From Hydrolagus colliei (Eukaryota), in contig CM068750.1 of the NCBI GenBank assembly GCA_035084275.1, positions 10,726,001 through 10,790,000 on the forward strand: a stretch of DNA of 64,000 bases, read 5' to 3'. Numbering within the stretch: position 1 is the first letter of the stretch; the number at the start of each line of letters is the position of its first letter. The notes under the pieces were generated by a model, which worked only from the letters and a program-made list of their open reading frames with translations, did no database searches and had not been told where the DNA came from. The translations under genes were made by a program, and so were the position numbers. Below are positions 1 through 64,000 of this stretch, one piece after another.

Positions 1-887
1 AAAAATGCCAGATATTCATAATGCTTTGCTTTTCATGGCCATGCTGTGGTTCAATAGCAGAAATCAATTTGGTGAAATAGTAAAGTCACATTTGAGCTAT
101 CTTGGCAAACCTCCAACTTCACTTGTTTTGTACACACGTCAACCGATCCAGAGATAAATAATGTCCCAGAACATAGAGGGGGCAGAAAAATGACCCAATG
201 TTCCTTTGTAATTTTCTCAAAAGCAGATCTTCAAACAACAATGAGAGATAGAACAGTGTAGCTTTATTTGTTAAGAACGTACCTTTATTAAGTCAATACA
301 ATGAAATATTGTTAAGTGGTTTGCATTAACAATAGAGAGGTAATTTTGTTGGGTAATCGGAAACCATTCTTCACTGTAGTTTGCAGGACACCTCAGGCTA
401 ATGTATTTGCCATTATGTCTCTAAGGTATACTGGAAAATATTGCTGCAGGCAAGCAGACAGCACAGACATACCTTAAACACACAACTGTAGTTGCTTATT
501 TTGCAATGGGCAATTTGCAGGAATGTGCAGATTTTTTGTCATCTTTTTGTAGGGGAACCTAGATTGGCCACAGAATCAGAAGTGATGATTTTAACAAGCA
601 CTTATCTATATCCTAGTGTTGAAAATTTTTAGGATCATTGATTAAGGGAAGAGAAAGTTTTCAATCCAACGATTTTTACCACTCCACAAAAGAAATGCAA
701 ATAGAGTATCTGTCATTTTCTAGGCCTTTCCCATAACACAGTTTACATATGAAGGAAGATGTCTTCTAGCAGAACATTTGCCCATCATATTAAATAGTTC
801 TGAGTGGGGCTTGGAAAGGACACTGATAGAGCGAAATAGCTTCCTGTTGACATGTATAAATATTTTCAGGGATTTTTAATTAACAAA

Positions 888-1294
888 TGGTTCAGTTGGT
901 AGTACTCTGGCCACAGAGTCAGACTCCCAATTACGACTTTGAACTCACAGTCCAGGTTGACATTTCAACTCAGATGTGCTACAGTATTGGAGGTGCCTTC
1001 TTTCAGATGAGATGCTAAACTGAGCCACTCTGCCTATTCAGGTAGTAAAGATCTACCTTAAAAATCTCACAGCACTATTCCTCCACAAAAGAGTGCTTCT
1101 CCTTGGTATCCTGGCCAACAATCCCCCAAGATGGTTACTCACTTCATGCCTTGTTTGTGGAACATGGTTATGCACAAATTGGCCATTGCATTCATCTACA
1201 AAATACAGTCACTACGCTTTACCATAAAATCACATGAAGCACTTTTTGATGTCTCGCTGACATGATATATTAACTGAAAAGATCATTATTTATT
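888..1294 (+). mobile_element. Old DeuSINE (SacSINE1/AmnSINE1-like), near full length and degenerate
   Basis: tRNA-like head (tggttcagttggtag). Deu-domain matches ggaggtgccttctttcagatgagatgctaaactgag (989-1024), gcactattc...ggtatcctggccaaca and tgtttgtggaac...gcacaaattggc. L2-like tail. Confidence 0.75.
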
Positions 1295-1639
1295 ATGAAG
1301 TGGGTGTGACCTATTTCAGGAATCAAACAGAATCGGAGGCAGCAAAATAAGCCACAACTAGTCGATATTTCTGGCAGTGAAAGCAATGTTTTTGTAGATC
1401 AAAATTTGCTATCATGTCCCGAGCATTTAGTGTGCAGCGCTGAGAGCTGCAAGCTGATAACTGCAATTTGCTTTTGAAAACATTATGTTGCCAGGAAACC
1501 AAATACAGTCATTTGCAATACAATCTAACATTATTCTGTTCCTCCAAAAAGACAAAGATCAGTTGTCCTTGTGAGGATTCTTTGACATTTATGCTTTAGT
1601 TAGAAGTATTTTCATTATAGCATTCCTCAGAATACTTCA

Positions 1640-1840
1640 AATAACAAATAATAGCTGCATTTGTTATAGCTCCTTTACCATGGGGAGGACATCTCAAAGC
1701 GCTTTACAAGATTTACTATAAAGTGGAGTAAATATGTATCTTGTAGGCAAACTCAGCAGCCAATTTATGCTCAGCAGTGTCCTACAACAACAACAAAATT
1801 ACATTAATAGAGTGCCTTTCATGTCAGGGGGACATCATGA
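1640..1840 (-). mobile_element. SINE 3' fragment plus adjacent L2-type tail
   Basis: gacatctcaaagcgctttaca and gcagccaatttatgctcagcag are reverse complements of the SINE tail and Deu core. Then acaacaacaaaattacatt...gcctttcatgtc. Confidence 0.65.
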
Positions 1841-2149
1841 AGTGAAGGAAGCTAGGTACAATGCTTTGAAATAGTTTAACTAGCCAAGAAGTTCAATAAT
1901 AGATCAATTAAAGAGCCTGCATACCTAACTATAAAAACACATGCAAACCTGCTCTTTATACTAAACATTCAAAGTACAAATATATATATACTGTGTACAG
2001 GTATATATTTTTTAACAGGACCAAAGTGTGTGTGCTTCCTCTTAAATACATTGCTTGTGGCTATGGCAGGAAATTGTGCTCCTGTTGCTCTAAAATTCTT
2101 AAGAGCTCAGCAGGGTACGTTCAGTATAGGCATATACGGTCAGGTACCA

Positions 2150-3200
2150 GAACAAGTGATTCAACAAAGCAAATCAGGAAAACAATCCACTGACTGATGT
2201 AAGAAATGATCAAGAAATAAAGTATATTCGCATGATAGCAAACTCTCATTCCAGTTAAATTACAATTGATCCTTCACTAAAAGCTTACAAAAATGCTCTG
2301 ATTACGTTGGGCTGTTTTCAAACATGCACGTAAAATCAATACTTATGAAATGGTCAACATTGTATAGAAGGAAATTTACCTGCTGTTGCACCCATAAGAT
2401 GGCTCTTTCTATTTCTATAAATCCTTTACTATCGAACCATGCTCATCAATACCTAATAGCATTTCTAAGGACTTCTGTCACTGCTGCAAAGATTCAAGAG
2501 CTGAATCTAGTACATGTTGGTCATCCGTCAATGGATGTGACCCTGACACTTTGTTACAGGACAGACTGTCCCCAATCATGAACCATTGGACAAAAGTGGG
2601 TTTGTAGTTCACAGAATGAATCACATTTTGACTGTCAAATTGACAGTGCTCATCAATCTTTCTGGTGGAGCTAGTCAGAAAATGAGTGACAGAATGAAAC
2701 AGTTGTGTGGAATGCTGTCATGTTGTGAAATAAAAAATATGAAGAAACAGTTCAGCAATTTCAAACTAAAATCGACACCCAAAAAAAATGGCAGGCAGCA
2801 TCCTCAGAAATCTGACACCACAGCTTCTTGTGTTCTGGAGCTGCGCCACTCTCTTTGATCCTCACAATAAATATGCAGAGCCCAACATTCAAGACCCATG
2901 AGGGCATGTTCAGTTGGCTCGTGACAGCAAAGCCTTGGGAAAACTGAAAGGAAAATTTGCAGCGAGGAAGATGGAATTTATGCCCGATAACACTGGAGTG
3001 GATGTTGTGGAGTATTGCCAAGTTGTCAAGGGACGTAGCTAACATTAGCAAATGTTGCCATCAGGCGTTAGCTGTATCAGGTAGGAATATAAATGTGCAG
3101 AGATTGTTTTTAAGCAAACTCCAATTCGCCAACCAAAGTGAAAGGAATTGCAGCAACATTGAAGTCTTGAAAAGACCAATGATGCCATAAACTGGAATGT
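2150..3200 (+). pseudogene. Highly decayed hAT-family transposase remnant
   Basis: Ordered motifs across shifted frames: MKWSTLY (2345; cf. TRW), FWSCATLFDPHNK (CATLFDP at 2842-2862; cf. AxxLDPRxK), DVVEY, and LAVSGRNINVQRLF (3068-3109; cf. the hAT dimerisation motif LxxPxSxxxxERxFS). Confidence 0.5.
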
Positions 3201-4705
3201 TAATAGACTTTGCTAAAATGATTCCATGAACAACCGCAGTTGTGGTCAGGCATCGACAGTTATTGACTTGTGTTTTTCTCTGGATGAACTTCATTCAGAA
3301 ACAGAATGTTTTTGTTTAAACAAAATCTCAATGCTGCAATCTCACTCTTGTGAAACCAGATTGAAATGTGACTGAAACCTTAATGTCTGTGAAATAAATC
3401 AGCGGGCTTTGCCAAGTCATTACAATTTGCAAATGGATTGAACTGAACTACTAGGATTGAAACTGATCCGAAAGATGCATACCTGCCTCAGCCAACCTTT
3501 CATAATGCGAAAACAGTTTGAAGTGAGCTGCTGAAATTGAAACTTTGTGTCTGTGAACAAAATGGGCAATTTTATTACTATTTGCAACCAATTTGAACCA
3601 AACTTATGCCATTAAATTGTGTGGAGAAACAAGCACATCTAGATTTGGTATGTTTGAATACATTTGTGTTAATTTCCAACCACTTTCTATTATCATTTCA
3701 TATCTATTAAGGTAAGACTGTTAACTGGGCTGACTGAAATGCATGGCCAACAACACAATACAAGTAAAATTATATATTTTGTGCTTACATCTGGCATGGA
3801 AACATGCCATTCAGCCCAACTAGTCTGCCAGGGTGTTTATACGGTACTCCACTGTTGCCCCTACCCCTCCGATTCACCGCAATTATACTGTCCCCTTGCT
3901 GTCTCCCTCATCTACGCATAATGTTTGCTCATATAAATACATCTTGTTTGCTTCAACCACAATTTCTGCCTGCGATTTTCACATTCTCACCAATCTCCAC
4001 ATGAAGACATTCTTCCTAAATTTCCTGTAGATCTACCACTATATATCTAAGATTGATGTCCATAAAATGCATGACACAGAGAATATTGGAAAACAGCAGT
4101 GTTATGACATATTAGCGATACAGTACAAAACTGATAATATTTGATGTGATAATTATCAGCAATAGTTAACAGATGAAAATAATTATCACAGTAAATATAT
4201 TATGAATCATTACAATTTTCCTCCATTGCATTGTTCTAACTTTAAAATTGTTGAATCTGTGGACACAGTAGATTTTTTTTTATATTTAGTGATTACATTT
4301 GGCAACTCTCTGGTAAGTCTCTGAATCCTCATCCATTTCCATTCAAACTGTTAATTTGATAGTAAAGTAACAGATCCATTGTCCAAAGAGACATTTGTGT
4401 CAATTTACCTGATGCATTGACTTTGTTTAGAGCTGTGTCTGCCTCAGAACTCATTAACAGTGGAGATTAAAAATGGAGTAGCTTGGGAATCACAACTCTA
4501 ATTCCAAATCAGTAACAATACCCTAAAACATGCACGCCTCATTCTGCAGCTTCTTTATGTGTAAAACAGATAGATCGATATAATTATCATATACAATACA
4601 TATATAGTATACCACATATATACTCTGGAAGGTTGGTCAGCATTTTTTCTTGGTGGAAAAATGTCACATGCAAGGATACACAAGTAAACAAAATCAGGTA
4701 ATATC

Positions 4706-4808
4706 TAATAATAATCCTTGCATTTGATAAAGCTCCTTATCACATCATTGAGACATCTCAAAACACTTCACAGAATATACTGCAAATTGACTGTAATTTG
4801 TGAGCAAA
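4706..4808 (-). mobile_element. SINE 3' tail fragment
   Basis: taataataatccttgcatttgata...gagacatctcaaaacacttcacagaatatactg is the reverse complement of the tail of the 18973 SINE. Confidence 0.8.
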
Positions 4809-5229
4809 ATCAACATCAAAGACAATGTACAGTTGTTTTAAATATAAAACATCTGAACAGGAATGTATAAAAATGAGCCAAAAAATACTGAAAATGCACT
4901 GTTTGCTCATTACCACTTGAAGTATGACGATAGGTTAATTGTTTGAATGCAACCCTTCATAAAACCAGAAATATAGGGATTAAAAAGAATGGTCAGAGAA
5001 TTCAGGAGAGTCAGACCAAGAGAACAATTAAAATCCACCAACCGCACACAAATACACACACACAAAGAGACAAGAGAGTAACTCCCAATAGTAATTAGCC
5101 AATTGTGGATCACTGAAAATGGATGTTACAGCACTTAATATCATAGAAAGGTAATAACAGGCACATATTGTGTCCAATATGCAGGCACAAGAGAATCATT
5201 GGATGACTCAAAGAGCAGAAAATAATAAG

Positions 5230-5515
5230 TATCTTGGGGAATGGAGTGAAAATATTGGGGAAGCTCTGAATTTGTTCAAGTCAATGTTCAGACCAATGGA
5301 TCATAGAGGGTAACCAAAATTAAGAATAATAACCTGGAGTTTGTACTGTTTTGTAACCTTTATAAATTGGAGAAGGGTGTGTCTTGAGTTTCTGCAGGGA
5401 GATTGAGGGGATTGAGTGGAGACAGTGAAGTAGATTTTGCAGGATGTGGGGAAGAAGTAGGGTTGATGAGTCAACCTGTCTTTTCCTTCCATTCCTGTCC
5501 TGTAATTTTATACAT
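5230..5515 (+). mobile_element. Degenerate CR1-like LINE 3' end
   Basis: Purine-rich 3' region ending gatgagtcaacctg...ttcctgtcctgtaatttt, resembling CR1 termini. Confidence 0.4.
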
Positions 5516-6395
5516 CACATTAGTGTCCAAAACTAGTTTTCGGTACAATCGTATTACATTCTTAACTGTATAGAATGTTTTGCTATGAGTAATATAACTC
5601 CTTGTAAAATTCTTGTCTCTCTCCCCACCTACCAATAAACTCACAACTATTCTTAGGCTTTATTAATGCCATTCAACTATGAATGTATAAATCACCTCTG
5701 TGCAATTGAACCTAATCCCACATTAGTGAATTGATTTTTTTAAAAAAACAGAGTTTACACAAACATGCTGTTGTTTCTATTTTGTGTATGCGTGGCTTTA
5801 ATAAATCACTGTCAAGGAAACAAAAAATTTAAATATGCGCCATCCTACTTAAAAATTCATAATGAAGAACTGTAAGGTCACTGTCGATTTGTAAATAGCA
5901 CAAGTCACAGAGTTACCAGTACAATGTGTGGCACATAATTGATCTCATGTGAGTAATAATTCAAAGTTATACAGATCACCTGTCATCTTTATCTGCATTT
6001 ACTTCAAACACAATTTGTCAATGCAAAGCTCCCTTCAATGAATGTGGTTTCTGTGTATACAAAGATGCAAGATGTTCTGATGGTTTCTTAAACAGCAGGC
6101 CAATGGCACAACCTATTGGTGCACCTATGCACTGCACCACTGACAACACTATTATATATAAAATATATAGATCGCACACCAATAACTTCAGTTAAAGTGA
6201 ATTTTCTGATAAGAGTGATCTGAGCGAGATTATGAATACAGGCAAGGAGATTCATTTCAGGGACAAAAAAAAAAGTCAGTCCTGAATATTCTTCTAACAC
6301 CAGCTAGCAAAAGGTTCTGAAACTGTATTCACAGTAGACTGGGAAAGACTTATTTGTTGATTCATAATGCATGAAATCTGAGGGACACTTCATTC

Positions 6396-6487
6396 TAATA
6401 ATAATAATAATCCTTGAATTCAATATAGTGCCTTTCACATCTTCTGGATGTCTCAAGCACTTCACAGAATCTAAAGTGAATTGACTA
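6396..6487 (-). mobile_element. SINE 3' tail fragment
   Basis: (taa)n tccttgaattcaatatagtgcctt...gcacttcacagaat...aaagtgaattgact. Confidence 0.8.
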
Positions 6488-8684
6488 TATAAGGGCAAAA
6501 ATTCTAAACATCATTGTTAAACCACCATGTCTAAACATATGTAGTTTGCCAACCAAATAAACAGTATTTGCATCATTTCTTGACAGGATTGCCCAAAACG
6601 GAAGTGTTGTGTGATCAGAATCCCATTCGAACCACAAGAATTCTACTCCAAAAATCGAAGTCCAAAAATATGAGCTACAGATAGTTGAGCAACTTGGATA
6701 CTTCATTAAAGAAGCTCATTCAAAGAATTCCACAAAATAGACCCCAAATTAATTCCCCAAAACACCAATTTGCAATTATACAATGTCCTTTAAGTAGAAC
6801 ATAATGCAGGAAGAAATATACACTCTTAAATCATGATGTTTTCCCCAACATGTTTCCACAAAGATTCACAGCACCGATGCTGTGTATTGAGCATTGAACT
6901 CCACCTAGTGTACAATTCTGGAGTGTACAAACAGCAACATTATCTTTTCAGCACTCCAGCTTGACCACATCAAGTATAAAACATTTAATAAAGTTAAAGT
7001 TTTGGAACAAACCTTGTTTTTCTTTATTATGTAAGCAATAAACATTTTACTTATGTTAAGTGTAAATTTGTGACTTTAGCTTGATTTATCATTGTGCTCT
7101 ATTTTATTTGCAATTCTAACTGTTATAATTAAATATTATTATTATAAATGTATTCCATTGTCACAAGTATTTTAAAAAGTATTTTGAAGATATTACAACA
7201 TTTTAAAATAAATCCTGTAAAGAAGAAGTACACATGTAAAGCAAACATCAGGTTTGGATAAGAAACATAAATGGTCGGATTATCACACATAATATTTATT
7301 TATGAATTTCTACATGAAGAATATTCCAATTTACACTTCTGACCACCTTCCATGTTTTCTAATCTCACCAAATTAACTAAACTCATCAGTTTTTTTAAAA
7401 AATACATCATTAACAGGCAAAGTGTTGCTTTAAAGTTTACTTTCTTGTTTCAATTGATATTTTCTAAAGTATAATGTTAAAACATTTTTTTTTATCCTGC
7501 CACTATCACTCCTTCAAAAGCATGATAATAAATCTAGCAACTAAAATGTCAAACATGTTGTGGAGCTGGCAGTGGGTTAGTGTTTAAAGTGAGCATTTGA
7601 TCTGACCCACCTTGTAATCTCACTGACATTCAGTTTTGCAACAATGGCAATGCTTTCATGTTCACAGTTTGCAGGCTGCTGATTGCATGACATTAGAAAT
7701 AAGCCAACTCCATATTAGAAATAGATCCATAGAAAGTCAGGTCAGGTGGATTCCACATTTAAGTTCCATTTTAGCTTCAGAAACAATAACTCTAATGCAT
7801 TGCTGTTCACTATACAAATTATTATTAATACAGTAAACTCCCATTAACTTGCTTGTGGCTTAATTTGTCATTACCACTTAACTCGCTATGCTGTCAATAT
7901 CCCATCCACTTCCCCTGAAAAATGCTAATAAGGGACTTTACCTGTCACTTCATTTAACATGTAACCAGTCAACCTAATTCAGTAGGTTGGTGTCTTGTTT
8001 GTGAGTTGTGTTTAGCAGGTGTAACAAATATGCTCTTAATTATGTAACTAACAAACAATAAAAAATAATCAGCACAATATAGGGTTGTTAATCACCTCAA
8101 TGATGTGCATGTGTTTGCACACGGTCAACACAACCCATCAATTCGTTATTTTGCTTTGTGCAGAAGATTTGCCTGCGGCCATATAGTGATTAAACAAATA
8201 GATAAATTTGCTTTCAACCACAAAACTGCACATTTCAATGTTCTGTTTCTATAAAAGTCAATACACATAGGCACAATAAAATCTATAATAATCCTAGCAT
8301 ATTGCCTAGCATCTTTCTTGTCCAGAAGATGTCGGAAAGTCACGGCATGTACTGTAAAGTGTAGTGACTCTGTATTTGTAGGCAAATGTGACAGCCCATG
8401 CATGCACAGCAATGTTCCAAAAACAGCCATGAAGTGAATGATGAACTGTATTTCAAGGTTTGTTGGCTGGGATACTGGAAGAAACTCCCTTTTCGGTTGG
8501 ATTTTGGAACTACAGAACATAATGCACTTTTAAATATTGCAACAACAACATATTGAGTAATACGTTTTGAAGAGGAGAGGTAAGAAGATTGTTTCCCCAC
8601 CCTTGCAAAATATTATCTAGGACTGATCATGGACTCTTATATGAACATTAGTGTAGTTATTATTATTTAGGATATCTAGATATA

Positions 8685-8795
8685 GTGGAGTCCCATAAAT
8701 TTTTAAGTGATTAGAGCATTCACCTCAGAAGCGAGAGACCTGGGTTTGATTCCTGGCAGGATGAAATGTTGGGCAATTTCCTTACTCCACACTAT
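8685..8795 (+). mobile_element. SINE 5' (tRNA-derived head) fragment
   Basis: gtggagtcc...ttagagcattcacctcagaagcgagagacctgggtttgattcctggcagg...tttccttactccacac aligns to 18971-19078. Confidence 0.8.
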
Positions 8796-9160
8796 TCTGT
8801 GTATCTAGCAGTAAGTAGGAACCCAGTTGTTAGTCGATTGGTGGATTGCTTTTCCTGGAGTAATAATTCCTTCAAAAATTGAGATGTCTCGAAGATGTGA
8901 TTTGACACAATATCAAGTGCAAAGATTATTATTAGTAGTAATATTGACCATCTCCTATGTTCTATTTTTCTCATCTGAGAATCAATCTGCCAAAAAAAAC
9001 GACTACGTGTTTCATTTTGAAAATTAAGATAAATAAATTGAGCTAGTGGACGATTTCCTACTTTTCTTAATCCAGGCAGCAGTGAGAATTGTATGATTTG
9101 TTTGTAGAAATAGATATTCACATGTTCCACTTAAAAAATTATAAAAACAATATTAATAAA

Positions 9161-9237
9161 AATAATGTTTGTATTTGATATAGCCCCTCATCATGGTATT
9201 GAGACATCCCAAAGTACATACTAAAGTGAATTGAGTA
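9161..9237 (-). mobile_element. SINE 3' tail fragment
   Basis: aataatgtttgtatttgatatagccc...gagacatcccaaagtac...aaagtgaattga. Confidence 0.65.
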
Positions 9238-11343
9238 CCGGTATATATTTTGAGGGTGGGAAAAAAACAGCAAAACGTTTTTTTAAAGTATTGCAGGAAA
9301 AAGATATGTGTAAGTGTTCTGCTGAGATGCTGAACTTACAAACCTCAATTCCTATAATTGACAGCTGAGTCTTTTCATTCTTTGCCCAAATAGACCCTCA
9401 AAGTGTTTTAAATTAGGAGCATACATAATGCTCCACACCACTACTGAATGGTGCTACAATAAAACACAGGCAATTGCTGGTGCACAAGGAATAAAATTAT
9501 AGTACTAAAAAAAATGGCGAGTTGAACCTTGCGCTTCATCTGTATAATCGGTCACTTTCCCATTCATTCCAAACCTGTGGGGATCCACAGAGAAATACTG
9601 AAAATAAACATAATTCTGTTCGGTGTGAAGTACATTAGGAACTGCTCAATAGGGTGCTGCATTCTAAGAAGGTGTCTGAATTTTAAAGTGGCATGACTTG
9701 TGACTTATCTGTTCATGGCTGGAACATAATTTTCAGCAGCTTCTATTCTGGAAGAAGGTCTTTGAGCTAATTAAAGTACTCTACTCTTGCTTTGTGCTTC
9801 AGTCACTTTGTGCTGCCTGTTATCCCAGCAAAGAAACTGCTGGAGACTGCATTATCATTACATCAGTATATTTTTTACATGCTGATAGTTTTAGCACAAA
9901 ACCCAGTGGAAGTGAAATGTGGAGCTAGGTCTTTTTCTCCATTCAGCATCATAAAAGGAGAATTATTTGCAACTAGATGTGAAAATCTTACAATAATCTC
10001 GTCAATAAGGCAACTTTAATTCTCATGATCAATATCAGATTTCATTTGCAGAAATCAATTGTATTCTAACCGTATCTCCTGAATGGTGTAGCTAATTCAG
10101 CTAGCATAAATAAACTGGAAGCGTTTTTTAATTTCATCATGAACCTGCTTTCTTTTGAGAAAAATCAAGCTGAATTTGTGGAAGTGGTTCACTGTTGTCT
10201 AAGAGACGTTTATTCCCTTATTCAAAGCTCAAATGAGACCTCACTTGCTGTGCGTGTGTGTGTGTGTGTGAATGTCTGTGTGTTTGTGCAGGAGAATAGA
10301 CAAGAAAATTCTTAAACAAAGTTTGTAGCTTGATTTTGATCAGCCCTAAAGTTTGATCAACCTGCTTTAGTAAGAGAGTAAATTATTGAAGGCTGTATAA
10401 TGCATCATAAATATTGCAGGTATACAGTTGATCTAATTTGTTTTCATTCCGTTACCAGAATTCCTGTGGTAGTAAAGTGTGGCATTGCAAAATTAATGAT
10501 GTACTGCTTCTATTTAGCTTTGAGCCAGGGTTCACTTCAAAATGTTAAGTAACTTATTTGAACCTATCTGAATATATTTGCAGTTTTTAAGCGATTCTTT
10601 ATTGGCTTGAACAATAACTTGAATTATTTTAAAATGTCATTACACAAATATCACCATTATCAGACTCAAATACTGTTAACAATCTAAAGTTCATGACTCA
10701 CAAATCAGTACTGTAACTTATTCTCTATTCGAATAATTTCCTGGAAACAACTCTCTGTGCATCAATGTGGAAAATATTCAATTCACATTTACAGAGAAAA
10801 CAGAGTAAACATCGTTCTATTCTCAAGTCATGAATAAGAAAACAGTTAGCAGTTTCTTATTCTGTCAGATTTCGAGCGAGGAAATAGAAATCTATTCCCA
10901 GCTCATGAATAAATAAACCATTTATTTGGAACTGGGCAAATAATGAACTGATTACCATTTCTTTATTCAAAAATCACAAATTCTTCCTTTGAAGGAATAC
11001 ATTACTGTTTGATTCTGATCACTGCATTCCTTCCAAAAGCACCTCATCAATGAATCTGCATAAAATTACAAAAGATGGGGAGTAAAAGATTTTTGTTCTA
11101 ACAATACAATGGTTTGTGAGGTTGAGGAAGGGCTTGGAAAACATATGAGTATAATAACTGATTGTGGATAGAAGCCTCTGTTTGAGAAAAGGTTTTATTC
11201 CCATCGGGTATGGGTAAATAGCAAAAGAGATTGTTGAGAAAGGGAGATGTGGGTTGGGGTAGGAGGTTGCTCTGCTAAAGATTATTGCATACAATAGAAT
11301 GGACCAGCATGTCCGTCAACCACTGTCACATTTCTTTATTTAA

Positions 11344-11659
11344 GGTGACAAGTGGGGTAAAAAATAAAAAAATAAAAATATTGTTTTCATGTCAAAGTGT
11401 ACTTTGATCTATATACTTTCAGAAATAAACTGTTTTGATTGGTGAAATAAACTTATTTCCAAAGAAATATAGGGTAAAGAATAAGAATTCAACAATAAAA
11501 TAAACCGGAAATGCTTATTTCATATGTCACATTCCCTATATTTCTTTGAAAATAAGTTTATTTCACCAATCAGAACAGTTTATTTCTGAAAGTATATAGT
11601 TCAAAGTACACTTTGACAATGAAAAAAAATATTTGTTATTTTTTACCCCACTTGCCACG
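11344..11659. mobile_element. MITE / non-autonomous DNA transposon with ~130 bp terminal inverted repeats and TTAA target sites (Kolobok/T2-like)
   Basis: Arm 11344-11474 is the near-perfect reverse complement of 11534-11659, with a 59 bp spacer. TTAA at 11340-11343 and 11660-11663. The element starts GG. Confidence 0.88.
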
Positions 11660-12024
11660 TTAAAGGTGAACCTTTTATATTGGGAGAACATCTTAAAGTG
11701 CTTCACCCAGCTGAATGGGTTCTAAAACTGGGTGGAGGGAAGGGAAGATGGGAAAGATGGATGAAAGCATGGTCATAAAGAGAGATCTTAAGGCAGGTTT
11801 TGAAGGCAGAATCAGAAGTTCAAGTTCCAGATAACTAATAGTAATAATTTATCCTCACTGAAGCTGAAATGAGATTCATTAGTGATGCATATTCAATTTT
11901 TCTTAATGGTTGAATTGCCTAAATGCACTGAATATATTTTCAATCTTTTTTTAATCAAACAATCTAACTTGCTTTCTCAGAAATAATTGTGATTTCAGAA
12001 GTGATGGATTGAGACAATATAAAC

Positions 12025-12150
12025 AGGCCTTGGAATCTTTAGCTTTGTGAACTTCCCTTCGGTCGCTCGGGTCCTGGCTGTTCAGCATTCTGTGAAGTCC
12101 TCCCGACGTGAAAGGCACTCTATAAATGTAATTTTGTTGTTACTGTTGTT
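12025..12150 (+). mobile_element. L2-type LINE 3' end
   Basis: gtcctcccgacgtgaaaggcactctataaatgtaattttgttgtt, the same tail as at 60436-60484. Confidence 0.7.
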
Positions 12151-13089
12151 CCCCTTAATGCAACAATGTGCAATGAAACTAGTTATATCTGACAGAACCT
12201 AAAAAATGCAATTTAAGAATACATATTTTAATAATCTCTACAATTTAATTAATTCTGATTGGAAACATCTGGGAGTACAGGTCAGAATCAGTGCAGTCCG
12301 AGTTTGACCAGGAAAGCTCAAATTAGATAATCAGATAGCAAGGAACTGTAGTTCAGGTCATGCAATTGATAGCAGAAGTTAGCGCCTCCCAAATCCTCTA
12401 GGTGGTGTCAAAACACTATCTTGGTGCAGAATTATCAATTTGCATATTTTGCTGGGAATGCCACATTCATAGTCGAGAATTAATATCCAATCCCATTGTG
12501 TTATGAGATCCATACAGCACATGTTCCAAATAGAGTTGTATACTTTAGATTGAAGAGTTAAATGAAAATGAGACTGAGTAAAGTTCTAATGGCAGCATAA
12601 AATGAGTATACCAAAATTGCATTTTACCATCGCAAAGACATAATCCTGTCACTTGAATGTAGTCATGTTGTACAGGTAAGCATGGTCTCCTTGGTGACAT
12701 GTTTAGCAATTGAATGTCAGAATCAGGCTAGCCTTCTGTGGTGTTTTGGGTAGTCCTGAGCCAGGCAGTTCCACAGTACTCCAGGGCACTGCTGTTGATA
12801 GCACTGGCTCATAAACAGAACTTGGAAGGGCAGAGGTGTCACTGGGGCCAGGGAATCATCTATCACACTGTTGAATTCCATTTCCTATGTGAGGAATGCC
12901 TGATTATTTTCAGATCAGGATTTCCAGCCACTAGATTCGTTCAGGATTGGTTATCACTTGGCTTGGGGTAGAGGAGAGGCATTACATTTGTGTCTGAGTG
13001 TTTGTTCTGAACTAGTGGTATCGTCTACAGTACAGTATAACGGATCAGGGTACGCCTCAGTATCATGTGCAGTATTTAGTATATCAGAT

Positions 13090-13335
13090 CGATTTCAAGA
13101 TCCCTTCATGCCCTCTCATCTACCTACCTTTCCCACCTTCTTACCCCCCACTCCCGCTCGCCCAGTTCCAGCCTCCTATTTCTCCCTTGTCCTCTCTCTG
13201 CTCCACCATCGGTGGCTGTGCCTTCAGCCACTACACCCTGAAATTCTGGAAATCTCTCCCTCAATCCTTCTGCCTTGCCCCCTCCCCACATTCAAATCCC
13301 AACTAAACACCTTTGTTTTAGCTCATAGACACCTC
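13090..13335 (+). mobile_element. L2 LINE ORF2 C-terminal fragment
   Basis: Translates TIGGCAFSHYTLKFWKSLPQS...FKSQLNTF, the L2 GxRAFSxxAPxLWNSLP...FKxxLKT motif. Confidence 0.8.
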
Positions 13336-14153
13336 CCACCTCAAGAACAACGACTTGCATTTATATAGCCCCCTCCATGCCGGACGGCGTCTCAGAATGC
13401 TTCGCAATGGCAAAGCCTGAAGCCGAGCCAGAGAGAGGTGGAAGTTGACTGTAAGCATTCTCCCTCTCTACTTGGCTCATTGTCGGACCCCACCGCTGTC
13501 AAGTGCTCCACGACGCTAGTCCGCAAGACGGACGTTATATTACTGCAAGTTGCTGTAAATAAATGAATGCAAACTATCCTGCTTTCCTTGTCTTTATTGT
13601 TGGCTGTATAATTGGACATTATGCTTGTAAGCTAAATATAGACCTGCTATTTTTAAGACAATTGGGACCAATTGTCCTGTGGGTAACAGGGAGGGCATAC
13701 TGCCAGTAGCAAATAATTCTAGTTTCCACAGCTGCCATCTGTTAACGACTATTAAAAAATGTGTTTGGTTGCAAAGGTATTTGGATATTTTTATACCAGA
13801 CATGTGTAAAACCACCGTAAAGCAGGGATGCAGAGAGAGAGAGAAAGATGTTTTGTCCAGAAGGGAATTATGAAAAGTCAAATGTAGTGAATTCCCAGAG
13901 CAGGCATCTTATCTATACCCACTAAGGAAACAAGTAACAAGTCTCATCAGTTTAAGACCAAGAATATTTTTGAATGATGGAGCGGCTGCTTCTTTTAACC
14001 TCACTAACACATTGGCAGGTTTTCATGGCGATGATTGGAAGCCTTCAGTAATGTCTGTCAATTTGCCACTGATTAAGATAATCTAGCCATACAATTCCTG
14101 GGTGGATGCCAGGGGAATCCATAGTAAAAAAAAAATGACATCTTCTCCAACAC

Positions 14154-15250
14154 TATTTCTTCACCCCTTCCGTTGTATTAATAGAAAATGGAGGAATCCA
14201 CTCAAATGCAAGATATTTTCATTTTTAGAACCAAAAAGCTTTTAGCGTAACAAGTTCCTACATGTTGGAAAATGTCCTTCTCATGTCCAACTCAATAGTC
14301 ACTGAAGAACCATCCCAAAGGATGTCATTGAAAGTCTGAACGTGAACAATGAATACCAAAAAATGCACACAATATACAGACAGTAACAGTTTTTATTAAA
14401 CTGAATTGTCATTATTCTTTTACCCACTCTTGTTTTCCTTATTGAAAAGGTGGAAGATGTTCTTCAGGTACTTTTATTGATCCAATGTTTACCAACTATG
14501 TGTAAATGATACATTACTGGCTTGTTGTTGGGAGTGAAAGATTTCAAAATACTGTACCTTGCAATACAAACTATAAAATTACAACCTGTCATCTGCTTTT
14601 GGCAGATTAAACTCTGCAAAGCAGGTTTCAATAGAGAGGGAAAATTCCAAACAGTCAAAACCTAAGGAGAAAAGCACTCATCTAAATCATGACAAAACAA
14701 TAATTTGGATCTCAAGCTCAGAATTTTAGTAGACAAAATTAACAAGGCTATTAAAGTTTTGCATGCTGCAGTGCAAGTATTTGATGCAAATATAAATTGC
14801 ACTCATCAGAGAGGTCAATCTTATTATGCAAATTCACAAGCATTCCAGAAATCAATAGTTTCACTTTTTAAAGAAATACTGAACATTATATATTCCAAAA
14901 TATGTGAATCTATGTAGCACAGTATTTATTCAAATGATGATTAATATCTGCCAATGAAAGTCAACTTAAATAGTTTAATATAAAGTGCTAATTGTGACAT
15001 TAATACCCTCTGAAGTGTTAATACAGCATACTACCAGAAGGACTTATGTTTCTGTGAGAAAGGAGCATGATTATTGTGAAATATCTGGATTAAAGGAAGA
15101 CACTTGAAATGGTAAATGTGGGGATATCCATGTTGCCCTTTAATTTATTGATACTTTTCTCCCCATTTTTCCCCTAAGGATATTTATCATATTTCCACAT
15201 CCCCTCCATTGTATTAATAGAAAATGTAGGAAACCACTCAGATCCAAGAT
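14154..15250 (+). repeat. 61 bp direct repeat pair (14154-14214 and 15190-15250)
   Basis: Ungapped alignment, 52/61 identical, with the shared core ttgtattaatagaaaatg. Confidence 0.85.
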
Positions 15251-16899
15251 GTGCATGTTTATGTTTGTTTTTACTGACGCTTAAATTGTCCAATTGCATG
15301 GCCAGGTAACATATGTTCACATCATTACTGTTCCTAATAATACATTCTTCTTGACCATTAGGAAGCATATTTCTCCAAGGTGCAATATTCAACTAGTATA
15401 AAGCACTGCAGACAGTGGCCCAGCCATACAATGAGGAGAGCTCATCATAGATGCAGATGGCAGATATGAGTAACAAACAGTCTTAAGACTATGCTCTACT
15501 GGATTGTAAACACTGGCCTAACTGAATAAAGCACTTAAAATTTATGTTAGGTTGTGGTGAAATCTTTAATAGTCTCTGCAACAAAGTTGCGCAATGATAG
15601 TAAATGATGGCTAGGATCTATTGATTTGAAATTGCACTGCTCTGCTAGCAGGTGAATGAAAATAAATAGGTACAGTGTACCTGAGACAAAGGGAACATGT
15701 GTTATATGTAGTCTTCTATGATTTTAAATCACATTATTGCATTTTCACTCAACCACTAGCTAACCAGACTAACAGAGGAAAATATGATCCGGCTACATGG
15801 ATTTTTCAGCTAAGTGTTTATGCATTTAAAATAAATAAAATGAAATACTTGTCTTCCAAACCTGTGGTACAATGAATATTGTTGTCATGCAACAGAACAT
15901 AGCATTTTTTCTATTCAGTTCATTTCTTTCTCCTAGTTTCTCAAGTAAGATGAAAATACCCTTGATATTCCCATCTATTTTTGTGAAACTAGACTATTTC
16001 TTCTCCATTATGATCATGTTTTGGCTAGTTCATTAACACGCTGTACTAGTAGGTTAAGACATCTACCAACTGTACTTAGAGGTTTATAACAAGGAACTCA
16101 GACTGGGAATTTTTTGATAATTCTCATTCTATGGCCAGCCAGTTTGGCATTCTTTACAAAGCTGTTATGGTACATCAGGATAGGTAGCACTTTTACTCTG
16201 TAAAATATTTCTCAGGTTGGAAAAAGTAGTGTAATGATGTAGCTGATGATTTATAAAGCTTCCATCCAAAATATACACCAAGTGCTGCACAGGTGGGTGG
16301 TTTAAAATAAAGCAAACTGGGAGGGTTGGCAGTGCAACACATGACATGAGTTGTTATTTAGGGGATGAAGCTTAGCATCTGACAGGAGCTGTCAGGAGAA
16401 TGCAGTGTAACATGAGATGTCATTTAGGAAACACAGTGTGGGATAGGATGTGAGTCAGTGGACAATAGGGAGAATGAAAGGATGAAGAGGAAATTGCTAT
16501 AGTCTTGTTCAACTAGGATTTAACTATTCTTTTGTAGATTTTGCTGGGGATTAACTAATCTTTTCTTTGTTTGAGATGTAGATTAAATGATTAATAGGAT
16601 TTTTGCAGTTTATGAAATTGTGCAGTTAATGAGAAGGTTTAAAGGTGAGAGTCTCTAAGGTGAGAGATAAAAATCATCCATCACCTGAGTGATTTTATCT
16701 GCGATGAATATAGAACTACAATATGTTCTGGATTTAGCTTAGATTTTGTGTTACTTCGGGACCACATTTATGAAACTGGGAATTTCTAAATGTGATGATG
16801 CCAACAGTTAAGATTGGAGTTAACAGTTAACAGCGTGGAAGTTACTAACTTAGGCATGTGGAGTAAGGAAACTTGCCCAATGTTTCGGGAATTGAACTC

Positions 16900-17435
16900 A
16901 ACTATCAAACCGTTTCTGGTATACTTACATCATTTGTTTTTCTTAGCTTATTTGCAATTTGTGTTTGCACTTACCATTAAAATTAGAATGATGTGTTCAG
17001 CAACCTCATATGATTTGATCCAGCAACACTGCTGTCCAAACTTCTAAAAGTGATGATGCCAAGGTTTTCTCGGAAAATGGAATGTGCCATTTTGTTGGTA
17101 CATGGTACATGGTCTCTTTTGGAATTTCACTTATTTTATCTTAGTATCTAGTAGCAGCATGATTTTCGTTGTCTTGTAGCTTTTTTTCCCCCCTCTAGTT
17201 CTTTTTGAAGGGTCAATGTTCTTATGTCAATTAACGCAACATTAGCACAGGGTAGCTTTATTTGAGAGCTTGTTCCACACAAACATCACTTGGTCAAGCT
17301 CTCATCTTTCTTGAGGCTTGTTATTGTTATATTCAAGGACTCTAGCCCTGCATTATTGGTTCAATTTATGTAGTCTGCGATCATTCTACATTATCCATTG
17401 GTTTGAACATCTTAAAAATCAGAATCAAGAGGAGA
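16900..17435 (-). mobile_element. Degenerate CR1 LINE fragments
   Basis: Minus-strand remnants LILIFKMF and VWNKL, plus an LGII segment resembling EKDLGV. Heavily frameshifted. Confidence 0.45.
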
Positions 17436-17436
17436 C

Positions 17437-17530
17437 ATAATAATCCTTGCATTTGATATAGCGCTTTATCAAATCTTTGTGATGTCTCACAGAATATACT
17501 GTAAAGTTAATTAACTGTATATTGTGTGGG
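17437..17530 (-). mobile_element. SINE 3' tail fragment
   Basis: ataataatccttgcatttgatatagcgctttatca...cacagaatatactgtaaagt. Confidence 0.8.
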
Positions 17531-18972
17531 GATGTGATCGACTTAGGGTTCAAAACACTCGACAAATTGCAACAATTGAGAATTCAGTCGTCAAACACAA
17601 ATGTAGCTGGTCACTACACTATCACTATATTTCATGCTTTGATGTGGATTCGCAGAAATACACCATCTTGATTGGGGGGAGGTTGGTATGGGGGGGGGAG
17701 GGGGGCGTTGTTTCAAATACAGAGGAAAATAGAAATACTTGGAACACACAACCAAAGGCAAACACAGTTACAGACTGGCACACTGCTCAATTCAAGTAGT
17801 GATTGTTTTGCTTGTGTTTCTGTTTCACTGTGGGTTTTATTTGTCAGACGTGAATTTGGGACTTTATTATTTTGATTATTGTCACCGAGAGTCTGTCTCC
17901 CCTCCCATCCCCCCAAATGACTACAGTACCTGTTTTCCCGTTCTTCTGGGCGATGTAAACACGTTTCCGTTGGTGTTTCGCCATCCACAGCGATACATTT
18001 GCCAGTTGGATGCATGGACCTGAGACACAAATTGCACAGTGAAAAGAGCCTCGGCGATCACCGGTGCCAAGTATAAACCACTGAGATTTTCAGATGCGTT
18101 TGAGTGTCTGGCGCCGCGATGGCTTCTCTTTTAAATCTGTAACCAAGCGATAAAACTTGAAATTCCCTTTTTATATGCACACACTTGCACACACACACAC
18201 ACACACACACTTGTACACGTGAAATCAGCGCTCGTTCATATCAGGCAGGATCCTGTAATAATTACTTTCTTCCTAAATTACACAATACTGGGGAGGAAAG
18301 AGGAAATGCGAGAGGTTTTTTTTTGTGTGTGTGTTTGCTGTCCGGCTCCTTTAGGTTGGAGCCAGGATTTATTTGTTCCTGGGGTGGGGGGGGGGGGATG
18401 GACCCGATCAGATTTCCTACCCTCGAGGGAAAAATTTCCCACTCGCTGCTTTACTGGGAACTTTGAGACGAGGGGAACCGGACTGTGGGCTGAACACTGA
18501 CACATTCAAAAAAAATGCGGACAGATTATTCACGTGGATTATACACACGAGGAAGATTGGGAAAAGGAAAGAGGGGAGGGGGGAGGGGGAGTGGGGGGGG
18601 GGGGGGGAATAATCTCCATCCATCAGCAAAACTAAAGGGGGGTATATTATTAAGTTGTTCATCAATGAACGAATAGGTGAACAGGTAAGGAGAGGAACGC
18701 AGGAATATTTCACTAAGAAGGCGCACGATCTCTGTGACAATCTGCCACTGTCAGAGTCAGTATTTTTGCCATGAGATGATAATAATAATAATCGTTGCGT
18801 TTGGTAAAGTTGGCGTTTTTTTTATCAGATTCCAATCAACTCAATCTTCCCACATCATAGATATCTGAGCGAACTCCCGGGGGCGGGTGGGGGTGGGGGG
18901 GGACACACACGCTGTCACACTCCTTCTGAATGACTCTGTGCCAAATCAAATCAAATCAAATCCCATCGACGT

Positions 18973-19323
18973 GGAGTCCGGTAGCTCAGTGGCTAGAGCA
19001 CTCGCCTTGTAAGCGAGAGACCTGGGTTCAATTCCAGGCAGGGTTGAAAGCTTGGGCAGAGTTTCCTTGCTCCACACACCTGCTAATAATCCTGTGGGTG
19101 GATGGGTGGGGGGGTGGGGGGGTAGGGAGGACAATAATACTGTAAATTGGTGGTTTCAATCCACCACTGTTTGTGGGACTCTGCTGTGCGCAATAGGCTG
19201 CCGCATTTCGCCCACAAATATGCAGTCAATTGACATTATAGCATATTCCGTGAAGCGCTTTGAGACGTCTACAAGACGTGATAAGCGCTACATCGGATGC
19301 AAAGTATTATTATTATTATTATT
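18973..19323 (+). mobile_element. Full-length tRNA-derived SINE (tRNA head, partial Deu core, L2-like tail, (TAT)n)
   Basis: A box TAGCTCAGTGG at 18982-18992 and B box GGTTCAATTCC at 19025-19035. Anticodon arm CTCGC/GCGAG. Core tgtttgtggga...gctgtgcgcaataggctgccgc. Tail gtgaagcgctttgagacgtc...(TAT)n. More than 10 related copies in the window. Confidence 0.92.
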
Positions 19324-20576
19324 AAACCCAGTCCCTTACCTACAGTACCGAGCAGAGAAACTCGGCCACAAGGGGCGCGTTGGCAACGTGCGGCTCAGAC
19401 ACTCAAAGCCATGATGTCGCCGCTTGGTGTCAGTGGAGAGGCGCTCAGCGCGACAAGACATTCCCAACACACACACACACACACAGTGGGTCTGCCGAGG
19501 ACCCCCACGCGTTGTGCTTGCTGATGATTTAGCACAATTCTAAAAATCCGCACAACAGTTCGAAATTGGCGTCTGCCTCCATTGGCAAACCACCGCCTCC
19601 ATCGGGCGGGGGCGGGGAGGGATTTTGTTTTCAAAAGGCACTTTTTTTTCACCCCCCACCCAGCGGTTTTGAAATGATTTGAAGTCTGCAGAACATTTGG
19701 GATTCTGGTTGTTTAGTAACAGGGAGAGAGGGTGGGCCTCGTACACCCTGTGTGTCAGGCCATCGGCTCAGGTTGAAGGTGGGAATGTGTCTGGAAGTTC
19801 AAACCAGCAGCTGCAAAACCACATTTGCACCGTTAATTTACATGGCATGTGTGTGGTTTTTTTTAAAAAAAAACATTATTTTTATATAAAAAAAAGAGAT
19901 TAACACATCTTTTGACCTCGCCTTACAGTGAATTATTTCTGAAGGTTATGTTTGAGATTATGAAGACAGTAAAAAATTACATATCCTGATGGTGTTATTA
20001 AAATACTCCCTCCCCCACCTGGAATTTGTCAACCATTGGAATATTTAAATTCAACATAAACAATGCCAGGGCGGATTCTGCGATGTGATACACAGCACCA
20101 GGATTTGTGGTGGCTTCAAATATTCTCGGCAGTTTGTGTGGGGGGCGGGTGGGTCACTGTTCATTGCAGCCTCATTGCAGAATGATTTTGCCGAGGTGCT
20201 AAGTACCCCTCCCCCCCAAAACCCCTTGAGATAGAAATAGACAGGTGTGTGCACAGTGCAAAATAAAACTGTACCTAAGAAATCAAACCTAAAACAAGAC
20301 AGAGATGTGTGCAACCCTCTGGTAACCCACAGGGTAACCCTCAGCCAATGCAGAAATACTGTTTTTGTAACACTTGTTGTCTGTCTCCTATTTCATGTGC
20401 GGATCCAACCTTCAGATTGACCAGCTTTGGGGATCACCCCCCACCTCGACTCCACAACTGCGCCGCTACTGCCCACGGCAGCGAAACTAAACTTAACTGA
20501 ATTGTCTGCAGCAAGATTAACGGGTTGAAATGTACCCGTGCAATGGGTACAAATGCAAATCATAAATTAACGAAGA

Positions 20577-20601
20577 ATATATATATATATATATATATAT
20601 A
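20577..20601. repeat. (AT)n microsatellite
   Basis: Directly visible. A similar tract lies at about 29253-29276. Confidence 0.9.
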
Positions 20602-20966
20602 CATTCCATGGGGTTATTTGGGAATGACCCGTGTTAAAATGAGACTTGTTAGAAAAAAAATACTGCAATCGCTTGTGATCCGAAGGGCGAAAGTATTGCA
20701 TTTGCCTTGTAATCGTCAGCGCTCCTGATAAAAACAAAGTCAACGCGATTGTTGATGCTTCTTCGATTGCGATTTTTAAAACATGAAAACAATATGAGGC
20801 CACAAAAGATACTCATTTTCTTTCAACTCATTGGCCATCGCCCCCGCCCCCCCCCCCCCCCCCATACACACACAAAAAAACTATATGATCCTAAAAACTG
20901 TAGGATTCATTTGTTTTCCTATTATTAAAAAAATCACGTGTTTTCATAAATCCGATGGGAATATAG

Positions 20967-21048
20967 TAATAATCCTTGCATTTGATGTAACGCCTTATCA
21001 CTTCGTCGAGACGTCTCAAAGCGCTTCGCAGGCTATATTGTAAAGTGC
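20967..21048 (-). mobile_element. SINE 3' tail fragment
   Basis: taataatccttgcatttgatgtaacgccttatcacttcgtcgagacgtctcaaagcgcttcgcag. Confidence 0.85.
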
Positions 21049-22554
21049 TCATTTTTGGTTAGGCGTGTGCAAGTTAATTTTTTCCACGTAGAAAAATGAT
21101 GCTTCAGATTTTAATTTTTTTTATTGTTAACATTCGTTTGCGATGCAACGAGGCGAAACTTTTGTAATTCTGCCAATTGTAAAAAAAAGAACTGAAAACA
21201 TTTATTTTGAAAGACATGTCACAGGGACCAAACACGGGATTAACACAGTCTAAGTGGGCAGAATACAAGACGGGCGATAAGAATCAGAGGGCGTGCAATT
21301 TTCCAAGTGACACACACAGCTCACCAATGAGAAAGTTCCGGGTGGATTATCGGGGCTTTACTCAACAGGAGAATAAACCTGGGATTTCACTCCTGGACCA
21401 GGTGGGTCGTGTTTATAGGATTTGGGACACTGAGACACAAAATCAGCCTCCATTATTACACGGCTCCTGACCGCTCCTGCGTTAAGGTTTTGTTTTCATT
21501 AGTGAAGCTGACGGTGAGGTCCCGAGTGACTTACCGTCAGCCTCTGGAGTGCAAATAACAAGCATAACACACCACAATCCGCAGAGGATCCCATTTATAA
21601 CACTCGCGGTGTGTTTACAAATGGAGGAATGAAGGAGTTTGGTTCGTGGACCTTCAGCCAAAGAAAATCACAGCAACTGCCTGGTGCTGACATTTTATCA
21701 TTCCAGGATCACGCCAGTGAAAATCAGCTTTGTTTGTTTGGCAGCACGAGTGAGGTGCGTTCAAAGCACTAAAAAAAACAGAGACGAATATATACCAAAG
21801 ATTTGCTGAAAGGCAATAATCTCATCAAGGGGTTCAGATAATGTCTGCCTCTTGCAGTTTAGAAATATGATTTGAATCCCAAACTGAGACTGTAGCATTG
21901 ATATCACCCCAGTGCACTCGGTATTGCATTGTAACTGCAGCGGCTCTGAGATCCATCTGATTCCTATTTTGATTTGATATTTTCTTCAAGGGCAGTGTCA
22001 GGGGAGAATAAATAGCTGTAGTTGATGCAATAACATCAACACTGAAGGATAGATGTTTGCAGCATAATGACAGAAAGTCTATCCAATGGTAATAGGTGGG
22101 TAGTTACCACGAAATGGTACTATCAATATATTGTATATTAAAAACATGTAGCAGGAAAAAAGAACTGGAGTTAGTTCAGTTTGTTCACCCCTTCGCTCCC
22201 GCCCTTCCCCGACTGCTCTTCGATCCTTCAGCCACAAATTTCAAGTTGTTAAAATGCCACGACTAACATATTTATATTTGGTCGTTGGAAACAATGCTTT
22301 CCGTGTCACGATAAGACATATACTGAATAGCAAAAATAAAACACATTTAGAAATTTTGTATTCTATCCTTGATAAACTATGAACTCCCGTAACCGGGTTA
22401 ACCTTAAATTGGTGCTGTTACAAGTCACAGAAATGTATGTTATTGTTAATCATGGAGCCGCTGGACACATGCTGCGAGTGTTATTCTTATTTGAGTACAG
22501 ATTACAGATATTCTCTTCTGACTAACTCCAGGGACCTTGCCCAAATAACCCTAG

Positions 22555-22645
22555 TAATATAATGATAATCCTCGCATTTGATATAGCGCCTTATCACAAC
22601 GTCCAGACATCTCAAAGCGCTTGACTGTATAGTTTGTGGGTGAAA
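22555..22645 (-). mobile_element. SINE 3' tail fragment
   Basis: ataatcctcgcatttgatatagcgccttatcac...ctcaaagcgcttgactgtat...tttgtgggtgaaa. Confidence 0.85.
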
Positions 22646-24079
22646 TCATTCTTCGCGTGCAAGACTGGACAGTGATTATTTACGGGTAGCTGGGCAAAGA
22701 ATGCCACACAAGGTCCATCCTGACACTGTGTAGATTGTGTAGATTGAGAACCCATTTGGGGGTAAGACATTAGTTTACAGATGTGTGCCTCCCAGTAGGA
22801 TTTGATTTCCCTGCTCCATAGTGTAGGAACGTTGATGTCAAAGGAAACCCTCCTCGTTACCAACCAATGATCCAAACCGAGATCTCCTCCTATGGGTCTA
22901 TTGATCCCGCACGCCACGGAGATGTCCTCGCCCAATATTTTCTAGTATGCTTTTTAATTAGTTCTACGTGTTTTGTGAGGATGGAACTGTTTCGTTTCTA
23001 CGCGCCATAAATCCATCAGAACATCCGTGAAGAAAATCTGTGAACGCCTCAACTGGATCTGTGTTGGACTGGAAAATCTTCTTTACATTTTCGCCAGTCG
23101 AATCGGATATATATATATATAAAAAAAACACACATCTACTTAATTTACAAACCAGAAACTGGGTAGCAATGTTAAAGTGGTTCTGGGGAGAGTGGGGGGG
23201 GGGGGGGGGTGGAGGGGAGGTTGGGGGGCAGAGATGCAATTTACCACAATTTAAAAATGGGTGAGTCATGATAGGACAAGATGAGCAAATTTCCACTTGA
23301 TCCATCTGATATTTCACATGCGGCGTTTTGCATGAGGGGGGCATGATACTCTGATTATTCGCCAATCTGCCTCTCTCACCCCGAGTCCTGCTCGTTTCAC
23401 TGTCGAGGAGACGGTCAAGATTATCTGGTGATTTCATTAGTGAGTTGGAATGGACTTCCTTCCATAGTAACCGGAACAAATGATGTTCATCGTCCTTCAT
23501 TCATTCGCCTCTCGTCTTGGGCAAACTTTTTGTTTTGGTGGTTGTGAGGGGGCGGGGGTTTAAACGGATCGGCTAATATCTGGATCCTTGGTTTACTTGA
23601 TGCTTGAGTTTAACGGGGAAATAAGTTCGTTTTGACCATTCGGGTAGCCACACCTGTGATATAAAAGGGAATATCAAAACCCCCTGGAAATGTTTATTTT
23701 CCATTATTTACCAGTCAGCAGCTAAGTCTTTCTGGGTTACTGAAGGCGAAAGAAGTTGTATTGACATATTCTGTGCTTAGTTGCAGCTTTCCCGCTGATT
23801 TTGGAAACGATTTATTTTCCGTGGGCTTTAATGAACAATTTTCACGCTGTGGTTGCTAAGAAATGAACTGGCTCATCACATATTTCAATGCGACTGTTTA
23901 AATATTTGGTTTCATATGCACCGTCTACTTTTGCAGATTGTAAATATTTATGAAACATCAAACTAATGTTATTACATATTAGCGGGATTGTGTGTTTATC
24001 TCATGTACAATACGTTAAACTGAAGTCGCGAACCAGTCAAAAAACAAGCCCGTTTGTGGGAGGTAATTAATGAGCCGCT

Positions 24080-24094
24080 CCACTAGGTGGCGGT
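24080..24094 (+). promoter_or_regulatory. Candidate CTCF site
   Basis: CCACTAGGTGGCGGT is a near-consensus CTCF core. Motif match only. Confidence 0.55.
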
Positions 24095-24686
24095 GCCTGC
24101 ATTGCTTGGGAACAGGTCTGTTACATTGGGAGATGGTGTCAGGAACTGTAACAGGGAACCTGACTTGGCGGCCGACACGTTTATTTCCCCCCCCCCCCCC
24201 CCCCCACCCCCACTCCCACCCTCTACTCCCACCCTCAAATTGTCTTTGTTTTCATCTGCGAAGCATTCATATGTTCTTCTGAAAGCAAACGACGTTTCCG
24301 TCCGTGTTTAAGAACTTACACAACGTTTGCAATGATTTTGCTTCACGCTATAAATCACCAGTAAATCAAACGGTCGAGCCAGCTTTTTTTTAACTAAAGA
24401 AAAAGTATGTTTATTTAAGAAAGCCTGGTTTAAACATCTATTTGCTAATCATGGAATTGAGTACAGTTTCCCAGTGGTAGAGTGGGAGACTATAAGTGTT
24501 ACAGTTCTTTTTTTTTCTGGTAAACAATGTATATCAGGTTTTTTTTAGAAAAAAAAGAGATATAAATCTTTGCTATTGTTGAAACCTTTCGTGATTGTAA
24601 TAATTGCAGATGATTTTAGTTATATTGTACAAGCGGATCTTTATTTTCCGGGACTCGATTCACGGCTCACCAGAATTTACTTGGAA

Positions 24687-24747
24687 GGGGGTGTGGGGGG
24701 AGGGGGGGCGGGGGGGTGGTAGAGGGGGGGGGGGGAGGGGGGGGGGG
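24687..24747 (+). repeat. Poly-G tract cluster (G-quadruplex potential)
   Basis: Six G-runs of 5-12 nt within 61 bp. Confidence 0.85.
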
Positions 24748-27700
24748 AGAAAAAAAAGTCCGTATCCCAATTAGCAATAATGGATATAAACCCTGTTTTG
24801 CTTCAAATTTGATAAATTATATATGATTAGCTATTGTGCAGTTCATGGCGTTGGAAGTGAAGGGATGGATTATTTTAGAACAACGATAGAGCGGCAATTA
24901 TGTGTTGGTTTCCAGCGCTTTGTTTATGTTGTGTACCTTGAGCACCGACTGCAACAGGAACGTGTCGAGACAAGCACCTCATTTGGATTATTTGCTGAGA
25001 GAGAAACCGCTATAGTTAGATGTATCACAAAGCGGTGTCACTGTCATTCTGACATTCGCTCTGCTGCAGATGTGACCCGATTTTAATATTTATAATTATT
25101 CATATTCGCGTCATGTAAATCACATCAACACGTTAAGGAGAAAGCGAGCGCGAATAATGATCAAAAATCGACTGGAAATAAAATATTGTTCATCACGCGG
25201 TTGATACCAAATGTGGGGAGTTTTACACGTGTGTGTGTGTGTGTGTTTTTAAATCGTCCTATTCATTGTTTCTAAAGTGATAGGTTTTACAAACCTGTTT
25301 ACCGTTCTCCGGTGCAGGAGCTCCGGTTACATAAAAATAGATATTACAAATGGGAATCTGTTCATAAAAAGGGTTTATTTATTCATCCAAATTTCCAACG
25401 ATATTTCCTAGATACTAAACGAGAGAGGGAGAGAGCGAGAGCCTGAAACTACGAGCTGGTCTTTTAAATTTATTGTCACAGTTTTACCTTTGAAGGATTT
25501 CTGAAGGAGATATTCTGTAATTGTGTGCGAGATTTACAAGGCATTGTAGAAATTCAAAGCATAATACTTTGATATATACAGTATATATACAGTATATATA
25601 TATACACAATGCGTTAAGTGTGCAGTTTGGTCAGTACTACCAATAAAATTATTTTACAACTTCCAAACGTAAAAATGTAGCCCTGAATGCAGTTGAAATA
25701 GTACTGTTTGCTTTAATATCGTCTGCACACAAAAAAACTGTCTGTATATAGTCTAGGTGGCCTTGATGTACAGTTCAAATGCTCACAACACTGCACTTGG
25801 TGGGTTATCAAAATAATATTAAATATGATTGAAAATTGCCTGAAGCGATATTAAATTCAACGAAATATTAATGATTCACGCGTATTTTTGCTGAAATGTT
25901 CACTTCTGTCTTCTATTTGGTGCTAATTTCTATCGGAACACAATTAATTGGTACAGTCGTGTTTTATAGGTTTATTTGCATAAGTCGTCATTTTCATTTG
26001 AAAACTGAAAGGATCATGGACAGAAATAAACACAATTAACCGATACATTTTTATTTTTGCCGAATTTCAATTTGACACCGGTAACGTTGCTTCTTATTCG
26101 AACCACATCTCCCATATGATGTGAAATGTGAGTTAAAAATCTTTATCTGCTTAAATGCGAGGTGTAACATCATCCGAGTTGATGGTCAATATTTGAAGCC
26201 AATCATAATGTTAGCGCAGAGCTTCCAATAAATAAACACACCCGTTCAAACCGGCAGCCTATAGACTTTACCGTCTGACAGACACAATATTGTAAATTAC
26301 AAGGTAGCGTTTATTCAAAACATCTTCATTCCTGATCTCCCATTGGGAACACGCATCAACGGAGGACAATATAGATGCAATAAATATATTTGTAAAATGA
26401 TTATATATTCAAATTCATCATTTGCAATATAACGGCTGGATTGTATTTATTTATATTGACGGTAAGTTTTTCAATTTTCAATAAAAAATATTCCCGTCGT
26501 AGATAAAACCCCCCACAAGTTATAGCGACGCGCTTGAGGGAATCGTCGGATCTGTTATCAATTCATCTTTAATAACGCCTCCAGTTGTAGCCTAATCACC
26601 TGTACGCTTAACACAGATCAAAATAATTTTCTTGTGACACGAATATGACACTGAAGATGTGAGCCCTGAACATTGGAGATTTTCCCGCCCGATGTAAAGA
26701 ACCTTTTATTAATGATTAAAAAAAAAATAATAACTGTTTGCGGCCACCGGATGATCAATCCCTAGAACAAATATTCCAAATATTTAAGGGCAGAAACAAA
26801 ATGAACAATGTAAAAAAGGCCATTCGGTCCATTCAGCCTGTCCCATCATTTAACTATGTTAGGAACCAAATGTTCCAACAACTTAAACTGAAAATCATTA
26901 AATTCGCTGTTTTCCCCAATAATACCATGCGTTATTTATATTTCAAAAAATATTTTTGTTTGTGTATGAAATAGGATTCTTATATACAAAAGTAAAGAAA
27001 ACGTGTCCTATTTGTTCCCGAGGGGATTTCTTTCTTCAAAAATATGTAACCACTAATTATTCTGAATGTTTTGCAACAACTCTTTTTTTCAAAGGAATAA
27101 ACATTCTTATCAATCATATCCTGTGGTATATTTACAGCAAATTCTCCTTTTATCAAGAGAGGTTGTGTCAAAGGAATCGTCTCAATGTTTCGGGTGGTTT
27201 GGTATCTCAAGCAAAATAAATAAAAACTCTTTGCTAATTATAAAGTTATTAAGCAAAATGATTTGCTTTCTGTCTCCGACTATTATTATTTATATTTGAA
27301 GCCATCAGATAGATTCGGCAGCTTTACAATAATGTTTCCATGGTTTTTTGTTGCATCGTTCTGTATGAATCGTCCGTTGGATCACCTTTTTATCCCCTCA
27401 GTGTCTGGACCTCGAGCAATGCTGTTGTCTGATACCGTACACTAGATGCCACTTACATTTTCTCAACACCTACGCAGTTAATTATTCAGTCAGTTGAAAT
27501 GCGTTTACATGCATGTGAGCTTGTAGTCTCAATACACCAAGTGAACTCAGCGGTTCATGGTCGTTGTCTTGTCACGGCTCAAAACGGGGTGTTTGCATGT
27601 GTTTTTAATCTCATTTACATCCTGCCCCCAGGCCATCGACTTTTTTAAAGCGTGCACTTTTTTGGTGTTGGAATAAAGTAGGCAATAGATTGTACGGATA

Positions 27701-29252
27701 AAATATCGCAAAACAGCAATATATTGTCCGCAAACGTTTCAGTTTGGCATGTGCTTCATTTAGTCTCCATAGACAATACATATATAATCCTACTCACCAC
27801 AATCCAGTGATGTTTCTTCTGGCTGAGTCGTTAAATTTTTACTCTGGGTGTTACATTTTCCTTTTTTTTTGCAAATCAATGTAATGGTACAATTATACGA
27901 GTTAAAATGACACAAGGCGTTGGATTGGAGGCGAATAAGCGGGCCATTCTAGGCTTGTGTATGTTTTCTCTCTCTCTTTCTCTCTCTCTCTGCAGTTTTC
28001 AGAATGTTCCCAGTGACACAATGTTATGATGGAAAGATGCTATAAATGACAGCGCTAGTAAACGCTCGTCTTAATCATCGGGCTCTTAATTTAGTTTGGT
28101 GCTGGTCTTTGTGCTGAGGAGCCGCTGACAACCTACAGGGAGTTAATGAGTGACGAGGCAAGGCTGGTGCAGTAAAGTAACACTTTCCTGGTGCGAAGAC
28201 CACTAACTGGGAAGTTTAGTTCACTACTGTTCTCGCAAACCTAATAATATAACCTGTAACAAAAAAAACACTTAAGGAAAATACAACACGTTAAATACAG
28301 AAACTTTCAATCACTAATTATTAGCACCTACAGTCAGTTAGTCGAGTGTGGTGTTTAATTTAGTTACTCGGAAGAGAACTCAATTATTGGTTCGTTCAAA
28401 CGTAAATACTGTATAATGCACGTTTAGATCACTTACGGACGAGGGAGTCATAAAATATACATTTGACGTCTGTCCAATCATATCTGCGGCTGTGTTTTTT
28501 TTTGGTCAAAGTTCGTAACAAATGAATGACCCGCTTTTGTAAAATGAGCAAATTTGGCATTTACTCGAGATGCAACGCACAAACCAAATCACCTTAAGTT
28601 AGATGCAGTGTATCGCAAATTTAGCTCTTTGACTTATTCAACGGTAAATGTTATCATTGGTCTTGAAATAATGTCTCAAATGCTATTTTAATCGAGGACC
28701 ATATTACGTAACTGCATTACTCACTCGATGCAAAAATTAAATACGCCACTGTTAAAACGTCGACCATTTACGACTTTCAAATCCTGATTTTATTTGCGTC
28801 ATGTGTGTAATTCCGATAAAAGTAAGATTTTGTTTTTTAAAAAGCCAGCAGGACACAGACTGTACATTTATTTGTCCAATTTTATTTAATCGCATTAATA
28901 AATCCGTTATATAACGCTGCATGAATTCAATATAGTGATCACGATTCGACATTTCTTTCAGGAAAAACGGCAAATGACCACAAAGTACATTTTAAAGTAA
29001 ATCATCCAAATAGACTAAGATGTATTTATGTCAAATTGACTATAGATTGGTGTATAGATCAGGGTTCTCCATGGTTTCAAGAAAAATAAATAAACTGGAA
29101 TCAAATTCAATATCAATGTTTTTCTTCTCATTGCGGTTCGAAGATGAACATCTGCAGAGGAGACAAAGAAACACAATGTTAGAAATCGTGTTCCCATAAC
29201 TGCAAATATTGCTAGATACATTGTGAAACGTGTCATAATCATTAAAATGTAC

Positions 29253-29283
<31 letters not shown>

Positions 29284-30592
29284 CGGAGTAATGCAATGAG
29301 CCAAATTGTCCTTTCTGGGGCTATCTGGAAAGTGAAAGAAAGCTCTTGTTTTAACCCATGCCCACATCCATCACATAACTGTATTACTGTATTTTTTTAA
29401 ACTTTTTTTCCATTTCAGTTCTCTCGTCGGTACGTTAAATGGACGCATTCTAGTCATTGCATAAACTTCTTGTTCCATCAAATGGTGAACAACCAATAAT
29501 GGCAGGTTTCGGACAAGCGTTTTATTCATTAAAAATGCAACACCCAGTCCTTAAATGTTGAGTACCTGCATCTCTGCGCTTACATTTGCTGAGTCCATTT
29601 ACAATGCATTTTTTTGGGGGGTGTGGGGGCAATTTAAAAAAAAATGAAATAATGTCAAACAAGCACAATTAAAAGATTGCAGTGATACAGAACTAGCGCA
29701 GTTTGCGTCTTTCTTTCAGACACTGTTCCAAAATCAGTGTGGAATACACATTTGTAAACGTTTCTAAATTGTTATACAAAAATGTTGATTTAAGTACTGC
29801 TAAATCACAGCAACAACAGAGGTTCAATGCAAACAACAGCTGTGTCTATTTTTTTAAAACAATCCCAATGACGATTTGCGCATATAAGCATGCACTCAGC
29901 TAATCTCGCTTTTTCTTCGTGTTAATCAACACTTTCCTTCCTGCATATCAGAATACAAGCACTATAGTTACTCCACATCAGTAAATGTTTATGTAACCTG
30001 TCCTTTCCCAGGAATCCGGTTACGCTAAATCATTTCATGCAAGAGTGGGTAAGAAAACGAGTGGGCCATGCTATCCTTCAGATTTATATGGAAAAATGTA
30101 AGAGAAAGGTGAACTAATTCTAAATTAAAATACGAGTGCGCGCGCAGAGAGGCGGATATACAGCCCCCAAAACAATCTACGACCTTGTACAGATTTCATT
30201 GGTGACCTTTTGGCCTCAGATATGTTGCTGTATTAAAAATGGAGAACTCCAGTAGCGTGTCTAAAGGCAATAGCGCGCAGCCACATCAAAGGATTCAAAC
30301 GTGTAATTTACTTTGCAATATCTTAGTCGCTTTTCACAAGACCAACAAAGTAGGGCTTTTCACTGGAGGCCCTAACCTCCCAACCACCCCGAAACACAGC
30401 TATTAATATTCAGATTTACCCGCGACACAACGTTTAACACGCTTCTCAACAAGTTCCACGTAACATCTTTACCGTCTTGGAGAAGTCGATGTATTACATT
30501 ACCGAACCGCCGTGAACATAACTTAAAATATAAACGTTTTTTCTTACATATGTTCACATTTTGTACTTGCTATCGGAAAGGATTATCGAGTC

Positions 30593-30625
<33 letters not shown>
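30593..30625 (+). repeat. Compound (TG)n(AG)n microsatellite
   Basis: Directly visible. Confidence 0.9.
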
Positions 30626-30627
<2 letters not shown>

Positions 30628-32279
30628 CAGAGCCACCCCCGAGCGTGAGAATCTGTATTTTACTCCCGATATATTAAATTTCAAATGAAAGTATATTTAA
30701 AGTAGATATCGTATTATGAAACCGTAACAGTAAGAGGCCGCAGACTGTCGCTTCAGCGTTGCAGTGTGCGCTAGGATTGGTTTGGTGGGTTTAATGCTAA
30801 TGTCTTGGGCTCCTAAATAGTGCCAGTTAGTTCAACGTTTGCACCAAAAAAAAAGGCGTTTCGACTTGTACTGATCCCGCCAAAGCCATGGGGAGAAAAA
30901 ATCATGACCTCAACAGACATTGGTGCACACAAAGGCGGCCTGTATTGCCCCCACCCCCCTACCACCCCCTCAAGTCTAAAGCGATTACTGTATTACGCTA
31001 ACAATGTATAAAATGGTGAGAATTACAAGGCGACCCACAACGCGATCAAATGCGTTTGAAAATATCTGCAGAGATATAATGTCCTCCTTCCGTTATTTTC
31101 CCACGGTTCATAGTGAATAGATATTTAAAGGGAGAAAGACACTGTACAATCGGGATGGAGACCCGTGTTTAACAAACACTGTTTGTTGCGGGGTTTTTTT
31201 CTTATAAATAAACCCAGGAGAGGCTGAGTTGTAACCAGCATGAGAATTCCTCCCCCCGTCATTACTGTTCGTTATACTCCCTGTCTCTCTCTCTCTCTCT
31301 CACCCTCTCTCGTCTGTCTTTCTCAAGTGCCTTCCGATTATTTCGGAGAAGGCTGCGTTCCTCAGTAACACTACCGCGCGTCTGTGTGTGTGTTAAAAAA
31401 AATCAGAAATGTAGCCATGAATTATTGACATCATGCAACATCCGCCATTAAGGTGTCAATGTGACTGGCAATGAATGGAAAGAATAAGGTTACATTTCTG
31501 CCGGATTATGGCCAACGTGAGGAAGAGGCGGCCTGGCTCCTGCCTGGCTCTCTCTGCCTTGCCCTGCCTCTCTCTTGCCTTGCCCTTGCCCTGGCTATTG
31601 CCTTGCCCGTGTATCTCAAGCACCCTTTGCCTTTTCCTTTCCTCTCCAACGCGGGATGAGAAGTGAGCAGTGCCCCTGAAACCATCACACTTGCCTTCGG
31701 TCCTCTCGGCCCCACCACCACCCGATCGCCGCTCTTCTCTTATTTGCAGAGATGGCTCTCCTGCCACAGCTACAATTTACAGCACAAAGTCGAACAAGCC
31801 TCCAAATTGTTCTACACCCAATTGGATTGATTTTTGTTTGTGGGGGGAAAGAGGGGAGGAGGGAGGAGGAGAAGGCAAGAGGGGAGTCTGTAACTCAGCA
31901 ATATTATGTTTAAAAATCGAACCCCAAAAAAACTGAAGTTAGGGAGGGGGGTGGGGGGGGCGGGTGTATTTGTATGTGAGGGATGGAGGGGGGGGGGGTA
32001 GGGGGGGGCAATAGTTAAAAACCAGCTTGAAGAATGGGGGATGTTTATTATGGGGAAGGATGAGAGCAGCCTCGGAGGTATAAAGTAGTTCCTCGCTTCT
32101 TTCCACCCCCCCCCCCCCCCCCCCACCGACTCTCGCTTTATGGATTTGCGCAAAACTAACTTTGCAATAATAACGGGACATATCGACCGGGAGGGGGCGT
32201 GTGGGGGGGGTGGGGTGGGGTGAGGCGAGCTCAACGTGGCTACGATGATGCTGTGAATGGTATTTTTTTTAGGTGGGGG

Positions 32280-32620
32280 GTCTGGGTGGGTGGGGAAGGG
32301 AAGGGAGGAGGTGAGCGAGAGGGAGGGAGAGGGAGGCCAGGCCGGGCCGGGTGCTGACTGAGTGAGTGATGCGGTGGCTGCACAGCCCCGGCCTCTGAGG
32401 GTGGGATTGCTCCGCGTGGTTGCGGTGAGGGGGCGGGGCTGACTGAGCGACTGATTGATTGATTGACAGGCCGGTGGGCGGGAGGGAGGGCCGAGGCGAG
32501 GCGCTGATTGGCCGCGGTCTAGCCGGACGCACGGGCACGCGCGGCGCTCTGATTGGCCGCCTGGTGAAAAGGTTACAGTGAGGGTTTGAGCCGAGCACCG
32601 AGTGTCCGCCTTAACATCAC
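32280..32620 (+). promoter_or_regulatory. FOXG1 proximal promoter / CpG island
   Basis: Very GC- and CpG-rich. GC box GGGGCGGGGC at 32430-32439, Pbx/Prep-Meis decamer TGATTGACAG at 32460-32469, and two inverted CCAAT boxes CTGATTGGCCGC (ATTGG at 32507 and 32552), directly upstream of the leader. Confidence 0.8.
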
Positions 32621-32677
32621 AGCGGCTGAGAGCACAGAGCTGGCGGCGCCCGACCTGCCATTGAGAACATGAAGTAG

Positions 32678-32774
32678 TCTCTCTCTCTCTCTCTGTAAAT
32701 CTCTCTCAATCTTTCTCTCTCTCTCCCTTTCTACATACACACACACACCTACAACACAGACACACACACACACA
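32678..32774 (+). repeat. (CT)n/(CA)n microsatellites in the putative FOXG1 leader
   Basis: Directly visible dinucleotide repeats. Confidence 0.9.
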
Positions 32775-32786
32775 TATGCAAACTAC

Positions 32787-32846
32787 ATGAGTTGCCAGCG
32801 ATTGCAATCCAACTGTGCCGCTGCAGTTTCTTTCACCCGTGTGTGA
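32787..32846 (+). other. Upstream ORF ([19 protein letters not shown]) whose TGA overlaps the FOXG1 ATG
   Basis: ATG at 32787, 19 sense codons, TGA at 32844-32846 sharing its A with the ATG at 32846-32848. Translation is not demonstrated. Confidence 0.6.
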
Positions 32847-34081
32847 TGTTGGACATGGGAGATAAGAAAGAAGTGAAAATGATCCCCAAGTCGTCGTTCA
32901 GCATAAACAGCCTGGTGCCCGAAGCGGTTCAGAATGACAACAACCATCACCACCGACCGGCCCCCGACGACGAGGACAAGAACGTTTCGCCAGCCTTGGA
33001 GTCAAAGTCTGAAAACATTCCCAGCAAAACTGACAGCAGCTCCGGGGAGCAGCCCTGCGCGGAAGAGAAGGAGAAGCAGGAAGAGAAAAAGGCAGACGGT
33101 AAAGAAGGGGACGGTGGAAAGGAAGGGGAAAAGAAAAATGGCAAATACGAAAAGCCTCCGTTCAGTTATAACGCGCTGATCATGATGGCCATCCGGCAGA
33201 GTCCGGAAAAACGATTGACATTGAATGGGATCTACGAATTTATCATGAAAAATTTCCCCTATTACAGAGAGAACAAGCAGGGCTGGCAAAACTCCATCAG
33301 ACATAACTTGAGTCTCAACAAATGTTTCGTGAAAGTTCCGAGGCATTACGATGATCCTGGGAAGGGAAACTACTGGATGTTAGATCCATCGAGTGACGAT
33401 GTGTTTATAGGTGGCACCACAGGAAAACTCCGGAGGAGGTCCACAACATCAAGAGCAAAGTTGGCTTTCAAGCGAGGAGCGCGCCTCACTTCTACTGGAC
33501 TGACATTTATGGATAGGGCAGGTTCTCTATATTGGCCTGTATCTCCATTCCTATCCCTCCATCACCCCCGGGCCAGCAGCGCCTTGAGTTATAATGGAAC
33601 CACCTCAGCTTATCCGAGTCACCCGATGTCCTACAGCTCGGTGTTATCTCAGAACTCTCTGGCGAACAACCACCCGTTTCCAACTTCAAATGGGTTAAGC
33701 GTAGATAGACTTGTAAACGGAGATATTCCTTATGCCACCCACCACCTAACGGCAGCGGCTGCCCTGGCTGCCTCGGTGCCCTGTGGTTTGTCTGTTCCGT
33801 GTTCAGGCACGTATTCCTTAAACCCATGCTCAGTGAATCTTCTGGCAGGACAGACGAGTTATTTTTTCCCTCATGTTCCTCACCCTTCAATGACTTCTCA
33901 AAGCAGCACTTCAATGTCGGCCAGGGCAGCGTCCTCCACATCTCCACAGGCGCCTTCAGCTCTTTCCTGTGAGTCTCTAAGACCCTCTTTGCCAAGTTTC
34001 TCCACAGGACTTTCTGGAGGGCTTTCTGATTACTTCACACATCAAACCCAGGGCTCCTCTTCAAACCCTCTAATACACTAA
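32846..34081 (+). CDS. FOXG1: Forkhead box protein G1 (BF-1), single coding exon, 411 aa
   Basis: Starts [24 protein letters not shown], the FoxG1 N-terminus with the eh1 motif FSINSLV (32897-32917). Forkhead domain [30 protein letters not shown]...GKLRRR at 33152-33439. [17 protein letters not shown] follows, and the C-terminus is [18 protein letters not shown]. The true start is the ATG at 32846, not the TTG at 32792 used by the ORF track. Confidence 0.98.
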
Positions 34082-34387
34082 CAAACCCCCCTTCGAACAG
34101 ACTGTAAGTTAATGTTTTACACATATTTCCATTGTAAATAATTCTCAAAATAAGAAGCCCAGGTATTTTTATTCAAGTCCCCATTTTTGTCAGCATTTTT
34201 TTGTCAAATCCCATAGGGTTGTTTGTTTATTCAATTTCAGCAATGTGCAATTTGGGGCGGTTTAGATAGGAAACCACTGATAATAGTTAAATTAATGTAG
34301 ACTGTGTATTTTAAAAAAATGACTGCATTCCAACTAAAATTTAACGAGGCAGGTCTGTTTTAATCAATCCACCTCTGTCCATGTTTG

Positions 34388-34395
34388 CAGTATTA
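34388..34395 (+). promoter_or_regulatory. miR-200b/c/429 8-mer seed site
   Basis: CAGTATTA in the 3'UTR. The miR-200 family is a known Foxg1 regulator. Confidence 0.75.
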
Positions 34396-34586
34396 TAAGT
34401 TATCATGGTTCTGCTGGTGGCTGCTGATTCCTTTATTGGCGGATCTTATATTTTCAATCAACTTATACAAGTTCAACGCTTAATTTGTATTTAAACACTT
34501 CACTAGTGATATTACTTAAACATGCCTAACCGTTCGGTCATTTTTTTTTTCCATTTGGTTACAAAATGGTTCATGTTTACTTTTAG

Positions 34587-34594
34587 ACCAAAGA
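34587..34594 (+). promoter_or_regulatory. miR-9 8-mer seed site
   Basis: ACCAAAGA in the 3'UTR. miR-9 regulation of vertebrate Foxg1 is established. Confidence 0.85.
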
Positions 34595-34967
34595 CGGGGC
34601 TAGAAATGCACTCCTTGTTTAAAAGAGCAAGTAATTTGAAAGTAATTCATATTTTCCAGTTTACAATACTGCCTGTATAAGAATCAGAAGGGGACACAGT
34701 TGATGATTGCCTTTAGTTTGTGTTGTGCATAATTCGATGTATGTGATCACTAACAGGTCCCTTTTCTTTTCTTTATGTAAATGTAGTGAGATGTGTAAAC
34801 CTATTGTACTTAAAGGTAAACTTTGCGGACGTGTAACCTGTGTTGCTTAAATGCCTCATAAAATTCCTTGAGTGATTGTTAATGTCGTCTCTAAATTTCA
34901 TGATTGTGATATTGTGATCATATGCCCGTGTTGTCACTTAAAATGTTTACTATACAGAAGGCACCGA

Positions 34968-34973
34968 AATAAA
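34968..34973 (+). terminator. Polyadenylation signal
   Basis: AATAAA about 890 nt after the stop, followed by GT/T-rich sequence (gtgttgatatcttgtccttttctt). A second AATAAA lies at 35097-35102. Confidence 0.75.
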
Positions 34974-37900
34974 AAAATAGGTTACATTCAGAAGTGTTGA
35001 TATCTTGTCCTTTTCTTCACCACCACTGAGCCAATAGTTGTCTGCAGTCCTATTTTAAACTATAGTTTTCATGATGTAATTCCTGTAGCCCGTCTAAATA
35101 AACCAGAGTCTGCTAGAAGGGCAGTGATTGTCCAATTAAACTTTCAACATTTTTTAGGCCTAAATTCTAAATCAATCATTCAGAGTGTCTACTGGGGTTC
35201 AGTTTAACTGCCATCTGCATTTTTTCCCCTGTTTACCGCTTACAATACATATTTTTTGCAATTATTGTACACATTTCCTCAACATAATAAGAATAAGAAT
35301 ATATTTTCGGTCTTGCACATAAAATCCGTGCACTTTAACTAAACTAAATCAAAAGAGAGTTCACAACTGCTTATGGATTCTAATTAGATTCCTTTTGCGA
35401 TGCCTTTTGGAATATATTTAGCCATTGAATTTTTAATTAAACATTTGAATCAGTTTGCATTACTTCTTGGAGCACACGTTGCTTTAAAGCAACCTTATCG
35501 CATTGCTTTATTTGCCTCTTTCTTGAATCTACTTTCACTGGGAGAACAAGACATTCCCAGTAATATCACACACTGCAAGTAAATATTGGTAGAAACCCAT
35601 AATGCGCAGATGATAGTTTAAATATCGCAGAATATAGCATACTTCCCAAATGTAAGGTCTTATTTAAAAAAACATCGAAGTTGTTAGGAATTTCATTTGA
35701 TAGTTTCTGAATTGATAGTTTTATGGCCAACGTTACTGCGGTTGTTATTGTAAAATGTCAAATTCTAAAACCACCACGCAACGCGAGGCCAATTCAAATA
35801 AATACTGAGTGTAAATGAACACAGCTGTATCGGCTGTGATCTGGGCTTCAACAACACTTATTTGCTTGAAGTGAAGCCCAGCCAGGACATTGTGAATCAT
35901 ACCTTGCACGAAGACGTTATGATTATACAGTATTTAATTTTATTCTTAAAAAGTAACTCACGGCACTAATTTGCAGGCAATACATCTTTTTTGCATTGCT
36001 ACTTTGGCTCCCCCACCCCCCCTAAAATATTAAATATGTTTTGACTGGACAGATTTCCACAAGAAGACATCAGATATTGTGAGAAAACGTTTGCTAACAA
36101 TTTCCCCGCTAATCTGATCCGCCTGTAGGCCTGTACGGGGTGATTTGCTCATTTGTTCGTTTTGTATTGTGTTAAATTTGTCCACGAGTAATGTAACAAG
36201 GCCAGTACCTTTCACAATAGGCCTGAAGGAAAATGAATCTCTCCTCTAGATGCTATCACTCCAATGTTAAACGGGGTGATACGAACGGGACGTGCATACT
36301 GTGGATTAACAAGAAGATTTATCCGGAAAGAGAGAACTGAGAGTTTGAGAGAAGCAGTTGCTATAATCTTTAAATAATACTTTTTTCCCCTTAAAAAAAC
36401 GTGAAGCCTCATTTGCATAGTGCCAAGACGCGGTGACGTGTTCTCTGCCGAGCTCTCACTCTGAATACGTATAACAGAGAAAATACTGTATATATCCACT
36501 TCCCCCTCTCCCCTAAATCAGCCGTACAGACCCGGGGTAGGGGGGGGGGGGGGGGGGGAATGATCAATCTGCTTACAATTCGGAAATTAAAGTATAGTAT
36601 AAGATGTGTAATACAATATTAAATATTGGTCTTTTGGCTCCAACACAGGCTCGTTAGTTGGTCAGATCGTTCTGTCTCATTCTGGCATTTCTGCAGTTGT
36701 GTTCTTTGTGAAGGTAGCTTTTTTTTGTAACAAAAAATATGACAACACCGTCTCCAATCTAACTTCGCCATGATTCAGTTAAAAGTTCGAGAGTTGTTCG
36801 TAAAGTGCGGATGTACAGTTTTATGGAAGGAGCCGCTGGACACCCCGAAGCTTGGGAGACATGGGCGTGGAGCGGGGCGAGGTTTCTGGCCCTTGGGTAA
36901 GTTCATTTATTATTCAACCTTACTAAGAGTTCTTGTGGGGGGGGGGGTTTCTATCGAAGGCTCTCTGAAAATATATATACAATTGCAAAGATCTGAAAGC
37001 CCCCACCATTGCCCTCACCCAAATGCAGCATTGCGTTGTGCGGAACAAAGCTAGAAAGCTATCTTGATCTTCTCGGTGTTATTTAGACCTAAATAAGAGT
37101 TGCAATGTTTCTAACTTCGGAAGTCGAACTAATCAATGGAACTACTGTTCGTTGTTGGTTTAAGTAGACGGTACCACAAAGGTATTAAATTATACGACAT
37201 TCGTGTCATTGGAACGAGACAGCCTTGTAAAATGAAGATAAATATTTGTAACCGCGCTGATTTTATTTAAACTGATTGTATTGGCTCCATGTTGTACACA
37301 GGCAACGGGCGAATGTGACGTAATTTATCATAAAAGCATTGCACTGATTATTTCCACATTAAAACCACAACTTTTAAAACAAAATCAGTGGGGTGTGTTT
37401 GTGGGAATATGTTTCAACAGTCGACAAGTTAGACGAGACAATTGGAACCCGATTCTGTATTATCACAGTAAGACTTCTATCATTGTCAGCATAGTTCCGA
37501 GAACTAACCCGGAGTGGGAGGAGAAATTGGATCTTCGCAGTATTTCTATGTACAGACTCGGTTAAATTGCTCGGCTGTGATTGAGGGAATATCCAACGCG
37601 AAAACAAAACAAATCTCAAATTACCCTCACACCAAAGAACATCAAATTCATCAGCAAGACGTCTGGCAAATATTATATAAAAGTGGGAGAACCAGCTTTT
37701 CTGCTCTGCGGAGCCAAGCGGCTTATAACCTTTAATCTAAAGGTTCCCAATAATCAGGGCAATATGTCGAGGTAATAGATTCATACCATAGCTATTGTTT
37801 CCCATGACAGGAATATCAGATAATTCGGTTTTCATTCTTTGGTGCAATAATGTGTTGAGTGACTTGAACGTTTTTAAAAAAATGTTCTTTCTAAATATTG

Positions 37901-39787
37901 AAAAAAGCGAGCACATTTTGAGCGTTCATTTCTCAGCGGGTATCGGGTACAACGCGGTATTTTCAAAAATATAAAGTCAAGTGTACGTTGCTGTGTGCTG
38001 CACCGGGAATGTTGTATTGGTACTGAGTTATGGGAAGAAAGGTTTCACTGAGAGAGAGAGAGAGGGAGAGAGGGAGGGAGAGAAACAAAACAAAAGGTCA
38101 CACAACTGTAACAAACTTTTATCAGCTTCTCTTCCTCCGCGGGTTTCTTTTTTGTGCACGAATTCTTCGGCCTCTTTAAGTTAGTAGAATGGGCAGCACC
38201 TTAATCCTTTGTGTGGCATCAGAGTGCTTTAAGCAACGCCCGTGCTAAGATTTCAAAATACAGAAAGGGAATTAACGCCAACATCTCAGGTGTGTTTCGA
38301 ACTATTTTGCTTCGTAAACGTGAATGGTCAATTCGAAAACACGACGATATCTTCACTCTCGAGTTGGCGGCGCTTTTATTTTTGGCACACAGTGTTGTGT
38401 CCCCGATATTTATTTCTATTCTCTAAATTCTTTTTATTTTGTGAATTTTGTGTCTTGGTTCGTGCATTTCAATAAATGCCAAAAGAACAACGACACCGAA
38501 TGATTGTCCGATCAGTTCTAATGATGATCATTATATCCAAAATAATGCAGGATAAATACTGATTGCTTGCTACAGGAGTTAGGCAATTAAAACAAATGCT
38601 ATGTTTATTTATTTAACGGAAAGACCTGGGGGTTTCAATAACCCCAAAGAGCGAAATTTCCGATGGAGCGTTTGGGTCAATTGTGATTTGCTGGATTAGG
38701 AAAAGGTGAAGGTGAAGATCATTAGAGGTTTTAGGGATGTGTGAATGGTGCTCAGGTTTATCTCATTGTATTCTGAGGGCGGAGTTTTCGCACATTGTAA
38801 AGTTACTGGCCAAACCTCGCTAGAAGTGCCTGGAAACAGATGGCAGCGACATAGAAACCGGACCAGAGTTTTAGCACCAATCCACATTAGGTAGGTAATC
38901 TATAATAATAATCATGTGGTATCAGAATAACTGCAGTAGAGCAAGAGTACACTGACAAAAAATCAAGTTACGCGACCTTACAGTTTACCTGTAATTATTG
39001 AGAGAGAGCAAACTACTTTTTCCAACAACTTAAAGTCGACTAGATCAGTACTTCTGTTTTAATTATTTAAACCATGTCTTTTCGCAAAACAACGTCAATT
39101 TGCTTGTTATTTGTGCTAAAATCCTTTAAATATAAAGATACTCATCCGTCGTAAGTCATCTTCATGCAACCCTTTGGAAATCTGCTACATCAGTCCAAAG
39201 TAAAGAAGTATATGTGTCAACAAGTATGTCCTACAACATCTAGAGCATCTTGCCTTTGGAGTGCTGACGGCCTTTCCTTAAATCAGTTTTACCATTTAGC
39301 TCTAATACAAGCATATACGCGTATGTTTGGGATAAAACTATATTATATACATGTATATTACTATTTTAAAACACTTATCCAATGTCTTAAATAAAAATAA
39401 TAACCCGAGGAAATGGATTCACGTACAGATCAAATGTGCAGAATTTCGCAGTTGATCAAGTGGATATACTAGAGATTCGTATTATTCCACAATATATCAC
39501 AACACGACATGAAACACCATCCTTTTGGTTGCGTTTTGGATGAGCAATACTGACATGGGAACTTTTGGTTCCTTGCCGAGTTCTGCATTTTAAAGATAAT
39601 TGTACCAACCTATTTTTATCATTACCTCTTCCTTAACTGAGGCACAATAAACGTTGCTTTGTCTGAAAGATTAGTTCCTTTGTGCCATTTATACCAATCA
39701 CAAATTGTCATGTTTAAGCAGATACCTGAAGATGTGAATTAAAGAAAGGGGATTCAATTGCAACGCCACTGTCGGTGACTGCATGTG

Positions 39788-39819
39788 AATAAGCACCATT
39801 AATAAGCACCATTAATAAG
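39788..39819 (+). repeat. 13 bp tandem duplication (AATAAGCACCATT x2.5)
   Basis: Perfect direct repeat. Confidence 0.9.
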
Positions 39820-41835
39820 GTAAAATGTTTCGCTTAAGATTAATTTGAACACAATATTAATATAAGAAAGGTGTCGGTGAAGGGTGTCTTTGCAAGAAAA
39901 TGTAGCCCGGATCGTATCGTCTTGTCAATTGGGTTCTTTGTGGAACTCGTTGCTTTAATGCGCCGTATATTGTACATGTATGTGGTTGCTTTAATACAAA
40001 CGCAGAATGTTGCTATAAATAATGCAGGCCTGGTAGATAAAAATAAGTGTTGCTTTATTACAATACATTTATTGCAAATTTAATACATTTGGTCCCGTTT
40101 CCTGCTTTTAAAACAACCGTTGTTTCATTAAATTATCTACACGATGTTTTATAAATTTATAGATTGTTTTTTTTTAAAAAAACGCAGTTGTTCCAAATTA
40201 TTCAGCCGTTCAAAGCATTCACACACAAATGCAATAATCCACAAATCGTAATTACACGTGCGTGTGTAAAACAACAAGGTTTTTCTTTGTATACCACCCC
40301 TTCATTTTTTTGGCGGGGGGTGGGTGGGGGAGGGAAGGGAGAGGGAATAAATTACATTTCACATTTTGGCAACTAAAACCAGTGACTGGTTTATTTAATT
40401 GCTGTTTATGAATCGAGCATTGCGTGAGTAGCCGACCTCATCCTGTATGCCAACATCATTGACTGTGACAGGTCACTTTGTTAGCCGGTACTTGCTGTTA
40501 CGAACCCAGATATATAAAGTATTTTATTCGAAGTTAGCGCAATGCACCTATCAAACAATTCTAGGCGATTTCCCGATGATTAGGTTTTAAACACCAAGAC
40601 TTGTTTTTTTTTTACATGAAAATGAGTGGTATATCGCTACCGGCACAGCCAGTGTAGAACCCTTTACGTTTACAAACATTACAGCTCCTTTTGCGGTGCA
40701 GGTTCTCATAATTCCCAAATATGCGCTGTAACGTGATATACAACTTCTAGATATGAAAAGAACAGATTATGTGAGAAGACAGGTATTAACTTTCGCCTTT
40801 ATCGTTGATAACCAATCGTCAAAATATTAAGGACAGAATGAATAGGATGGGGGCGCTGTTGTTAAAGCAATGAGACTACCAGCGTGTCTTTTTTCTCTGT
40901 CTAATCTCTCCTTCTCTCTCGCTTTCCTTCACAGCTTGTGTCTGTGTTTCGAAAACACAATACATGTCTTCGGTTGTCTTTTGTGCACTTAAAATCTATT
41001 TTAGTGGCGAAGGAACGGGTGACCGTGTTCAGAAACATGTCCCACAGTAGCTCAGTGTATCCCTGCTCGGCAGTGGTGTTTAATTGGCACAACATATATC
41101 ACGTTGCAATTTATAGCTCTAGGAAATTATATTTTGATAAGACATTGTGTTGACAAATACAACAACGCGAACAGTTGTGGCACCAATTATGCTTGTTCAG
41201 AAGCGGTGTCAGTTTACGAATCATATGCTTAGCTACACTCAATAAACTAACAAAAGAAAACATTTTGGGATCAACGTTGAAACATTTTGAAAGCAAATCA
41301 ATGATATTGTTCAACTATGTTTTTTTTTGCAAATTATAAAATACAAACATTTGGAATCGTAAAAGTTTCACTCACTTTATGAACCAAGCTCTTTCATTTC
41401 ACACATGACGATGGAAGCTTACTTTTTAGCAGAACATAGATCAATCAGCTGTAATGTTATATGTTGATTCATTGCTCAACAGCAATGAACAGCAACAATA
41501 TATTAAACCGGGAGAGTGCAGACATGATGTTTTAATACAATTTAAGAGATACATATCCACGCAGAATGAAAAAAAACATATAATTGTTCCATTCGGTTGT
41601 ATTTTTTATTTGACTTAATATTTTGACATCTTTGAAATATCAAATGTCTTTCCTGCAACCGATATTTCATCCTTTCTTGTTATGTGGGCATTTCACGGCT
41701 CTCTGTTGCTCGTCTTATTAGCTGACAGAGCTAACAAAACAGATTTAAATAATTTCTTAATGGGGAGATTCTATCTTCACCAAAGACATTTGAAAGGGCA
41801 AAGAAGGCTAGACCTTGATCAGTCACCGCGATACT

Positions 41836-41837
<2 letters not shown>

Positions 41838-41870
<33 letters not shown>
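41838..41870 (+). repeat. (TG)16 microsatellite
   Basis: Directly visible. Confidence 0.95.
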
Positions 41871-41871
<1 letters not shown>

Positions 41872-44800
41872 TGTGCGTATGCGCGGGTTTATGTGTTTGT
41901 CTGTTATGGGGAAATATATTTAAACATATGTCACTTCATACAGTTCCCAAATATACAATTTTAGTAGCCCTAATGAGTGCGTGTGTGCGTTCGAGTGTGT
42001 ACACTGAACAGACTGTGTTCACATATTTTGCAGGTGTACTGAACAGCAGTAAACACTGGCTTTCACTGCACGATTTAAATACAGAAAAAAAAGATAATTT
42101 AGGATTTTAGGATTTGATCTCTTGGTTCAGATATATTTTTAAAATGGAAAATCTCCTGGAATGTGCAGTTAGTCGAATATTACTGTAGATGGAACATCGG
42201 GGGATGATGTTAAATGTGAGACTAATCATACGCCCTTTACATCTGAATGAAAGCAGCAGAAGTATTAACCACTCAACAGTTTGACCAGACCACGACCCCC
42301 TTTACTCCACCTACTCCCAAACCACAAAATTTGTGCTTTTGTTAGACATCATTCGTCCGCGTTTGAAGAATATGGGTTTCTTAACAGAAGGTGCTTTGTA
42401 CGGGTGCAATTCCTGCATTCTGGAGAGATGCGGCTTAAGTGACTGCATGTGTAAATGATATGTGTGTTTCTGTGTTTGGATGGCGAAAATCTGCGTTTAA
42501 TGTAAACCGGCGAACAAAACAAACACGATCGGTTATTTCTGTGGATTTTTATGAATGAATAGGAGCTCTATTTACAGTGGGTCAAACTGATCCAGAATGC
42601 AGATTTGAAGCTTGACAATATTATATTATTGAATTAAATAATAGCAAAATAAAGGGTAGTTTGTATTAACTGATTATTATTGCACGATCAAGTGGAGTTA
42701 TTTTTTAATTTGGATTTAATAAGTGGCACAGGGATAGTAACTCGATGAAGAATATGTTCGTTTATGTTTCTTACACAATTTGTGATTTCAGAAAATGCGA
42801 AAAATTCTGGTCTCAAAACAAGTTTGCAAACCGAAGCGAACAATGTATAAAATTTTTGCCAACGTTCCCAGTATTCACATACAAATGTTGTAATCTATCA
42901 CAAAATGTAGTGCCTACCATTAAAACTATGGAGAGTTCACACCTCAGTATTTAAGACGAAACGCTGATAATTGGTTTAACAATTACACTGCACCTTGTCT
43001 TTGTACGTTAACAGTTACTGTATCCTGTATTTTTTTTTACAATAATTATCCCCTTGGATTCATTTCAATTCTCGTTGCTAAAATTAATTTTCATATTTCA
43101 TGTAACCTTATTTTGCTATTTTCTTAAATAAACACTTTCGCTCGTTTACACTTCCCCTTTAATGTATTCTAGTATTCTTAATTTCTTGTAAATATGTTTC
43201 CTGTTAATAGAAGCCCACTTAATAAAAGAAACACATATTAGTAAACGTACGTTTTAAATAGACATTTATTTTGCGGTTAAGAATTCTGTGAGAATTACTT
43301 TCCAATTGAGAGCGACAGCAAATGATAACACTTACAATATCAATAGTAGATAAACGATAATTAAAATCTCACGTTTTGAGTAATATAGATAATAATATAG
43401 TTTTTAATCATATAGATATAAAGTAAATATTGATCGCGAAGCCGTAAATAATCATTACCTCTTCTGATAGTGTTTTATATGTTTGGGAGACAGAGAATCT
43501 ACCACTATATTCACACTGTATAAAACATTCGGAAGTCAATGGGGCGAGCCTACCAACATGTATCCGACAGTGCATGCCAAATGAATGCGGATAAATCCAC
43601 CACACTGTTACAAACAGTATAATGAAACAACATAGAAACTAATTTTCGATTCATTTCTGTTAACACCATACATTACAAATGAAACCTCTTGCTTTTAGTT
43701 GCTAAAATGATCGTTGCGAGTAGGCAAATAGCTATCATCACTTAATATTTCCAATACACCGATTTCAAATGCCTGATCCGTTCTCCCCAAAAAAATATTT
43801 ATTAGTATTCTTGCAGCACAGATGATATGCCTAATGGCAGGGGTTGATTTGCTGTGTTCTATTAACATTCTATTAAGTCACATATTTGATTTAGTTTATA
43901 AATATTTAAATCTGATTTTACGGTCTTACTTTCCCTCTAAAATACCGACTGCGATATTAATGATAAACATATGTACACATTACAAAGCAACAACAATAAC
44001 AACGCAAAAAAATTATAGTGCAGTCATTTATTGGGGATTCAACACAAACTACACGCTTTATATTTAAATTTAAACTTGTTTTCGTGTTGTTCAACTGTAC
44101 CGGTGTCTATCTATTTTTTTTGACGTTGTACTTTCCAATATGTATATTCTTTAGTTTAGGTTCATTGTATGGGTTTCTTATTGTCTGAAATGAAATGCCA
44201 TCAATCCGTTTTTTAAATCTCCTGATAATTTTACACTGCAGTAGGGCCATTGTAGGTCACTGGCAAAGGTGTTTGTGTTTAAACAATTGAAGTACAGCGG
44301 TTCAATCGTTATTGTACATTTCCATGTAGGAAACTATAACCGACAACACATGATACATGTCCTTTACGCAGAGGCAGATAAAACAATGTGTACAACCTTG
44401 AGTCATATCTGCGTTATTTTTCCAGGGCTGTGTTAAGGGCAGTGATTGTGCGAAGTAAGAATAAAGTGGGTTATAAAATGTATTCCTTTTCCGGCCTAAT
44501 CACTCGTACTCCCAAGTTAACAGCAACCCAAACCTTTTTTTTATTTTTCTGCGCTATGCTTAATCTTGTTACAAATTATAAAATACTTCCAATTGTTTCA
44601 AAGAATATTTCGTAGTCAACTGCTACGCTAGGCTTGAAAGGATTTCTTTTAAAAATCAACATTGAAATTGTGTTTCATATCTTAAATTGCTTTCTGATCA
44701 ATGCTAAGTCATTACATGTGATGTGAAATGCATTTACGCATTCATTAGATTGATAAAGAGATCGCTAGATGTAACTAACTTATTGCTTATTCTTTATATT

Positions 44801-47800
44801 TGTCTACAGTACAACCCACTAGAAAGTTGAAATTGGAGATTTACCTCATTTTTTCACCTAACACAGCATAAATATTAAGAAGATTTACAAGGGAACACGG
44901 TATGTGTCATTGGGAAGTACTTGGGCGATAACCTATTATATCAATAAAGTGAGTGACAGCAATTCAAATTACAGACATTTCATTAGAAAATTAGACAATC
45001 TCGGCTTTACGGTAACACTGGAAAGCGACGGAAAACTGTGCAAAAAAAAATCTACTATTGCGCCCATCACTTTGAAATATAATGCAATTTATTGCGATAA
45101 TAATAATAATAAAATGCCGATATGCTGTGTGGTTTGTGAGTTTGCTCAGTATTGTGTTTGCGATGGTCTCCCGTAGGCCAGCACAACCTGTGGACTGCAA
45201 GATCAATCTGGGCAGCGCTGTTTGAAAGTGCGGATTCTTTCTTTCTTTTGACTCGCCGGCCCAATAGGTTGAGCTAATGCTGAGGGCTTCGTGTGAATGA
45301 ACTAGAAAACACTCGACAGGTCGTGAATAATCGTTTTAATGAGTGTGTAAAACATGCGACGGGGTGCAGAGAGCTGTCGGGTTAAACAAACAACTTGTAC
45401 CCTGATGTAATCCGATTGTTAAAGTGCAAAGTGGTGTCATTCCAGTTTTCTGTTCCGTTCGTTAAAACCACAGCTCCAACACGCGGGAGTCCAATTGTCC
45501 CAATTAAAGAAAAATAACAATATTTTCTTAACTTGAGTGTGATCTTGCTTAATGTTACTCTGTGGTTTAGCCAAGCATCAAGTCAAACAAAAAGGTGATT
45601 TGCGATCACACTATGGTCTTTAATCAAAGTCCAACCTAACCCATAATATATTTGCTGTCCGTAGGACAGCCCATGTGTGAATGTTCAGTGTATTTAGTAT
45701 AAAAAGAAGTTAGCAGATCGATACAAGGTCAATTATTTTATAAGTACCATGTAGTGCTTTGATTGAAGTAATTATGATTTTTAGAGCAGGGAAATACTAA
45801 TTGTAACTTTTGGATTTTTTTTCAACTGAAATACAATGGTTTCGAAACCCATAGATAGGAAGTTATACGATATTTAATAAGTTCGATGGATATTTCTAAA
45901 TGGCAGAAACTCTTTGCATATGTTTTCAAAATGTTAGTCAAGTGTACATTTCATTTGTAGTGCATTAAGAAATGTACAGGTACTTAAAGAGGTTTACTTT
46001 ACTTTTCCATCCCAAATACACACTGTTAAATAATAAGATCATTGTTATTTTGAGGCAATGGTATCGTGTTAAATAATCTCTGAATTAACTGTCACTCCGA
46101 CCTCCCCAAAAAGAAAAGAACTGTCAGGGAGAAGGGAATTATTGAACTAAACATTCCCAATGCCCATGGTTTCTCGTGAGTTGTCTTTTGAAATCTAGGT
46201 TATATATTAAATTTGCATTGGATATCGATGGGACATTCTTTTACAAAGTCGTGTGACGTTTAGAAATTATTTAACACGCTAATTTGAAGACAGGTGGGAG
46301 ACAGGTGTTTACCTCTAACTTTTTTTAAACGATCTTGTATTTTAATAAGCGAGGTTCACAATTATTAACAGCCTAACGTTAAATATGAATTCTTACAAAA
46401 GTACTCGAGAACATAGTTAGTCAGAGTGAACCGGTAGAATATCAGATTTAAGTCCATAAAATGGAAATATAAACATTAATATTTTTTTCAAAATATAAGT
46501 TGAAATAATATGCTTGCTTAAAACAACTTACTTCAATGCATTCGGATTTTAGACTTGCTTAATTACAGCTAATTGTGTTTATTTTGACATACACAATTCA
46601 AAAATAACCCTATATATAGAGCCACCCAGTAAACACTTCAGGTAGTATTACACTAATTATACAGTTGTATACAAACTGCACTACAATAAAACTTAACACT
46701 GTGTAGGTACGAAATTCATGTATTCTATGCCATTAGTTTCTGATAGTATTTTTGTATAAACGTCTCCATGAACTATTGTACTTACAAGTGGTAATATTCC
46801 TAAAGTATTTCAAAGGTTCACGTACAAATATTAGATGAAACTGAAGCCCCCAAATATCTAGTTGACTTTTTCTCTGATAATGTAAAAAAAACTACCCCCA
46901 ATTTGCTTTTTATTCTGGTTGTTTGTTTTCCGTCCCTTTGCTGTGTAAGTAAAATGCGCTGACACATGTTTACGTCAATACAGCTGTGCTTTAAGAAACG
47001 TTTGTCTTGCTGAAGTGAAAACAGGTTACAGAAACAAAAACATTTACAACGTCAGAAGCAGGCGGCGACAATTCTCCACACGTCAACAATAACCCATGAG
47101 TTTCAGAGGCGAAGAGAAAGTGACAGCGTTCCTATCAGATATCTATCTCTTTGCCCAATCTATAATTTCAATTTTAGAAATTAAGTGTTCCACTCTCATT
47201 TACAGTCTTTCGCGAAACATACACTTTAGATGATAATTGGTCGACTTTACTTTTTAAAGATATAATACTGCCCTTTACCCAATGAAAACTTGAGTTTTAT
47301 TATACGCCTATTGTACATAAACTGTTGAAGAATGAAAGTACAGAATAGGCAATGGCAAACCGTCGGAAATTACAATCACAAAGAAGTGAATGTGGACTTT
47401 TCTGGTCAGCCCCAGTTACACTGGAAATGAATAGTTAGCCACTGTGAAGACGTGAAGCGGCTGCCAAGCGTCGTCATTATGTTTGCAGATTTCAGTCATC
47501 ACAGTAAAGCAACTTGTGAATTCTGAGATACACCCCCACTAACCCCCCCCCCCCCCCCCCCCCCCTCACCTCCCACCACCACCGCTCTCTCTCTCTCTCT
47601 CACTCAGAGTCATTGACCCCCAACCAGAATCACAATGAGTCGTTCAATACTCCCAGCACAAGAAGTAAAAAAAATGTTCTCGAAAATGACCCTCGGAGCT
47701 AGGAACCGAGAGAAGGTGTAATGTCTACTTAGTGAAGTGACTGGGTGTCCGATCAGATGTCATGTAAACGAAAGTTAGACGGCGAGAGACATACCTCAGA

Positions 47801-48417
47801 CCAAAGAAGAGGTGAATATGATGAATGAAAAGCTGGTCACAGTGCACCGAGTCAATATGACATCCCGCCATAAAGTGTTCTTTTGTACAATAAAAAGGAG
47901 AGCTCGGCGCCGTTGCAGGTTGTAGATGGTAAACAGGTCGTCTCTGCCAGAGTGGGGATTGCTATTGTTAAACTCGCTGGAGCCATTGTGTGCCAAATAC
48001 AGTGGAGAAGAGCACAGACAATCTTGAGATTGGATTTCTTGGTGTATTTTCTTCCGAAACAGTTCACTGGTTTGTCGAAAAGTAGTGTATCAAAAACAAA
48101 ACATTTTTATCCGCAAAATCACGAGAACAAATGCCCAAGGTTAACTACCCAATTGGCAACAACACCGCAGACAGAATTGTGAAGTTCAGAATCTCCCGTT
48201 TAACCGGACTGCTAAAGTCAGTAAGCATAACAATGATTGAAATGATGAATGATAAAAAAAAATGATGTGTCTGGTCCTTAAACCGCTGTTTTGGCACAAT
48301 CCAGACAAATTAGTCCCCATAACTTAATCGTAGTAATCGTTTCCAAAGGTTTATACTCATTAAAATAAATCCATACACGTTTCATTAGTCATCGGCGTTC
48401 ATTCATGGCGTTCAAAA

Positions 48418-48592
48418 ATAATAGTAAGTTAGTGATTTAACCCACGACTGTTTGTGGGACACTGCTGTGCGTAATTGGCTGCCGCGTTTCACCCACAAAG
48501 ATACAGTCAATTCACTTTGCAGTATATTCTGTGAAGGGCTTTGAGACGTCTTGAGGATTCGATAAGGCGCTATATCTAATGCAAGGATTATT
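48418..48592 (+). mobile_element. 5'-truncated SINE copy
   Basis: gactgtttgtgggacactgctgtgcgtaattggctgccgcgtttc...gataaggcgctatatctaatgcaaggattatt. Confidence 0.9.
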
Positions 48593-50090
48593 GTTTTTAT
48601 CACTATTTATTGAACTTTTCATCAGATTTCAAATATTTATATTTGTTTACTTGTATTGCTCTACTGTAAAGCGTCATGACAGTAACTAGAGATTTTAATA
48701 GTCTACTTACAGCTTTGAATCACAGTTGAACTAACACATTCTGTATTAACTGTATTCTAGTTCATCTTTATTAAACCAACAAATTCCTTGTTAAAATATG
48801 CACTGCACCATCGTTTAACTGCCCTAAAATAATCCTGCATTGTTTCGAGGGTGAGTGAGCGTACAACTTGCAACCGAAGCTGTAGAGTTAAAACGACCGA
48901 AATGAGGCGACGTTAATTTATGTAAACACAAAAGAAATCATATGGTAATGTTTCAAGAATCCATTTGTTCTTGATAATTGTTAAGTATCCCAGGTGTAAA
49001 TGTTGTTCACACTGAAACGATGTCAATTCTTTCTCTCTCTGGTTTTACAGATTTCTCAGCTCTTTTCTGAGTAGTCTTTTTTTTTAAATGTCAAAAAGCC
49101 CAAACGCCAATGATTGGCACTTTATGATGGCATTTTTTGATCATTCCGGATAAACATATCATAACATTTTTCGATGTATTTCACGTACGTTTAACGTTAC
49201 AGCTGATCTCATCGATTCTACAGATTACATCGACGTTGTCCTATTTCCTATGGTCCTTGCATACTTAGAAGACAGATACAATGAAAGCATTGGTATAAAT
49301 AATCATTGTTTTGTGTAACACCGATATCGTTTGTCACAATATACTCTTCTTTGGTACACATTTTGAAGCGCATGTCAGGCTATGGATTTAATATGTTCTT
49401 ACCATTACCCTGTTGGTGATAAAATCAATAGGAGTATATCTGGTTAACAGGAATTCTTTACAGTGTTATTGAAACATAACATAAATAAAATCGGCGGGTT
49501 GTTTGTTAATTTACAATAACAACAACCAGCATTATTTTGCACCTGGAAAGTTTCAAATTGATAATCCACTTGTTAATGTGATGATTTTAGACATCTGTTG
49601 TGAAATAATTTGACAAGTTACCAACACAACGCAAAAAAGGCTCTGATTTCATTCAGTACAAAACAAGAGGAAAGGGAAAGAATAGTCTTTATTCAACCCT
49701 CTGAAATGACACGAAGAAATAACCCAAATAATCTGTCTGACTTTAATGGAGTTTATGGAAAAAAAATCCAGAAATAATAGGACCAATCACTGAGATATAA
49801 CACTTTTCCCCCAATCAGACGTTTCCCACAGTCTTCACCTCTACATAAAAGTCAAATACCACAGTATACATATGTTCAAGTTTTCAAAAAAAAGTCGAAA
49901 ACAAAAGCGTTTGAAACTATGATTGATATGAACTGACAGGCTGACAGGGCAATGGTCTCCCAAATAAAATCAGTAAATTAATGTTGATCAAAAAGACAAA
50001 AAGTCTGTTTATGATTCTGTATGTTTGTAGAAGAGTGCCAAATATGCATTATTTCATTTAAGATTGAATGTCATTGGAGAAATCACCATT

Positions 50091-50170
50091 ACAACAACAA
50101 TAATTGCATTTATATTAGCGCCTTTCACGTTGGGAGGACGTCCTAATGTGCTGCACAGTCAATGTTTCAT
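50091..50170 (-). mobile_element. L2-type 3' tail
   Basis: acaacaacaataattgcattta...gcgcctttcacgttgggaggacgtcctaa. Confidence 0.75.
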
Positions 50171-50404
50171 CATTCATTACATTTATGAACGCTTATATAC
50201 CATAATATAAAAAAGTGAGAACCGATTTTCGTATGTTTTGCTCCTCGTCTTAGTGACAAAGTACTGGAGAACAAAGAACAATTCTGAGACTATTATATAT
50301 ATTTTAAAACATTGATTTGTCAAATTGTTATTCTTTTAAATTGGATATAATACAAATCGGTATACAATTTGAAAGCCCAAAATTCAAGAGATTCAATGAT
50401 TTAG

Positions 50405-50780
50405 TGTTATATCAATGTCCTTTCACCTTTGAGATCTGGAGCCAAGATATTTGGGATCATTGTTCGTTCTTTGATGGCTCTTGGGAATTGTAACTGAAAG
50501 AGATCGGGCAGTCTTAACTCAGTTTTCAGTGGATATAAATCCTCAGCAACCAAAATCCCCACGATCTGGCAGTTATTGCAACTAATTGGGTGGATAATCT
50601 TACCCAGCATTCTAACAGGATATTTTTGTTTATAGAAACTGGAATATAAGGGAATGCAGTAAGCAATACTGTGTTGAGTTTGGGGAGGTACATATTTGGA
50701 CACACAGACACATCAAATATCCCTATCATTCCAACACATCCATGAATTTGTATTTCTGAAATTAAGAGGATTGGTATCTT
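50405..50780 (-). mobile_element. Degenerate CR1 ORF2 fragment
   Basis: Minus-strand ORF has RMLG, LYPLKTELRLPDL and TMIP in the order of CR1 ANRMLG...LYKxLVRPHLEY...RMIP. Confidence 0.45.
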
Positions 50781-53039
50781 GGGAAACAATGTAGGAATAG
50801 AGAAACTAAGTTAAAATGATGGAATGTAAAGCTGTTATTAGAAAAACTGAGATATACAACTTAATGGCACCTGCATTTATTAGATTCATTTAACACGACA
50901 AGTATTACTCTAGGAACTCCATAATCTGATTATTATGCAAGAATGCACAGACATTTGGGACCTTGACAAAGCAATACATGTCTGCCCCGTGATTTAATTA
51001 GCTATGTGTTGCTTCTATCTAAATCATATTTTTGCATGCATATAATTGAATCGTAATAGCGACAACTTTAATCAGTATTTACTAAAATACATATATACAT
51101 TTCTTCTCATGTGTGGATGAGATGTATGATCACTCAGTCTTGACTTTTGAATATAATTTTATTAGCTTTTTTATAGTGTGCTTAAAGTATACACATTTAG
51201 GATCATACATGTAGACCCATATGACTAGTTAAACAAATGATATTTCCAACTAAAACAAATTACATTTGTTCATTCAAACTTCTCAATAATATCATGTCAT
51301 CTTCTGACTACACCATAAGTACTAATACTCGTGCTTGCTCTATTATAACTTAATTCAGGTACTGCTGCAGTAATTTTGAGACACGCATTTGCAATCACAG
51401 TCACATGATAGTGAAAGAAATTCCAGCAGTATTTACATGTATACATGAACGTAACAAATAATAATGATTTATGCCAAGATGCCATGTATTTGGAGTGGGT
51501 ATATCACAGGGATCAACTCGCTGACTTTCAAGACAATACATATTGAGGATAAGTACTAACGCAGTATATAACATATTTTATTAGTAGAACAAGTTATTGT
51601 TAAGAAAACTTATTTTTCTTTGAGGGCATTTCCCCTTTTATTTTTCGCTCTGGTCTTCTGACAGGCCATAGTAACCTTCACATGCAGAATTCTGTTTTGG
51701 GTTACTGGTAGATGAAAGATGATTTTGTCTCTGTTACCCGCTTCCTCCACCACCTCTCCCAACTGCCCCCCCCCCCCCCACCCACACACACACACACACA
51801 CCCCTCCCCCCTCCGTGGGAAAGTGTCTGGCTTTTGTTGAGGCCCTCCCAGAACAGCTGAGATTGGGAAGGCATCAACATGTAGGGTCAAGCTTTGTCCC
51901 AATGTTGCGGTGGTCTTGTCCATTGGTATATGTACCTGTTTTATTATCAGGAATAGACTTACACAATTATAATCGTCTCCAGTGTTGAGTGGAGTTCAGT
52001 ACCCAGGCGTTCGGGTAATTGAGGTACAATGTTTTCCGAAACATTGTTGACAGCTTTAAATAATAAACGGAGGAACAAAAATCAGGAAGGTTCAGTCAGT
52101 TAGGTCAATGGATTTGTTGCATATTTGTAATTTTGATTATAGTCTTAAATGAAATAAACAATTCCTAATATTTATATAGAGCATGATAAATAAAGAATAT
52201 ACCGTATGCACATTCTCATTCATATACATTCACATAGTTCGACAGACATAATGTATTTAATTCGCGAATGTAATTACTGTATTTAATTTGTTCAATAATA
52301 TCATATCTGCCTTGTATCAGCTTCATATTCATTCATACTTTCCGGCTGCTTTCGGTACCAGCTGGAGTGATATGTAACAGACCGCTTCCTGACAAGATTC
52401 CAAAACTGTCATTAGAGGGGTATGCTTGAGTGCACTCTCTTCCCCAACTCCCCATCCTCCACTTTACATCCCAACCCGTCTTGCTCAAAATTCGGTGGTG
52501 TCAAGTTTCGCGTGTTTCTTTCGGTCTGGGATGTGTCATTCATTAGAATGGAAAACAACAAGTTTTTTTTGTTTAAAAATGTAACCCCCTCAATAATAAA
52601 TATAGATCATAAGTGCAAACTAGGTTTGAAATTAGTGTCACTTTTGCTTAATCCTAAGTGTTGCCCCTGACATTGCATCAATGTTGACAGCTCTGATTTC
52701 CTATGTTTCTTATGGAAATAGGTACTTCCCAATCCGGTAATAGAGTTCCTAGATTTTTTTTTATTCTCAGCTGTTACCACTATCTTTGAAAGGTGGCAAG
52801 GATATACTCTTGCCCAGTATACCAACATGATCTCTCCCAATCTGAACTAGTTCCGTATACATTAATACGACTTCAGAGCTGTCAACCTCAAGGAAGTGTT
52901 CAAGAGAGAGATTCTTGATCCAGAAAAGTGAGGACGATTGCAAACCTGTTTGAACATTTGAAGCTTGTTTTTTTTTCGCAAATATATAACAAAATGTATT
53001 CTGGGTGATTTTCTTACAAATTACTAATTGAAACTCAGG

Positions 53040-53310
53040 TGGAGAGGCATGAATAATGGAGTTCAATATTTGTGTTTTGTGGAAGACAATTATTTTCCAG
53101 AACCAGTGGAAGAGCCCACTGAAAGGCTATCAAGCGGTTCAGGTGGGTACGAGTTGTTGCATTTGGTTTCGATAAATGAATTATCTGAAAAACTATTCCA
53201 TTTATTGTTATTGATTATAAACAGGCTTTCACGCTCCTCAGTAACTGGAGCAAAGCGGAACACCGTGGAAGAGGGGAATTGTCTCAGTAGCCGCTGGAAA
53301 CAATTCAATT
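53040..53310 (+). mobile_element. Degenerate CR1 ORF2 endonuclease-region fragment
   Basis: LCFVEDNYFPEPVEEPTER resembles CR1 FLECxxDNFLxQxVEEPTR. Confidence 0.5.
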
Positions 53311-53828
53311 GATATAACTTTTAAATTTGTTTTTAATTTCAGAATTTCGCCAAGAGCCATTCTCACTGGATGTTAATCAAAGCATGGCTAAACCATTAAT
53401 AGGTGTGATCAGACAACAGGCACAACCCAACTGATTTTTATTCCTATTTAATTTCTGGGCGCATGTGGGATTTTATCAGTGAACGAGGAAATCTGCTCCA
53501 GCTATTGCTAATTATCACATGATTTCCCTCACCACAACTGATAATTCTGGCCTTTCTGTTTTTAAAAAAAGAAAATATAGTTTTTTTTTCCATTTTCCAT
53601 CTGATTTCTCCCTTACCTTCCCATCCAGGAAACCAAGATTTATGGCGTGGAATTCCTCAGTCAAGGGTTTTTTCGGTACATTCTCTGAATAACTTTTCTT
53701 CATATTTGAGCCAAATAGATTGAACATTGCTAGACGATTCGACCACAACGCCGTGACACCCAATCTCGTCTTCTTCTCCTTGGCTTCTCATATGTGTTTT
53801 CTTGAAGGAGACAAAAATGATAAAGTTA

Positions 53829-54125
53829 AGCTCAGTGGTTAGAGTCTCGCCTCGCAAGCGAGAGACCTGGGTTCGATTTCCCGCAGGTCGAGTTTCCTTA
53901 TTCTACACGCCTGAAAATAATCCTGCGAGAGTAAAAAAAGAAAATAAGAATCATTTGGTCACTCACTCAAATCACGGACTGTTTGTGGGACACCGCTGTA
54001 CGCAAGTGACATCAGCGATTTGCCCACAAATATACAGTCAATTCAATTTACAGTATATTCTGTGAAGCGCTCCGAGACGTCTCGAAGACACGATAAGGCG
54101 TTATATCAAATGCAAGGATTGTTAT
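53829..54125 (+). mobile_element. Near full-length tRNA-derived SINE
   Basis: agctcagtggttagagtctcgcctcgcaagcgagagacctgggttcgatttccc...tgtgaagcgctccgagacgtctcgaagacacgataaggcgttatatcaaatgcaaggatt. Confidence 0.92.
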
Positions 54126-57004
54126 AACTATTATATGATAATAATAATAATTATTATTTCATTTGATAATCAGGATCGCACACCTTGCCCAGTGTTGGCT
54201 TGTAGGGTTCACTACTGACCCGGGTTGAGCTTCGATCACCAGTAAAGGGGAGATTAGTAATAATATATATTTTTAACATTATTGGTACACTGTCTTATAC
54301 TTGGGTGAGGATTGGTTGCTGGGGTCTCGATCAGAGCCAATAGCGATTATAGAGTAAATAGAAATGCCTGGATTGTCATTTTGCACCCTCTCTGTAAAAG
54401 AGGGATGGGTCACAGAGAGAGAGATGGTGGGTAGGGGTGGGTGGGGGTAAGATGATGTGTTGGGAATTGTTTTGGACACAAACTAACCTTTGCTAATGAT
54501 GACTTTAGATTTAGTTGGGCAGCTGTTTGGGTTAAAGGGGTACAGTATTGTGAAGTGTGCACGTAGGTAAGGTAAATCTAAAACTTTAATGGAGACGAGG
54601 GTGGGGGTGTGTGTGTAGAAGGAGCTGAATTCCTGGAACATCCCCCCCCACCCCCCACCCCCTTTATTCCCAGGTCAGATAGAGGGTCAGCTGAAGGTAT
54701 GGAATCTCTCATTACAGAATGCTGCCCTCGCAGATAAAGGAACGACCATGAAGTTAATGGTTGGAAAGCCATGTATTGTTTTGCGCCCAAACTGGTGACT
54801 GTGTGGACTGAGGGCAACTGAGGGCGGTGTGGACACATTACCAGGACCTAGTTCACTGGCACCACCGCGCTGGTAAGTACCCCCTTGACACGTTCTCACC
54901 TGTGGTTGGACTTTGCTTGACTTGGCTTGTAACAAGTCCAACACCCTCTTTCCATCTTCCAGCGGCACTGCTCCAATCGATTTCCATTTCATTTGTTTTC
55001 TCCCATACACGCCAATCGCAAGAGCAGCAATCCACCTTGGATAGTAAAATGCTGTACTGTTAGAAGGCAATCCATTCACCAACAGATGCAATTAAACAGC
55101 AGGGTTTTTTTTTACCTTTGCATTATGTGGAGAGTATTTTTTTGTACCAGAGTGAGCTAAAGCAGGAAGTCGGTAACCACAGACAAAGCTTCTAGGATCA
55201 TATCCATCCTCCACACACACACACATACACATACATACCCACATACAACTCTGGACGAAAACTTTTATCCAGTGAAAATGAGGTCAATTGGGTGAATCGC
55301 TCTTCGAGATTGAGGGCTTTCAACATTGAAATATTATCACTGACCTCTTCTCTTAAGCGCATCCAGTAGATTAAAAAAAATATATATTGGAACAACACAT
55401 CGATGTTTTCTTTTGCTGTGTAACCCTAAACTGGCTTACATTCTTGCTTGCAAACTATGCAAGATGTACTAATAATGCATTCAACCCCAGACACGTTGAC
55501 ATTAATATTTCCGTTTAGCTACAACTGGTTTCACTGTAAACAATAAGGTACATGTACTGTGCAATTTTTGCCAATGTGACCATAACATAAAAATGAGTTT
55601 CCAATCTAAACAATTTAAACACAAACTATGCACGGAGCAGAATTCCCTGGTTATCTACACGTGTGGTCATTGCCACCAATACATTTATTTACCACCGTAA
55701 TTTTTTTGGTGGGTCAGCTGGGTTTCTAACTCATGCAGAAACCCCTCTCTGTGCTTCAGTCAATCGAAACCAAACTTAGAGTTTCATGCATCTCATCTAT
55801 ACATAGAAATTCCAGAGATGATGTTTAATGGTATGGAATGTGCATTCGCTTGGGAGCTTGGAATACTGCTCACCTAATTCTGGAAAGAATCAGGCACAGG
55901 TGAGCAAGAGGCCAGCCTTATGGATTCCAGTGTGTGCATTGGATATTGATGTGATCCTTAGTTCCTGACATGTGCATCACTGCTGTTTGTGTAAATAACT
56001 ATGCCAATATATGTAAAAAGATGCATTGTATTAACAACAACACAATTACATTTATATAGCGCCTTTCAATTTACTTCTGCAATATTGTGAGCAAAGAGTT
56101 CAAGCACTACCAATATAAACTATTTTAAATTCTAAAATGTAATTCCAACAGCAAATGCCAAATATACTTTCCAGTACGAAACGTTATAAGCTTCAAAAGA
56201 ATATTGCTCATAAGCAATGCAGTTAAGGATCCTGAGAAGGAAGACTTGAGTTTTCATTAAAATTAATTGCAATTATATTATAGCCAATATTAGATGTGGA
56301 CGTTATAGTATTCATGTGTATCAGTAAAGTAAATCCAATACCACTTTAGGCCTAATCACATTGCAGAGAATTGACAGCTAACCATCCTTTGCTGTCCACT
56401 GTGAACCCTTCTGGCAAATCAAAACAATGAGTTAAAAGCAGAAATAGTAAACAAAAACTGTATTTCTGTCTATTATGACAATAACATGCTTTGTACTATT
56501 TTGCAAGAGGTAATGAATCTTGTGATTCAGGTGACATTAATAAATTGACCAAGTTTCTCTTTTGTGATTCATGACTGTTCCTTAAAATAAGATGGGCTGT
56601 AATACATAACATGTATCCCGATCAAATGTGAATTAATATGAGTACTAAACTGAGATTTATCTGAAAGCAAGATGATTGGAAGACAGGTGACTGTTGTGAT
56701 ACTTTTAAAAAATAGATTTAAAGTATTCCTGCTGCATTATGAAGGATTTAAAGCTTACCTACTGCATGTTTTCTCAACCACTGGTCCATAATGAAAATAC
56801 GAGGAGACCCTGCATAAAATACACTGCCAAAATCCCACAATCCTTCAAAGGTAAAATGACAGCATTGTAAGTGAAGCATATGGATCAGCACTTTTCTAGA
56901 ATTATGGCAAATACATCGATTCTGAGTCGACACTCAATGCTGGTTTTTCACACTGCTTTTTGTGTATATGATAAACATTTTTTTTAGAGAGAAAGGGCAT
57001 AATA

Positions 57005-57168
57005 TAATAATTTGGTCACTCAATCCATGACTGTTTGTGAGACACTGCTGCCACGTTTCGCCCACAAATATAGTCAATTCACAATACAGTATATTCTGTG
57101 AAGTGATTTGAGACGTCTAGAAAACATGAAAAGTGCTATATCGAATGCAAGGATTATTAGTATTATTA
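57005..57168 (+). mobile_element. 5'-truncated, internally deleted SINE copy
   Basis: tttggtcactcaatccatgactgtttgtgagacactgctgccacgtttcgcccacaaat...gcaaggattatt. Confidence 0.88.
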
Positions 57169-59274
57169 TAAAGTTCTAATTTCTTATATTTTAAATATTG
57201 AAATAATATAAATTTATAAAGCAAATTGAGAAAATAACAGATATACTGTTTCAGATATTTATGACAATCTGTTTAATTCTATCGGAAGAAGATAAAATAA
57301 AATTGTGAATTTTGTGTAAAATAAATTGTGAATTTTTAACTTAATTTGCATGGTAAAGCGATTTATTGGTTTCCGGAATTCTGCAGTGTGGGTGCCTTCT
57401 TTAGGGGGAAAAAGAGGTACAACATCAAAGATTTTGATCTGACAGGAAAATTACATTTCCACCATTACAAAGGGGTAATCAGCAGGAAAAAAAACCTGGT
57501 CACAATCACAGTTTGACATGGTCTGTCAAATGCGGAAAAAACACACTTATGCTCATCTGCCTGAGGATGCCACAGACATCAATCTTGCGGATTGACAATT
57601 AAAGTACATCATATCATTTCTGGTAACCAACATAAAATGTCCTGTTCATTTTCCAAATGTCCCTGTCAACATTTTGAAGACTTGAACAATGGCTTGTCGG
57701 CAACAAAAATCTTAAACTAACAACTAATCAATGTGGCTGATATATTTACAGAAATTTTAAGCATAAAAATCAACATTATTGTATCTCTCTAAATACTGTT
57801 CTTTGTGATCCCATGGTTATGCTGTTCCTTAGTATAATCATCACAAATCTATTTAATTTGATTAAATAAGTCAAGCATCTGTTATTACTTTCATTTTAAA
57901 CAGTTCACCTAATGTCATATAACAGCTAAGTAATTCATTCATCCCTGGTGTCATGCTGTTTAAAGAATAGTATTTTAAATGCAAAGATAAAATGTTGGCT
58001 ATTTACTTTTCTGCACTAAGAGTTTGCCATGTAGACACTTCTGCTCACTCACTGACCTGTAAAATCTCAGGTGGTGATCAGGATATGATAGTTAAAGTTT
58101 TATTTTAATACATTCATGTTATATTCACAGGCTTTAAGTAATTTGTTAAACACCTGTCTATTTTGTGGGAAATTTTAACATGCCACATGAATCCGCAGGA
58201 ACTCAGAGGGATTTTCTCACAGTGCATCAGCAATTCACTGTAAAACCAAATGTTGTAAAATTAATCACTGCACAATTACAGAAATATCAACTGTATTACA
58301 ACTCACCACAGATGAAAGCTGCCATTCAAATGTTGATAAGCAAAACTGCAAAATAATTATTAATACAAAGCTTAAAGTAAGAAATGTGTCATTTAAACAT
58401 TTTGAAAATACAGCACTTCTAAAATACATAATGCTAAGGAAAACTAGGTGGAGATTCTTCACCCTTTCTCAGTGAACCACAAAGAATGAAGATGTGTATG
58501 ATTTTTGCAAGAGTGGAATGGGTTGTCTATCAGTTGTGTATTGGCGACAGTCTGTCTGCAGACCGTAAGATGATCTCCACAGCTTCAGAGGAAAGCAGGC
58601 AGGATTCCGGGCTTGCGAGCATAGATATTGATCTACCTCAGGCATCCAAACAATGCCTCACCTGTTTGCCTTGTTCGTATTTTATTTTATGCAGCCTAAT
58701 GCGTGTTTTGTTTAGCTTTTCTTTTATTTATGTGGATCTGAGGTTTGATACACTTTGGGAGTGTATAAACAGTGTTGTACTTGAACACCACCATACTTTC
58801 AAGCCCCTTGGTGGTTCTAGACCACCCCCTCCTTGTAGATACATATACTGTGATACCAGATTAAATGAACAGCTAAAAAAAGTTCATAAAGTGGATGTTA
58901 AATTAGAAAGGCTATGCACAACATACTAATAAATTGTGCACTGTGACTTTTGACTAATATTTAAAATCTTCACCTTTTCATTTTTTCATTTTTTAAACTG
59001 AAATTAACTCCTCTTTGGTTTTTAAATAAACATTTGAAAGTCTATTGTCATGGTGGTGGTAACACAACTTTTATAAACTGCATAGACAAATGTATCTGAC
59101 ATGTAGGAAACACAATTATTATTTGAAATCTGTTTATTTCAGAATTCTAAAATGATAGAAACTGTTAAATAGGTTAAAATAATAATTGTGAAGCTATTCT
59201 TTGCACCTAACATTTGATATTTTTCTGTTGGTTTAAAGGATTTTTTTTGATGGAATTACTATTTATCCTGACCC

Positions 59275-59350
59275 CTTACTGTTCAGCGCCTTAGGATGTC
59301 CGAACTCTGTGAAAGGTGCTCTACAAATGTAATTTTGTTGCTGTTGTTGT
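59275..59350 (+). mobile_element. L2-type 3' tail
   Basis: ctgttcagcgccttaggatgtcc...gtgaaaggtgctctacaaatgtaattttgttgctgttgttg. Confidence 0.75.
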
Positions 59351-59689
59351 ATTTCTAAAGATTTGTTTCGCTTTTAGGTAAATTCAGTGCTCAGATTCTG
59401 TAGTAAGGGAAATGTTTGATAACATATTATGTTGTACACTACTATAAGAAACAAAATTTTGGAAGTTCCTACATTGTTGGCATAATCTATGAACAGGATT
59501 GCTAACTCTAATTTGAATGTATACATAAAGATGGAGAGCTAGCAGGAAGATTTCAGTATGCAAATTGATAAATATTTCTCCAGTGAGAACAGGAATATCA
59601 GTTAGAGAATATTGTGGCCTATGTCTGATACAATGTCCCTGCTGTCAATGATAAAAAATACGTAAATACGCCAGCATCTTCACACCTCA

Positions 59690-60484
59690 GGCACTGGCAG
59701 CATCAACCTCCATGGTTGCACACTCCATCTCACCAAGCCAGTCAGGAACCTAGGTATTCTTATTCGATCCTCAACTATCTTTCCAGCCCTATATGCAAGC
59801 CATGACCCACTCTGCCTTGCTTCACTTCCGCAATATTACCTGACTCCACCTTTACCTCACCCCTCAGGTTGTTGAAACCCTCATTCATGTCTTCATTATA
59901 TCCATGCTCGACTACCTCAACGCTCTGCTTGTCGGCCTTCCAATTCCTCCCTCCACAGGCTGCAGATAATCCAGAACTCTGCAGCCCATGTCCTCTTACA
60001 GCTCCACCCCATCTCTCCCATTCTCACCTGACTCCATTGGCTTCCCAGCACCCAGAGGATTTAATTCAAGATCCTGGTCCTCACTTTCAAAGCCTTCCAA
60101 GGCCTCGCCCCACCCTACCTCGGGGAACCTCCTAACCCCCTACCAACCTGCTCACTCCCTCCACTCAGCAGGCTCCGGCCTGCTCCATGTCCCCCTACCC
60201 ACCGGCCCCAGCATTGGCAAGCAAGCCTTTAGCCACTCTGCCCCCAACCTCTGGAATTCCATTCTGCAGTCCCTCCGCCTCACACCATCCCTAGCCTCCT
60301 TCAAGTCACGCCTTGAAACCCTCCTCTTGAATGGTCCCATCGGTCATTCCAAATCCCCTCCTCTCCCTCCACCTTTCCCGATCCCTAGCCCAGCTCAGGT
60401 CTGAAACATTGACTGTCCAGTGAAGTTCCCCCCAACATGAAAGGCGCTATACAAATGTAACTTTATTGTTGTTCTTGTTGTTGA
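59690..60484 (+). mobile_element. 5'-truncated L2 LINE (ORF2 C-terminus, 3'UTR, (TTG)n tail), with stops and frameshifts
   Basis: VRNLG (59741), FDPQLSF, HFRNI, ETLIHVFIISMLDY, LHWLP, FKILVLTFKA, APPYL, GKQAFSHSAPNLWNS, FKSRLETLL. Tail gaaaggcgctatacaaatgtaac...ttgttg. Confidence 0.93.
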
Positions 60485-60675
60485 ACATAAGAAAATCTCC
60501 TTGTGTGTGTGTTTATATATATATGTGTCTGACCATACAAAGTCAATGAAGCAAAAAAATGTCGGTTCATTGACCCATCTCTTAAATTCAAGCCTGGCTT
60601 CTCAACAACAACAATTTGAATTTATGTAGTATTTATTCTTCACGGTAAAAAGCATCTCAGCGTGCTCCACAATTG

Positions 60676-60880
60676 CAAGGTACGACTGCCCATTGTCACC
60701 CACCCTATTCAATGTATTTATCAATGACGTGTTGAATGGCATTGATGGGGATGGACTTAATGTATTTGTTCCAGGCCTCTCTGACAGGATTGTGGAATTT
60801 CTGTTCATGTAGGATATTGTGCTACCGGTAGACTCGCTTTGGGACCTTTTGAGCTGCAGTGAACATCTTGGACACATAGT
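60676..60880 (+). mobile_element. Non-LTR reverse transcriptase core fragment (pseudogenised)
   Basis: From 60687: CPLSPTLFNVFINDVLNGIDGDGLNVFVPGLSDRIVEFLFM*DIVL. This is the QGxxLSPxLFN motif and a decayed LFADDIVL (TAG at 60810). Confidence 0.8.
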
Positions 60881-61419
60881 GGGACATCATGATGGGTTCC
60901 CCAAAGGGTAGAATCATTCTATATTGGCTCAAGAGAAGACATTGAGGGTATTGATTGGAAGATACTAGGAGCATCAATCCCAATTGTTGATTCTTATTGG
61001 TATCTTGGAGGTTTTGGTAGACACCAACTATTGCTTGGACACTGTCCTGAAGGACTGTACAGAGATTGGGTGAAAGGCACTACGGTCATGCTCGTCTCAC
61101 TTGAAGAACAGCCAGGTTCCAATATAGGCCAAGCTTGTTGTACATAAGACCTATATGCAAACAGTTCTCCTTTATGGATCTGAGTGGAGGGGTTTCCCCA
61201 GTTCATTCACAATTTATAGGATCAAAGCAGTGAGGTGTATTTGTGGCGAACACTGGAAGCAGTGTCAGGGAGGGAGGACTCTGGCCTACATTGAGCACCC
61301 TGGAGGTAACAATCTTTTTTAATCATGGGGATTGTTCACTAGGACAAACTAAAAAATTTCAGTCTTGAGATAATAATTTTCTGACAGAGGTGAGAGAGCT
61401 ACCAGCTGAGACAAACCCT

Positions 61420-61700
61420 CCAGAAACTATGCCTAATCATAATGTTACCCAGGGTGACTACCATTCCTAAAGGAACCTGTTACTATAATAAATCTTTGTG
61501 CCAGGTCTTTCACGCTTTGTCCCACTGTGTAAAATTACCTCCTCCTCTTTGCTTTATTAATGCAGCGAATATTGACCCCACCCAAGATTTCTTAAGCCTT
61601 AAGGAACTCTTACCGCTTGAGATGTGGCTCTTTAGAAATACTTTAAGCAGCTTAAATGCAGATTTTAAAGTATTTGACAGGATTTTGAACTCCTTTCACA
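61420..61700 (+). mobile_element. Possible L1/Tx1-type RT remnant
   Basis: VTTIPKG and SSLNADFKVFDRIL resemble ITLIPK...ISLLNxDYKIxxKIL. The spacing is atypical. Confidence 0.35.
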
Positions 61701-62750
61701 TTCCATGAGACTAACTTAGTACAGAAATTAGATCACTGAACTACATTTTAAAATCTTGATAACGCTATCATCTTCTCCTTATTTCCCTCTCGGTCTATTT
61801 ATTTTCAGCCTTCGGATATGTCTGTTGCCTCTTTCCAGACAGAGCAGAAGGAGCCACCAAAAATCCAAATTCAGGCATATTAGTAAGGATAATCAAAGCT
61901 TACACCTACCAGAATCCTTCCCTCCAGCCAAGATTTAATTGCTCCACTACAGTGATTTGTTCTCTCCATAGAGGAGACTGTGGGGGAGAACTTTAACAAA
62001 AAGACAACTTTTCAGCAAATTACTGGGAAATACAAATTCTGACGAAGCAATCAGCACAGTTACAATTGGTCGAGATTAACTCCTGGAGAGGTCTGCATTG
62101 CTTTTCTTCATCCAATTCATGTGCCCAAAATTACAGTTTGCTGCCGCGTTTATGCAATTCAAAACCAATGACTGAATTGAAATACACTACTGAACAATAA
62201 AATACAAAATACGTAAAGCGTGAACCATTGCATTTTTATTGCAAGATGTCAGGGATCTAAAGTCTTTCATGTGAACTATGGCAGGATTTTAAAAGCTTTG
62301 CTTTTATTACATTTTTCACAATTTAGATGATGGAAACAATGGTGAAATATATGCATTGAAGATGATTATGACAAATACAGATGCAAATACAGATAAATAA
62401 GATAAAATTTTCCAAGATAAATAAGATAGAGAGGTCTTCCATCAGCAAGAGGTCAGTCAGTCAGAGGTCCCATAGAGTTGTTACAATTGAAATTGAAGAA
62501 TCCTCTCAATCCAAGGTGAGAAGGAAACTAATCCGTGGCAACTCTCAGGAGTCAGGACCCACTTGTGTGACTTACAATTAATATCAGTCAAATGGTTTAT
62601 TGGCAAGGGTATAAAATTTAATATTCCTCACTTGGCAAAATATTTGAGTTTTTAATAATATTAGGTTTTATTTTAACATTTTACCAAATCAAAAAGTGTC
62701 TATCACAAGTTTCTTGCCACTTGTAGATTTTTAACTACTTTATCTTTGTG

Positions 62751-62835
62751 AATGATGATAATAATCCTTTCACTTGAATCTTATTATATCATTGAGATAT
62801 CTCAAAGCACTTCACAGGATTTTACTGCAAAAGTG
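62751..62835 (-). mobile_element. SINE 3' tail fragment
   Basis: ataataatcctttcacttga...gagatatctcaaagcacttcacagga...actgcaaaagtg. Confidence 0.75.
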
Positions 62836-62859
62836 TTCTGATTCTGCATATCACTAATA

Positions 62860-63120
62860 TAGAGGTATGGATGCAGATCTGCCCTTTGGCCAATTTCATC
62901 TCAACCATCCCAAATAACCTATCCACTCTTCATGAGTACATTAACATCATAACAATTTCAGAAAAGACCTAAACGTTGATCTATGTTACTACTCATCATA
63001 TTCACAGCATCAACCTGTTTTTTTTAAATGACCCCAGCATATTAGCCTCAACCACCCTTAATGGTAACCTGTTCAGATCATTAATTAGCCTTTGGAGAAC
63101 TAAATACTTCTGGGGATTGC
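62860..63120 (-). mobile_element. CR1 LINE 3' fragment
   Basis: LQRLINDLNRLPLRVVEANMLGSFKK matches the CR1 ORF2 end (xQRVVxxWNxLPxxVVEAxxxxxFKxxLD). Confidence 0.8.
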
Positions 63121-64000
63121 CTGCCCTGAAATGAGGATAAGGAGGAGACCTAGGAAAAGCCTTGAGGTGCACGGCAGGTGACCATGTAAGGGCAGGAGGC
63201 AGAACCATTGGAGGAATCAAAGTGGAAGCAATTCTGCAATATAAATATTTTATTATTATGTTAATTTGTAATTTAAATTTAAATCAGAATTGACAAAGAA
63301 AATGCTTACTGCATTTATTATTGGTTGTAATTATCTAAGTGTATGTGATACTTAAGAGTATAAAATGTCAATCTATAATATGGTGATGTTATTCTCAAGA
63401 TCCAAATGCATTCTGTAATTCTTCATGCACTTCCTCCTCCCAGTATTTTTACCTTGTAAACTAGAGCAGATTTCCAGCACGTGTGGACTTTCCTAAAGGA
63501 ACTAGACACAACTAAAACAATTCAGGATTGTTTAATTTAGAAATTGTTTTTTCAATGTAATTTTGTTGGAATTTGGATGTTTTAGTCTTTGCTGAAATTA
63601 TTATGTTACTATACATATTTGCAATTTATAATCTCAGTTGTAAAATAGTGAAAAGGGACCCTATAGATAGTTCATATGATTTTACAAGAAAATATTCCTG
63701 ATTCTTGACATTTCTGTATTTAGATGTTCATGGCACAAATTTTAGAAAATATATTTTAAATAATTTTTAATTCTTGAATTACAATTACAATACCTTCTGT
63801 ATATAAAGATTAAAATACTTAAAGATGTTTTTACACTGTTTCCAATTACATTTTACATATAATTTACAAATCGATCAGAATACCTTTCTTTGGTCCCATA
63901 TTGTAGCTGGTACCTTACACAAGGGAAAATAGCAACTGGTATTGCGGAATGTTGTTTCTTGCTGTCACCTGTTTTTATAAACAAAAAAAATGCAAACAAA

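Follow-up and report, generated by a model that had tools for sequence, protein, structure and literature searches.

On balance, the ATG at position 32787 of the window (the whole stretch of DNA that was analysed, 64,000 nucleotides) is probably a conserved, weak-context and likely inhibitory upstream start codon (uATG) of FOXG1 that would be read by leaky scanning; the stop-start junction by which its 19-codon upstream open reading frame (uORF) ends on the FOXG1 initiator would be lineage-specific and likely incidental. This reading draws on (i) the sequence, (ii) a peptide similarity, (iii) human coordinates together with a Ribo-seq catalogue entry, and (iv) an indel count in one shark-like sample, from which we infer the homology of the human start, the polarity of a frame change, repression and the sensing of start-codon stringency. 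FOXG1 is dosage sensitive and haploinsufficient, and a translated uORF, if kept from cartilaginous fish to human, would represent a direct control point for the level of the protein. In that case the intact allele is predicted to yield more FOXG1 in haploinsufficiency once the uATG is blocked or edited, and 5' UTR variants would deserve re-reading where they make the uATG stronger or change its frame.

The FOXG1 Coding Sequence and Its Leader

The FOXG1 protein encoded in the window (Table 1) shows 96.6% identity to Callorhinchus milii FOXG1 (P0001) and 89-93% identity to shark and ray proteins, so that its source is likely a chimaera. The frame-0 extended N-terminus served as the query for the collection of homologues, with 131 proteins obtained from 139 candidates, the best 120 of 131 being used, and cluster look-ups adding 112. 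Among 227 FOXG1-like proteins, the motif MLDM occurs in 195; it forms the start of 184 of these, the other 11 being N-extended. A second foxg1 gene, a divergent paralogue (G000:C3:63699051-63700232, minus strand), encodes 394 amino acids, is 58% identical, and displays Leu at position 4 with Met12 kept; its leader lacks GTGATG, comprises uATGs at -307 and -257 only, and gives no clear match to the conserved uATG block discussed below. Because all of the 194 aligned proteins share Met1-Leu-Asp-Met4, and since the paralogue keeps Met1 and Met12 without Met4, sequence comparison favours Met1 as the working start of FOXG1 and leaves the proposed switch between Met1 and Met4/Met12 unsupported.

Table 1. 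Features of the FOXG1 locus, in positions of the window
Feature	Position	Strand	Remark
Promoter-like cluster	32431-32556	+	GC boxes, decamer, reverse CCAAT boxes
Minimal uORF MK-stop	32669-32677	+	-3 A context
CT and CA microsatellite spacer	32678-32775	+	
uORF MQTT-stop	32776-32790	+	weak context (-3 C), beside CA repeat
19-codon uORF	32787-32846	+	uATG at -59; ends on FOXG1 ATG
GTGATG initiator context	32843-32848	+	TGA thereby at -2
FOXG1 CDS	32846-34081	+	uninterrupted ORF, 411 aa
FOXG1 in-frame Met4	32855	+	
-1-frame TAA	32863-32865	+	ends at +20, same place as human ouORF end
FOXG1 in-frame Met12	32879	+	

The leader contains the three uORFs of the original prediction, which were all reproduced together with their two junctions: the TGA of MQTT-stop overlaps the ATG at 32787 (ATGA), and the TGA of the 19-codon uORF has its A in common with the FOXG1 ATG (TGATG, 32844-32848). 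The start contexts were likewise recovered as weak at 32787 (-3 T/+4 A, suboptimal), intermediate at Met1 (-3 G/+4 T) and strong at Met4 (-3 G/+4 G), with Met4 and Met12 lying 8 and 32 nt past the stop of the 19-codon uORF, respectively. Valine precedes Met1 in 10 of the 11 N-extended FOXG1 models, which fits GTG as read at the protein level only and is compatible with an old GTGATG context that would place a TGA at -2 regardless of the uORF frame; the model P0002 (Asp at -1), which looks like a spliced ab initio model, was given little weight. Frame 0 is open for 150 nt 5' of Met1, and the near-cognate codons TTG (32792), CTG (32813) and GTG (32843) within 32792-32845 could yield N-extended FOXG1. 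Inside the CDS, an 81-codon ATG ORF in the +1 frame (32934-33179) is the first out-of-frame ATG ORF of at least 20 codons past the uORF stop.

Upstream of the uORFs, the promoter-like cluster comprises GC boxes at 32431 and 32476, the decamer TGATTGACAG at 32460, the sole copy on both strands of the window, and reverse CCAAT boxes at 32507 and 32552. Because of these GC and CCAAT boxes, the sequence suggests a transcription start site 5' of all three uATGs. The decamer is presumably of PBX/MEIS type; within 32452-32556, TGATTGAT repeats end in TGATTGACAG beside two CTGATTGG boxes (32504, 32549), a layout that we take to combine PBX/MEIS-PREP and NF-Y elements in one promoter. Upstream of the promoter, 31974-32239 holds long homopolymer runs of G and C, and the 16 Rfam matches found on 30000-36000, all below the gathering score, fall on these runs. 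At 32600-32775, RNA structure does not exceed that of shuffles (z -0.37). No RNA entry is listed for the stretch. One sequencing run (X1) aligned on repeats only and a single-cell run (X6) gave no leader match; neither bears on expression.

The stop-start geometry was compared with a null in which the TGATG junction is fixed, using 5000 dinucleotide shuffles for each of three leader lengths (100, 200 and 270 nt). In that order of length, (i) a uORF ends at the junction in 44%, 34% and 28% of shuffles, (ii) a stop-start-chained pair ends there in 2.0%, 2.8% and 2.7%, and (iii) at least three uATGs occur in 34%, 45% and 65%. On the + strand of the whole window, 40 of 1203 ATGs have a uORF ending on them via TGATG or TAATG; an overlapping stop occurs on 164 ATGs, with a uORF ending there in 40 of the 164. 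The geometry alone is near chance and, frequent as it is in both shuffles and window, needs conservation to carry meaning; the conservation of the uATG block, on the other hand, is not near chance.

Probable Conservation of the Upstream ATG and Drift of Its Frame

Codons 1-13 of the 19-codon uORF match the first 15 residues of two proteins, the macaque FOXG1 model P0105 (Macaca fascicularis) and P0121, with 11/13 identities and one 2-residue gap, at an alignment score reached by 0 of 5000 shuffles of each; the similarity to mammalian leaders is real at the peptide level in the macaque model. P0105 displays a 58-residue N-extension (174 nt) in which uATG and CDS share one frame, a frame that may reflect an assembly or annotation error of 1 nt, given that this is the sole such start among the 195 MLDM proteins. 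P0121, an ENA protein, comprises the mammal-type peptide for 27 residues followed by unrelated sequence, and is possibly a spliced or chimeric contig. Residues 1-40 of P0105 matched 1 of 353 short-protein candidates (P0121) and 1 of 1851 near-length proteins (P0105 itself); P0121 retrieved from a representative library, besides itself, P0234, whose match lies outside the block, and no further block homologue; metagenome scans for relatives gave 0 among 588 stretches. The metagenome sequence L009, the only match among those listed for 595 stretches, was rejected as an unrelated chance match.

The human counterpart is documented in the available parts of supplementary files 3 and 11 of PMC10908861, where transcript ENST00000313071.7 carries an ATG overlapping uORF (ouORF) at 319:514 (195 nt) and the CDS at 494:1964. 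These coordinates place the human uATG at -175 and the end of the ORF at +20, corresponding to 64 codons in the -1 frame that run past Met1 and Met4. The ouORF is called translated by RibORF from pooled Ribo-seq, with non-zero codes for RiboTish, RiboTricer and PRICE and 0 for RiboCode, and is present in the high-PepScore sheet (PMC10908861). Among the rows available there, a further human FOXG1 row describes a CTG uORF (119:296), and none a short ATG uORF; two ClinVar variants are annotated inside the ouORF, both rated likely benign. The macaque and human distances, 174 and 175 nt, are one base apart, which ties the macaque peptide to the human uATG. The human ouORF start is very likely the macaque uATG, as judged from coordinates and not from human letters, and the 32787 uATG is likely the start codon catalogued as translated in human; together, the P0105/P0121 peptide match and the human coordinates argue for a uAUG conserved from fish to mammals. 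For mouse, the brain tables searched, from the available part of PMC13396407, list only a CTG uORF for Foxg1.

The frame of the uATG has probably drifted. Organism B, known from two contigs of one sample (X2 and X3) whose RNA origin is a guess, aligns over 32785-33213, and its contigs extend 85-95 letters further upstream. The organism is, by its sequence, shark-like because at about ten positions the listed CDS substitutions, read by hand, turn window residues into those of P0007, a shark protein of 409 aa. Its ATG is presumably present, as the alignment reaches 32785, and no substitution falls at 32787-32818 among the differences listed; the indels among these comprise +1, +2, +3 and -4 within the uORF, with -6 within the CDS. 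The resulting net +2 (among the differences listed) places the block at -61, in the human frame class, compared with -59 in the window. The expectation of a uATG that shares its frame with the TGA of TGATG across gnathostomes thus fails in human (-175, end at +20) and, by indel count, in organism B, the census covering three lineages plus gene models and the distances being 59, 61 and 175 nt in the window, organism B and human, respectively.

The stop at +20 is present in the window although the 32787 uATG is out of that frame. In the -1 frame this stop needs the Asp codon GAT, so that Glu lineages (most teleosts, amphibians) cannot end an ouORF there; of 194 FOXG1 proteins, 62 have Asp and 132 have Glu at residue 6, which is encoded with residue 7 at 32861-32866. 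From parsimony over three lineages, which sets the polarity, we infer that the overlapping form is ancestral and the stop-start form of the window derived; a 2-nt assembly error in the window may also be the source of its frame. The TGATG junction would likely stem from two independent events, the old GTGATG context and a net 2-nt change of spacer length in this lineage, the latter moving the uORF into the frame of the TGA at -2. Caution is advisable, as frame drift can produce, in passing, a TGATG junction that looks striking in a single genome.

Acanthomorph teleosts may depart further. Five models (P0012, P0018, P0024, P0055 and P0186) carry, 18-19 codons upstream and in the frame of the window, a weak QLC-like trace of the block, and a sixth (P0006) a weak QLC-like trace in another frame, with block alignment scores of 12-21 for the six models, which may be spliced. 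By eye, none of the six can encode an ATG at the homologous place, and the uATG may be dispensable in some acanthomorph teleosts, where it has apparently been lost. P0015 gives a hint of the human frame.

Proposed Leaky Scanning and Competing Explanations

The favoured reading is that the 32787 uATG, which likely dates back to the jawed-vertebrate ancestor, likely draws some of the scanning ribosomes away from the FOXG1 start. Ribosomes taking it would be lost to Met1 in either frame: in human, and probably in sharks, they would read past Met1 in the -1 frame and terminate at +20, and in the window they would stop on Met1, too close for initiator tRNA to be reloaded. Translation of FOXG1 would be damped, the weak context letting most ribosomes leak to Met1, and the output would depend on start-codon stringency (eIF1/eIF5), like that of Hox uORFs. 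Repression of FOXG1 by the uATG is likely by analogy with other leaders, where (i) out-of-frame uORFs with a substantial CDS overlap are repressive and are bypassed through leaky scanning (PMC10275272, available part), (ii) closeness of the uORF to the CDS is correlated with stronger repression (PMC4890304), and (iii) Hox uORFs of poor context that are conserved from fish to mammals lower reporter output and are sensitive to eIF1/eIF5 (PMC8892498, available part). The translational rheostat of the original prediction survives as a plausible dosage rheostat, shorn of the switching between Met1 and Met4/Met12.

That the block of about 45 nt is instead a DNA or RNA cis-element, either a protein-binding site or a downstream promoter element, with ATG and translation incidental, is unlikely. 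The unsubstituted stretch of organism B (among the differences listed), the apparent, weak persistence of the block in acanthomorph models without the ATG, and the confinement of conservation to the 5' part of an ORF whose length and frame vary would all suit such an element; the human ORF is nevertheless catalogued as translated (PMC10908861, available part), and the block has no Rfam match. In addition, vertebrates show a depletion of uATGs close to CDS starts (PMC4890304), so that long retention implies tolerance or use.

Rather unlikely, too, is a gnathostome-old uATG module whose first 13-15 codons would encode a conserved nascent peptide and whose spacer indels would switch the ORF among three states: overlapping the CDS in human and shark, stop-start in the chimaera, and lost in some teleosts. 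If true, it would act as an evolutionary dial on FOXG1 dosage in the forebrain and offer an unrecognized target for raising FOXG1 in FOXG1 syndrome.

An ATF4- or Shank1-like chain, in which MK-stop would load reinitiating 40S subunits and MQTT-stop would carry ribosomes past the uATG, with FOXG1 rising when ternary complex is low, appears quite improbable. The layout resembles that of ATF4, with a short uORF1 well upstream and an inhibitory uORF2 abutting or overlapping the CDS: MK-stop, with A at -3, lies 109 nt 5' of the uATG and 168 nt 5' of Met1, MQTT-stop ends 55 nt before Met1, and the chained pair arises in only 2-3% of shuffles. Moreover, uORF0 of Shank1 shields uAUG3 via overlap (PMC3922875, available part), and the upstream links of FOXG1 would act as shields or ATF4-like loaders, not as a relay. 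Against such a chain, the available rows of the human catalogue hold upstream the CTG uORF only, with no short ATG uORF, and MQTT-stop has a weak context and borders a microsatellite.

The idea that the N-terminal 13-15 residues are a conserved peptide, either a stalling peptide or a microprotein, is very doubtful: the 11/13 identities from fish to primate, the two indels within the block, both of 6 nt, and the high-PepScore entry of the human ORF (PMC10908861, available part) are offset by differences in length (19 versus 64 codons), frame, stop and C-terminus, unlike the conserved length and frame of conserved-peptide uORFs, by the count of two indel events only, and by the library search with P0121, which found no further block homologue.

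Coupled termination-reinitiation, by which ribosomes would restart on Met1 at UGAUG after the 19-codon uORF, as in caliciviruses and influenza B and as proposed for SLAMF1 and GAD, is similarly hard to credit. The UGAUG overlap is exact, within the geometry of a stop and start overlapping or within about 20 nt (PMC10275272); cellular UGAUG precedents exist (PMC5972666), and UGAUG-joined reporters serve to measure reinitiation (PMC9856671), all according to the available parts of these papers. However, neither human nor organism B keeps the frame, such an ending has a chance of 28-44% with the junction fixed, and TGGGA, TGGG and GGGA (for the UGGGA motif 1 in the available part of PMC5972666) have 0 matches in the 300 nt upstream, which deprives the viral-type mechanism, invoked earlier by precedent, of its motif there. 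With an overlap of 1 nt at UGAUG, ordinary reinitiation is likely prevented unless the 40S subunit is retained by a TURBS-like element (PMC5972666, available part). By its sequence, the TGATG stop-start is likely a lineage quirk and not a ribosome relay.

Published Record and Known Systems

The human ORF is known already as a catalogue row, and the kind of element is well known. Among the matches listed in a literature search of titles and abstract openings, with several supplements and most subscription papers outside its scope, no FOXG1 uORF, no repression of FOXG1 by a uORF and no functional study of the human ouORF were found; conservation of the FOXG1 uATG to cartilaginous fish with frame drift was likewise not found in print. 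FOXG1 is absent from the available main text of PMC7530721, on conserved-peptide uORFs, and from the supplements of PMC10032668; it occurs in correlation rows only in the searched supplements of PMC13577902, as available, and in the background gene list only (Dataset S3) in the available part of PMC8892498, and the part of PMC12635981 at hand does not treat its leader.

Among published systems, the junction is shared with the long isoform of SLAMF1, whose uORF has 29 codons, and with GAD, in which the stop of a short uORF overlaps the main start at UGAUG as in the window (PMC5972666, PMC10275272, available parts). SLAMF1, GAD and the TURBS-dependent viral cases nevertheless carry UGGGA or a related motif, whereas the window is without it and its overlap is not conserved. 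Shank1 (uORF0/uORF3; PMC3922875) and ATF4 (uORF1/uORF2) resemble the window in a first uORF that overlaps the start of an inhibitory second one and in a minimal uORF upstream; function was demonstrated in both, according to the material available, whereas the chain of the window is read from its letters.

The Hox uORFs (Hoxa1, Hoxa9 and Hoxa11; PMC8892498, available part) offer a parallel in several respects, including (i) a gene for a developmental transcription factor, (ii) a uAUG conserved from fish to mammals, (iii) a suboptimal context, and (iv) a length of 7-21 codons. Inhibition and a response to eIF1/eIF5 were established for the Hox uORFs, whereas FOXG1 is known here from sequence, and its frame and stop position drift. 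The human ouORF belongs to the same gene, is ATG-initiated, lies out of frame with the CDS and likely starts at the orthologous uATG; it is a catalogue row (PMC10908861, available part) of 64 codons overlapping the CDS, compared with the 19 codons that end on the initiator in the window.
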